Positions 1 to 64,000 of a stretch of DNA of 64,000 nt are shown here, one piece after another. Source of the stretch: Octopus vulgaris. Taxonomy: Eukaryota. The notes beneath the pieces are model-generated. The model saw only the letters and a list, made by a program, of their open reading frames with translations, did no database searches and was not told the origin of the DNA. The stretch lies in assembly GCA_951406725.2 (NCBI GenBank), contig OX597816.1, positions 107,074,001 to 107,138,000 on the forward strand, read 5' to 3'. Made by a program: the position numbers and the translations under genes. The stretch's first letter is position 1, and each line of letters begins with the position of its first letter.

Positions 1-145
1 ATCTTTCCTTCTTTCCTGAGCGTCCAATAATACTATATTTGTTCCACGTCCTTGCGTTGTTGTGTTTTTTTGTGCTTTCATGTTTGGATTAACTTCATAT
101 ACATATATACATACATTCATACATATACATACACGCATGGATACA

Positions 146-420
146 TGAATGACCATGAAATTGCACCTAGAAAGTTACCCTCTGAGGCACAAGTCCGAGC
201 AAGGTTGTTTATGGAAGACCAGCAGTTACGCATGCATACCAACCTCCCCTCTCCACGCCACCGATGTTACCCAAGGGAAAGGCAACTCATTTCTACAGCT
301 GAGTGAACTGGAGAAACGTGAAATAAAGTGTCTTGATCAAGAACACAACACAACTGCCCGGTCCAGGAACGGAACTCACTTCTTCATGATTGTAAGCCCG
401 ACGCTCTAAACACTGAGCCA
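146..420 (-). mobile_element. tRNA-derived CORE-like SINE (family C), partial
   Basis: Minus strand reads TGGCTCAGTGTTTAGAGCGTCGGGCTTACAATC..GAGTTCCGTTCC (A/B-box-like head), then a CORE-like tract (TTGTGTTCTTGATCAAGACACTTTATTTCAC..CAGTTCACTCAGCTGTAGAAATGAG). A homologous copy lies at ~52930-53250. Confidence 0.75.
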
Positions 421-1699
421 CATAGAATAATCAACTCTGCGCCAAACACGAGTTGCGCTTGGGCAAGACATAACATAAACCATTTAGAGTACGTAGCTGG
501 TGCAAGTTTCGAAAAGCTGATGTCATCTAGACTTTTACAAGGAGACATGTCTCAGTTAGCGAGAACCCACAATTTGCAGGAAGGGTATGCAACTCCTGTG
601 AGTATCAACTAATGCGAATCGGAAGGGACCGAGTAGTTATCCGGCCAAAATTTAAATTAGTTTATTTTAGAAGTATAATGTGTTTTGTTAGGTTTTCAAT
701 ATTTTTGCTTCATTCTTGCCTGATATTTGCTCTATGTTTTGGCATTTTTGTAGCACTGTATTTTATTTGTCACCATAGGCGCAGGAGTGGCTGTGTGGTT
801 AGTAGCTTACTAACCTAACTGATTGAAGAGTTCGCATTTTTCATGCAGCTTGAAAGTCACGTCTTGCGACGTGAAAATTGGACATTTTGGAAGCATGACT
901 ACAGACAGGCGTTTGTTGTTTTTTGAGGGCTTAGTGGAGTTTGTTGCCCTGTATTGAATAGCTTTTTGGTGAGCAACGGTCTCCACTCTGCTCCAGACAT
1001 TTGCTTGCCTGTGGTCGTCCATAAAGACTCACTTTGCAGCAAGAATTGTGTTTTTAAGGAGGCGTAGCTCCTCCACAAAAATTAATTTGTTTACAAAAAT
1101 TGTCTTCGTGTCTGAGAATTTCCACTGGATTACCAAGGCAGGAACGACTATTTTTGCAAGGTGGACGTGAGTGTGTTGGCTCTGTCCAATATTGAACTGA
1201 AAGAAAAAAAGAACAACATCAGCAGAAGACCGTAGAGGTAGGTAGATCTTTTTTCGGTTGAGCTGGGTGTAATTTGTCAAATAGTAATTGTTTGTATGTT
1301 GATAAATTTCGCCCAGCTCTGTGGCAATTCTGCCTGCTGTCGGGGGCTGCTGTTTGTTGTTTTTTGTATTGGAAAAAATATGGGGGGGGGGGGGGCTATC
1401 TTCGCCCGAACTCACTGGATTCTGCCATTGAAACTTGTTGAAGTTGGCCAGGAGTACCTGTTGGGCATTGATGTTTGTTGTGTGAACTGTTTTTCTTTTC
1501 TCTATCCTTCTGTTTTTTTCTTTCTTTTTGGAGCTGTTTTTGCGTTTCTTTTGAATTTTATTTTTTATTCATTTTTTGAACTAACTTGTTCTTTTTAAAA
1601 CTAACTTGTTATTTTTTATTCATTTTTTAAACTAACTTGTTCTTTTGGGACTTGTTAATTTATTGGGACTTTCCTTCTTCTTTTGAATTGATTTTTAAC

Positions 1700-2741
1700 A
1701 TGGCAAATGCAAAAAGTGCCTTAGAATGAGAGGTGATCCCACCTAAGCAATGGATTGAAAGCCTTGAGAGAAGAACGGTAGTACTACGGACCTATTCTAG
1801 GTCGCGTGACCCTTCGACAAGGGTATTATAAATAAAGAGCTGGCAAAATGCTTGCCAGCCAAAAATTATTATGTAATCAGGGGTGTCAAATACGCCACGG
1901 TATGGCTACTTTTCGACACTCCTGAGGAGGCTTGAACTGTGGCAGGCCAGCCCCTGGAAGGGGAGGAGATTTTGTTTCTTCCCACATATCGTGGGAAGAA
2001 GGTGATAAGGGCCTGGGTATGTGATCTTCCCTCGGGCACCGAAGCGGGGTGGATTGCAGATGCCATCCAGCGGGGCCTGGGGGATAGCGGGCCCAGGCTT
2101 TTAAATATAGAGATAAAGCGTGCGGTTGACTGGGAGGGTGCAAAGGCAACTTTGACCCTATGGACCCCAGTGCCCGCGGATGAAATGACTTTCCCTGACT
2201 TTTTTAAAATGGATGGTTCAAGGTATCCAGTGATACTTGAGGGTCACCCCCCATGTGTCACTCGTGCCTGGAGTTAGGCCATATTAAGAAGGACTTCCCA
2301 CAGGGCCGTAGTAAGGTCCCGCAGCAGGGAAAGGTGAAGGTGTCCTCCGCTCTCCCATTGCAGGGAGAAACGGCGGAAGTCGTTGAGGCCAATGCCTCAA
2401 CGAGAAGGAAAAGAAAGGTGAGCAACCATTGTTGCTCCCCAACAGACGCGCAGGTTGTGAGAGAGGAGGAGGACCCGCCTCCGGGTGTGCCGGTGAAGGC
2501 TCCGACTCCCGCACCCTTAAGAAGGAAGAGAAACGGGAGACGGTCGGCGAATATCACTGTGCCGCCGACTGAATCCGATGCTCCTCTGGTAGAAGGTGTG
2601 CCACCGGAGCGAGAGGCTCTGTCAGTGGGAATTATGCCACTGACAGAGCGGGCTGAGGCCCCTCCCCTTGCTCGATTTCCTCGTCGCTTCGTACTTCCAC
2701 CTCCCCTACTGATATCTGGTAGGAAATCACTCGTCGTTTAG
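1700..2741 (+). pseudogene. Disrupted ORF1 (gag-like) of a Tx1/L1-clade non-LTR retrotransposon
   Basis: ATG at 1700, then stops and frameshifts. Segments GSRYPVILEGHPP and CHSCLELGHIKKDFP form a CX2CX4HX4C zinc knuckle with the last Cys lost, followed by a basic, Pro-rich tail. This layout is typical of Tx1-type ORF1. Confidence 0.7.
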
Positions 2742-2958
2742 GTAAATCACTCTTTCAAAGGGAGACGGATGTAATAGTAGTCATTTTACCCACTTTTCTT
2801 CGTGCCAATGTTAGAGAGGTTCTGGAAACGGATCATAGGTGCTGCTTCAGCCAAAATGAAGTAGAATTCAACATTTCATTGACTACATAAAAAATAACAC
2901 AATTAGTAAATGAAAATAATGAGAAAAAATACTTTCCCTACCCTCAAAAGAAAATAAC

Positions 2959-3484
2959 TGTAGCGGTAGCTAGATAGTTGAATGATCTCCCTTGCAAGAA
3001 AGATTGTAGAGTAACCTCCCTTTATTAAGTTTCTCGAAGCATCTGTGTCATGAGACGTGATTCTTAATTATTCAAGAAGTTTAGCATTTCTCTTAGAAGT
3101 TTCTAGAATGTCTAGCGTTCCATTAATAAAAATAGCTTGCTAACCCAGCTCTTTGCTTCTTAGACGATTAGACTTAGAGCTATTCACGTCATTGCTATGT
3201 CCGCCTATTTCTCCATGCCACATGACTGAAAACTACCACTTAGCTGTTATTTCTATATTTCCAATCTCTGAACTTTCTTGCATAGATTTCTTCATTCAAG
3301 TAGATTCTACATTTTGATTATGTATCATCATCGACCAGTAAATAAAATATATTTTTATGTAGTAACTATATAGTTCTTGAATTTATTCTTCATCTCTTTA
3401 TGAACTCTTGTAATAATAAACCCGCAGCTATATCAACACCTGGTACTAAATATATATTCCCACTGCATAAATTGGTGATCCTGC
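2959..3484 (+). mobile_element. LTR (Gypsy-like) followed by a PBS-like sequence
   Basis: Termini TGTAGCGG (2959) and CCACTGCA (3467) are imperfect inverted TG...CA ends. AATAAA occurs internally. It is followed by TAAAT-TGGTGATCCTGCG, resembling a TGG-initiated primer-binding site. Confidence 0.55.
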
Positions 3485-3598
3485 GAATAAACATAATACC
3501 CCCTCAACAGAAAATAAAATATAAGGAAACAAAACATCGGTTCTTTATGTGTACGCAGCAATAAAGGCGATGGGTAACAGAATCATGGCTGGTAGAAC

Positions 3599-4021
3599 AA
3601 GCGCCGGATTAAGACCCATCGAGGCCCTAAGCACTTAAATGATTTTGGTACCATAAAAGATTATGTAATTCAAAATATAAACAATAACAAACCATAAAAT
3701 AAATTTTTATTTTTCAAAACAAAACAAAACAGTAAGAGGGAAAATTATGTTTATTTTTGTATACTTCCACTTTATTTATATTTGAAAAGTTTCCTCCTAC
3801 GTTTTTGAATTGCAAAGTCTTTGCTCAGGTCTTCAAAATTAATCTTTGGTAATACATCTAAATCAATACTTAGTGGAGATAAAGGCATCCTGAATATTAT
3901 TTTAGCAAGTTTAAAGTGATTTCATTCGTGCCGTAAACCATTTACCATTTCTGTGGTGCCCCTGCCTTCCCTTGATGCCCTAAGCACGTGCTTATTTTGG
4001 TTAATGGTTAATCCAGCGCTG
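3599..4021 (-). mobile_element. Non-autonomous hAT element nested in a SINE
   Basis: TIRs AAGCGCCGGATTAA / TTAATCCAGCGCTG. Exact 8-bp TSD GGTAGAAC at 3591-3598 and 4022-4029. Minus-strand remnant LSIDLDVLPKINFEDLSKDFAIQK resembles the hAT transposase C-terminus. The flanks rejoin into a degenerate family-B SINE (~3565-4180). Confidence 0.85.
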
Positions 4022-4240
4022 GGTAGAACGAGGGACACAATGTTTTGTAGTGTTTAATTACATCCCCTTTACGTTTTTAGTTCAAATCCCGCCAGGAGTT
4101 GATATTACCTTTCATTATTCAGTGGCCGATGAAATAAAGTATCAGTCAATAGCAATGATTGATATAATCAATATACTAATTACGTGACGTTGGCTTTCTG
4201 TTAAAAATTCCTATATTTTAAGAAGTTATATAAAGTAAAT

Positions 4241-4530
4241 GGAGGCGCAATGACCCAGGTGTTAGGGCATCGGACTCGCGGTTGTAGGATCGCGGTTTCG
4301 ATTCCCAGATCGGGCGTTGTGAAAACACCTAAAGCTCCACGAGGCTCCGGCAGGGGGTGGGTGGCGATCCCTGCTGTACTCTTTCGCCACAACTTTCTCT
4401 CAATCTTTCTTCTGTAGGCCTGCTCGCTTAGCCAGCGGGGTGGCGTCATTTGAAGGCTAAAACAATGCGAAGCGCATTGTGACCAGCGATGTGTAGCAAC
4501 ATTTCATAGCCTCGTCGGTCACGTGACGTG
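4241..4530 (+). mobile_element. tRNA-derived SINE (family D)
   Basis: Head GGAGGCGCAATGACCCAGGTGTTAGGGC..GGTTTCGATTCCC with A/B boxes. Homologous to the inverted copy at 5299-5679. Confidence 0.75.
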
Positions 4531-5222
4531 ATATAAAGTAAATAATGTATAACATTTCAAACTTCTATTTTGTCTACAAATTCTGATAGTCAGACACTCA
4601 ATCATTCATCGCTTCCTGTAGAAATAAAAAAAATCCTAAGCAAAGCTTTTGTTGTTGTTAGTTGTCATGACAACTTTAGAGGAAAAAACCCCCAAAACAA
4701 CAGCAACAAAAACACAACAAAACCTGTCAAAACTAAAACACGACGTCGCGACTAACAATCATAATCTGCTACCGTCGCAATAATGGTTTGCCATGCTTAT
4801 TGTATTTGTTAACTATGAGATTTCTTGGATTATAATAATTTCTTAGATGTTTAGAGAATGGAATAAAAGACACTTGCATAATGGTAAATATGCAACATAA
4901 TCTCTAACTCTCATGTCTATTTCACTAATGTCTGATTTGACTGGATTTATAGTTTAAAGATGAAAAAGAAGCAAAAAAAGAAGAAAAAAAGAAAAAGAGA
5001 CAGAAAGAAATGAGAAACAAAAAGAGTATAATTTTTGAAGGCTTTTCAAGATAATCTTTCGTGTACTTTATTCCATTTTCATTCCGGTTCTATATAACCT
5101 TTGTGTGTTTATCGCAGAATTGTCTTCAACACGCGCGCGCGCACACACACACATTCGTATACACACTCACCATACTTATATAGAGACAATTCATTAATCT
5201 AGTGAATGCATGTTAATGCACT

Positions 5223-5298
<76 letters not shown>

Positions 5299-5302
<4 letters not shown>

Positions 5303-5679
5303 GTAGCACTCCGTCGGTTACGACGATGCTGGTTCCAGTTGAACCGATCAACGGAACATACTACTCGTGAAATTAACGTGCAAGTGGTTGAGCACTTCAC
5401 AGACACTAGTATCCTTAACGTAGTTTTCAGAGAGATTAAGCGTGACACAGAGTGTGACAAGGCTGGCCCTTCGAAATACATGTACAACAGAAATGGGGAA
5501 GAAAGAGTGAGAGAAAGTTGTGGTGAAAGAGTACAGCAGGGTTCGCCACGACCTCCTGCTTTAAAGTCCTCGTGGACTTTAGATGTTTTCGCTCAATAAA
5601 CACTCATAACGTCCGGGAATCAAAACCGCGATCCTACGACCGCGTGTCCGCTGCCCTAACTACTGGGCCATTGCGCCTC
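5299..5679 (-). mobile_element. tRNA-derived SINE (family D)
   Basis: Ends ..CCCTAACTACTGGGCCATTGCGCCTC, the reverse complement of the head at 4241. Shares the AAAGTTGTGGTGAAAGAGTACAGCAGGG body. Confidence 0.75.
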
Positions 5680-6839
5680 AACACACACACACTGCATTGT
5701 AATGGATATATTTATGCGCATGATATGCATGCTGATGGATGTGTGTGTGTGAATGTATAGTTCTTTTTTGGAAAGATCTCAAAGTACATTACATAAAACT
5801 ATAAATAATAGCATGTAAATATTATGTTGGAAAACTGGTTTGGATAAAAAAAAATTACGGTTACCCGCGAAACACAAACCCACATATGTTAAAGGAAATA
5901 AACTTGAACAAAGTACCTAATACGAAAAGTTAGAAATTAGAAATTCATAACCAAGTGGTTAGTGCATCAGGTTTACGATCGTAAGTAAGGTCATGGGGTC
6001 GGTTTCTGGACCGAGTTGCGCGTTGTGTCCTTGAGTAAGGAATTTCATTTTACGTTGCGCTAGTCTACTTGATTGAAATTCTCCCGCAGTTTTAACCTCT
6101 AGCAACTGTTGCGCCTAGCTGTACAAACACACACACATCTATACACTCCGAAGGCATGAGCGTAAGACAGCGTAACATGGAATAAGTTACTCGTAGGATA
6201 TGCATGTAACGGTAGTCTCTCGTAGTCCTAGAAAGACGGTTCTTCAATTTTTTCCTGAACAACCTGCACAGATGAGTTATCAGATCTTTGTATCGTACAT
6301 AAGCTCTGTCCTTCCATCAAATCAACAATGCTACATGGTGTGCCACGCGTCAAATGTCGAAGAGATCACGGAAGAGCGTGAGATAACGTGTTTTGCTTAA
6401 GAACACAACGCACCACCAGTACTAAGAAACGAACCCACAATCTCGCGATAGTGAGTGTAACACCCTAACCACTAGGCCACGCGTGCATAAATACATACAT
6501 ATATGGACACATACATACAAACACTCATTTGTACATATATGTAAACATGAATACACGTACACCCACAAAGACACCCGCGCCCCGCACACACATACACCGA
6601 CATATGTACACAGATTTTTGTACAACCACATATACATACACCTATTCGTATATGTACACATCAAATAAAAATGCTATTATATAGAGTATATACATATTTA
6701 CATCCGTACCCACACTGTGTATGCACATCTATATATAAAAAAAACTTTGTATTATTTCGTGTACTCATACAAATACGAACGTATACACATACACACACTC
6801 AAACACATACACAAACACATAAACATATATACATACATA

Positions 6840-9430
<2,591 letters not shown>

Positions 9431-10507
9431 ACTTTGATACTTTGATACTTTGATAGGTTTCGGCCATTATTGGCCCAGGCCATGTCTAACTTAATAGCAC
9501 CACCTGGTGAAGTCTTTCAAGTCAGAATTTGGGCACTATGGCCCACTCAAGTAGAGAGTTATTGTTTACAGAGACATATCCGGGTGTAGGGGGTTTATCC
9601 GGGATTTCTTGAAGGAATCTGTCCAAAGACTTCTTGAACCCTATAGGGTCAGTTTCTGTTTTAATGTGTTTTGGTGTAATGTTAAAGAGAGCGGGGCCAA
9701 CTGAGGTGAAATAATTGTGCCGTATTGTTGTTATGAGATGAGAGTGCGATTTTTGTTTTGGGCGGATGGCACGGGGCCCAAGCCTTGGATGTACCTTAAA
9801 GGTGATGCCAACATCATTTGGGCAATGCTGATGGAATATTTTCCACATCATGCAGATGATGTAGCGCTCACAACGACGTTGAAAAGAATAGAGTTTTAGC
9901 TTTTCTAGTCGACCCCAATAGTCGAGGCCTGTCATGCCATCTATCTTTTTTGTGATTGCCCTTTGAGGTGCTTCGACTTTTATGATACCTTGTATTGTGT
10001 GGGGAGACCACAGTGGACAACAGTATTCAAGGTGGGGTCGGGCAAAAGTGGAGAAGAGAAGGATAATGGTCTGGATATCTCTCGACTGGAAAGTTCTGAG
10101 AATCCAGGAACACATTCTGCGGGCCATGTCAACTTTGGTGTTTATATGAGTGGCCCAGCTTACGTTGTTGTCCACAATTACTCCCAAGTCTCTGATGTTG
10201 TTGGACGCCGCGAGAGTTTCACCTGAAGGAAGGGAGTATGGGAGTTTCAGGGCATCCTCTTTTCCAAAGTGGATTAGCTCAAATTTATCCTCGTTCAGCA
10301 GCATATTGTTTTTTTCTGCCCATTGGATAACAGCCAGTAGATCTGACTGAAGGCATGTCCGGTCACTCTGCCTCATTTATGACCTTCTGTATGGAGTCAT
10401 CTGCAAAGATTTTTATGTTGCTGTGCTTGATGATGTCATTAATATCATTAATGTAAATGATGAAAAGAAGTGGGCCCAGCACAGTGCCTTGCGGAACGCC
10501 ACTACTG
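9431..10507 (-). mobile_element. 5'-truncated CR1/L2-type LINE (RT C-terminal half, 3'UTR, (ATCAAAGT)n tail), copy 1
   Basis: Minus-strand [53 protein letters not shown] are RT motifs. Stop at 9522. Tandem 8-mer tail at ~9431-9454. Embedded in (TA)n. Confidence 0.93.
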
Positions 10508-10621
10508 TATATATATATATATGTATATATATATATGTATATATATATATGTATATATATATATGTATATATATATATGTATATGTATATATATATGTAT
10601 ATATATATGTATATATATATG

Positions 10622-10674
<53 letters not shown>

Positions 10675-11287
10675 GTATATATATATATGTATATATATGT
10701 ATATATATATATGTATGTATATATATATATGTATGTATATATATATATGTATATATATATGTGTATATATATATATGTATATATATATATATGTATATAT
10801 ATTTATGTATATATATATATATGTATATATATATATGTATATATAACGTCGGATGTAATCAATTGAACCACACGCGTATTTATCGTTATGGTAAAATCTG
10901 GCGTGTGATTGAGTGGATTTCATCCAGATAGTTTTGGCTGACGAGCTACAAGTGGATTTTTTTGTAAGTAAAATTACATATAATTCATTAATAGCGAAAC
11001 AATTGTCCCAAAATAATCTGTATTTTTGTTATTTTTTATTTGCCCTGTCCGTGTGAGCTAACAATCGTACTGACTTTCATGGGAAACATGTATTTTTGTG
11101 GTTGAAACCTTTTGGATTAACTGGTGCTAGAGTGAGCCATATAGTGACCACTCTCTTATATTTATTTTGTAAAAATATTATAATATATTATAAAATATTA
11201 TAATAATCCAGGTTTCTCGAGCACTAGGCCACTTGGTGTTGAATAGATATACTATTAAATTAGTATCTAATTCTCTCACCCTTATTA

Positions 11288-11337
<50 letters not shown>

Positions 11338-11380
11338 GTATATATATATATGTATATATATATGTATATATATATATATG

Positions 11381-11716
<336 letters not shown>

Positions 11717-11717
11717 G

Positions 11718-11752
<35 letters not shown>

Positions 11753-11753
11753 G

Positions 11754-11788
<35 letters not shown>

Positions 11789-11815
11789 GTATATATATAT
11801 ATGTATATATATATG

Positions 11816-11962
<147 letters not shown>

Positions 11963-12041
11963 ATATATATATGTATATATATATATGTATATATATATAT
12001 GTATATATATATATGTATGTATGTATATATATATGTATATA

Positions 12042-12108
<67 letters not shown>

Positions 12109-12152
12109 ATATGTGTGTGTGTATATGTATATATATATATTATATATATATG

Positions 12153-12187
<35 letters not shown>

Positions 12188-12242
12188 GTATATATATATG
12201 TATATATATATGTATATATATATGTATATATATATGTATATA

Positions 12243-13318
12243 CTTTGATACTTTGATACTTTGATAGGTTTCGGCCATTATTGGCCCAGGCCATGTCTAA
12301 CTTAATAGCACCACCTGGTGAAGTCTTTCAAGTCAGAATTTGGGCACTATGGCCCACTCAAGTAGAGAGTTATTGTTTACAGAGACATATCCGGGTGTAG
12401 GGGGTTTATCCGGGATTTCTTGAAGGAATCTGTCCAAAGACTTCTTGAACCCTATAGGGTCAGTTTCTGTTTTAATGTGTTTTGGTGTAATGTTAAAGAG
12501 AGCGGGGCCAACTGAGGTGAAATAATTGTGCCGTATTGTTGTTATGAGATGAGAGTGCGATTTTTGTTTTGGGCGGATGGCACGGGGCCCAAGCCTTGGA
12601 TGTACCTTAAAGGTGATGCCAACATCATTTGGGCAATGCTGATGGAATATTTTCCACATCATGCAGATGATGTAGCGCTCACAACGACGTTGAAAAGAAT
12701 AGAGTTTTAGCTTTTCTAGTCGACCCCAATAGTCGAGGCCTGTCATGCCATCTATCTTTTTTGTGATTGCCCTTTGAGGTGCTTCGACTTTTATGATACC
12801 TTGTATTGTGTGGGGAGACCACAGTGGACAACAGTATTCAAGGTGGGGTCGGGCAAAAGTGGAGAAGAGAAGGATAATGGTCTGGATATCTCTCGACTGG
12901 AAAGTTCTGAGAATCCAGGAACACATTCTGCGGGCCATGTCAACTTTGGTGTTTATATGAGTGGCCCAGCTTACGTTGTTGTCCACAATTACTCCCAAGT
13001 CTCTGATGTTGTTGGACGCCGCGAGAGTTTCACCTGAAGGAAGGGAGTATGGGAGTTTCAGGGCATCCTCTTTTCCAAAGTGGATTAGCTCAAATTTATC
13101 CTGTTCAGCAGCATATTGTTTTTTTCTGCCCATTGGATAACAGCCAGTAGATCTGACTGAAGGCATGTCCGGTCACTCGCCTCATTTATGACCTTCTGTA
13201 GCTTGGAGTCATCTGCAAAGATTTTTATGTTGCTGTGCTTGATGATGTCATTAATGTCATTAATGTAAATGATGAAAAGAAGTGGGCCCAGCACAGTGCC
13301 TTGCGGAACGCCACTACT
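12243..13318 (-). mobile_element. 5'-truncated CR1/L2-type LINE, copy 2
   Basis: Nearly base-identical to 9431-10507, with the same truncation point and tail. It differs mainly by a few small indels near 13100-13205. Confidence 0.93.
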
Positions 13319-13319
13319 G

Positions 13320-13438
<119 letters not shown>

Positions 13439-14123
13439 GTATATATATATATGTATATATATATATGTATATATATATATGTATATATATGTATATATAT
13501 ATATGTATGTATATATATATATCCAGTATATATATATTATGGCTGACGAGCTACAAGTGGATATATATATATGTAAGTAAATATATATTTATATTCATTT
13601 ATGAAATATATATATCCCAAAATAATGTATATATATATATGTATATGCCCTGTCCGTGATGTAATCAATTGTACTGACTTTCACACATGTATTTATCGTT
13701 ATGGTTGAAATCTGGCGTGTGATTGAGTGGATTTCATCCAGATAGTTATAGTGACCACTACAAGTGGATTTTTTGTAAGTAAAATTACATTATAATTCAT
13801 TAATAAAATATTGTCCCAATAATCCAGGTTTCTGTATTTTTGAATAGATATACTTTAAATTAGTATCTGCCCTGTCCGTGTGAGCTAACAATCGTACTTA
13901 CTTTATATATATATATGTATTATATTGTGGTTGAAACCTTTTGGATATATATATGCTAGAGTGAGCCATATAGTGACCACTATCTTATATTTATATTTGT
14001 AAAAATATTATAATATATTATAAAATATTATAATAATCCAGGTTTCTCGACATATATGTATATACTTGGTGTTATATATATACTATTAAATTATATCTAA
14101 TTCTATCATATGTATATTATATG

Positions 14124-14212
<89 letters not shown>

Positions 14213-14219
14213 GTATATA

Positions 14220-14360
<141 letters not shown>

Positions 14361-14557
14361 GGAGAATTCACGAAAAAAAAAACAACAACAAAAGACGAAG
14401 ACAGGTGGTGTAGAAAACAAACAGATGTATTAGTATAACGCTCGGAAATTGAAAAAAGTCTTTAACGTTTCGAGCCTACGCTTTTCCACGGAAAGGAACA
14501 CAGAAAGAAACAAGGAGGGAAAAAAATGTATGTAGTGTCTACCGATCTATCATGGCG

Positions 14558-14613
<56 letters not shown>

Positions 14614-15454
14614 ATATATACACATTTACATAAATCAAACTACATACCGATAGAAAGAAAAACCGTGAAAATAGTGAAAGACAATAATAAAATCTTATAA
14701 AGAAAACGAAATATACGTCGCAGGTCAGCAAGTGTTGCAATCAGATAGTAACATAGTGATAAGAAAACAAAGACTTCGCACAAGAAGCGCTAAACGTAAA
14801 GTAAAAGTTAATGAGTATTATGTGAAAACAAAGGAGAAAATAATGGATATTAAGTTGTCTTATTTAACTAATGGAATCGTCAGGATTTATTATATAAGAA
14901 GGCTTTTCTTTGCCTATGTCTCCATCTCGTAATCAACCCGTCAAATGTATTAAGAATATTACCTTTGCAATTCATGATTGGTATTATTTCAGCGATACAT
15001 AGCAAATAGCGATTACTAGATCCTGTATACGACATAGCCCCGTGTACAATGGCCAAGCTAATGAATACATCTAATGCCATTATTGATAAGCTCAATATTA
15101 ACAAATCTTGGAATGTGTACTTGAACTGTAGTATTGTTGAGTGTAAATCCGATAAGTCCCATTCTATATATACTTCTATAAACTGATGATTAAAAGGAAA
15201 TTAAGAACGTATGAATGTAATGTTGTAAATCCATCTCTTGATAATATTTATAATGATTATAATGGAAATACTACCCTAAATTTGAAACTGATTTTAAGAA
15301 TAATGATAATTACAATCTTGGTAAATATAAGAGAATGGTAAAGAAAATGAAGAATCCTATTACCTTCTACTTGATATAGCATCTAATAAAGAATCAATAC
15401 TTCATAGAATTCATGGAGCTATTCCCCCACCCCAAATAGTATTCTTAATTCTGC

Positions 15455-16320
15455 TACGTATAAGAGGAAAAGGGTAAGGCAAAGGGAGATAACCTGGTAT
15501 GATCCACCCTTCGCTTTGAACGTTAATCATATTCTTTGCTGCGTTAGAAAGAAACTTCCCTCCCTCAAGTAATTTATAGAAAAATATTCAACACCTACAC
15601 TCATACTCCACTAGGTATAACTTAGTCAATTTGATAGCTCTGATTAATAATAAAAGACTTAAATGTATGCTCTAGAATTATATGGTGGTGGTGATGGGGG
15701 GGGGGGGGTTCACTCCGATCTGAATCTAAACCCTTACTGGGTTATCATAGGAACTATTGCAGCCATGAAAGCGCTGTAGATTGTAATTATAATTTCAGTG
15801 TTGAAAATCGTTCAGGCTATACTGGATCCTTGCCTCACTGTAAGTAATAGTACTACATATAATTCGAGTGGTCACCTGTTGACATCTCTTGGTAATAATA
15901 AAATTGAACTATATAATAATCATGTGTTATACTACGATGGTACGTTGACCATGTCCTTAAAATAGATTTAGTGTGCCACAATATTTGTGGTAGCATGAAT
16001 GGAGACACCAATATAATTGGGTTAATAGTGATATAACCTTGGATCATGATAGTGTATACCGTAATATATACAAGTGTGTGAGAAACGTGCAATTGTAAGC
16101 GTCCTGCTAATTATGCTTTGGAAAGAAAGTGCTTGACTAATAGTATAGCATATAGGTGCGTGTGATTACTACACAAATCTAATTAAATTTAAATAGATGC
16201 AGCGAGCACAGATTTTAAGGTCTACTTGCGTAATCACCTTAGAAGTTTTAGATCTGAGGGTAAGGCAGGTATTATGTCATTATCTGTAAAAATTTGGGAA
16301 TTAAAGCAGTAGGGTATAGG
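15455..16320 (+). pseudogene. Decayed Penelope-like element (RT-to-endonuclease linker and GIY-YIG domain)
   Basis: KRKRVRQREITWYDPPFALNV (~15460-15525) and LERNFPPSSNL..KIFN match the Penelope linker pattern. ETCNCKRPANYALERKCLTNSIAYRC and ASTDFKVYLRNHLRSFR..LSVKIWELK (~16080-16310) match the Penelope GIY-YIG region. Confidence 0.75.
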
Positions 16321-17410
16321 TTTGTTTTGTTTCTCGAAAGATGTAATTTAATTACATTTGAAGGTAATAAATATTTTTCTCTTGAAGATTAATATTCATT
16401 TCATCATTTCGATAAAAGTTAAATTACATTTATCGGATGTATGTTATATTTTCTGATATTACACCCATAGTGGCAAAAGTATACTTCCAAATTTCGTTTT
16501 TGGATTTGGTTTGCAAGATTCTTTATATGAGAGTCAAGACTATTGAAAAGGTTGCAGGACGCAACGAAAACTTTAGGAAAATAAAAATAAGAAATAAGTG
16601 GAAATTTTACCGGTGAGTGTGTTACATTATAAGGCACAAAAAGAAAATGACTCTCTCCAGACACAACAGAATATACTTCCAGAGTCACCCGTCTCATAAC
16701 AGTAATGCTCATTACAGCTCGTTCAAATAAAGAAGAAAATACTAATCTACGTGGTTTCACTTGCTAGAAACAACAACCAAATCTCTCTCAAAGAACACTC
16801 CACTATCTTAAAATGAAGTAAAGACATATTGAATAATGTAATCTTGGATCCAATGTACTTGAAACGAAAAATAAACTGGTGTGATGGTTACGGCTGGATT
16901 GTATTTTTTCATATCATAGAGCTTCTCAAACATGGATGACATGGGATGAAATAACAATAAAAGCCAAGAACAACGACTAAAGAAAAAGAAAAAAAACGTG
17001 CTGTGAAGCATAAGTAGAAAAGACAAATAACACAAAAAGTGAAGAATATATATCGTACTTCAAGCTTCTTTGTCTGAGGATGTTTGCTTATGTATGCTGC
17101 GCTTATGAGGTGCATCTATGGATTACATCTATGGTGTAACATCATGTGCTACCGAATTCTGAAACATATGTAACAGATGAAATTATGTAGTAGCATGTTC
17201 AAGCATATGTTCATTTCTCTCTTACTATATACACACAGATATACGCACACATATGCACTGATGTACACAACACACACATATATACATATATATATATACA
17301 TCCAACAACCCATCTATCCATCCATACATACATACATACGCACACACACATATATGTATGTATAAACGAATGCATCTATATATGCACACGCGCGTGTGTA
17401 TGCGTGTGTT

Positions 17411-17441
<31 letters not shown>

Positions 17442-18924
17442 CTATAAAAGCAACAACAAAACGAAATGAAAAATATAAAATAGTTCAATGCTACAAAGCA
17501 GCTCCAATCAATTATTTTCAAGATATGAGAATGATTTTGAAGATTTCTTAGATAAAAAAGAACATCTAACGGTTCTATATTCATAACTTGAACATAACTG
17601 ATTGAAACAGGTCGATATAAATAAATGGAATTTATTTTTGTTCCTCCATTGGTATTAAATTATTGTTCTCTCTCTCTGCCATTTGTCTCTCCCTTTCTCT
17701 CTGGGTATGGATGTTGATATAATTGTGTGTTTACATGGTGAGTTCGACTGGGTGGTATACGTCCAAGTGCACACATTCTTGCACATAACTCACTCATAAC
17801 TAAACGTGTCTGTATAGTGAAAAAGTTTTCTTCATAACCATCTGGTCTCAGGTTCAGTCTCACTGTGCAGCACTCTAGGCAAGGGTCTTCTACTATAGCA
17901 CCGGGCCAACAAGAACCTTGTGAGTAGATTTGGTAGACGGAAACTGAAAGAAGCCCATCGTATACTTACATACATACGACGGGCTTCCACACAGTTTCAG
18001 TCAACCATATCCACTTACAGGGCATTGGTCCGCCTGAAGTTATTGTAGAAGACCCTTCCCAAGGTACTGTGAGATGAGATTGAACCCGAAACCACTTGGT
18101 TGCAAAGTGAGCTTCTTTACCATGCAGCCCACATGTATTAGATTTTTCATGGATCAATAAAACAATAAAAGAAATATCGGATTTATTTAGTTATTATAGT
18201 CACCATTCTTATCTTTGACTTCTTTTCATTTATTAATGACACGTTCATAAAATTCCTTAGGTTTAGAAGTGAAAAAGGAAATTAGTTCATTTTCGACTTC
18301 TGTTCTTGGAGTAAGTCTTAATCCACTCAAACGATTTTGTAAACTTCTAAAGAGATGTTAATCTGTTGGTGCGACATCCGGAGATTATGGTGGGTTGCAT
18401 AACTTACCAGGCATATTTTTCTAGGAGATCTTTGGTCTTTTGCACAATGTGAAATCTAGCGTTATTATAATGAAAGATGGTGACTCCTTTTCTGTTTGTT
18501 TGTTAATGATAGACGTTTTTGCTGCAAAGCAGCTTCCAAAAATGTTAGCTTTTGGTAGTATACATCGGCTGTTAGTGTTTAATTATCGTGTAGCAGCTCG
18601 TGATGAATTATTCAACGCATATCGCATCATGCACTCAGAAGAATACACGTGCGTGTGCGTACGCGCGCACACGCGTGTTTGTGTACAAAGGCGGCTACTG
18701 TCACTAATGGCTAATTTATACATCGACCTACAGCTTTTCACGACATCACTGACTGTTTAGTCGCGTAATCGACAAGACCCAAACCTTGTCAAAAAACAAA
18801 AGACAAAAAACAAACAAACAAACAAACAAAAAAAAAAACTTCAGGCCTTGTGCCTATTGTAGAAAGACATATTATAAAGATATAACGATGTTTTCTCTTC
18901 GATGGGGTAACATTGTTTTATCCT

Positions 18925-19340
18925 AAGGCTGCGAGCTGGCAGAAACGTTAGCACGCCGGGCGAAATGCGTAGCCGTATTTCGTCTGCCGGTACGTTCTGA
19001 GTTCAAATTCCGCCGAGGTCGACTTTGCCTTTCATCCTTTCGGAGTCGATAAATTAAATACCAGTTACGCACTGGGGTCGATGTAATCGACTTAATCCCT
19101 TTGTCTGTTCTTGTTTGTCCCTCTCTATGTTTAGCGCCTTGTGGGCAATAAAGAAATAAGAAACGTTAGCATACCGGGCGAACTGCTAAGCGGTATTTCG
19201 CCTGTCTTTACGTTTTGAGTTCAAATTCCACCGAAGTCGACTTTGCCTTTCATTCTTTTGGGGTCGATAAATTAAGTACCAGTTGCGTACTGGGGGTCGA
19301 TCTAATCGACTGGCTCCCTCCTCCCAAAATTTCCCACCTT
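18925..19340 (+). mobile_element. Head-to-tail dimer of family-B SINE (Meta-domain-like)
   Basis: Two successive units GAAACGTTAGCA..GAGTTCAAATTCC..GTCGACTTTGCCTTTCATCCTTTCGG.GTCGATAAATTAA.TACCAG. Other copies at ~23722-23900(+), 28545-28747(-), 33802-34037(+), 49345-49545(-), 51345-51470(-), 52600-52760(+). Confidence 0.85.
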
Positions 19341-19519
19341 GTACCTAGAGTAGAAAAGAACATAGTCATTTAAACTTACCATCCGAGGAACGCTCCGTTA
19401 AAAATACAAAGATATTAGTCACAGAAAAAAAAAATTCTACCAGCAATTTTCATTGGTTCACGTTAAGATGTAGTCAATGTTCGTTGAAATGTATTGGTGT
19501 TGATTCTGCTATTTGTCTT

Positions 19520-19897
19520 ATCTTTTACTTGTTTCAGTCATTGGACTGCGCCCATGCAGGGACACCGCCTTGAAGGGCTTGGTGGTTTAAATCGATGTTA
19601 GTACTTATTTTTAAAGTCTGGTACTTGTTCTATTGTTTTTTTTTCTGTTTTGCCAAACCGCTAAGTTACGGGGATGTAAAGAAACCAACACCAATTGTCA
19701 AGTAGTGGCGGACGAACAGAAACACAAACACAAAGGCGCGCGCACACACACGACAGTTTTCCATGCAGTTTCTGTCTAACAAATCCACTCACAAGTTATT
19801 GGTCAGCCGGTGGCTATATCAAAAGATGTTTGTCCAAAGTGCAGCGCTGTGGAAATGAACCCAAAACCACTTGGTTTGAAAACAGCCATGTCTGCAC
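19520..19897 (-). mobile_element. Family-A CORE-like SINE, diverged
   Basis: Homologous along its length to 30085-30477. Confidence 0.8.
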
Positions 19898-20693
19898 CTA
19901 TTACGTCTTCTATTCTGAATAATATTTGCTTTTCTTTGTGTTTTGTTGATGCGTTTTTCTTCAATTTATTCATTTATCTATTTATTTATTTCAGCAACAA
20001 GAATCCTTTAACTGTTTCCAGAAATTAACCCTGTTTCTTGTGCCTGCATTTTCATTTTGCAGTTTTTCAGTCTTGCTCCTATTCCAGACTTATTCCATTC
20101 CCTTTTATTTTGATTTATCTTCTTTCATTATTCTTATTCTTTCTACATCGCGCCCTGGTACTAGTTATTTCTCACGTTTCTTCTTATCCTTTTGCAGCAC
20201 GTCTCTGCAGTTCATGTTGAGCATTGGTTTGTTGTGATAACCTTCGTTTTCTTCCTCAGCATAAGGCCAAACAGTTTCTCTGTGAAAACTTCTTCGTCTA
20301 TTTGACTAGCAATTTCTTGTATATTTTGGAATGACCGAATTACGTCTCATACGCTTCTTGCTGTTTTTCTTTCTTATGCCAATCTCTACATTCTTTCATC
20401 TAATTCTTCCATTGTGTTAATTTTAAATGACATTAAAAATGAATTAAAAAAAAAAGATAAATTCCTTTGCATCTGATGGTAAAAATTGGCTATATGGTAA
20501 ATGACTTGGATTGCGAATGAAACAATAAAATTCCAATATCTTAATTAAATGAAAGATTGATAAATTGGTAGCTTAGATTTAGAGATTTTCCGATTGATAC
20601 GAAAGTTATCCCAATAATATTGTTACAGTGATAAAGCCATCAAACAAAAACCAGCAATGTTGTTAGAAAGATTAGAGTGAGTGAGAAAGTTAG

Positions 20694-20750
<57 letters not shown>

Positions 20751-21395
20751 ATGTGTGTGTGTGTTGGTTTGACATGCGGCATTGAAAATGGATCACAAAA
20801 GCAACATTATTAAGCAGAAGAGATTCCACATTTGGTGTTCGCCCGCAACAACATGCCTGCCTACCTGTCTACCTGCCTGCCTACCTGTCTGCCTGCCTAA
20901 CTTTCTGTTTATCTATTGATTTATGTACCTACTTGCATGCGTATATGTCTGTCTGTCTCTCTCTCTACATATACATACATAAATGTGTGTATGACCCTTG
21001 TCAAATGATAAAGAAGTACACTATTTCTATACAGTACTCACTACAATTTAACCACCGACCATATATTAATTATTTTTATTATTCTAACGTGTACCTTCGC
21101 CCACCCGCTCAAAGAATTGCGTTTTGTTGATCATTTTGCTGGATATGTATTTATCTGTTAACACACATTTAGAAGTGCCAAACCATCTTCCCAATACAGA
21201 ATGTTACTCGGTTTCTGGTATTAGTCCTTTAACATTTAAACTAACCATATCTGGCTCTACCCGTTTTATGTTCAAAGCGACCAAATCTGGCCTTTCACAG
21301 TAACCTCTAATGTCATTCTAAAAATAAACAATCGCATCGTCATGATCCAAAAGCTAGCAAAAGTGCACAATTATTTCAAAATAATATGAATATTA

Positions 21396-21900
21396 GAAAA
21401 TCCCTATAGGAGATGAAAGCAGTGACTATACTGAGAAATAATGTCAACCGCCACTTAAACATAGCTATTCCGTGGAAACCGAGGATAGTGCTATTTTTAA
21501 TCCCAGCAGGATGCTCCTCCAGCTGGTTATTCGACGCAATCTGCACCCGATATATATTACAAGCAAGGGAGTTTCCTCCCTATCATCTTCTAGCCACGAG
21601 ACCTCCAGACCGCACGGTTTCGACCTCTTTGTGGTCATGCTAGGTGGTGGATACTCGTCCGCTAGAGATAGCAGTAGTTCACTCCACCACTGAAGATGGC
21701 GACAAAGAAGTCGAAACCGTAGAGTCTGGTAGTCTCGTGACTAGTTGATGGCAGGGGTTCACTCCCTTGCTTGCAATATATATCGGGTGCAGATTGCATC
21801 GAATAACCAGCTGGAAGAGGCGTCCTCCTGGGGTTAAAAATAGTAGTAACATTGGTTCCTACGGAACAGCTATGTTTAGGTGGTGTTGAACATTACTTCT
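21396..21900 (+). mobile_element. 505-bp foldback (rod-forming) non-coding insertion with 14-bp TSD
   Basis: TAATATGAATATTA is repeated at 21382-21395 and 21901-21914. Arms 21434-21651 and 21683-21900 are reverse-complementary at about 80% by manual alignment. Confidence 0.85.
21686..21730 (+). ncRNA. Type I hammerhead ribozyme motif
   Basis: ACCA-CTGAAGA-T-GGC(GACAAAGAA)GTC-GAA-AC(CGTAGA)GT-C-TGGT. It has the CUGANGA and GAAA core, helices I-III can pair, and the GUC cleavage triplet ends at 21726. Confidence 0.7.
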
Positions 21901-22422
21901 TAATATGAATATTACATTTGATAAAGTAATACTTGGTCTTTTTTCCCATCTGTTACTACACTTTTCATATGATCTTACGGAGTGGGTAAAAAAAAATCGT
22001 TGTCACTGCAGCATGACAGCCAGTTAATAGGAGAAGTCATCTAAGCAGTACAGAGGAATTTGGATGTATATGTATGATAATTTATATGCTCAGAATATAT
22101 CAAGATAGATATATTTTTTGGAATATAAATAGGTCATAAGAAGTAAAAAAGTGACAAAAGTAGAACATTGATTTGGCAATTCTTGCGTTTAGGACAATAT
22201 TTACGCTTTTGTCATTTTGCATTAAGTATTAATTTGTTTTGTACCCAACGGAAATTTTAAAAAATTATTTCTGTATCGTGCCTGCAGTGAACTTTGCGAT
22301 ACGCTTGAAATACTTCTTGATGTTTTTAATTTGTGTTATTGGTATAAACGCATGAACTCATATATGTGTACACACACGCGCGCACACACACATACACACA
22401 CACAAACACATGTATATGTGTA

Positions 22423-22462
<40 letters not shown>

Positions 22463-22500
22463 AAAAGAATGTGTGTGTATGCGTATGTTATATATATTTA

Positions 22501-22532
<32 letters not shown>

Positions 22533-23442
22533 GAGAGTATTGTAGTTCGCTTGAAGCATTTTGTGGTGTTTGTAAAGAATAAAAAGTTTTGAATGGTTCA
22601 ACAATGCACTATAATATAGACAATGGGCTATATACCTGTTGTAATTTAGTCATCCATAGTCTGATATGATATTTCGGAATAATATTCCTTCTTCAGATAT
22701 TCTTAGATGGAGTCGCTGCTATAATCGGTTTTCTAACGGCTTTTCTTTTTTGTTTTGTGGAAGCGTCTCAGCAGTGGTCTCATGATGCTCCTTTCAGAAT
22801 TCCTCATGAGAAGTGTGTGAGGTCAGCCATGTCTCAATCTCATGTGTGCTGGTACATCCCTAGCGCTGCTTCTAAGTTACATATTAAACGTGCAGCTTCC
22901 TTTTTCCCCTTCTTTTTCTTTTTACTCTTTTCTTTTTTTTTTTTTGTTATAAACTACTGATGAGCATATTATCAAAAATGAACCTATACGCATCCAAATG
23001 TATCTAAATAATGTATCGATTACCAACCTCCAGCCTGTTGTTAATTTGGGGCCCTAGTCTGTATGAGTATAACTTCCTTAATTCTTAAATTACCCAAATT
23101 TCTTTCATTGGCCTCAATTATGATTGTTATGCTTTTGTCGGTGTTCTGGTATCTGTCTAGATGTTTTCCGAAGGAGGAAGCTCTCGTGTTCAGATGTTCT
23201 TTGATGCGGACATGTAACGGTCTTGTTGTGCTAACCACATAGAACTTGTTGCATTTGTTAACATTGTATTCTATACACAACATTTACCCGATGACATAAA
23301 TCTGTGTCACGGATTGGACAGTTTGTTAGTGTACATTGATTGTTGTCCCTTGTTCGTTTCTTAGTGAGGTGTCCTCTCAGAGAGGGGCCGGAGTGGGCTT
23401 GTTGTATGTCTAGCCCTTCTCTTTTTATGGCTCTTCGAATGG
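22533..23442 (-). mobile_element. Penelope-like element 3' fragment (GIY-YIG endonuclease plus pLTR)
   Basis: Minus strand CTLTNCPIRDTDLCHRVNVVYRIQC / NKCNKFYVVSTTRPLHVRIKEH..LRIKEVILIQ is a GIY-YIG domain with one frameshift. A downstream hammerhead lies at 22663-22701. Both ends abut microsatellites. Confidence 0.88.
22663..22701 (-). ncRNA. Minimal (Penelope-type) hammerhead ribozyme motif
   Basis: Minus strand ATAT-CTGAAGA-A-GGAAT(ATT)ATTCC-GAA-ATAT-C-ATAT: intact core, 5-bp helix II, palindromic 4-nt helix III, AUC cleavage triplet. Confidence 0.75.
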
Positions 23443-24123
23443 ATATATATATATATATATATATATACGCATGTGTATGCCTATATGTATATATACAAAC
23501 ATATATACATATGCATGTATACACATACACACGTATTTAGTCTTTATATATACATATAATCTTCATCTAATTCTGTCTTCCTGTCTACCCACATACCTAC
23601 AATTTTACCTACTTTGGCTGCCAAACAAAAGGGATGAGCACGAATGGTTGGCTGTTGAAGGAGCTACACGCTTTAAAACCCATTTACTCCTTGTCAATCG
23701 AAAATATTGTAATGTATAGACATGGGGAGCTGGCAGAATCGTTAGCGCGCTGGAAAAAGTGCTTAGTGGCATTTCTTCTGAATCCTTATATTCTGAGTTC
23801 AAATTCAGACGAGGTCGACTTTACCTTTCGTCATTTCAGAGTCGATAAAAAAGTACCAGTTGAGCACCGGGATCGATATAATTGACTAAAACCCTCCCCA
23901 CCATCTGCCAAAATTTAAAACCATCACTGTACATAATATTTTGACCTTATATCAGATCAAGTTTTTTTTATTGCTTTTAACACATTTTCAGAGCTGAAAC
24001 TGATTTTACAGAAATATTGCACAATGCAATTATGCAAGTCATATTGAGAAATATAGTGCACATCATTGTTAACTGATCTACTTAATTTATCATATACTGG
24101 AAGTTTAATATCGATCTTTTATA

Positions 24124-24179
<56 letters not shown>

Positions 24180-24394
24180 TATAGATGAACTAATAGAAAC
24201 ATCTAGTGAGAAAAACTAAGATAGATATACTGAAGAGAAAAAGCGAGAAGGGATAGGGGAAAGAAAGGGGTACTAATAAGTAGGAACGGCATCTCACTAT
24301 TCTAACTAGATTTTAAAATATGATATGATCTAATAAATTATCAACAATCTTTATTACCTACACACTCACACACGCGCGAGTTTGTATCTATTTA

Positions 24395-24735
24395 CTCTTT
24401 TACTTGACTCAGTCACTAGACTGAAGCCAAGCTGGAGCACCGTCTTGACGGGTATCGTCGAACAAATCAACCCCAGTACTTATTTTTTTTTTTAAAGTCT
24501 GGTACTTATTCTATCAGGATATTTTGTCCAACCGCTAAGTTACGGGAGCGTAAACAAACCAACATATTGTCAAACGATGGTGTGTGAGGGGCAAATGCAA
24601 ATACGCACACATATTCACAACGGGCTTTCGCCGCATTGGTTGGCAGGGACTATAGTAAATGACACCGTACAGTAGGACTGAACCTGAAACCACGTGGTTG
24701 CAAAGCGAATTTCTTAACAACACAGCCAAGCTTGC
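24395..24735 (-). mobile_element. Family-A CORE-like SINE, diverged
   Basis: Homologous to 30085-30477 with an internal deletion. Confidence 0.75.
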
Positions 24736-24859
24736 GACTGTTTGAGCATGTATATTTTAAAAGCAAAAAGCAAAATGATGATAAGGGGAAACAAATTCGT
24801 TACTTTTCACTCAAAATACTTTTAAAATGTGAAATATTATGCATTATAGTTGAAATTTA

Positions 24860-25032
24860 GGCGATCTTTCGTCTCTAGTAGACCTTTCCGTCGATTTCCG
24901 TAAAAAATTTTTTTTTTCTACATATGGGCTTGCGGGAACTTTTGAAGTAATGAGAGCGAAAGAGACTAAGAGAAACCGATTTTATGACGAGGGAAGTTCT
25001 TTTGAAGTTACCGTCCAGGGGAAGCATTGATG

Positions 25033-25072
<40 letters not shown>

Positions 25073-25296
25073 ATGGGGTGTGGGAGACAGACAGTATGTT
25101 GTGTAAGTGAAGTGCTTCTGTTAGTGTGTGTGAAGAGACAGAGTAATGTGTAAAAGAAAGAGATAACTGAAATTTTTTACTCGGTGTATGTGTATATGTA
25201 TGTATATTACTTCAAAAGTTCCCGCAAGCCCATATGTAAAAAAAAAATTTTTTAACGGAAATCGACGGAAAGGTCTACTAGAGAGGAAAGATCGCC
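24860..25296. mobile_element. Merlin-like MITE
   Basis: ~90-bp near-perfect TIRs starting GGCGATCTTTC. Exact 8-bp TSD GAAATTTA at 24852-24859 and 25297-25304. GG-starting TIRs with an 8-bp TSD fit Merlin. Confidence 0.85.
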
Positions 25297-25381
25297 GAAA
25301 TTTATATTAATTTGAAAGTAAGATTTATTTAGATCCTATTCCAATAAGACGACTATTATTGTCACAATCTGTGCACATTAT

Positions 25382-25485
<104 letters not shown>

Positions 25486-26399
25486 CAAAAGACTATTTAT
25501 AGCAAAAACATAAGCATTGTGAATAGATCGATGCATCTATCATGCAAGAACGATAATCCATTTTTTACCTATGATTTTTGAGATGTCTTAAGTTTGTTTT
25601 ATTTAATACCAATTTATTCTTAATTATTAAATTCTGAAGCAATTCTTTGTCATTTTATTTTGCATGTTATATTTAATCGGCTCTTTTGATACAATGAAAT
25701 GGTATCCAGGAAAAATGTCATAGGGAAAAAATTCACAATTTTGGCTAGATAAAAAAAGTCGCTGGAAAAAAAATGCCCCTTTTAAACACTATAAATAAAG
25801 CAATAGACAAAGCAATAAATCACATTTAAATACTATAAATAAAGTAATAAAACAGAAATATTTCATGATTGTTATTAACTGCCTTGTACACGATTTATAT
25901 ATGATGTCATTGCACATATGTGAAAAACAAAACAAAACAAAAAGGCTTTTATTCAATCTCTTAAGCAAAGTAAGACAATGAAACAAAAATTTTAAGTCAG
26001 TCATTTATTGACAACATAGGACGTTGACAAAATGAAAATACTTTACATAGAATCGTAGCATCACATGTATATTCACTTATTTTTATTTCAGCCGAAGCCA
26101 CGAAGAAATTCTACTAGAATCTTGTGGTTCTCCAGTGACTTTTTGTGTAACTTTTTTTCTAGTTTCAATGCAATATAGCAATTTACCTTGTTATCACCTC
26201 GCGCTATTTTGCTATGGCTAAATTTATCAATTTTTGTTTTTTTACTTTACCAATATCAAATTATAATTTACAAAAAAAAAAAAACCTATACGGAAACTAT
26301 TGACAATGAACCACAAGACAATTTTCAGCGACATTCCTATTGTACATTTTCTATCGAATATGGTATATATGTTATCATAAAATGAGTGAATCGAGGCAA

Positions 26400-27100
26400 A
26401 ATCGTTGGAATGGTAGGCGTTTGTGATGCCATAGAAAAATTGTCTCTAAGAAATATCCCTCAGAAAGAATACATTCTTTAAGAACAGCAAATTAAAGCGG
26501 TAGAAATAATTGAAATATTGTATACGATATATTATGCATAAGAATTTGCTGTATCTAAAAACTTCTAACGTGAATGTGGTTTTACATGAGGAACTATGAT
26601 TCACTGGCGAAATTACATACGTGATAGAATGAAGGAGAATTTCATTGCTAAACCATTTAGACTTGGAGGCGTTAGTCATTATGTAAAAGTATATGAATCA
26701 GATTTTAATCGCCGAAAATATAATGTTGGTCTCCACAATGGATATTTGCAAGAATTGATAACGTTACAAAGGAATATTTCTTTATTCAGGTAGACCAAAG
26801 AGATGCAAATACATTACAGCTCATTATTCAAGATTTCATATTAACAGGAACATAGCAGTAAAAAAGAAAAAAAAAAAAGACCCCCCCCCCCAGTCACATG
26901 CGGTGTGCTCATCATAATAGGGTTCACTCAATGTGGTTCAATCACTTATGTGTGAATCATCTATTCGATTTCTAAATCCTGTTAATCAGGTCCGAAACTA
27001 ATCATATTGCCAACATTTGGAGCGAAGAAAAGTAAGAAAGGCGAGACACAAAAGAATACGGAACACTCTGAAGATTGTTAAACACATCTCTGATTGAATT
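26400..27100 (+). pseudogene. Decayed Merlin (IS1595/ISXO2-like) transposase
   Basis: ISLRKNTFFKNSKL; W.NYIRD..LGGVSHYVKVYESDFNRRKYNVG; QWIFARIDNVTKEYFFIQVDQRDANTLQLIIQDFILTGT; GF.HLCVNH. These follow the Merlin pattern GG.G..VEIDES.F..RKYN.G..WVFG.IDR.T. Multiple stops and frameshifts. Confidence 0.85.
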
Positions 27101-27285
27101 TATATAGTATTGCAAATTTGGTCGTTGTCATATATATATATATATATGTTTTACCAACAACATCACAGTTGTAACTGTGATGTTGTTGGTAAAACATGTT
27201 CTTTGTCATCTCCTTATCCTCTTGGAGATTTTGGGTAAAATTATACTAATGTGTCCTTCAAATTTAATTAAATTCTATGTCTTTG

Positions 27286-27377
27286 TGCAGCTGAAGATTG
27301 CTCTACATTTTAAATTGATGTAATAAAATGATCGCATTGTTCAATTGAATGGAGTCGCATGAAACGATCGTATTGCA
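27286..27377 (+). ncRNA. Hammerhead-like motif with a long helix-II insertion (Penelope pLTR-like fragment)
   Basis: TGCAG-CTGAAGA-TTGC..(~55 nt)..GCAT-GAA-ACGATCGT-A-TTGCA: intact core, palindromic helix III, GUA cleavage triplet, helix I TGCAG/TTGCA. Confidence 0.55.
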
Positions 27378-27491
27378 TTACCTCTGGATATCCTTGTTGC
27401 TTATTTTGATTTTAATCACTATATTTTGAAATTATATGGATAATACCATACTAAATTCTGGTGCCTCAACTTAAGTACCATATTCATCTGA

Positions 27492-27628
<137 letters not shown>

Positions 27629-28852
27629 CGTGTGTCTGTGTATACGTACATATATATTATATATATGTATACATGTGTATCTTTCTCTCTCTCCATATAA
27701 AAGTTTTTAGATATCTAAAATTATCTTAAGCAAATTATTGAAAATATTTTACTCAGATCTGATGGAAAATATAGATATTACGGAAAATCTTACGTGGATG
27801 TTTTCGGCCATCAGTGGCTTTATCAAACACGCAATATAAACAAGTTTTTTGTGTTGTTCCTGTCACTCATCTGGAGAGCTAATGATGGCTGAATGTACAT
27901 ACACTATAAATTTTGTTATATCATGCAATAGGTCTCTGTTAATCTAATTTTAAAACGATTTCTTTAGATAATTTAAAATTTAACTTTTACTTGTTACGAT
28001 CATTGGACTGCAGCCATGCTGGGGCACCACATTGAAGGGTTTTAGTCAAAGCAAATCTATCGCAGTATTTATCTTTTCAAAACTTGGTGCATTATTCTAT
28101 CGGTCACTGTCAAGCAGTGACGGAAACACACACACATAATGGGCTTCTTTCAGTTTCTGTTTACCAAATCCACTCACAAGGGCTTTGATCCACTCACCAA
28201 GGGCTATAGTGGAAAAGACTCGGCCAAGTAGTCACAAAGTAAGACTGAATCCGCAGCTATGTGGTTTGGAAGCAAGCTTCTTACCACATTGCTATGGCTG
28301 CACCTACAAAAGATGTTTTTTTTTACACGTATTCAAATATACATTTTCTCTCACTTTATTTTTTTCGTTTTTTCTTTTTGCTGTGTTTGTAATTCTCATT
28401 TGACATATGCGGAAATAACGAAGAAGCGCCAACGTTTATTTAAAAACATTTGTAAATTACATATTTTCTGTTTAAATCCATTAATTATTCCTATTTCACT
28501 ACGAGAACTTTACATGTTTCTCTTCGCTTGAATTATAATTCTTTCTTCTATAGGCACAAGTAAAAGTGCTAGTCACTTACATCAATTACATCGAACCCAG
28601 TATCAATTGGTACTTATTTTATCAACCCTGAAAGGATGAAAGACAAAATCGGCATCAGTGAAATTTGAACTCAGAACGTAAAGATAGACGAAATTGCACC
28701 TAAGCATTTTGCCCAGCGTGCTATCAATTTTGCCATCTCGCTGCCTTCGCTTAAATTATATGTTTTAACGGTGCATTTAAAAAATATAATTATTAATAAA
28801 GGTCCACACATTCTAGTTTTGATAGAAAATTCATACTAAAGAATTATTTTTA

Positions 28853-29711
28853 GGCGAAGGTTCGCCTGTCGTAGCGCAGATTTCCGTCGATTTCCGTAAA
28901 AAACTTTTATTTTTTTACATAAGTAATGAGAGCGAAAGAGACTAAGAGGAAGCGATTTTATGACGAGAAGGTTTCACTTTGAAATCGGCCTGTGTGTGTT
29001 TGATGGGGTGTGGGAGACAGACAGTATGTTGTGTAAGTGAAGTGCTTCTGTTAGTGTGTGCGAAGAGACAGAGAGAGTAATGTGTGAAAGAGAGAGCTAA
29101 CTGATTTTTTACTCGGTGTATGTGTATATGTATGTATGCATGTATGTGTATATGTATGTATGCATGTATCTATGTATGTGTGTGTGTGTAAGTATGTGTG
29201 TGTGTATGTATGTATGTATGGCCGATTCATCGTAATTTTTTACTCGGTGTATGTGTATATGTATGTCTGCATGTATGTGTGTGTGTGTATGTATCTATGT
29301 ATGTGTGTATGTATGTATGGTCGATTCAGTGTAATTTTTTACTCGGTGTATGTGTATATGTATGTCTGCATGTATGTGTGTGTGTGTATGTATCTATGTG
29401 TGTGTGTGTGTGTGTAAGTATGTGTGTGTGTATGTATGTATCTATGTGTGTGTGTGTGTATGTATGTACTCGGTGTATGTGTATATGTATGTCTGTCTCT
29501 TCGCACACACTAACAGAAGCACTTCACTTACACAACATACTGTCTGTCTCCCACACCCTATCAAACACACACAGGCCGACTTCAAAGTGAAACCTTCTCG
29601 TCGTAAAATCGCTTCCTCTTAGTCTCTTTCGCTCTCATTACTTATGTAAAAAAATAAAAGTTTTTTACGGAAATCGACGGAAATCTGTGCTACTACAACC
29701 GAAACTATGCC
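28853..29711. mobile_element. Merlin-like MITE with ~250-bp TIRs and internal tandem repeats
   Basis: GGC...GCC ends. Exact 8-bp TSD TATTTTTA at 28845-28852 and 29712-29719. Shares TTTCCGTCGATTTCCGTAAAAAA and internal sequence with 24860-25296. TACTCGGTGTATGTGTATATG recurs four times internally. Confidence 0.88.
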
Positions 29712-30084
29712 TATTTTTATTTATTTGCGATTATTTACGGGGTAAGTTATACTTTTTACAAATAGTAATACAGCTGTTCCCGCTATTAATAACAAAAGTT
29801 GATTTTCAGGATCGCGACAAATCGTTATTTACAAGAATCATACGATAATGTATAATTATTCGCGATGGAAAAAGAAACCAGGGTAAGCATGCTGTTTACC
29901 GTCGTAAAAAAAAAAAGTGAAAGAAAATTCTCCTAAAAAATAAAATGTAAGTAAATTGCGAAAGAATCCCGAAGTGACGACAGTAGCATCTCATTATTTC
30001 ATTTAATCAATGTATGTGATATAACCACTAAGCCACGCGTCTCCACACGTATACACATGCTTATCAATATATACTCTTTTTACT

Positions 30085-30477
30085 TACTTGTTTGTCATTT
30101 GACTGCGGCCATGCTGAAGCACCGCCTTTAATCGAGCAAATCGACCCCAGGACTTATTCTTTTGTAAGCCCAGTACTTATTTTATCGGTCTCTTTTTGCC
30201 GAACCGCTGAGTAACGGGGACATAAACACACCGGCATCGGTTGTCAAGCAATGCTAGGGGGACAAACACAGACACACAAACACATACACACACACATATA
30301 TATATATATACATATATACGACAGGCTTCTTTCAGTTTCCGTCTACCAAATCCACTCACAAGGCTTTGGTCGGCCCGAGGCTATAGTAGAAGACACTTAC
30401 CCAAGGTGCCACGCAGTGGGACTGAACCCGGAACCATGTGGTTGGTAAACAAGCTACTTACCACACAGCCACTCCTC
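30085..30477 (-). mobile_element. Near-complete family-A tRNA/CORE SINE (resembles octopus OR-type SINEs)
   Basis: Minus head GAGGAGTGGCTGTGTGGTAAGTAGCTTG..GGTTCCGGGTTCAGTCCC, CORE-like GGCACCTTGGGTAAGTGTCTTCTACTATAGCCTCGG, central (TA)(TG) microsatellite, and a 3' part ending ..GCAGTCAAATGAC..AAGTAA. Confidence 0.9.
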
Positions 30478-30744
30478 AACATTCTATATTTTTATATACA
30501 TCTAAATGAACGCACACATACACAAATGTTCATATTTTACAGTGGCCCATATGTTTACTCACTAATCTTTGTCTCTCTCTCTCTCTCTATCTCACCCTCT
30601 TTCTTTCTTTCTTTCTTTCTTTTTCTCTCTCTCTTTCTCCCCTCCCCCATTCTCTCTTTCCCTGTTATGCATGTGAATGTAATTGGGAGTTCTTTTACCA
30701 AGTGTTCAATATTTCGCTTAGACGGACTTTAAAATAACAATTTT

Positions 30745-30789
<45 letters not shown>

Positions 30790-30944
30790 GAGAGAGGTGG
30801 GGGGTTGAATTCGAAGAAAGGTGTAAGAGGTGAGTGAAGAAAAAATTACTATTTATATCACGGCTGCACAAAGATATTTACAACATGACTTTCATCATTG
30901 ACTGTGGATGAAACCAAAGCTATGACGTCACAAAAACTCGCTGG

Positions 30945-31337
30945 CTGAGCCATTGTCTATTCAGAGATATGCCTCTACCAAATACCAAATTACTCTGAGA
31001 TATTGTTTGCGTGTCGGCATAGGCACAAATATCTGCTGAAAATGCTTCAACAGCAAATAGAGTAACCATCTCTGCCCCTGAGCCATTGTCTATTCAGAGA
31101 TATGCCTCTACCAAATACCAAATTACTCTGAGATATTGTTTGCGTGTCGGCATAGACACAAATATCTGCTGAAAATGCTTCAACAGCAAATAGAGTAACC
31201 ATCTCTGCCCCTGAGCCATTGTCTATTCAGAGATATGCCTCTACCAAATTACTCTGAGATATTGTTTGCGTGTCGGCATAGACACAAATATCTGCTGAAA
31301 ATGCTTCAACAGCAAATTGAGTAACCATCTCTGCCCC
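30945..31337. repeat. Tandem triplication of a 133-bp unit
   Basis: CTGAGCCATTGTCTATTCAG starts at 30945, 31078 and 31211. The third unit lacks one TACCAAA. Confidence 0.95.
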
Positions 31338-31577
31338 ACTTGAACCAATCACCGCAACAACATATTGTAATAATTCCTCTTTACACTGGGATTTGTAATA
31401 ATCACGTGACTAGCAACGGCTTCCTTATAGAAATAACTTCCTTTCTCATACAAGTGCTTCACATATTAAATATTTCGAAATAAACATTCTTGGTCTCAAC
31501 CACATTCTGGCAGTTCTACGTTGTCGAGTTGTTTTATCATTTGACCGACTAATGAAAATCAAACAATGCGACATTCT

Positions 31578-31832
31578 GTATGTACTTTATTCCGTGACAC
31601 TCACACCACGATGTTGCTCTATATCATATGCAGCAAAGGATGAAAGACAAAATCGGCATCAGTGAAATTCGAACTCAGAATAGACGAAATTGCACCTAAG
31701 CATTTTGCCCAGCGTGCTATGCCCAGCGTGCCTCACGAACACACAGACACAAAAACATGCTAACACTTACAAACTCCCAACATCAGCATGATTGTAAAAT
31801 ATTGAATGAGTGTCACGGAATAAAGTACATAC
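31578..31832. mobile_element. Small element with perfect 26-bp inverted repeats
   Basis: GTATGTACTTTATTCCGTGACACTCA (31578-31603) and its exact reverse complement (31807-31832). No clear TSD. Confidence 0.6.
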
Positions 31833-32659
31833 GGTGGTTCATTACTTTTGAATACGTGAGTGTGCGTGTAAATGCTATGGAAATAATATAGTACACACAA
31901 ACGCACGCACGCACACACACATACACACATACACACTCATATATATTTAATCGAGTGTAACCGACGGAACACCACGACAAACAAATATTAATTTTTTTTA
32001 AGCGAGCTGACAATAAATAATTGGACTTATGCATATGCAATGGTCGCTATGAAAAAAAAATTAAAAAAAACAAAAACAAAAAATCTTTTCAATATCAAAT
32101 AACCACCACCACTGCTAATGCTTTTCTCTCTCTCTCACTCACTCACTCACTCATTCTCTCTCTCTCTCTCAATATAACTTCCTCCCCTGTCCATTGCTCT
32201 CTATCTACCTTTCCCTTCAGCTAACTTTTTAACCGCGTAATAAGTATTCCTTCTGCACGTCGTTAATACTTTTCTCTCGTCGTCTTTTTCGTTCGTTCTT
32301 TGCCTCTACTTTCAGCTGACCACGTGACCATTTAGCCTAGGTGTATTAATATTAATCACTTTTTTCTACTTCTTCCTATCTTCTTTTTTCACTCCTCCCT
32401 CTCTCTTTCTCACCCTTGCTCAATTTCTTACTCACCCCACCCTCTCCTCTCTAACTAATGTATAACGGGCGAACGAACAAGCAGATTATTATATAGATTT
32501 CCATGCCATGAATCCAAATATCACCTTGAAAAATGCTTCTTAGATATAGGTTTACAGATACATGACATGTAATGTTTGATTATTTTATTATATGTGCCGT
32601 TATGTTTTAAGCTCTAGTCCGTATCTACTCTCTGCCGTTTTGCTTGACGCTTATAGTGA

Positions 32660-34340
32660 GCTGAAGAATCATCTCTTGCCAATGTCCAGCAATAGTATGC
32701 AAACTTTGTTGGGCTGTATTTGACTTCGTACCGCTTTACCATGGTTGGAATATCTTAGTGAAACTTTTCACCATGTTCGTCACTAACTGCTTCACAGTAC
32801 GCTGAAAAAAAGTTTAAACGTGAGTTCAAAAGTGGATTTTAAGTGACATGTAAAATTCCATGTTCTTGTAAACCTTGGTGAGGTTTTCCACCACTTCTTC
32901 ATAATTTCCTTCCCTTCTGTTTCCGAGAAATCACTTCACCACTAACTTGAATGCTTCCCAAGCAGCTTTCTCCTCTCCATGAAGGGTTGATTCAAAGCTA
33001 TCATCTTTACGAAGCTCTCAAATCTGAGGACCAATGAAGACTCTCTCTTTTATCTTAGCGACGCTCATTGAGGAGAATTTTTATGTTAAATACGTGAATT
33101 CCTGACCGGATTTGTCCATAGCTTTTACAAAGTTTTTCGGTTTTATGTGTAGTGGTGGCAGCAAAATTTTGCTTTTGAGTGGTGGATGTCGATCGTTTTT
33201 AATCCTTGGCTCCAATGATTGACGAGGTGGCAGTCTTTCCTGATATAGTGGGAACCTCTTGCACAGTTGTCCCATTTACACAGAAAACAGCAGTACTTGA
33301 TGTATCTGCCCTGCAAGCCCATCACAAGAGCAAAAACCTTTAAGTCACCATCGAGCTGCCATTGATCAGCTGCTAAGAGATTCCATTGCTGAAGACAAGA
33401 GCCTAGCAGCTTGTCTTATTCTTAGGTAGGTGTAGATCCCTGACAAGGTCATTGAGTTCCCTTGTGTTATGAGATGTGGTCTAGAGCAGTGCTCTGCAAC
33501 AAGTAAGCTGCAGCACAATGATGTGACTTGAGACAATGCTAGGTGTGCCGCAGTGTAACCTGAATATAATTTTTGTCCTTATACTTTTAGTTCAGGTGTG
33601 CTACCGAATTTTGAAAAAGAATATAAGTGTACCGCAAGTGAAAAAAGGTTGCGGAGCACTGGTCTAGAAGAGTGTGCTTCATCAAAATTTGAGTAATTCT
33701 GTAATCCAGCACCGTCACCCATCTCTGCTTCCTCCTCACTTCTTTCTTTATCTGACTCGAAGGATACCGAAGTTGGTGCATCAGAAACAGGTAAATCGTA
33801 TAAGGCGGCAAGCTGGCAGAAACGTTAGCACACCGGGCGAAATACCTAGCGGTATTTCGTCGGCCATTACGTTCTGAGTTAAAATTCCGCCGAAGCCCAC
33901 TTTGCCTTTCATCCTTTTGGGGGTCGATAAATTAAGTACCAGTTACGCACTGGGGTCGATATAATCAACTTAATCCGTTTGTTTGTCCTTGTTTGTCCCC
34001 TCTATGTTTAGCCCCTTGTGGGTAGTAAAGAAATAAGAAACAGGTATACCGTCTCCATGTTGAACTGGGCGAATAACTGATGGAATGTTTGGATATTCAA
34101 TGACAACTTAACAATAGGAAAATAAAATTAATATAAAATACCTCAGATGCACATCAGTAGCTTGCCCAATGAATATGTATTATAAGTTTAAAATGTGTTT
34201 GACTAAGAAAATTACCTACCTTTCACCTCAATATATAAACTTGAACAGTACAACCACTTTCTATGACCTTTGGAACAATACTGAAGGGCTGTGGGCCTGA
34301 GTGCTGTAAGAAACGCACAGTCGTAAACATGTTGGAACTT
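32660..34340 (-). pseudogene. Decayed Chapaev3-like (CMC) DNA transposase with nested insertions
   Basis: Minus-strand motifs GDLKV..GLQGRYIKYCCFLCKWD, LLPPLHIK..KNFVKAMD, KIKERVFIGPQI, AWEAFKLVV..FLGN, MSLKIHF, AVSDEHGEKFH, YCWTL in 32670-33365. Weaker N-terminal traces extend to ~34340. Confidence 0.8.
33487..33661. mobile_element. hAT-Charlie-like MITE
   Basis: TIRs CAGTGCTCTGCAAC / GTTGCGGAGCACTG. 8-bp TSD GTCTAGAG / GTCTAGAA (7 of 8 match) centred on TCTAGA. Confidence 0.85.
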
Positions 34341-34914
34341 GTTTTGACTTGTACGTATATCTCGAAAAGTTGAGTTAACAAGCACTTTTAACCATGATAT
34401 TCATTATCAGCGATCTAAAGTTGGTTGGAAATTGCTACTCAGGTCTCAGAAGCATTTTGGTTATTGACCAGTGTAATTAAGTATAATAATATTTATAATT
34501 CGTTGTTTTCGCATCCACTAGCTACCTTACTTAACGATAAAGCACGTCTCATGCATGTGTGTAATTACACACGCACACAGTGCTTGTATGTATGTATGTA
34601 TGTATGTATGTATGTATGTATGTATGTATGTATGTATGTATGTATCTATTTGTCTATTTATGCATCTGAGTATCTATCCAGTTATTTCACTCACTAGCAA
34701 CATGCATGCATGCATACATACATACATACATACATACATACATACATACATACATACATACATACATACATACATACAAACAAAAGTACCCTGTTGATAG
34801 TGAAACACCAATGAAAGAGCCTAGGATCAACGTTAGAAACCGGCTCTTTATTTGCAAGAAATCTTGAAATAAAACTGAATAATGACGTACATACATACAT
34901 ACATGCATATGTAC

Positions 34915-34966
<52 letters not shown>

Positions 34967-35099
34967 GTATGTGTGTGTATGTCTGTGTGTGTGTGTGTAA
35001 AACGAGAGAAAGGGAGGGAGAGAGATTACGCGCTCCATCAAAATATTAAAAATAGCAGCCAGATGTCAAATTGCACGTTAGCATCCTTAACGAAGGATA

Positions 35100-36391
35100 C
35101 GAGGGGCGTTCAATAAGTAATGCCCCTGACCCACTTCCCATAGCAGTAGAGCAACGAAACGTGGCACAGTTATTAGTCCTTTTCTACATAGGAACCACCC
35201 AGAGTTACGCATTTTCCCCATCGTTTGATGCAGCTCTGGAGACCGTTTTTGTAGAAGACCCCAGCTTGGTCCTCCAATTACGACGTGACTTCAGAAATCA
35301 AGGCTGCATCATCTGGGAAACGCTTTCCTTTCAAAAACAACTTCATGGCTGGGAAGAGGTGAAAATCAGAGGGTGCAAGGTCGGGAGAGTAGGGGGATGG
35401 GGGAGGAGTTCATAGCCGCACGCCTGTGCTTCTGATCTGGTGACACGCGAGTTATGGATCGGAGCGTTGTCCTGCAGGAGGAGGATGCCTTTGCTGATCT
35501 TGCTCCGCCTCTTGATTTTGATAGCTTCTCTTAATTTCCTCAAAACTGAAGCATAATAGGCTCCTGTAATTGTGGTACCCTTTGCCAGGAAATCTGTCAT
35601 CACTACTCCGTCCTGGTCCCAGAAGACTGTGAGCATGACCTTGCCAGCGAAGTGCTGCACCCTTGCCTTCTTTGGAGGAGGTGAGTTACGGTGCTTCCAC
35701 TGCATTGACTGTGCTTTGGTCTCTGGATCATAGTGATGAACCCAGGTTTCATCCTGCGTAGTCAGTCTTTTGAAAAATTTTGACTCATCTTCTTGGCACA
35801 TCTCCAAATTCATCCTCGAGCACTCGATGCGTTCTTGCTTCTGGAAAGGTGTGAGCAACCTGGGAATCCATCTAGCAGACACCTTTTGCATATGCAAATG
35901 GTCATGAATGATAGTTTCCACAGACCCGGTACTAATCTTGACCTGATGGGCTATTTGGCGAATTGTTATGCGTCGATCTTCCAAAATGGCAGCCTCAACT
36001 TGACGGACAGATGCCTCATCAATGGCAGAAGAGGGGCGACCAGATCTGGAAGCTGTTTCCACAGTGTTCCGACCATGTTTGAATTCACGATGCCAGCGTT
36101 TTACAAGGTCATATGATGGGGCATCATCACCATAAGTTACTTTCATTTCATCAAAAGTCTCCTGTGGTGTGCATTCTTTCAAATACAAAAACCGGATTAC
36201 TGCTCGACACTCAACAGGCTCCATTTCACACTTGACTCAGTTCAAACACCTGTAAATCAGAAACCACAATTATTTCAGAGCTGTAATTTGTCACTTAATC
36301 TATAGTGATATAAATAATTGCACATGCAAAATTTCAGCTAGATCAAACAATTGCAAGTGGGTCAGAGGCATTATTTATTGAACGTCCCTCG
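35100..36391 (-). mobile_element. Full-length mariner transposon (1292 bp)
   Basis: TIRs CGAGGGGCGTTCAATAAGTAATGCCCCTGACCCACTT / AAGTGGGTCAGAGGCATTATTTATTGAACGTCCCTCG. TA TSD at 35098-35099 and 36392-36393. Confidence 0.96.
35270..36224 (-). pseudogene. Mariner DD34D transposase, frameshifted near the C-terminus
   Basis: WIPRLL, TQDETW and LQDNAPIH motifs are in frame. A 1-bp loss in PHPP shifts YSPDLAPSDFHLF out of frame, and a premature TAA follows EVTS. Confidence 0.93.
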
Positions 36392-37285
36392 TATATCGGA
36401 GAATATGATTTCAGATACACTGTGACTGAAAAGCAGTAGGAATGATCCTCTGAAATGCCTTTGTGGATAAGGGATGAATCAGGGCTGAACAACAACATAC
36501 ATGTATGCATGGAATTTATATTTGAAACTGGCCCCTAAAGTCCCTTAACATTCAATAACAAACGCAGTAATTTCATGCAGGTTACATACTTACAAATTTA
36601 TAAATAAAAGTTTCCTTATTTTTGTCAGCAGGGAGATATTCCCAGACATACTTACGCAATTGCGCTTCCCGCCGATTTTGTTTTCCTCATAACTTTCAGA
36701 AAAATTGATAACTTTTAATGAAATTTTTTACAAATATCTTTTCGATGGCATGTATAATGTTTATATCGGAATTTAATGTACAGAATAAAAAGAGAAAAAA
36801 TGGTGGGCGCCTACACATACATACTGACACATATCAGATATCTCTAAAATGAAACTTGAAATTATAATAAAATTATATGATGTGTGTTAATATGTATGTA
36901 TGCATGGCTACCAATTCTTTTTTTTTTTTTTACATTAAATTTCGATATAACCATAATCTACACTATCTAAAAGTTATTTGTAGAAAATTTCATTAAAAAA
37001 TATCAAGTTATGAGGAAACAAAGTCAACTCGTGGGAAATATCTGAAATTTCTCGCCCCCACAGCTCCGCAACTTTTTTCATAACCAATTCCCATATAATC
37101 GGAATCTATACTATCCGAAAGTTATTTGTCGAAAATTTCCTTAAAAAATAGCAATTTAAAAAAAAAAAAAAAGGTTATGTGGAAACGAAGTCAACTTGTG
37201 GGAAATATCCAGAACTTTTCTCCTCCCCACCCACCACCCCCGAAAGATTTTACTTATTAAGTTCCGATATAAACGGAATTTATAT

Positions 37286-37760
37286 TGTAACGAACTTAAC
37301 GTGATGTGTGAATATCCTCGTGCACTTTTGGGGTGCACAAAGCAATCACTCACTAGCCGTTACTTAATAATCCAGAATCTCTACTAGTCAGAAACAACAA
37401 GACGCAGACGTAAAAACGGAAAGGGGTCAAGATGGCGTCGAACAATGGAGACGATGTTGGTCTGCAACAATTTGGTTAAAGCCCTTTTGGTAAGGACTGC
37501 CAGAATCTAATCCTGACGGAGAGAATATATGCGTGACCGTCGACGTCAATCGCTAAGTCCCAAGTCACCGAGGACTGGACGCTGGTAGTCAACGTCTTAC
37601 GACCCCCTTGCCTCGCTAACTGCTACGTAGGCAATAGGGTCGTGCTACCGGTGGTTCGCGCATGCGCGAGAGGGCCTTCCTTTCTGTGCCTTGGTGAAGG
37701 CACCAACACGCGCGAAATACAAATGGTCGGTGCGCGAGCGCGCGTTATAATATCACTACA
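37286..37760. mobile_element. Solo LTR (Gypsy-like)
   Basis: TGTA...TACA termini and a 4-bp TSD ATAT (37282-37285, 37761-37764). It is CpG-rich. It splits the third copy of a local repeat (GGAAT.TATA|.ATCCGAAAGTTATTTG, seen intact at ~37100-37130). Confidence 0.85.
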
Positions 37761-39190
37761 ATATCATCCGAAAGTTATTTGTTGAAAATTTCATTAAAAA
37801 ATATTTTTTCTTAAAGTTATGAAAACAAAATCGTAGTGCGCGCGCGCGTGTGTATGTGTGAGACATTTGTGTATGTTTACCCGTTCCCACAGGCTCTAAT
37901 GCACTTGTATTTCACCCCTGGAATTAAATTTGGGGCTGCTCCACCTTTGATCTAGATAAACATATTTATTACATTCACACTAAACAGCAAATATCCGTAT
38001 ATACTTACACACACATGTGCGCGCCCGCATTAATTACATACAGCTAAGCATATATACGTATACAGACATACTTAAGTGTATACATAGTTTATGAAGTGAC
38101 CGACCAAATTATCTAAAAACAGATTGTTGTTGCACTTTGGCAAAGACGTTAGCTAGCAAATACACGAAGTCAGTAGGAAATAGAAACCTCGCTCGGTTGT
38201 CAGTGGAGTTTGGTTTAGTTCCTAGCCTACAGGATGTTCTCGCCAATGCTAACAGTTTCGCCTGACAACATTAATAATCTAGCCAGCTGATTTTGTATAA
38301 TTCACTGAGATGATGCGACTTCCGGCCGCTCTCTATTCACATGTATTAGTCGAATTCGTTTCACCGCACTGACAATCACTTTCACTTTACTCCGACACAC
38401 ACACACACACATACACATGCGCCCGCGCGCACGAATCTGTCGAAACATAAAGATGTTGACGTCATAAGAATTGTGTAAACTTTCGAGAGAATGCGAAATA
38501 ATTGTTGTTTTTTTTAGTAGTAGGTATCGAAACACACAAATAAAGCCTTAAATAAAGGAATGGTAAATATGTTGTTGAAAAATTATTTTGTATAGAAAAA
38601 GTCTAACGCACGGGCAATTATCATTTATAGCCTTAACCGTCTGCTTCGAGATCCACTATTCGCAAAAAGAGATATTGAAAGCTGTTTTGTCATGGATAAA
38701 CTTTTAGCCGGTCATTCAACATGCTCGAAATAACAGCCAAATCTCCCTCAAAATCAAACTCCAAGAAAAAACACACTTTGGATAATGTATATGTTTAGAT
38801 ACTTCTATAAAGATGATAACGGATGGAATACTTTTGATCATGACTTCGCGTTACCAACACTGCTTAGTTGGCTTCTGAATGAAGTATCTCGCTTAGAGAA
38901 CTATGCTCGTATTGAATCAAAATCTTTAAGATTAAGCGATTAATTAACCTACCTGGTCAGACAGAACGTCTGAACACAATTCTATACATAACTTATATTC
39001 GCTGTACCAGCGTATATAAATTTTATGGTTGATGTGTATTTTCGTACAATGTTACTGGCATAGTTATGGCGCCCGTTTAGTTAGTTTGTAGCCGTGGTAA
39101 GCACATCGTAAATGCGTGATATTAATACCATTTACAATAAACTATAATGAACTCTGTATGTGTCTACATACATACATACATGTATACTTA

Positions 39191-39278
39191 CAATGCAGGC
39201 GTGGAAAAATTGCGTCCGATATTTAAAAATGCATGCATGCATACACACACATGCACAAATACTTACATACATACATGT

Positions 39279-39314
<36 letters not shown>

Positions 39315-40005
39315 ACATATATATATATGTGTGTGTATATGCTTATATGATTGTATGTATGTATATATTATCTATATATGTAAATATACGCACATATATA
39401 CTTACATACACATATATACATACATATTTGTATGTATGTATCTATATGTATGTATATATGTTTACATATATATGTATGTATGATTGTCTTCTATCATTCA
39501 TCTCATTGAGAATAATTTCTTTAGCTTCTTGATTCTAGATCCAGTTCTTTTAATGAATTCTAACTCCCCACGAAGTAAAAGAAATCTACCTTCTAAACAG
39601 CTGAATCCTCCGGCTAAACAATGAATACAGCAGACATTTTTTTCTGCTTTTTACATAGAAATCAAATAAAATATAACGAACAAAAATTAAAATTGAAAGG
39701 TGAAGGAAATAATTATATATAATGAATAGGAGTGAAAGATATAAGAACCATTTTCAGAGAATTTTATTCATTTTTGTTATCAATTTTCTGTAACAAATTA
39801 TAATCTTTGTGGTGTTTTCTCACATTTGTCGAGTGCATGTCAAGTGAAAGTTATGATGTTCGTTGTTGTCATGTTCTTGCAGTTGTTTTTTTTCTCTCTC
39901 GCTCCAAGTTCAGCCCTCAACGCGCTGACATATGTTCAAAGTCGCTTTAGTGAAGTCATTCTTATCATTTTAAATATCGGACACAATTTTTCCAGGTCTG
40001 CATTA
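39191..40005. mobile_element. Tc1/mariner-type non-autonomous element or TIR pair
   Basis: ~40-bp TIRs CAATGCAGGCGTGGAAAAATTGCGTCCGATATTTAAAA / TTTTAAATATCGGACACAATTTTTCCAGGTCTGCATTA, with TA on both sides. Confidence 0.65.
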
Positions 40006-41829
40006 TATGGCGTGCTTTACTTTTGTTTATTTTAGTCGGTAGAATGTAATTCGACGCTATTTTTAGTAACGTAGTGACCACGTAAGTTATTTAGTTAACA
40101 TGCAGTTTACTCTCGTAAAGAAGGGCAGTAAATCGTCCAAAAAAACCAAAACCAAAACAAAAACAAAAAAAAAGAGCAAAAAAGTAAATTGTGTTAGAAA
40201 CCGGAAATGACGACAGGGACATCCCATAACTTCATATAAAACAATATATATACGAAACTCCCATGACTATATGTACATCAGTTGAATAATTATTAGTTGA
40301 ATCAAAGAATCAAATGGCAAATCTTTTCTGTTTGTTTTTATTTCAATTCCTTCAATTTTGTTCCAATTGATTTCAAATTTGGTTTTTTGTCTAGTTTTGT
40401 TTGCTAATAACAAAAATGAAATTCATCTTTGCCATAAATTAATAAATGAAATAAAGTAAATAGGTTTTAAATTTTGAAAAGTTTGGGTAATTTTAGCCAA
40501 TCGAAAGCCACAGATATAAAGGTGCCTGTCTCCATAGTAAAGCTCTCCTGTGATTTCCTGCTTTTACGTATATTGTTGCTACTATGCAAAAATGCCAGCT
40601 TTCAAATCCTGTTTTCTGATTGAGTAAAAATGTTCAAACTTTACACTTTTGTAACATTTTTCTGAAATTTTTCTTGAATAAGCGAATAACGTCATCAAAT
40701 GCAGCGTGAAAAATTGCATCAGTATTCAAAATTTGAAAATTTTTACTTAATTTAAAAATTTTAAAAAGTGCAGCCAAACAAAAGATCGCAAGTGGCTCTT
40801 TTCAAAAACGGAATTGACTCTTACACTCCGAATGAATTCACAGGGACAACACCACCGTTTTCCGTCGGTTCTTTCTCCACAGTTCATTAATCATGCAGGA
40901 TTATTGCATTGCTCAAATGCAACTGTTTGGCCATCATGCGTCGACATGCAAACCACAAATCGCCTTCTCAGTAGCGTTTCTTTGTTGGTTTATAGGTACG
41001 TTGGAACGGTGTACTTCAGTTACTATTTCTGAAATACTTAACACATCACTAGAATGTCCTATACAAGTAGGTCCCTGTGGGCGTGGTACAACGACGGAGC
41101 TCTTGATGTTCTTTTAATGAAATTTTGGTGTGTCATTGTCGTCACTTTCGGTCGGTATCGCAATTTACTTTAATTTACTTTCACTTCTTTTCAATGCTAA
41201 AGCACACACACACACACACACACGTCTTCTAACTTGACAAGCACAACCAAATAAGTGCTTGGAGTTTACTTGCAGGTACATGCATATAGGCATGCACCAA
41301 CCAGTTCAGATAACCACAAAACCCCAACGTTTCTAGTAACCGGCTTCAATTCTGCAAAGGAAGAAATGCTTAAAGAAGTCACAAAGAACATACATTCAAA
41401 ACCAATACTGTCAGACCATCACAAATTCCCCTTCTTCTACTCATTATGATATGTAAAAGACTTCATTATTCAAATTAATTTCAATATCGGATACCAAACA
41501 GCAGATGGCAAATGGTTATTTTAATAAATAACCCCTTATACTCTTTCCTATTTTCCTACTAGAAGTGCACAGTTAGTCTCAGGGACGTAATTTGACTAAA
41601 CTGAGAGGGCTACACTTCTTTCACATTCTTTTCGTTCTTTCTAAAACTTCTTATCTTTTAATGACAAGTTATTTCTATTTGTGCCTTAGAAATAGATGTT
41701 ACACAAATTTCTGCTATATGAAACTAGGAGCAAATTTGTATATGTTAAGCAAATAACACAGTCTATATACATACATGCCACACACAAACACACCCACGCA
41801 CTCCATATATATGTATTTACATATGTATA

Positions 41830-41867
<38 letters not shown>

Positions 41868-42009
41868 TTGTGTGTATGTATATGTATACGATGGATATAT
41901 TATCGCCATTTTATATATTTTTAAATTCGCGCATGTGCATTGTTTGTTTTTGATTTTGTCAACTACACAGAATAACTGGGTCAGTTGGGCACTGTCTGTG
42001 AGAAAAACA

Positions 42010-42595
42010 ATACCATGATGTAATTCACTCAGTCAGAAATTTAGAAACGATATGCTGTACTGCTCGGCATTCGCTCCGGAAGCTCTAATTCGAACATTTC
42101 AGAGTGCTTAGGTGTCAGTCTGAGGAGAGTGCAGAGGATTCGGAAAGAGTTGGTGATTACGAAGGTACGGCAACTCGGAAAACTCACTCTGATCGCTCTG
42201 ATAGGAAAAGAACTCCTGAATTTGTTGACGAGATCCAGGCCATGATTGACAACGATCCCTCCAAGTCAATCAGGTCTATCGCCAGGGACATGGGTGTATC
42301 TGAGTTTCTTATCAGGCAACGTGTGCATGAAGACTTTCGGTATTCCTTATACAAGATGAAGAAAGGCCAATTTGTATTCCAAGACATCAAGGACAAGAGG
42401 AAAGACCGCGCTACGAAGCTTTTGAACAAACTCAAGCATCCCCTCCAACCGAACATAATTTTGTTTTTCTCGGTTGAGAAGAATTTCTGCCAGGATCAGA
42501 TGGTGAACACAAAAAACAACAGTTGATTTGTCGTGTCACCAAAACATGTACCGAGAGTGACAAAAATCAAACATCCAGTCAACACCATGTCTTGT
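42010..42595 (+). pseudogene. maT/DD37D-like Tc1-mariner transposase, N-terminal fragment
   Basis: RTPEFVDEIQAMIDNDPSKSIRSIARDMGVSEFLIRQ (HTH) and FFSVEKNF (degenerate FFSDEK). Confidence 0.8.
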
Positions 42596-45577
42596 AGATC
42601 ACATACCAAAGTAGCATCCTTTTCATTAATATTAAACGGAAGTAACAAAGTGACTATAGCGTAGGCTCGAAACGTAAAAGACTTTTTCATTTTTCCCGAG
42701 CTTCAAACTAATACACTTGCTTGTTGTTCATACACCTGTCTTTGTCATTCGTTTTTGTATAAATTTCAACTATATTTATATATATATATATATGTGTGTG
42801 TGTGTGATTTCACAGACAACTGTACTGCCAAGCAGACATGAAACCAACGGTGACTTTCTGATCAGTTATATGCCATAATAAAGAACATGCTACTCGACAA
42901 TATAGAAGTATAACTACTCAAATTTTCTTTTAGAGTGTTCTTTCTTCTGGTTTATGGGCATCTAACCGATATCTGTGTGCGAGGGGTGTGGGATCGATGG
43001 GTGAGTGTGCGTGCGTGATGTGTGTGTGCACGCTCATATATTTGTGCACGTATTTAATTAAGATTTTTCATCTTCTTACAACGCAGCCAGGTGTTTTGGC
43101 AATTTCTTTTATTGTCAAATTCAACGATCACTCAATCGGAATCTATAGCATTATAATCGTCGTCGTCGTTATCATCATCATCATCCTCTTCATCTTTTTT
43201 ACAGTTATTTCTTTTCCGAGCTGGCATCGCATGGACGGCAACTGTTGAGGCAGTATTCAATGGTCGGACTCTCTTCCTGTTGCCCATTCTTTTCTGTTTT
43301 TATTTTTCAAGCAGGATACTTTCAATTTCACTGGTCTTTATTTTACAATGGAACTTTGAGTTCTGGAGCATACTGCTCACAAGGAACGTAAACATTGTCA
43401 TCGTTTTTTACTCACACAGTGACAATGTGAAGAAACGCAGAAACACACTCACGCGCGCAAACAGACACACTCACACTCTTTCTTGTAGCAAAACAACACC
43501 TTTAGCTAAAGAGAAACTTCAAAAGCAATTCAAATAAAGGCAGGGAGAGGTCGGGAAGCTTTGTTGTGACTTGATAGCTTTCCTTCATGTAGCTCTTTGC
43601 TAGTTTATCTCAATATCACTTTCATACCCTCTCTCTTGCATGTTTACTCAGCCTCTCACTTCTTAGAATCCTCTGTCTGTCTATCTCTCTGTATCTCTTT
43701 GTATCTCTCTCTTCTTTCTCTCTAGTTCTCTCGTGTTTTTTCTCTATCTATCGGTCATTTCTTTGTCTCTTTTCTAATTCCGTAACTTTCTCCATTCATC
43801 ATTATCAACACCTACGTCACTGTTGGTGCCCGCTATTATAAAAACTAGCTGTTTATTTCTTACTTAGTTTAAGTTACTTGTTTTATCTCTTAGCAAAATG
43901 TAGATGTTGGAACTTTTGCACACACACACACACACAGATACACATTCACACACGCATTAACATGCACACACAACACATACACATATACACATTCACACAC
44001 GTACTTACATGCTCACACATATATACATATATTCACATACACACGTTTAACTATGTGTGTTTGTATTATATGCATAGTTTTATAAATGTACGGACTTTTT
44101 TCTCTTTCCTCTTTCTGACGAAGAACCATGCTCGAAACGTCACAACTAATCCTTTTCCTTCTTGAACTTTCACTCAGCGTCAATCTAATATATTCACTGT
44201 GTACAACTTTTTAACTTTTTGTCGTTTTTCTTGTTTTTGTTTTTATTTTTGATTTATATGTATATATGTGTATATGCGTGCGTGCTTGCGCGCGTTTGTG
44301 TGTGTCCAGAAGTCCAGATGTAGCCTAGAACTGCTGTTGAATTCACTGGCTCAACTAAGAATCCAGTGGCTCTTTCCTAAAAGTTATCTTTGTGTTACTA
44401 GTTAGACGTGGATGTGACTGAATATTGGACTGCCTGGGCAAATCAAGATCATGATGATGATCATCATCATTTAACACCTATTTTCCTTGCTGACTTGGGT
44501 TGGATAGTTTAAGAGGAATCAGCAAGCTACAAGGCCATGTTGAGCTCTAATGTCTGCTTTGGCATGGTTTCTGTGGCTGGATGCCCTTCCTAACACTAGC
44601 CACTTAACAAAATGTACTGGGTGCTTTCTTTTTGTGCCGCCAGCACCAGTGAGGTTACCAAGTACTTGCTAGACAAGAAAAGAACAGGAAGAAGGAAAAA
44701 AAACCCCTCTAACTAAATGGGAAATGGATGTTTGAGAAGAGAAGGGATGATAGTTCAAGCATGCATGTGCACACACGCACACATCTATATACGCACATAC
44801 CCGCAGGTTTGTGTGTATATAGATGTGTGCGTGCATGTGAGTATGTGTGTATACAGACGTGTTTTACTCATTGTTTTTTTTTACACTTTTCCCTGTATTT
44901 TTGCCTTTAGCCATGCTTCTTCTTGTGCATGTGCGTATATAGACGTGTGTATGAACTATATATGCGTGCGCGTATATAGACGTGTGCGGGTATGCGCGTA
45001 TATAGACGTGCGTGTGTGTGTGTGCGTGCATACGGGTATGTCGTATATAGACGTGTTTTACTCTTATTGCTTATATCTTTTTTTATACTTCTTTACACTT
45101 TCTGTATTGTTGCCCTTGGCCCTGTTTTTTTCTTGTGCTTGTGCGTATATAGACGTGTGTGTGTGTGGGGATTATATATATATACATATTTTTTTTTGCA
45201 AATGATGTGGGGGAGAATGTGTATGTTTCAAGTGAGGGTGGATGAGTGTATACTTATAGGCGCATGAACGTGGGTGTGCGGGCGCGCATGTGTAGGTATG
45301 GACATGCGCGCTTACGCGAATACTATGTATAATTTTACCTCCTTACTTTTACTCCCTCCCTTCACTTAGCGGTCATTCAAATAGCTCTTTTGTCTTAATA
45401 ACGGTCAATCACACAGTAATTTCTCTTTGGTTTAACGGTCATTTTCATGGCATTATTTTTTCCAATGACCGGATAACTGAAGGGATGGCAGCTTGGATTT
45501 CCACCTCGACATCCAAAACTCAGAGTTTTATCATGGCTACCAAATAATTGTCACATATTACCTTTACAGATATATAT

Positions 45578-45647
<70 letters not shown>

Positions 45648-46507
45648 TCTCTTCATGATTGAATGCTTTGTTGAATAATTCTGCTGTATTTTCTCATGCC
45701 TAAATATAACATTTTAAGTAAGAGAAACTGAATAAGGTCATGTTTAAGATATTAACATTATATGATGAACATATCTTTATTATCAAAGAATATTTTTAGA
45801 AAATTGCTGTCACAGCTCATTATAGCTATAGAATTCCAGAGGGGAATTAAATTTTAAAACATAATTAGTATGAACATGATTTTCTAATGGTTTCTTTCTC
45901 TTTTTTTTTTTGTTTTGGTTTGCTTTATGTTATAAAATACAATCATTTAAAGTTTTCAGATATAATTCCCTTTAGAATATTTTGGTAATATTTTAAATGT
46001 CAATAATGTATAACAGTAATTATATAAATGTAGGAATAATTGATATCTTTATTGCCTATAGCTCCTACATAATTTCCAGAACTGATTAACTACTGTCCTT
46101 TTGAAAGAGGAAATTTGTGAAATACCATTTTTGATAAGATGCAAAACCTCTACACCGGATGTATAACACAAAATCTTTTTTTTTTCTAGATCTTTGACCA
46201 AGATCAATCTGTTTTTGATTGCATAACTCTGATGGATGACATACAACAGTTGATATTTGAATGACAAAATGACATAGAAAATAAAACAATCTACTGACTT
46301 GTATGGGATACAAATATATACGTGGTTACATGAAATAAGGTGATCTTTGTTACTGTTTAACCTCCAGGTCAGCCTATAATCATTTAGCATTCACATTATT
46401 CTATCAAAAGTAAGACTTATTTATTCATACTGTTTTGAATTATTCATTCATTATCTTGTAGCTTTAAGATTTTGATGAGGTAACTGTTAATTTTTAGAAT
46501 AATATTG

Positions 46508-46912
46508 TAGGCGTAGGAGTGGTAAGTAGCTTGCTTACTAACCACATTGTCTCGGGTTCAGTCCCACTGCATGGCACCTTGGGCAAGTGTCTTTTACTAT
46601 AGCCTTGGGCTGACCAAAGCCTTGTGAGTGGATTTGGTACATGGAAACTGAAACAAGCCCATCGTATATATGCATATATATATATATATATGTGTGCGTG
46701 TGTATGTTTGTGTGTCTGGGTTTTTGTCCCCCCAATATCACTTGACAACTGTTGCTGGTATGTTTACATCCCCGTAACTTAGTGGTTCAGTAAAAGAGAC
46801 TGATACAATAAGTACTAAGCTTACAAAGAATAAGTCCTGGGGTCGACTTGCTCGACTAAATGCAGTGCTCCAGCATGGCCACTGTCAAATGACTGAAACA
46901 AGTAAAAAGAGT
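46508..46912 (+). mobile_element. Family-A SINE inserted into a TTAA-type MITE (~46380-47000)
   Basis: Complete head-to-tail SINE. The flanks rejoin to the MITE seen intact at 50190-50408. Confidence 0.85.
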
Positions 46913-47659
46913 AGGATTAAGGTGAGAGACCACATCTGGCCAGTTTGAACATAAAACAGGTAGAATATTTTGGCTGGAAATGGTCAGTTTAAATTCTAAA
47001 GAGATAACAAAATCATTGCAGTCATGATCACATTACAGAATATAGTGTGCCTTTTCTTTAAAGATAATAACATATGGTTTCAGTGTAACTTGGATGTTAT
47101 TTCTTGCAAGTCAAATAACCATGTAGAGTCCTCCATCATTGGCTCACTTACAAGCTTCCTTGTTAGCTCATAAGTTAATTCCTTTTAGAACTTGATCAAT
47201 GTTGCATAAAAATGTGTATGAGGAAACTTGGTTGAAAATTATAGGTGGAATAGTATTGTTTATAATTCACTTGATTGATTTGAAAATATCTTATTGATTT
47301 TTAAGCGATTGCTTTTAGATCACAAGGTTAGCTTTAGCAGCTGAACATCTTGGATTGGTTGATTGCAGTAGAAACAATAGAAAATTATATTTGATGGTAT
47401 TAGACTTGAATTTCTTGGCTGTTTAATAAAAGAAAAAAATTTTTTAAATAAACTAACATAACATGTGGTGCAAATAGATGAAACATGCTGAGTAAAGAAA
47501 AAAAATATAAATAGATGTGTGTGCTATTGGTGCAGGATGCTACATATATGGAAGATGAATGAGAATGAGATGTGAGCAGAAGTGGTTGTTGCATCACCTC
47601 ACATATGATGAAACATTGAAATGGGTGGTAACATGCACAGAGAAAATGGACATTGGAAT

Positions 47660-47940
47660 TATAATGATAATGATGATGATGATAATAATAATGATAATGA
47701 TGATGATGACGATGACAATGATGACAGTGGCATTGCTGCTACTGTTGCTGCTACTACTGCTGCTGCTGCTGGTGATAATGATAGTGATGATGATGGCTAC
47801 AGCCAATTATGCTGCTACAGCCAATGATGGCAATGGTGGTGCTGCTGCTGTTGATAATGACAATAATAATGATAATGACACTGGTGTAGATGATAATGAT
47901 GATGATAAAGAGGAGTAGGAGAAGCAGTAGGAGGAGGAGG
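47660..47940. repeat. Compound trinucleotide microsatellite (GAT/TAA/TGC/GGA)
   Basis: Directly visible. Similar tracts occur at 52068-52285 (CAT/CAG/CAC) and 55025-55275 (CCT/CTT). Confidence 0.9.
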
Positions 47941-48489
47941 ATATTGGTAGTGATGTATCAGAAACAATAGAACATTAGATTAAATGTGTTATGGTTTTTG
48001 GTTTCATTTGCCTACATTCGTTGTTGTTGTTGTTGTTGTTGTTGTTGTTACTGCTGTTATTTAGGCCCTAGGTCAGTACTGTTCTTATGATCAAAAGTAT
48101 AAGTATTCTAGCTCTGATCCTCCAGTCCATTTTCTTTTTTGTCAGATATAATGTATTTAAGACTACATTTTCAATGAAAAAAAAAGGCATTGGGGGGGGG
48201 GGGGTGATGCATAACCTGCATGCAGATAAATTTTTTCACAAGTTATAGTGTGGCTTACAATTTGTTGCTTACCCACACTTTTTAATTGAGCTGAAGTAAT
48301 TTTTTTTTTAAGTATCACCATTACAGGTGCTTATACTCTGGTGAAATTAAGAAATCAACTCATAAATAAATGAAACCCTCTAATCCATCACTGTACACAC
48401 ACACACACACATCTATGTATGTATTTATGTATGTTTGAAGATAAGCCAAATCAACTTGTAAATGAATGAAATCCTCTAATCCATCACTG

Positions 48490-48568
<79 letters not shown>

Positions 48569-48939
48569 CTATGTATGTACCAACATGTGTCTATGTGCAT
48601 CGGTACACATGCAGACGAAGGTCAATTAATATGAAAAAACAAGTGAACAAGATGAAATACTTAGAGAGAAAATATTGCATAGAATTTAAGTGTTTTCAAC
48701 ATCTTTCAATGATGGCAGGTGAATCAAATGTACTGTAGTTTGTTGTAGGATATAGATAATATGACCACTTATCAGGAAATTTGTAAGATCGATTTAAAAA
48801 AAAAAATTTTTTTAAGTATCACCATTACAGGTACTTATACTCTGGTGAAATTAAGAAATCAACTTGTAAATAAAGGAAACCCTCTAATCCATCACTGTTC
48901 ACACACATCTATGTATGTATTTATGTATGTTTGAAGATA

Positions 48940-49105
48940 ATCAAACCAAATTTTCATAATTTTGAGTCACTTACCCAATGAATATTGCTGCCAAATTTGG
49001 TGAAAATCCGTTCAGCCGTTTTCTAGTAATTTTGCAAACACACAGACAAACAGACAAAGATGAGTGATTACAATACCTTACTTTTGCTTACATGCGCAAG
49101 GTAAT
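48940..49105 (+). mobile_element. Helentron/HINE-like repeat fragment
   Basis: CCAAATTTGGTGAAAATCCGTTCAGCCGTTTT..ACAGACAAACAGAC..AATACC resembles Helentron-associated interspersed elements. Confidence 0.4.
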
Positions 49106-49784
49106 AAGTTTGTATATATTTTTAAAGAGAATAAACTTCATGGAATTTAAGATAAATTTAGTTGCTATTTGTAGCTTGTCGAGTGTCAGCATGGAGACTC
49201 TCTTAATGGTGCCTATCCATGAAAATCCCATTTTGAAGTGTTAGTAATATCCTATTATTTTTTAATAGTAAGGTCAATTTATTAATTATGATCCCTACCT
49301 GCCCAAATTAACCTATAATGCTTAAATGAAGAACTAATATTAGTTTCAAAGTTTGGTGTAAGGCCAGAAATTTCAGGAGAAGGGGCAAGTCGATTACATC
49401 GACCCCCCACTACTCTACTGGTTCTTATTTTATTGACCCTAAAGCAAAGTCAATCTCAGGAGGGTTTGAACTCAGAATGTGAGGATGGACAAAATGCCAC
49501 TAAGTAATTTGCCAGGCACACTAACGATTCTGCCAGCTTGCCACCTTGCCACCTTGCAAAGATCTAATGTTACTACAATCTCACATGTAATCTTCCTTGT
49601 CGTTTCTCTATCTGCCAAAAATAGCAGCCAAAGTTCCCTCAAATCTTAGAAATAGATACATCTGATAACCTGGTCCAGGGTTTCCTGCACATACATCGAA
49701 GACTGGAATGACCACCAGCTGGTATACCTTTGATGATGGGTGCATATACCCAGGGTGACCTGCAGTTAAACAATAACAACAACT

Positions 49785-50185
49785 GGCACTTGAGCCCCAT
49801 GCTAGTAGGGTGCTAAGATCACCATCCGAGTGTGATCGTTGTCAGAGCGGCTAACTGGCTTCTATGCCGGTGGCACGTAAAAGGCACCATTCGAGCGTGA
49901 TCATTACCAGCATTGCCTTACTTGCACTTGTACCGGTGGCATGTGTAAAAAGATTCGAGTGTGGCTGTTGCCAGTACCGCCTGACTGGCTGCCATGCCTG
50001 TGGCACGTAAAAGCATCCACTACACTCTCGGAGTGGTTGGTGTTAGGAAGGTCATCCAGCTGTAGAAATTCTGCCAGATCAAGATTGGAGCCTGGTGCAG
50101 CCATCTGCTTTGCCAGCCCTCAGTCAAATCGTCCAACCCATGCCAGCATGGAAAATGGACGTTAAATGATGATAATGATGATGAC
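49785..50185 (+). mobile_element. RTE-tail-like short retroelement with (GAT)n tail
   Basis: Repeated GGTGGCACGTAAAA modules, then GGTTGG.GTTAGGAAGG.CATCCAGCTGTAGAAA..CCAACCCATGCCAGCATGGAAA..GTTAAATGATGAT. Copies at 55880-56270, 56505-56643, 51070-51340, 44450-44660(-), 57040-57240(-), 62360-62520. Confidence 0.7.
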
Positions 50186-50189
50186 TACA

Positions 50190-50408
50190 TTAACCCGTTA
50201 ACATTCAGATTATTCTGTCAAATGTAATGCATATTTATTCACATTGCTTTGTATTAATCATGTATTGTAGCTCTGAGATTTCAATGGTGTGATTGTTTTT
50301 AGAATAACATTGTAGGGTAGGTGTAAGAGGCCAGATCTGGCCAGTTTAAACATAAAACAGGTAGAATATTTGGGCCTGATACGGCCAGTTTGAATGCTGA
50401 AAGGTTAA
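50190..50408. mobile_element. TTAA-flanked MITE (piggyBac-like)
   Basis: Starts TTAACCCGTTAACATTCAGA and ends TTTGAATGCTGAAAGGTTAA, imperfect TIRs with TTAA ends. Three copies in the window. Confidence 0.7.
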
Positions 50409-51301
50409 GATATGATGGCACGAAACTAATGTCAATTCTTTGCTTAAGCTTTAAATGCCAATTAATTTGGGCAGGCAGGGGTCATAATTAGTAAAACTGA
50501 CCCCACTATTTTAAAAATAAATGATAGGATATGATTAACACTTAAGAAAGGCTTGTACTAAACTGATATGAACACTTGTTAATGAATGGATGGGAGGAGT
50601 CTATACTGTTGAGCTAGAAATAGCGACCACATTCTCTAAAATCATATTTCTCTGGTGTTTGAAAACAGAAAGGACACATTTGACAATGTAGTCCTAGATA
50701 CTGTATTTGATGATCAAGAATATGCACAGCATATTAGACGCAACCCAATTTCAGTAACCCCATTCATTTTGGTAGTCTGCCCCACCCCAACACTTATTTA
50801 TCTTCCCATACAATCTTACAAACCACCCATCCACCTACCCACATCTACTCAGCTTTTGCCTTGTGGGGCCACCTGGGTGACTTAACACCATTCAATGCTT
50901 TACAGCTCCTACTGATCAATCCCCACCCACTGTTTTTTTACCCATACTAGATGTGAGTAACCATGCAGGTCTCTCTGTAGGAATCTTCTCTGCCTCACCT
51001 TACTCATAGTAATCCTCTCATCTCCAAGCATGAAGCTAACCACTCATCTGTCCCAGAGCTCATAATACTGTGAATTGCATGGTGACCTGAATAGTGCAGA
51101 TGGCACAAACAAAAATACCGAAAAACCCACCCAGTCCATGCTGTAATGTGGTCAGCAGTAAGAAAGGCATCTAACCAAAGAATAAAACAAAAAACCTATG
51201 CTAAAGCAGACTTTGGAGTTTGATGCAGTCCTTGGATACATCAGTTTCCTGTCAAACCATCCAACGTATGCCAGCATGGAACATGGATGTTAAATGATGA
51301 T

Positions 51302-51344
<43 letters not shown>

Positions 51345-52929
51345 GCTTTCAAATTTTGGCACAAGGCTAACAATTTCAGGGGAGGGATAAGTCAATTACA
51401 TCAATCCCAGTGCTCAACAGGTGCTTAGTTTATCGACCCCAAAAGGATGGAAAACAAAATCAACCTTGGTGGATGATGATGATGATATAATCAAGGTATA
51501 ACAGGTGTAGCCATTATTTCGAACTCACTAAGTCATTAATATAGTTTTTAACCTATAAGTTGCTGTGCTTTTATAATTCCTTTTAAGTGATGTGAATTTT
51601 ATTTAAATATCATTGAGTTTGGTATTTAATGGTAATGGCAATTGTTATACGCCTACATATAATTCTTTACCATTTCTCCAAATGTCCATCATAGATTTCC
51701 AATAAAGAATTTAATATCAAAGCTATCAAAATTCTCCCTTACAGCATGAGTTCCATTGAGTTTGGAAATGGTATCTTAAAGAGAATCAGTCTTTATGATC
51801 TTTTGGCTTTGATTCTCATCCAAAGGATTTCAAACTGATTCAAAAGGAAAGATTTTTAATTCAAAGGCCACTCACTTAAAGCTATCATCGAATTAAATCT
51901 GATATTCTTAATCTCTAGAAGATTATATAACTTTGAGAAGAAAAAGAGTTATAAAGTATTTACTAAAAGAACCGATTTCTTTACATTAACAAAAAAAAAA
52001 AAAAAAAAAAATAAGCTATAATTTCTTGGGGGTAACAACTACAAAATATAGATTATACTGTGTGTATATCATCATCATCATCATCAACATTATCGTCATC
52101 ATCATCAGTATCAGCATCACCATCACTACTGCTGCTGCCCCCTCCCCACCACTACCACCACAACTGCAATCACAATGACGTTGATGATAACGACAACAAT
52201 GACGATGGCCACCAGCAGCAGCAGCAGCAGCAGCTGCAGCAGCAGCAGCAGCACCACCACCACCACCACCACCATCATCATCATAATTTTACTCTTGCTT
52301 TTCCATGCTTGCATAGATTGAATGGGGTCTTCTCCAGTGCAATGTCATGCCACTTATTGCAGTCTTTTATCATTCCCTCATCCCTGTTGGAAGTCGTCCA
52401 GCTTCCTGATGTCAATCTTTCTATATCTTCTCATGTCTACCTTCGTCTTCTTCTACTGCATGCTACTTCTACATTGATTGCTTAGCAGTCCATCAATGCC
52501 TTTATCTGTCACAAAGATTTCTGTGTGTCTGATCAAACATCATTAAATTCACCATTCTCTGTGTAGTTGAGGAATTCATCTGTGGATTGTAATAGTTTCT
52601 GCTCAGCATGATGGACAAAATGCTTAGCAGTATTTCATCTGTTTTTATGTTCTGAGTTCAAACTCCACCAAGATCAACTTTGCCTTTTATCCTTTCAGGG
52701 TCCAATGAAATAAATACCAGTTGATCACTGAGATCCAGGTAATCAACTAGCTAGAAGGGATATGTTGATTGCATCAACCACAGTGCTCAGTTGGTATTTA
52801 TTTTATCGACCCCCAAAAGGAAGTTGGGCAAAGTCAATCCCAGCAGCATTTGAACTCAGAATGTAAAGTTGGTGGAAGACCTGCTTCTAAGCATGTTGTC
52901 CAGAGTGAACAAAATAATAATAAAAAGGT

Positions 52930-53250
52930 AAAGACCCCTCTGGTCATGAATGACCATGGGATTGCACCTAGAAAGTTACCCTCTGAGGCATAAGTCTGGG
53001 AAAGGTTGTTTATGGAAGACCAGCAGTCACCCATGCATACCAGCCTCCCCTCTCCATGCCACCAATGTTATCCAAGGGAAAGGTAAAGGCTGACACAGCT
53101 TGGTGCCAGTGATGTCTCAACTCATTTCTATAGCTGAGTGAACTGGAGCAACACAAAATAAAGTGCCTTGCTCCTGAACACAACATACAGCCTAGTCTAG
53201 GAATTGAACTCATTACCTCATGACTGTGAGCCCAACACTCTAACCACCTT
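52930..53250 (-). mobile_element. Family-C SINE, near complete
   Basis: Homologous to 146-420 but with most CpGs converted to TG/CA. Confidence 0.8.
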
Positions 53251-53594
53251 CACTAAAATAATAATAATAATAATGATACAAATGATTAATTTATTTGCTG
53301 TTGGGGCACCAGATGGTAGTGATAGGAACATTACAATAACAGTTTACAATTTGTGTAGGGATTTACATAAAAAAATGAGGGTAAAGAAAGGGACAGGAGG
53401 ACAAAATGAGATAAAAGTATATATAACATATGAAGTATATGAACAGATGAATGATGCAGTTCTCCTGATACAGGTGAACCTACAACTAGAGCCAATCAAG
53501 GAACCACACAGATCCAAGATCACCCTGACTACTTGGCCAACTGTTGTTCTCCAGTCTGTAGGTATGGACCTCTATACACTGACACATAAATGGA

Positions 53595-53995
53595 ACATGA
53601 CTGTAAGATAAGAAACTTACTTCCCAACCACATGGTTCTAGGTTCAAGTCCACTGTGTAGCAACTTGAGCAGGTGTCTTTAATTATAGCCTTGTGCTGAC
53701 CAAAACCTTGTGAATGGATTTGGTGGATGGAAACTGAAAAGAAGCCCATCATGTGTGTGTGTGTGTGTGTGTGTGTATCTCTGTTTGTGTTTGTTCTCCA
53801 CCGCTGCTTGACAACAGGTGTTGGTGTGCTTACATCTCCATAACGAAGCAGTTCAGCAAAAGAGACTGATAGAATAAGTACCAAGCTTAAACAAAAAAAA
53901 AAAAAAACGTACTGGAGTCAATCCATTCAACTAAAAATCTTTGAAGGCAGTGCCCCAGAATGACCACAGTCTAATGATTGAAACAAGTAAAAGAT
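53595..53995 (+). mobile_element. Family-A SINE
   Basis: Full head-CORE-microsatellite-tail layout. Further copies at 58295-58570, 59462-59890 and 61849-62170. Confidence 0.85.
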
Positions 53996-56900
53996 AGAAG
54001 ATAAAAGATAATGACTGGAATACAGAGAAAGAGATGAAAGAGAGAGAGAGAGGGGGGAGAGGAAGAGAAGAGAAGAGGAGGAAATGGATGGTAGAAGAGG
54101 GAGTAAAAGACAGAGAGGAAAGTCAGGGCCAAGAGTCACAGAGAGAAAAATGCATGTTAATAGGTGTTGCAAACTCAGCCTAAGAAAACATATCCCCAAA
54201 AGGATTAGGTAAGCTATTTTAAAATAAAGATGTAAAAATAGAAAGGACTAAAATGTGTAGATAGTGGTGGAGGTGGAGACTGATAATTCTAAGAGGCTAA
54301 ATAACATTATGTGCAATGCTGCATAATACAAATAAGACATAAATACACACACACAAGGCAGCAGGGTATACGCCCACATGTATATTTAAAAAACAGAGAA
54401 AGAACCAGCATTGCATGAGCCAATGAAGGAGCTCTGGTATGGTTGCCTGTACATGTGAAAATAGCAGCTAAATCTCCTTTATATCACATTCTATCATCTT
54501 AAATAAAAAAAAATTAATGGTATAGTGGCTTGAACTTGTGGAACTAGCAGCTAAATCTCCTTCATGTCACATTCTATCATCTTAAATAAATAACAATGGG
54601 ATACATTGGATAACATACCAGCAAAAATTGTATGACTTTGATGTCAAGAATTTAGAAATTTTGGGAATATAAAATAATTCTTTTTAGGAACAGTGAATTT
54701 TGAAGCAAGTAAAGTCATAAATAATGATGTGTAAATATCAGGTTAAAACCCCCTTTATATATATATATATGTATGTATGTGTGTGTGTGTGTATGTATGT
54801 ATGTATTTTAGGTGCTTGCATAGCTGTGTGGTCTAATAGAGCATGGCTACAGTATCAGGGCTAAACAAATAAATGATTAACTTTGTTTCTTTTATGAATA
54901 TTTCTCTGTAGTCTACTAGTTACTACAGGGCCAGCAAGCAATAGTCTAGGCTATAGGTTGGCTGGATCTGTAAATACTTGGTGTTATTTACTTCACTTGT
55001 TTGACCAGAAAATAACATAAAATATCCTCCTCCTCGTCGTCCTCCTCCTCCTTGCCGTCGTCCTCCTCCTCATTCTCCTCCTTGTTCTCCTCCTCATTCT
55101 CCTCCTTGTTCTCCTCCCCATTCTTCTCCTTGTTCTCCTCCTCATTCTTCTCCTCGTTCTCCTCCTCATCCTCCTCCACATCCTCCTCATCCTTCTCGTC
55201 TTCTTCCTCATCCTTCTCATCGTCCTCCTCCTCTCCTCACCTCCTTCTCGTCATCGTCCTCCTTCTCCTTCTCATCATGCTCCAAGAAATTCATGTATTA
55301 TGTAGTCTCAGTCCATTTGTTGGAATTATTTTGGTTGTTCTAAACTGTATTGCTGACATAAATGCTTTTAAGTGTATCTTGTGAGAAACCATTTCCCTAG
55401 CAACTGTAATCTCTTCATACCAAGAAATCCTTGAAACTGTTTCTCTGCTAGTTAGTTTTCTTCAATTCTTTCTCAAGTATTTTTGGCATCCCTGCTGCCA
55501 CTTGTCTAATCTACAGAAAATCTCTGATGCTTTTTGCCATTATTTTTGTATATTACTATACCGACCAGACTACTGATGCGCTTCCTCACACTGTTGTAGC
55601 TTTCAAATGATGCTACCCCACTGGCTAGGTGAACTGGCCAACATTTCTCCTAAACAGAAAGCCAGTCCATCACAGAGTTAACCATTTACTCCTGAGTGGA
55701 TTTGGAGCAATGTGAAATGAAATGCTTTGCTCAAGAACACAATGATACACCACCTGTCTTGGAATTGAAATCATGGTCTTGTGATTGTGAGTGCAATGCT
55801 TTCACCACTAGGTTGTGTGCTTTCACATTTGCATATAAATAGAGTAAAAGGCAAAATTTATAATTTGGGTCTATATGCTGTCTGGCTTCCATGCCGGTGG
55901 CATGTAAAAAGCACCCTTTGAGCGTGATCGTTACCAGCGTTGCCATACTGGCACTTGTGCTGGTGGCACATGAACAAAACATTTGAGCAAGGTCGTTGCC
56001 AGTGCCACTGTACTGACTCCTGTGCAGGTGGCACGTAAAATAAACCATTTGAGCGTGGCCATTGCCAGTACTGCAAGACTGGCCCTCATGCCGGTGGCAC
56101 GTAAAAGCACCCACTACACTCTTGGAGTGGTTGGCGTTAGGAAGGGCATCCAGCTGTAGAAACTCTGCCAGATCAGATTGGAGCCTGGTGCAGCCATCTT
56201 CTTCGCTAGTCCTCAGTCAAATTGTCCAATCCATGCTAGCATGAAAAGGGGACGCTAAATGATGATGATGGAACCACACTATCCAATTTGTTTGCAGTCT
56301 TTTTATTTTTTAAGACAGATAGAAGTAATTTGAAAGAGAATTGCTGACTATTTCCTGCAAAGTAGACCAAACCCCCATGTAGATATTCTCTTTGTGTGTT
56401 CAATTTTGCTAAGTTGATAACTAAGGTTTAATGGCAAAATTGATACCCTGCATTGCATAGCATGTTGGAGAAGGAAAACTGCTGGTTTTCAATCCTGTGA
56501 AGTAGTTGGCATTAGGAGGGGCATCCAGCTGTAGAAACTCTGCCAAATCAGATTGGAGTCTGGTGCAGCCATCTGGTTCACCAGACCTCAGTCAAATCAT
56601 CCAACCCATGCTAGCATAGAAAGCAGACATTAAATGATGATGATGTTGCTTGAGAAAAGAAAGGCATTGTCATCACTTTTGTCATTGTAATAATTGTCAT
56701 CTTTATCATCATCATTGTTATCATCATTATTGTCATCGTCATTGTCATTCTTATTGTCATCATTTTCCATGCTTGCTTGCATGGGTCAGAATATGTTGAG
56801 ACAGATTTTCTATGGCTGGATGCCTTTCCTGTCACAGACCTTCACCTGTTTGTAAGTAAGGTAATATTCCCCCCCTGCCTCCCTAGCTAGACACATTGTC

Positions 56901-58845
56901 ATGGAAGTTTGGAAATGAAGGAGACTACTTGTTTTAGGGTGATACTCATTTACAATAATCATGCAATATCAAGAAAAGGAAACAACAGCTCACACATACA
57001 CACACACACATATCATCATCATCACCACCACTAACACCATCATCATCCTCATTTAACACCTGTTTTCCATGCTGGCATGGGTTGGATGGTTTTTATAAGG
57101 ACAGACAAGCCAGAGATCTCTGTCAGGCTCTATGTCTACGTTGACATAATTTCTACAGCTGGATACATTTCCTAACACCAACCATTTAACAAAGTGTACT
57201 TGGTGCTCTTTATGTGGCACCAGCACTGGTGAGGTTGCCAAGAACTTGTAAGATAAGATCCCCCTCAGTATATACAATGGGTTTCTTTCATTTACCAGGC
57301 CCACTCAAATGACTTTGGTTGTCTCTGTATTATAGAAGAAGACACTTACCCAAGATGTCACACAGTGGAACTGAACTCAGAATGAAGTGGCTGGGAGTCA
57401 AACTTCTCAACCACACAGCCACACCTGTTCCTATAGGTATGTCTGGTAAAAGAAATCACGACAGACAATATCGATAGAAACCTGAAATATGTAATTATGT
57501 ATGTTGGTGAAACACAATAGCAAAGAGAAAGAAGATACAATCCAATTGATCTGTTGTCAGTGGCTTGTAATATTCATGGAAAGAAGGATAGTGGTCAACA
57601 CATGCAAAATTGTGCAGCAGCAAAGTTGAAACTAGTATGGCATGATTGATTACATGTAAGCATTTTATTGATCTCATCATTGAACTTAGAAATGTGTGGC
57701 ATCAAAGCTGATACCATAATTACTCTAGCACACCATCCTGCTGTTTGTATCACCTCATTTCCCTTGAGGAGATAAATATAAGGGACAACAACAACAGCAA
57801 CGACAGAAGTAGTAGCAGTAGCAGTAACAGCAATAATGAAAGAAACAAATTATTACAATATCAAGCCAATGATTGAAGCTCTACATGGTCACTTGACCTG
57901 CTAGAAATGACAGCCTAAACTAATTCAGACTATAGTTTGGGTTGCATTATATCTACAGAAAAATAAACAAAATATAGGGATTATTATGGTTGTAATGCCT
58001 TTGATTATAAGTCTGCTACCTGGTTTAGACTATCTCAGGGTTAAACAACATGGAAAAATTACCACAGTTTATGCAATCATATGAAAGACAAATAAAATTC
58101 ATACACTTGGTATCAAAAAATAATGTTGCATTTCATGTAATAAGTTCAAATCAGAATAAAACATATTGTAAATATATTTATTCATTCGAAATATAATTGC
58201 CATTGTTTGCAGCTACATTTCCCTACTTTGAAGCAGTTGAAGAGTGTCCTCTTATAATTCCAATCCAGAAACACTTGGAATAAAACATATTTACTGGTGT
58301 GACTGTATTGTTAAGAAGCTTGCTCACCAACCATGTGATTTTCAATTCAGTCTCACTGTGTGAGCACCTTGAATATGTATCTTCTAGTATAGCCCAGGGT
58401 CAACCAAGGCCTGTCCCTGTAACTTAGCGGTTCAGCAAAAGAGACTGATAGAATAAGTACTAGGCTTTAAAAAGAAGTCCTGGGGTCAATTTCTTCGACT
58501 TTAAAGCCCTTTAAAGTGGTGCTCCAGCATGGCTGCAGTCAAATGACTGAAACAAGTAAAAGAATAAAAGAATAATAGAATATTTCTATGACAGACATCT
58601 CTCACTTTCTGTCTAGCAAATCCATTCACAAGGCTTTGGGTGGTCCAGGTGCAATACACTGGAACCGAACCTGGAATCATGTGATAGGAAAACTAATTTC
58701 TTACTACACACCCATAATATATGTATATGTAGGTGTGTGTATGTGTATGCATTATAATACATACACACACACACACACATACACATACATATATATGTAT
58801 GTACATATCTAAGTATATGCATTTTGTGTGTGTTTGTTTGTATGT

Positions 58846-58922
<77 letters not shown>

Positions 58923-59894
58923 AAGATATATGTGTGTGTGCATGTGAATCAAATTTCATAGGAAACTGAAAACTCCTGAAATGATTAGTCCAAGGTTCAA
59001 GTTTCCAAGGTAGGAAACCATTAAAATAAATATAGACATGTGACCAAAAAAAGAAAAAAAAAGGAGCAATAGACAGAGAAGAAGAGGTAGAAAGTAGCAA
59101 AGAGGTGGGAGATGTGACATTAGTGAAGAAGAAAAGGAAAGAGAGGGAGGAGATGGAGGAAGAGAAGAAGAAGAAGAATGCTGAGGATGCAATGGTCATA
59201 GAGTAAAATAAAGTAGAACAAATATATAGAAAGGATTTTGAAATAAAACCCCAGTAATTGTGAAAAACAATAATAATAGAAAACAACATAGATCTTGTCT
59301 GAAGTAAAAATGCCTTTAAAATACAATCAAATTGATATGCTGTACATACACATATGCCTGTATATGCTCACATACATGTAGATATACACATAAAAAATAA
59401 GTACATAAAATTTGCATATACATAAATTCATACATGGCATACATGCATAGAAAATATTGTGCAGCATGGCTGTATGATAAGAAGCTTGCTTCCCAACCAC
59501 ATGGTTCTGGGTTCAATCCCAATGTGTGGCACCTTGGGCCTGTGTCTTCTACTATAGCCTGGGGCAAACCAAAGCCTTGTGAGTGGATTTGGTAGACAGA
59601 AACTGAAATAAGCCCGTCGTATATATGTATATATTTATACATATGTGTGTGCGTGTGTGTGTGTGCGCATGTGTGTGTGTATTTGTGTGTATGTCTGTGT
59701 CTCTCCACCATCACCTGACAACCGATGTTGTTGTGTTTATGTCCCGGTAACTTAGTGGTTCTGCAAAAGAGGCTGATAGAATAAGTACCAGGCTTACAAA
59801 GAATAAGTCCTGGGCTTGATTTGTTCAACCAAAGGTGGTGCTCCAGCATGGCTGCAGCCAAATGACTGAAATAAGTAAAAGAATAAAAGAATAC

Positions 59895-60860
59895 ATCCTT
59901 GATCCTGGTAATCACTTTGACTTTGGTGTTGTAGGTAGAGCAGCTGGTACCTTTCTCAACAGAGTCTCACACAATAATCTACGGGATTACTGTTGGGAAA
60001 ATTTAAAAGCTAGAAATTGGGGCTGTTGAAGTTGTAGAAATTCTCTGACAACCACTTCTGACTCTTTCCTGAGGTATGGCAAAATGTGAAATCCTGCTGC
60101 CACTCATATGGCTTTCCAGTAGCAACCCTCTCAAGCCAGGGATTGACCATAGTCTCTAGCAGCTTCACATAGCTATCTGAATTGAGTTTAAGGCCCTGTG
60201 AAAAGATGTTGAGCAACATGATATCATTCTTACTGGAGACACACCCAGACACCATGCATCTCGTGGGTATCACATGGATTCACATGGATTCTAGAAAAGC
60301 CATCTACCTGTTGTGCAACTGACAGAAGCTGTTTATATCTGAGAAAAACTAGATCATTCCCAGCTCAACAGGATGCCTCAGCTTGTTCAGGAGCTTGTTT
60401 GCCTTTGTCAGGCAGTTCTCCTTTGCCTTGGCTGTCACTTGCATCTCTCATATGAATAGTAGCGAAGGTCTTCATTCAGGGCCAGCTTCATGGTGGTGCC
60501 TCCCATTTCTCTTGCCAAAACCTGGAATCCCTTGCATTGATCTGCTGTCACCTTATCCTGCAGTTGGACGAATTTTGGCATCTAGATGCAGTCTGAACAC
60601 TTGCTGTGTCCCCTTTCTACTGGCCACAGCTTCACAGTCTATATTGCATATGTGCATGTCATATCTTACAGCCTTTACAGTATTCACAAAGCATTGAGTA
60701 GCAGTCATGCTGTTGGTACAATATTCAGATTGCTTCCAGTCCTCCATGTTAGCTGACTTTTTCTCAACAACTTTGATCTTTATGCTCTCCAACACCATTG
60801 ACTTCACCAAAATCCAAGCTGTTCCTGAAAAATGGAGACGATAAAATTGTCAAATTTAGA
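59895..60860 (-). pseudogene. Decayed maT/DD37D-like transposase
   Basis: CMVSGCVSS..GLKLNSDSYVKLLE..PWLERVA.GKPYEWQQD..CHTSGKSQKWLSENF, followed by PNS.NPVDY-like residues. Related to the 42010-42595 fragment. Confidence 0.82.
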
Positions 60861-61599
60861 CCAGACACCCTGTATATAGTAGAAATAGAAATTTAAAAAA
60901 TCCTTGACACAATAGTGTGTATTTTAAAAAATGAACAAGAATGACTTTTCTGATGATTATTTTCCATTTAATGATTAGATGTTTCTGCTTACCTTCTTAT
61001 GTTTAGAGAGATTTTTTTATATATAAAAAAGTCTCTGGTTTGGGACTGAGATTTTTGCTTAAATTCAATTTTCAAACTGTTCTGTTTTTTTTGGGTATCA
61101 GAGTTCCATAATATTCAGTATATATTAAATTATATATCATATAATTATATATTGTATATATTAAATTATATATCATATAATTATATATTATATATATTAA
61201 ATTATATATCATAGCTTTGGATTCTGTTTGGATGCTGTTGGTAGGGAGAGGGTTTACAAATTTGCACGTACATACACATTTACACATACTTACATATATA
61301 TACACATATACTTAGATACATTTACACATGTACACACATAAATACATATATGTGCACATAGGCACATCTATAAAACATATGAGCATATGCAACCTAGAAA
61401 ATGTAGAGTTAGACACAGCTGAGAGTGAGAGAGAAGGCTCTGTAAGCAAAATATAAAACGCTTCAAAGGGAAACTCATTTGAAATAATATCATTTTAAGG
61501 TGATCACAAAACATGAGAATTACTTGTACATGATATAGTAATACAAGATAAACAATTAATAGCAGACTTATGTAGGATACTGTGTAAAAAAACATGAGC

Positions 61600-62015
61600 T
61601 TAAATTTACAGAACCAGGAGAAAAATATATTTAAAGAAATACAAAGAAAAAGATGTTGTGGTATCTTGACATTCTAACTTCAGCTTAAAAAGGGTGGAAA
61701 TTCTGATACTCTTCAGTGGGAATTCAGGTACTCTCCAGTTTGGGGATTTACACAACTTACAATAAGAACGTTTGACTTAAGTTCTTTTCAAAATCATCCA
61801 AATATGTATTGCTGCATATATTTCTCTTCTACACTTTCAAAATATTCATAGGCATAGAAGTGGCTGTGTGGTAAGTAGCTTGTTTACCAACCACATGGTT
61901 TCAGGTTCAGTCCCCTGCGTGGCACTTTGGGCAAGTGTCTTCTACTACAGCCTTGGGTCAACCAAAGCCTTGTGAGTGGATTTGGTAGATGGAAAATGAA
62001 AGAAGCCTGTCGTAA

Positions 62016-62061
<46 letters not shown>

Positions 62062-62945
62062 ATATGTGTGCCTGTGTTTGTCCCCCCAACATCGCTTGAC
62101 AATCGATGGTGGTGTGTTTACATCACCGTAACTTAGCGGTTTGGCAAACGAGACCGATAGAATAAGTACTAGTTTATTCAGATTCAGTTTTTCTTAGGCA
62201 AGTGTCTCCTGTTATAGCTCTGAGCAGACAAAACTTTTATGAGTGGATTTGGTGGATGGAAACTAAAAGAAGCCCATTTTATGTACATATGTGTATGTGT
62301 GTGTTTCTATCGTTTTATACTGACATCATGTGATAGTTGTGTCACAGCCACACAAGCAGAACCATTTGTTTCTAGACTTTTATGAAAACATGTATGGCCC
62401 CTGGGGAAACACTACCTTCTTGGAAACAGATGAGAATTAGTGACAAGAAGGGTATCTGGCCATATAAATTCTGTTTGACCCATGCAAGCATGGAAAAGGG
62501 GATATTAAAATGATGAAGATGGTGATGACCACCACTCCATGGAGGCCAATCATATTTATGTGGACCAATTGGAATGCTTTCAGCTTTGTCACGAGATTTG
62601 AAGAACTCATCTGGTTCATTAATTTGTATGGGAAGTGAAAATACTGTTGAATAATTCATTCAATACTTCACTAACATTTTAAGCATCTGCTCTTGATGTA
62701 AACAATGCCCAACATTCATAATGAATGAAAGCTGTTACTTTTGATAACTTAGAGAAAACTCAAGGAGTGCTTTTGTGATTTTTAAAAACCCAATTTTCCT
62801 TTAGTGCACTTTCATAACTCATGAAGCATTTTATTTCATTTACACTTTCTGTAAGTGACATTCATAAATGCAGTTTTCATTATAAATTCACTCTTCATAT
62901 CAGGGGAATAGCTTTCTTTGTAAATTTCAACTTATCCATTTTGAG
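61600..62945 (-). pseudogene. Possible ancient CR1/L2 ORF2 linker remnant, interrupted by SINEs
   Basis: Minus-strand SYESALKEN..KSTP*VF..SEVLNELFNSIFT resembles the YE..A...K.NPK.F / AE.LN.FF.SVFT pattern. Many stops. Confidence 0.4.
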
Positions 62946-63470
62946 ATTTATAATACTATAGCAGACAGTGATCCCACACACAATATGTAATATATGCAAT
63001 ATTATTAAGAAATAACTGGAAAGGATGTAAAGGTATTTGTGTATATCTGTCCACCTGTCTGTCTGTCTGTCTGCCTGTTTGTCTATTATTGGTTTGTCTC
63101 TCTCTATCTGTAAATGTGTTCTACACTATTTTGTGTGTGTTAAAGCATCTTGTTTACTCGAAACGAAGTTGGAAAGCTGCTGTGATGATGATGTCTATTG
63201 AAGTAGATACAAATGCTTACAGCTGTTGTTTTGTCTTCTAACAATTAGACTGTTTTTATTTCCTTGATAATCTTCTTCAGATTATCTCCACGGAGTGATT
63301 ATTTTATGTTCTCCAAAAGTGGAGATAATTTCAATAAATGAAGAATTTATGTTGTATCGCATATAATATAACTTTACTAACAACCTTCAGTTATTTCTCT
63401 CACCTGTTTTCATCTTTATGTATGTATGTGTGCATGTGTGTATAATAATAATAATAATAATAATAATAAT

Positions 63471-63950
63471 TGGTATGACCACAAATCTGATGGCATCATT
63501 GAAAATAAAAATGCAAAGATCCTATGGAATTTTATGATTCAGTGCAACCATGAGATAGAAATAGGAAGCCAGACATAGTCTTAATTGAGAAAGAAATCAA
63601 ACTATGCTGGATCATAGATATAGCATGCCCAGCTGACAACAAGGTATGCAATAAGGAAGAAAGAAAAGTCGAGAGATATGACAAGTTAACTTGGGAAGTT
63701 AAGCAAATGTGGTCAATGAAAAAGGTAGCAGTAGTACCAATAATTGTTGGAGCCCTGGGAACAGTGAGCAAAAATCTCGAGAAGTACGTGGGCTGCAATA
63801 AGAGTGGAGCACTTGTAGAAAATAGCACTGCTTGGAACCACTCGAATACTCCGGAAGGTGCTCCAAAAATAAGTGGTATTACCTTAGTTCACTTGTAGTG
63901 AACAGCTGACACTGTAGTACATCACCAGTATTAGAAGGTTTGCAAAGGCA
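63471..63950 (+). mobile_element. 3' end of an R4/Dong-like (RLE) non-LTR retrotransposon in (TAA)n
   Basis: ENKNAKILWNF..RKPDIVLIEK..IIDIACP..KEERKVERY..VVPIIVGALGTV..ALLGT.RILRKVL is a restriction-like endonuclease C-terminus. (TAA)n lies on both flanks. Confidence 0.9.
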
Positions 63951-63953
63951 ATG

Positions 63954-63984
<31 letters not shown>

Positions 63985-64000
63985 TAATAATATAATAATA

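Follow-up and report, generated by a model that had tools for sequence, protein, structure and literature searches.

Rod-like folds with hammerhead ribozymes in both polarities are characteristic of Avsunviroidae and other viroid-like circular RNAs. Pairs of hammerheads on opposite strands, 100-700 bp apart, have already been reported (PMC4209133), and the link between animal retrozymes and Penelope-like elements (PLEs) is based, in the available text of the most recent account, on co-occurrence and phylogeny (bioRxiv 10.64898/2026.07.22.740005). In the accessible parts of the PLE literature, insertions are described as carrying an inverted, 5'-truncated copy in head-to-head arrangement, a 30-40-bp tail on one side only, microsatellite or AT-rich targets and target site duplications (TSDs) of 8-10 bp (PMC3846280, PMC8557442). 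The PLE protein is described there as nicking and extending both strands and starting at two internal sites (PMC11167929), and the formation of the inverted insertions and of the tails is given as open (PMC8557442, PMC11167929). A literature search that lay mostly outside subscription journals, Repbase/Dfam and supplements recovered no description of the family reported here or of the two-template model proposed below.

We analyzed a 505-bp insert (21396-21900) within a 64,000-nt stretch of the Octopus vulgaris genome, referred to as the window, whose coordinates are used throughout. An initial annotation had read the insert as a rod with opposed ribozymes, representing a hammerhead RNA element inserted by the reverse transcriptase (RT) of a retroelement with a long TSD, and had named retrozymes and Penelope pLTRs as leads. 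Of this reading, a hammerhead RNA element inserted by a retroelement RT with a long TSD is upheld. The rod as a unit did not survive, as it is a one-off head-to-head join of two monomers with a unique junction. Overall, the locus is likely a dead insertion of a non-LTR retrozyme mobilized by PLEs, and its hairpin is a by-product of insertion (Table 1).

Insertion site and target site duplication

The insert is bounded by identical 14-mers and interrupts a short repeat with terminal inverted repeats, which may be piggyBac-like; both the perfect 14-bp duplication and the split MITE had been recognized in the initial annotation. The host repeat has matches of 74-84% at 40 other places in the genome (the best 40 of 2430 first-look candidates), and its sequence resumes past the second 14-mer. 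In an alignment with 14 host copies, read by eye, the copy in the window is missing 8 nt, a deletion present in 0/14 of the others, and the gap lies inside both 14-mers. Because this private gap sits within both of them, the duplication is genuine and arose after divergence of the host copy; to judge from this alignment, it is a true TSD. The retention of a perfect 14-bp TSD at the decay corresponding to the age of the family has a probability of ~0.15, which is acceptable, not likely.

The longest stop-to-stop frame across the insert is 91 aa. The unit has no ORF and thus lacks the RT and GIY-YIG ORF between pLTRs that marks an autonomous PLE.

Table 1. Features of the insert and of the interrupted host repeat (window coordinates).
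Feature	Position	Strand	Details
Left part of host short repeat	21220-21395	+	MITE-like, TTAA-ended terminal inverted repeats; from genome matches and alignment with 14 copies
TSD copy 1	21382-21395	+	TAATATGAATATTA; AT-rich, near-palindromic; contains the private 8-nt deletion of the host copy
Left arm: one monomer of the ~355-nt retrozyme family, truncated at its 5' end and terminating near 3' site A	21396-21686	-	
38-nt 3' extension of the left arm only, PLE-type "tail"	21396-21433	-	unpaired in the rod
Left-arm type I hammerhead, broken core CCUAGCA	21602-21650	-	U4C family-wide; G5U and G8C private
Microhomology TCCA, 4 nt, common to both arms at the head-to-head junction	21683-21686	.	
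Right arm: a second monomer of this family, likewise truncated at its 5' end and terminating at 3' site B	21683-21900	+	
Right-arm type I hammerhead	21684-21732	+	core CUGAAGA, extra U after A9, GAAA, GUC; stems partly decayed
TSD copy 2	21901-21914	+	TAATATGAATATTA, identical to copy 1
Host repeat continuation	21915-21930	+	CATTTGATAAAGTAAT; right terminal repeat unrecognizable; by-eye comparison with host copies

Elsewhere in the window, two near-identical C-terminal RT fragments, presumably LINE-type, lie on the minus strand at 9522-10376 and 12333-13172 amid very long (TA)-rich microsatellites (~6700-13600); the pair is either a tandem duplication or an assembly artefact. The minus strand also carries a 297-aa frame at 35343-36236 whose motifs we take to resemble those of a mariner-type transposase.

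The repeat family and its head-to-head junctions

Searching the genome with the insert returned 1,646 first-look candidates, 40 of which were scored. Among these best 40, most of the other matches span a single arm, either query 1-291 or query 288-505, on opposite strands of one place. Because the two sets of matches share places in this way, the two arms are one sequence. The monomer recurs at ~330-365-nt spacing, also as direct partial tandems, and no common extension outside it was found in the flanks of family copies. On the strength of these matches, the insert is read as two 5'-truncated copies of a ~355-nt non-coding hammerhead repeat joined 5' to 5', with the arms ending at probe positions 364 (left) and 322 (right).

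After four duplicates were dropped, 66 unique loci comprised 22 head-to-head, 0 tail-to-tail, 24 direct multiple-copy and 20 single-copy loci. The 24 direct arrangements run counter to the initial view that the element is unlike the tandem-repeat type of animal retrozymes. That view had been accompanied by a warning that the arms might prove to be the pLTR of a normal Penelope in inverted arrangement; inverted family copies do exist, but the monomer belongs to a non-coding family and is not the pLTR of a coding Penelope. Head-to-head arrangements also account for 8/24 of the loci newly found with a single-arm query, and every head-to-head junction inspected was different.

The family has two 3' end sites, A and B, ~55 nt apart (the offset at the window locus is 38 nt). 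For instance, the 3' ends of 44 one-strand loci fall at 360-379 in 25 cases, at 300-329 in 15 and elsewhere in 4. One A end is combined with one B end at 10/22 head-to-head loci by script and at 12 by eye; this pairing is not strict, as A/A was seen by eye in two loci and B/B in one, with the others unassigned. Many family copies terminate in (TA)n or (CA)n. In a crude scan for TSDs, 11/42 loci were flagged, 5 of these 11 being internal (monomer overlap or internal repeats), and a long unambiguous TSD was present only at the window locus among the 42 scanned. The family shares with non-LTR retrozymes a type I hammerhead in the unit, short non-coding direct tandems and, at the window locus (TSDs being rarely visible elsewhere), a TSD longer than 4 bp, and with PLE-mobilized non-autonomous elements the head-to-head inverted copies and one-sided 3' tail.

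The 20-mer spanning the window junction occurs once in the genome. Its eight one-mismatch matches comprise two ordinary family copies and six places on C17 that belong to one segmental duplication; these six were set aside as a single duplication of unrelated fragments. Because the junction 20-mer is unique, the rod represents a single event and there is no mobile unit. Six segmental duplicates of at least 3 kb that are 95-98% identical (L049-L054, G000:C17, 67.5-79.5 Mb) contain decayed inverted family fragments.

Probable integration by a PLE enzyme and the question of the template

The locus very probably consists of two 5'-truncated retrozyme copies placed head to head, likely in one integration event carried out by a PLE enzyme, and subsequently subject to neutral decay. 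Family membership, orientation, the microhomology, the TSD, the two preferred 3' ends and arm divergence at the family level are observed; which enzyme acted, that both ends were primed and in what order the steps occurred are inferred. In our reconstruction, a GIY-YIG endonuclease would nick the two strands of an AT-rich site with a 14-nt stagger, and each 3'-OH would prime reverse transcription on retrozyme RNA. One start near internal site A and the other at site B would produce the one-sided tail. The two cDNAs would then meet and anneal at TCCA, and fill-in would yield the inverted structure together with the TSD. Extending this to the family as a whole, we tentatively propose, as something less than probable, that it records a form of PLE integration in which two separate RNAs are primed, one at each end of a single staggered cut, with different internal start sites preferred on each side and cDNAs joined by microhomology.

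PLEs are encoded in the genome, which contains intact 781-aa RT + GIY-YIG ORFs. Because this ORF length recurs at many places, the PLE family is considered young and abundant. A genome search for GIY-YIG gave 150 scored matches, and none of the 30 GIY-YIG loci compared with the monomer had a blastn match to it (0 coding PLEs with monomer similarity). Two PLE loci deserve mention in their own right. One (L149:545-2890, G000:C16) has an intact 781-aa RT + GIY-YIG ORF with no hammerhead pattern seen downstream, and the other (L111:190-2233) is an insertion that lies between inverted arms of 93% identity and, as read by eye, has a minimal, degenerate hammerhead-like motif at ~2045-2080.

One of 83 loci is a retrozyme-PLE chimera (L063:1501-2325; G000:C2, ~94348918-94349742), in which the monomer lies head to head with the GIY-YIG C-terminus and 3' UTR of a PLE, between (TA)n and (CA)n. 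The PLE part is 5'-truncated and has 76% nucleotide identity to L111 over 460 nt; upstream PLE sequence was not detected on the opposite side of L063. This joint supports PLE mobilization and two-template joining without being proof of either, and it could represent two adjacent events. If the two-RNA proposal is true, the chimera would be physical evidence of two-RNA priming and of PLE trans-mobilization of animal retrozymes. PLE fragments near four further loci (L026, L136, L148 and L163) were considered as partners; they lie hundreds of bases away and were treated as neighbours.

Alternatively, the same family and enzyme could have generated the inversion from one template, by fold-back or self-priming, or by twin priming on a single retrozyme RNA, dimeric or circular. 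For the template step, and for this step only, we regard such an origin as plausible if somewhat short of probable. Derived states are more often common to the arms of a single locus (2.1 per 100 nt) than to random pairs (0.93 per 100 nt), and palindromes at head-to-head junctions have been read as self-priming, as proposed for rotifer Penelopes in the available text of PMC3846280. However, the window junction has no palindrome, only the 4-nt microhomology and 31 unpaired nt, and the 2-3 derived states common to its arms lie within background. Furthermore, the L063 chimera joins two different elements.

Rod fold, arm decay and hammerhead motifs

The hairpin of the 505-bp insert is real. Its arms (21428-21651 and 21683-21906) are separated by 31 nt and, depending on the segment, show 77-95% complementarity. 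The minimum free energy is -307 kcal/mol (z -31.6) for one polarity and -312 kcal/mol (z -24.8) for the other, values matched by 0/100 shuffles. The ~218-nt arms and rod of the initial annotation are therefore upheld, but the ~30-nt loop, which it treated as that of a unit element, is an unpaired 5' overhang of the left copy.

Several comparisons place the divergence of the arms at the level of the family. The two arms have an identity of 0.821, where pairs of family copies average 0.816 (sd 0.032; 202 aligned columns, 24 copies), and over the same columns and copies the left arm differs from the column majority by 10.9% and the right arm by 10.4%. Of 12 head-to-head loci examined, 11 have arms that overlap, and at these the identity between arms is 0.803 compared to a background of 0.806. 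The clusters of symmetric loops and the G:U pairs in both polarities that the initial annotation pointed out are present, but they do not exceed what chance provides for two decayed copies. Set against 250 random pairs drawn from 55 family copies, the window arms have 8 mismatch runs of at least 2 (8.2 +/- 2.9 in random pairs), 10 and 14 G:U pairs in the two polarities (13.9 and 14.9) and a transitions fraction of 0.60 (0.62). Complement-type transversions make up 0.25, vs 0.19 +/- 0.06, with 15% of random pairs as high, and the duplex energy is among the best 12% of random pairs. The initial annotation had called for a check of whether the arm mismatches are fixed; the TT/TT loop is not, since at 21745, a position within it, the X2 ortholog carries the family base. 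As far as the family alignment can tell, the arm mismatches are decay at the neutral family rate. An ADAR-edited template was considered and dropped, the arm changes being mainly C>T and G>A, as in the family.

Contigs across the central junction are present in DNA runs of three labelled organisms (A, B and C), from which the insertion is old or at least widespread. The X2 ortholog, compared over 21396-21783, has ~16/432 differences inside the element vs 3/484 in the flanks (p 0.002; counts from tables), with 0 differences in ~250 nt of the right flank; for the element against the left flank alone, p is 0.09. This raised divergence could be due to hairpin mutagenesis or to a conserved right flank. 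It counts against the insertion-and-decay reading. Among the runs listed as holding the insert, none is on record as RNA. One depth-2 contig from a possible RNA run (X1) spans the right junction and no listed piece falls on the rod body, which speaks neither for nor against an RNA.

The right-arm hammerhead had been described as full. Its core is intact, with C21726 as the cleavage C by position in the sequence motif, but its stems retain only 5/6 (stem I), 3/4 (stem II) and 2/4 (stem III) pairs, and the Rfam Hammerhead_1 scores of 14.6 and 13.3 bits are far under the gathering score of 34. An Rfam scan of 20800-22600 detected no hammerhead up to E 5, the weak matches appearing solely in a narrower scan, and a single-arm family copy scored 18.1 bits with Rfam HH9 (gathering 52). 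The minus-strand motif with a broken core, also reported initially, was recovered in the left arm (Table 1). A genome search with a hammerhead pattern gave 17 matches, all of them family copies. A loose pattern matched 12 times across the window, which is at chance (16/100 shuffles had as many); one such match, at 44115-44157 (plus strand), is compact and hammerhead-like (CTGACGA...GAAAC).

The core and three stems of a type I hammerhead recur across 53 family motifs, with an extra U between 9 and 10.1 in 49/53 and a palindromic helix III/loop 3; a base at this position and a palindromic helix III/loop 3 are listed for PLE/metazoan hammerheads in the available text of PMC4209133. Because stem II covaries between C:G and G:C among family motifs, the hammerhead fold was once under selection. 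The core is fully intact in 6/53 motifs, and position 4 is C in 30/53 and U in 19/53. The compensatory stem II pair sets apart two subfamilies, of which the C:G one has mostly the U4C core: among 75 motifs examined, 22 unassigned and 4 with other bases, C4 and U4 number 20 and 10 in the C:G subfamily and 2 and 17 in the G:C subfamily (p 1e-4). In a viroid, U4C lowers activity without abolishing function, according to the accessible part of PMC3088659. One subfamily may have spread with a weakened U4C core, which would suggest that efficient cleavage was unneeded for its retrotransposition. The U4 of the right arm may itself have arisen by CpG decay of C4.

According to the folding models, forming either hammerhead would cost 46-47 kcal/mol in the full rod RNA and 36-47 in nascent RNA, compared to 4.9 kcal/mol in a single-arm copy. 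Because the antisense arm is transcribed first, the hammerhead is predicted to be buried in read-through RNA of either polarity. Both window hammerheads are decayed, and both are predicted to be buried in the duplex.

It is conceivable that an insertion dead by origin now acts, on read-through, as a source of long dsRNA, either for siRNA or as a substrate of A-to-I editing. A duplex of ~220 bp is predicted in either polarity, and the insertion has been kept in the three labelled organisms. We nevertheless consider this role unlikely, given arm decay at the neutral family rate and a duplex energy that, being only in the top 12% of random pairs, gives no sign of selection for pairing.

It is very unlikely that the rod evolved as a unit, as a viroid-like RNA or a rod-type retrozyme RNA with a hammerhead in each polarity, and was then reverse-transcribed into the genome. 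The rod is indeed very stable in both polarities, it has one hammerhead motif in each, and complement-type transversions are slightly up (11/43 vs 74/496; p 0.08, or 0.03 against other transversions in a post hoc comparison). However, the mismatch statistics, complement-type changes included, equal those of random pairs, and the TT/TT loop is changed in the X2 ortholog. Both arms are homologous members of a family dispersed in the genome whose closest matches to the single-copy junction are ordinary or segmentally duplicated, the minus core is broken by private changes, and the predicted cost of hammerhead formation is far above that of a single arm. Neither functional ribozymes in both polarities, as judged from predicted folds, nor a rod propagating as a unit was found. 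Also very improbable is a conventional MITE or a foldback DNA transposon bounded by long terminal inverted repeats, for which the long inverted arms and TSD would speak and for which the initial annotation expected identical arms and TSDs of fixed length: the arms are 82% identical and face 5' to 5' at junctions that vary, the majority of copies have one arm or form direct tandems and are truncated to differing extents at the 5' end, TSD length is not fixed, and the whole unit has no second copy.

The preferred reading, a decayed head-to-head retrozyme insertion, means that the window locus itself matters little. It does provide a caution for scans, as head-to-head PLE-type insertions of hammerhead repeats can mimic viroid-like rods without selection, and this mimicry covers two opposed ribozymes, G:U pairs in both polarities and symmetric loops. 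The family is of modest value: the tails, inversions and chimera in a non-coding retrozyme add insertion-level evidence on the retrozyme-PLE link.

Compared to Avsunviroidae and rod-like viroid-like RNAs, the insert is alike in being a rod with a hammerhead motif per polarity near one end. It differs in that its arms are paralogous genomic repeats and the unit is single-copy, TSD-flanked and decayed, with one dead core.

The likeness to animal non-LTR retrozymes, as described in the available portions of the literature (PMC7229834, Cervera & de la Pena 2020; Li et al. preprint, bioRxiv 10.64898/2026.07.22.740005), extends to a short non-coding monomer, GC <50%, a canonical-type type I hammerhead, direct tandems, a TSD longer than 4 bp and the presence of PLEs in the same genome, with no LTR, PBS or PPT noted. 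In contrast to those retrozymes, the arrays of the window family are short (up to ~2 units seen) and old, a third of its loci are head to head, and one subfamily is mostly U4C. A head-to-head arrangement of animal retrozymes was not found in the available text of these two sources.

Relative to endonuclease-positive PLE insertions, the unit is without an RT/GIY-YIG ORF and its monomer without a match to the sampled PLE loci, and the A-B spacing of ~55 nt (38 nt here) is for most copies beyond the published 30-40 bp. Nonetheless, as far as the accessible parts of those reports describe them (PMC3846280, PMC8557442, PMC11167929, PMC4209133), both systems place an inverted 5'-truncated copy head to head beside a direct copy, and both combine a tail at one end, two internal RT starts, AT-rich or microsatellite targets and TSDs of variable length.
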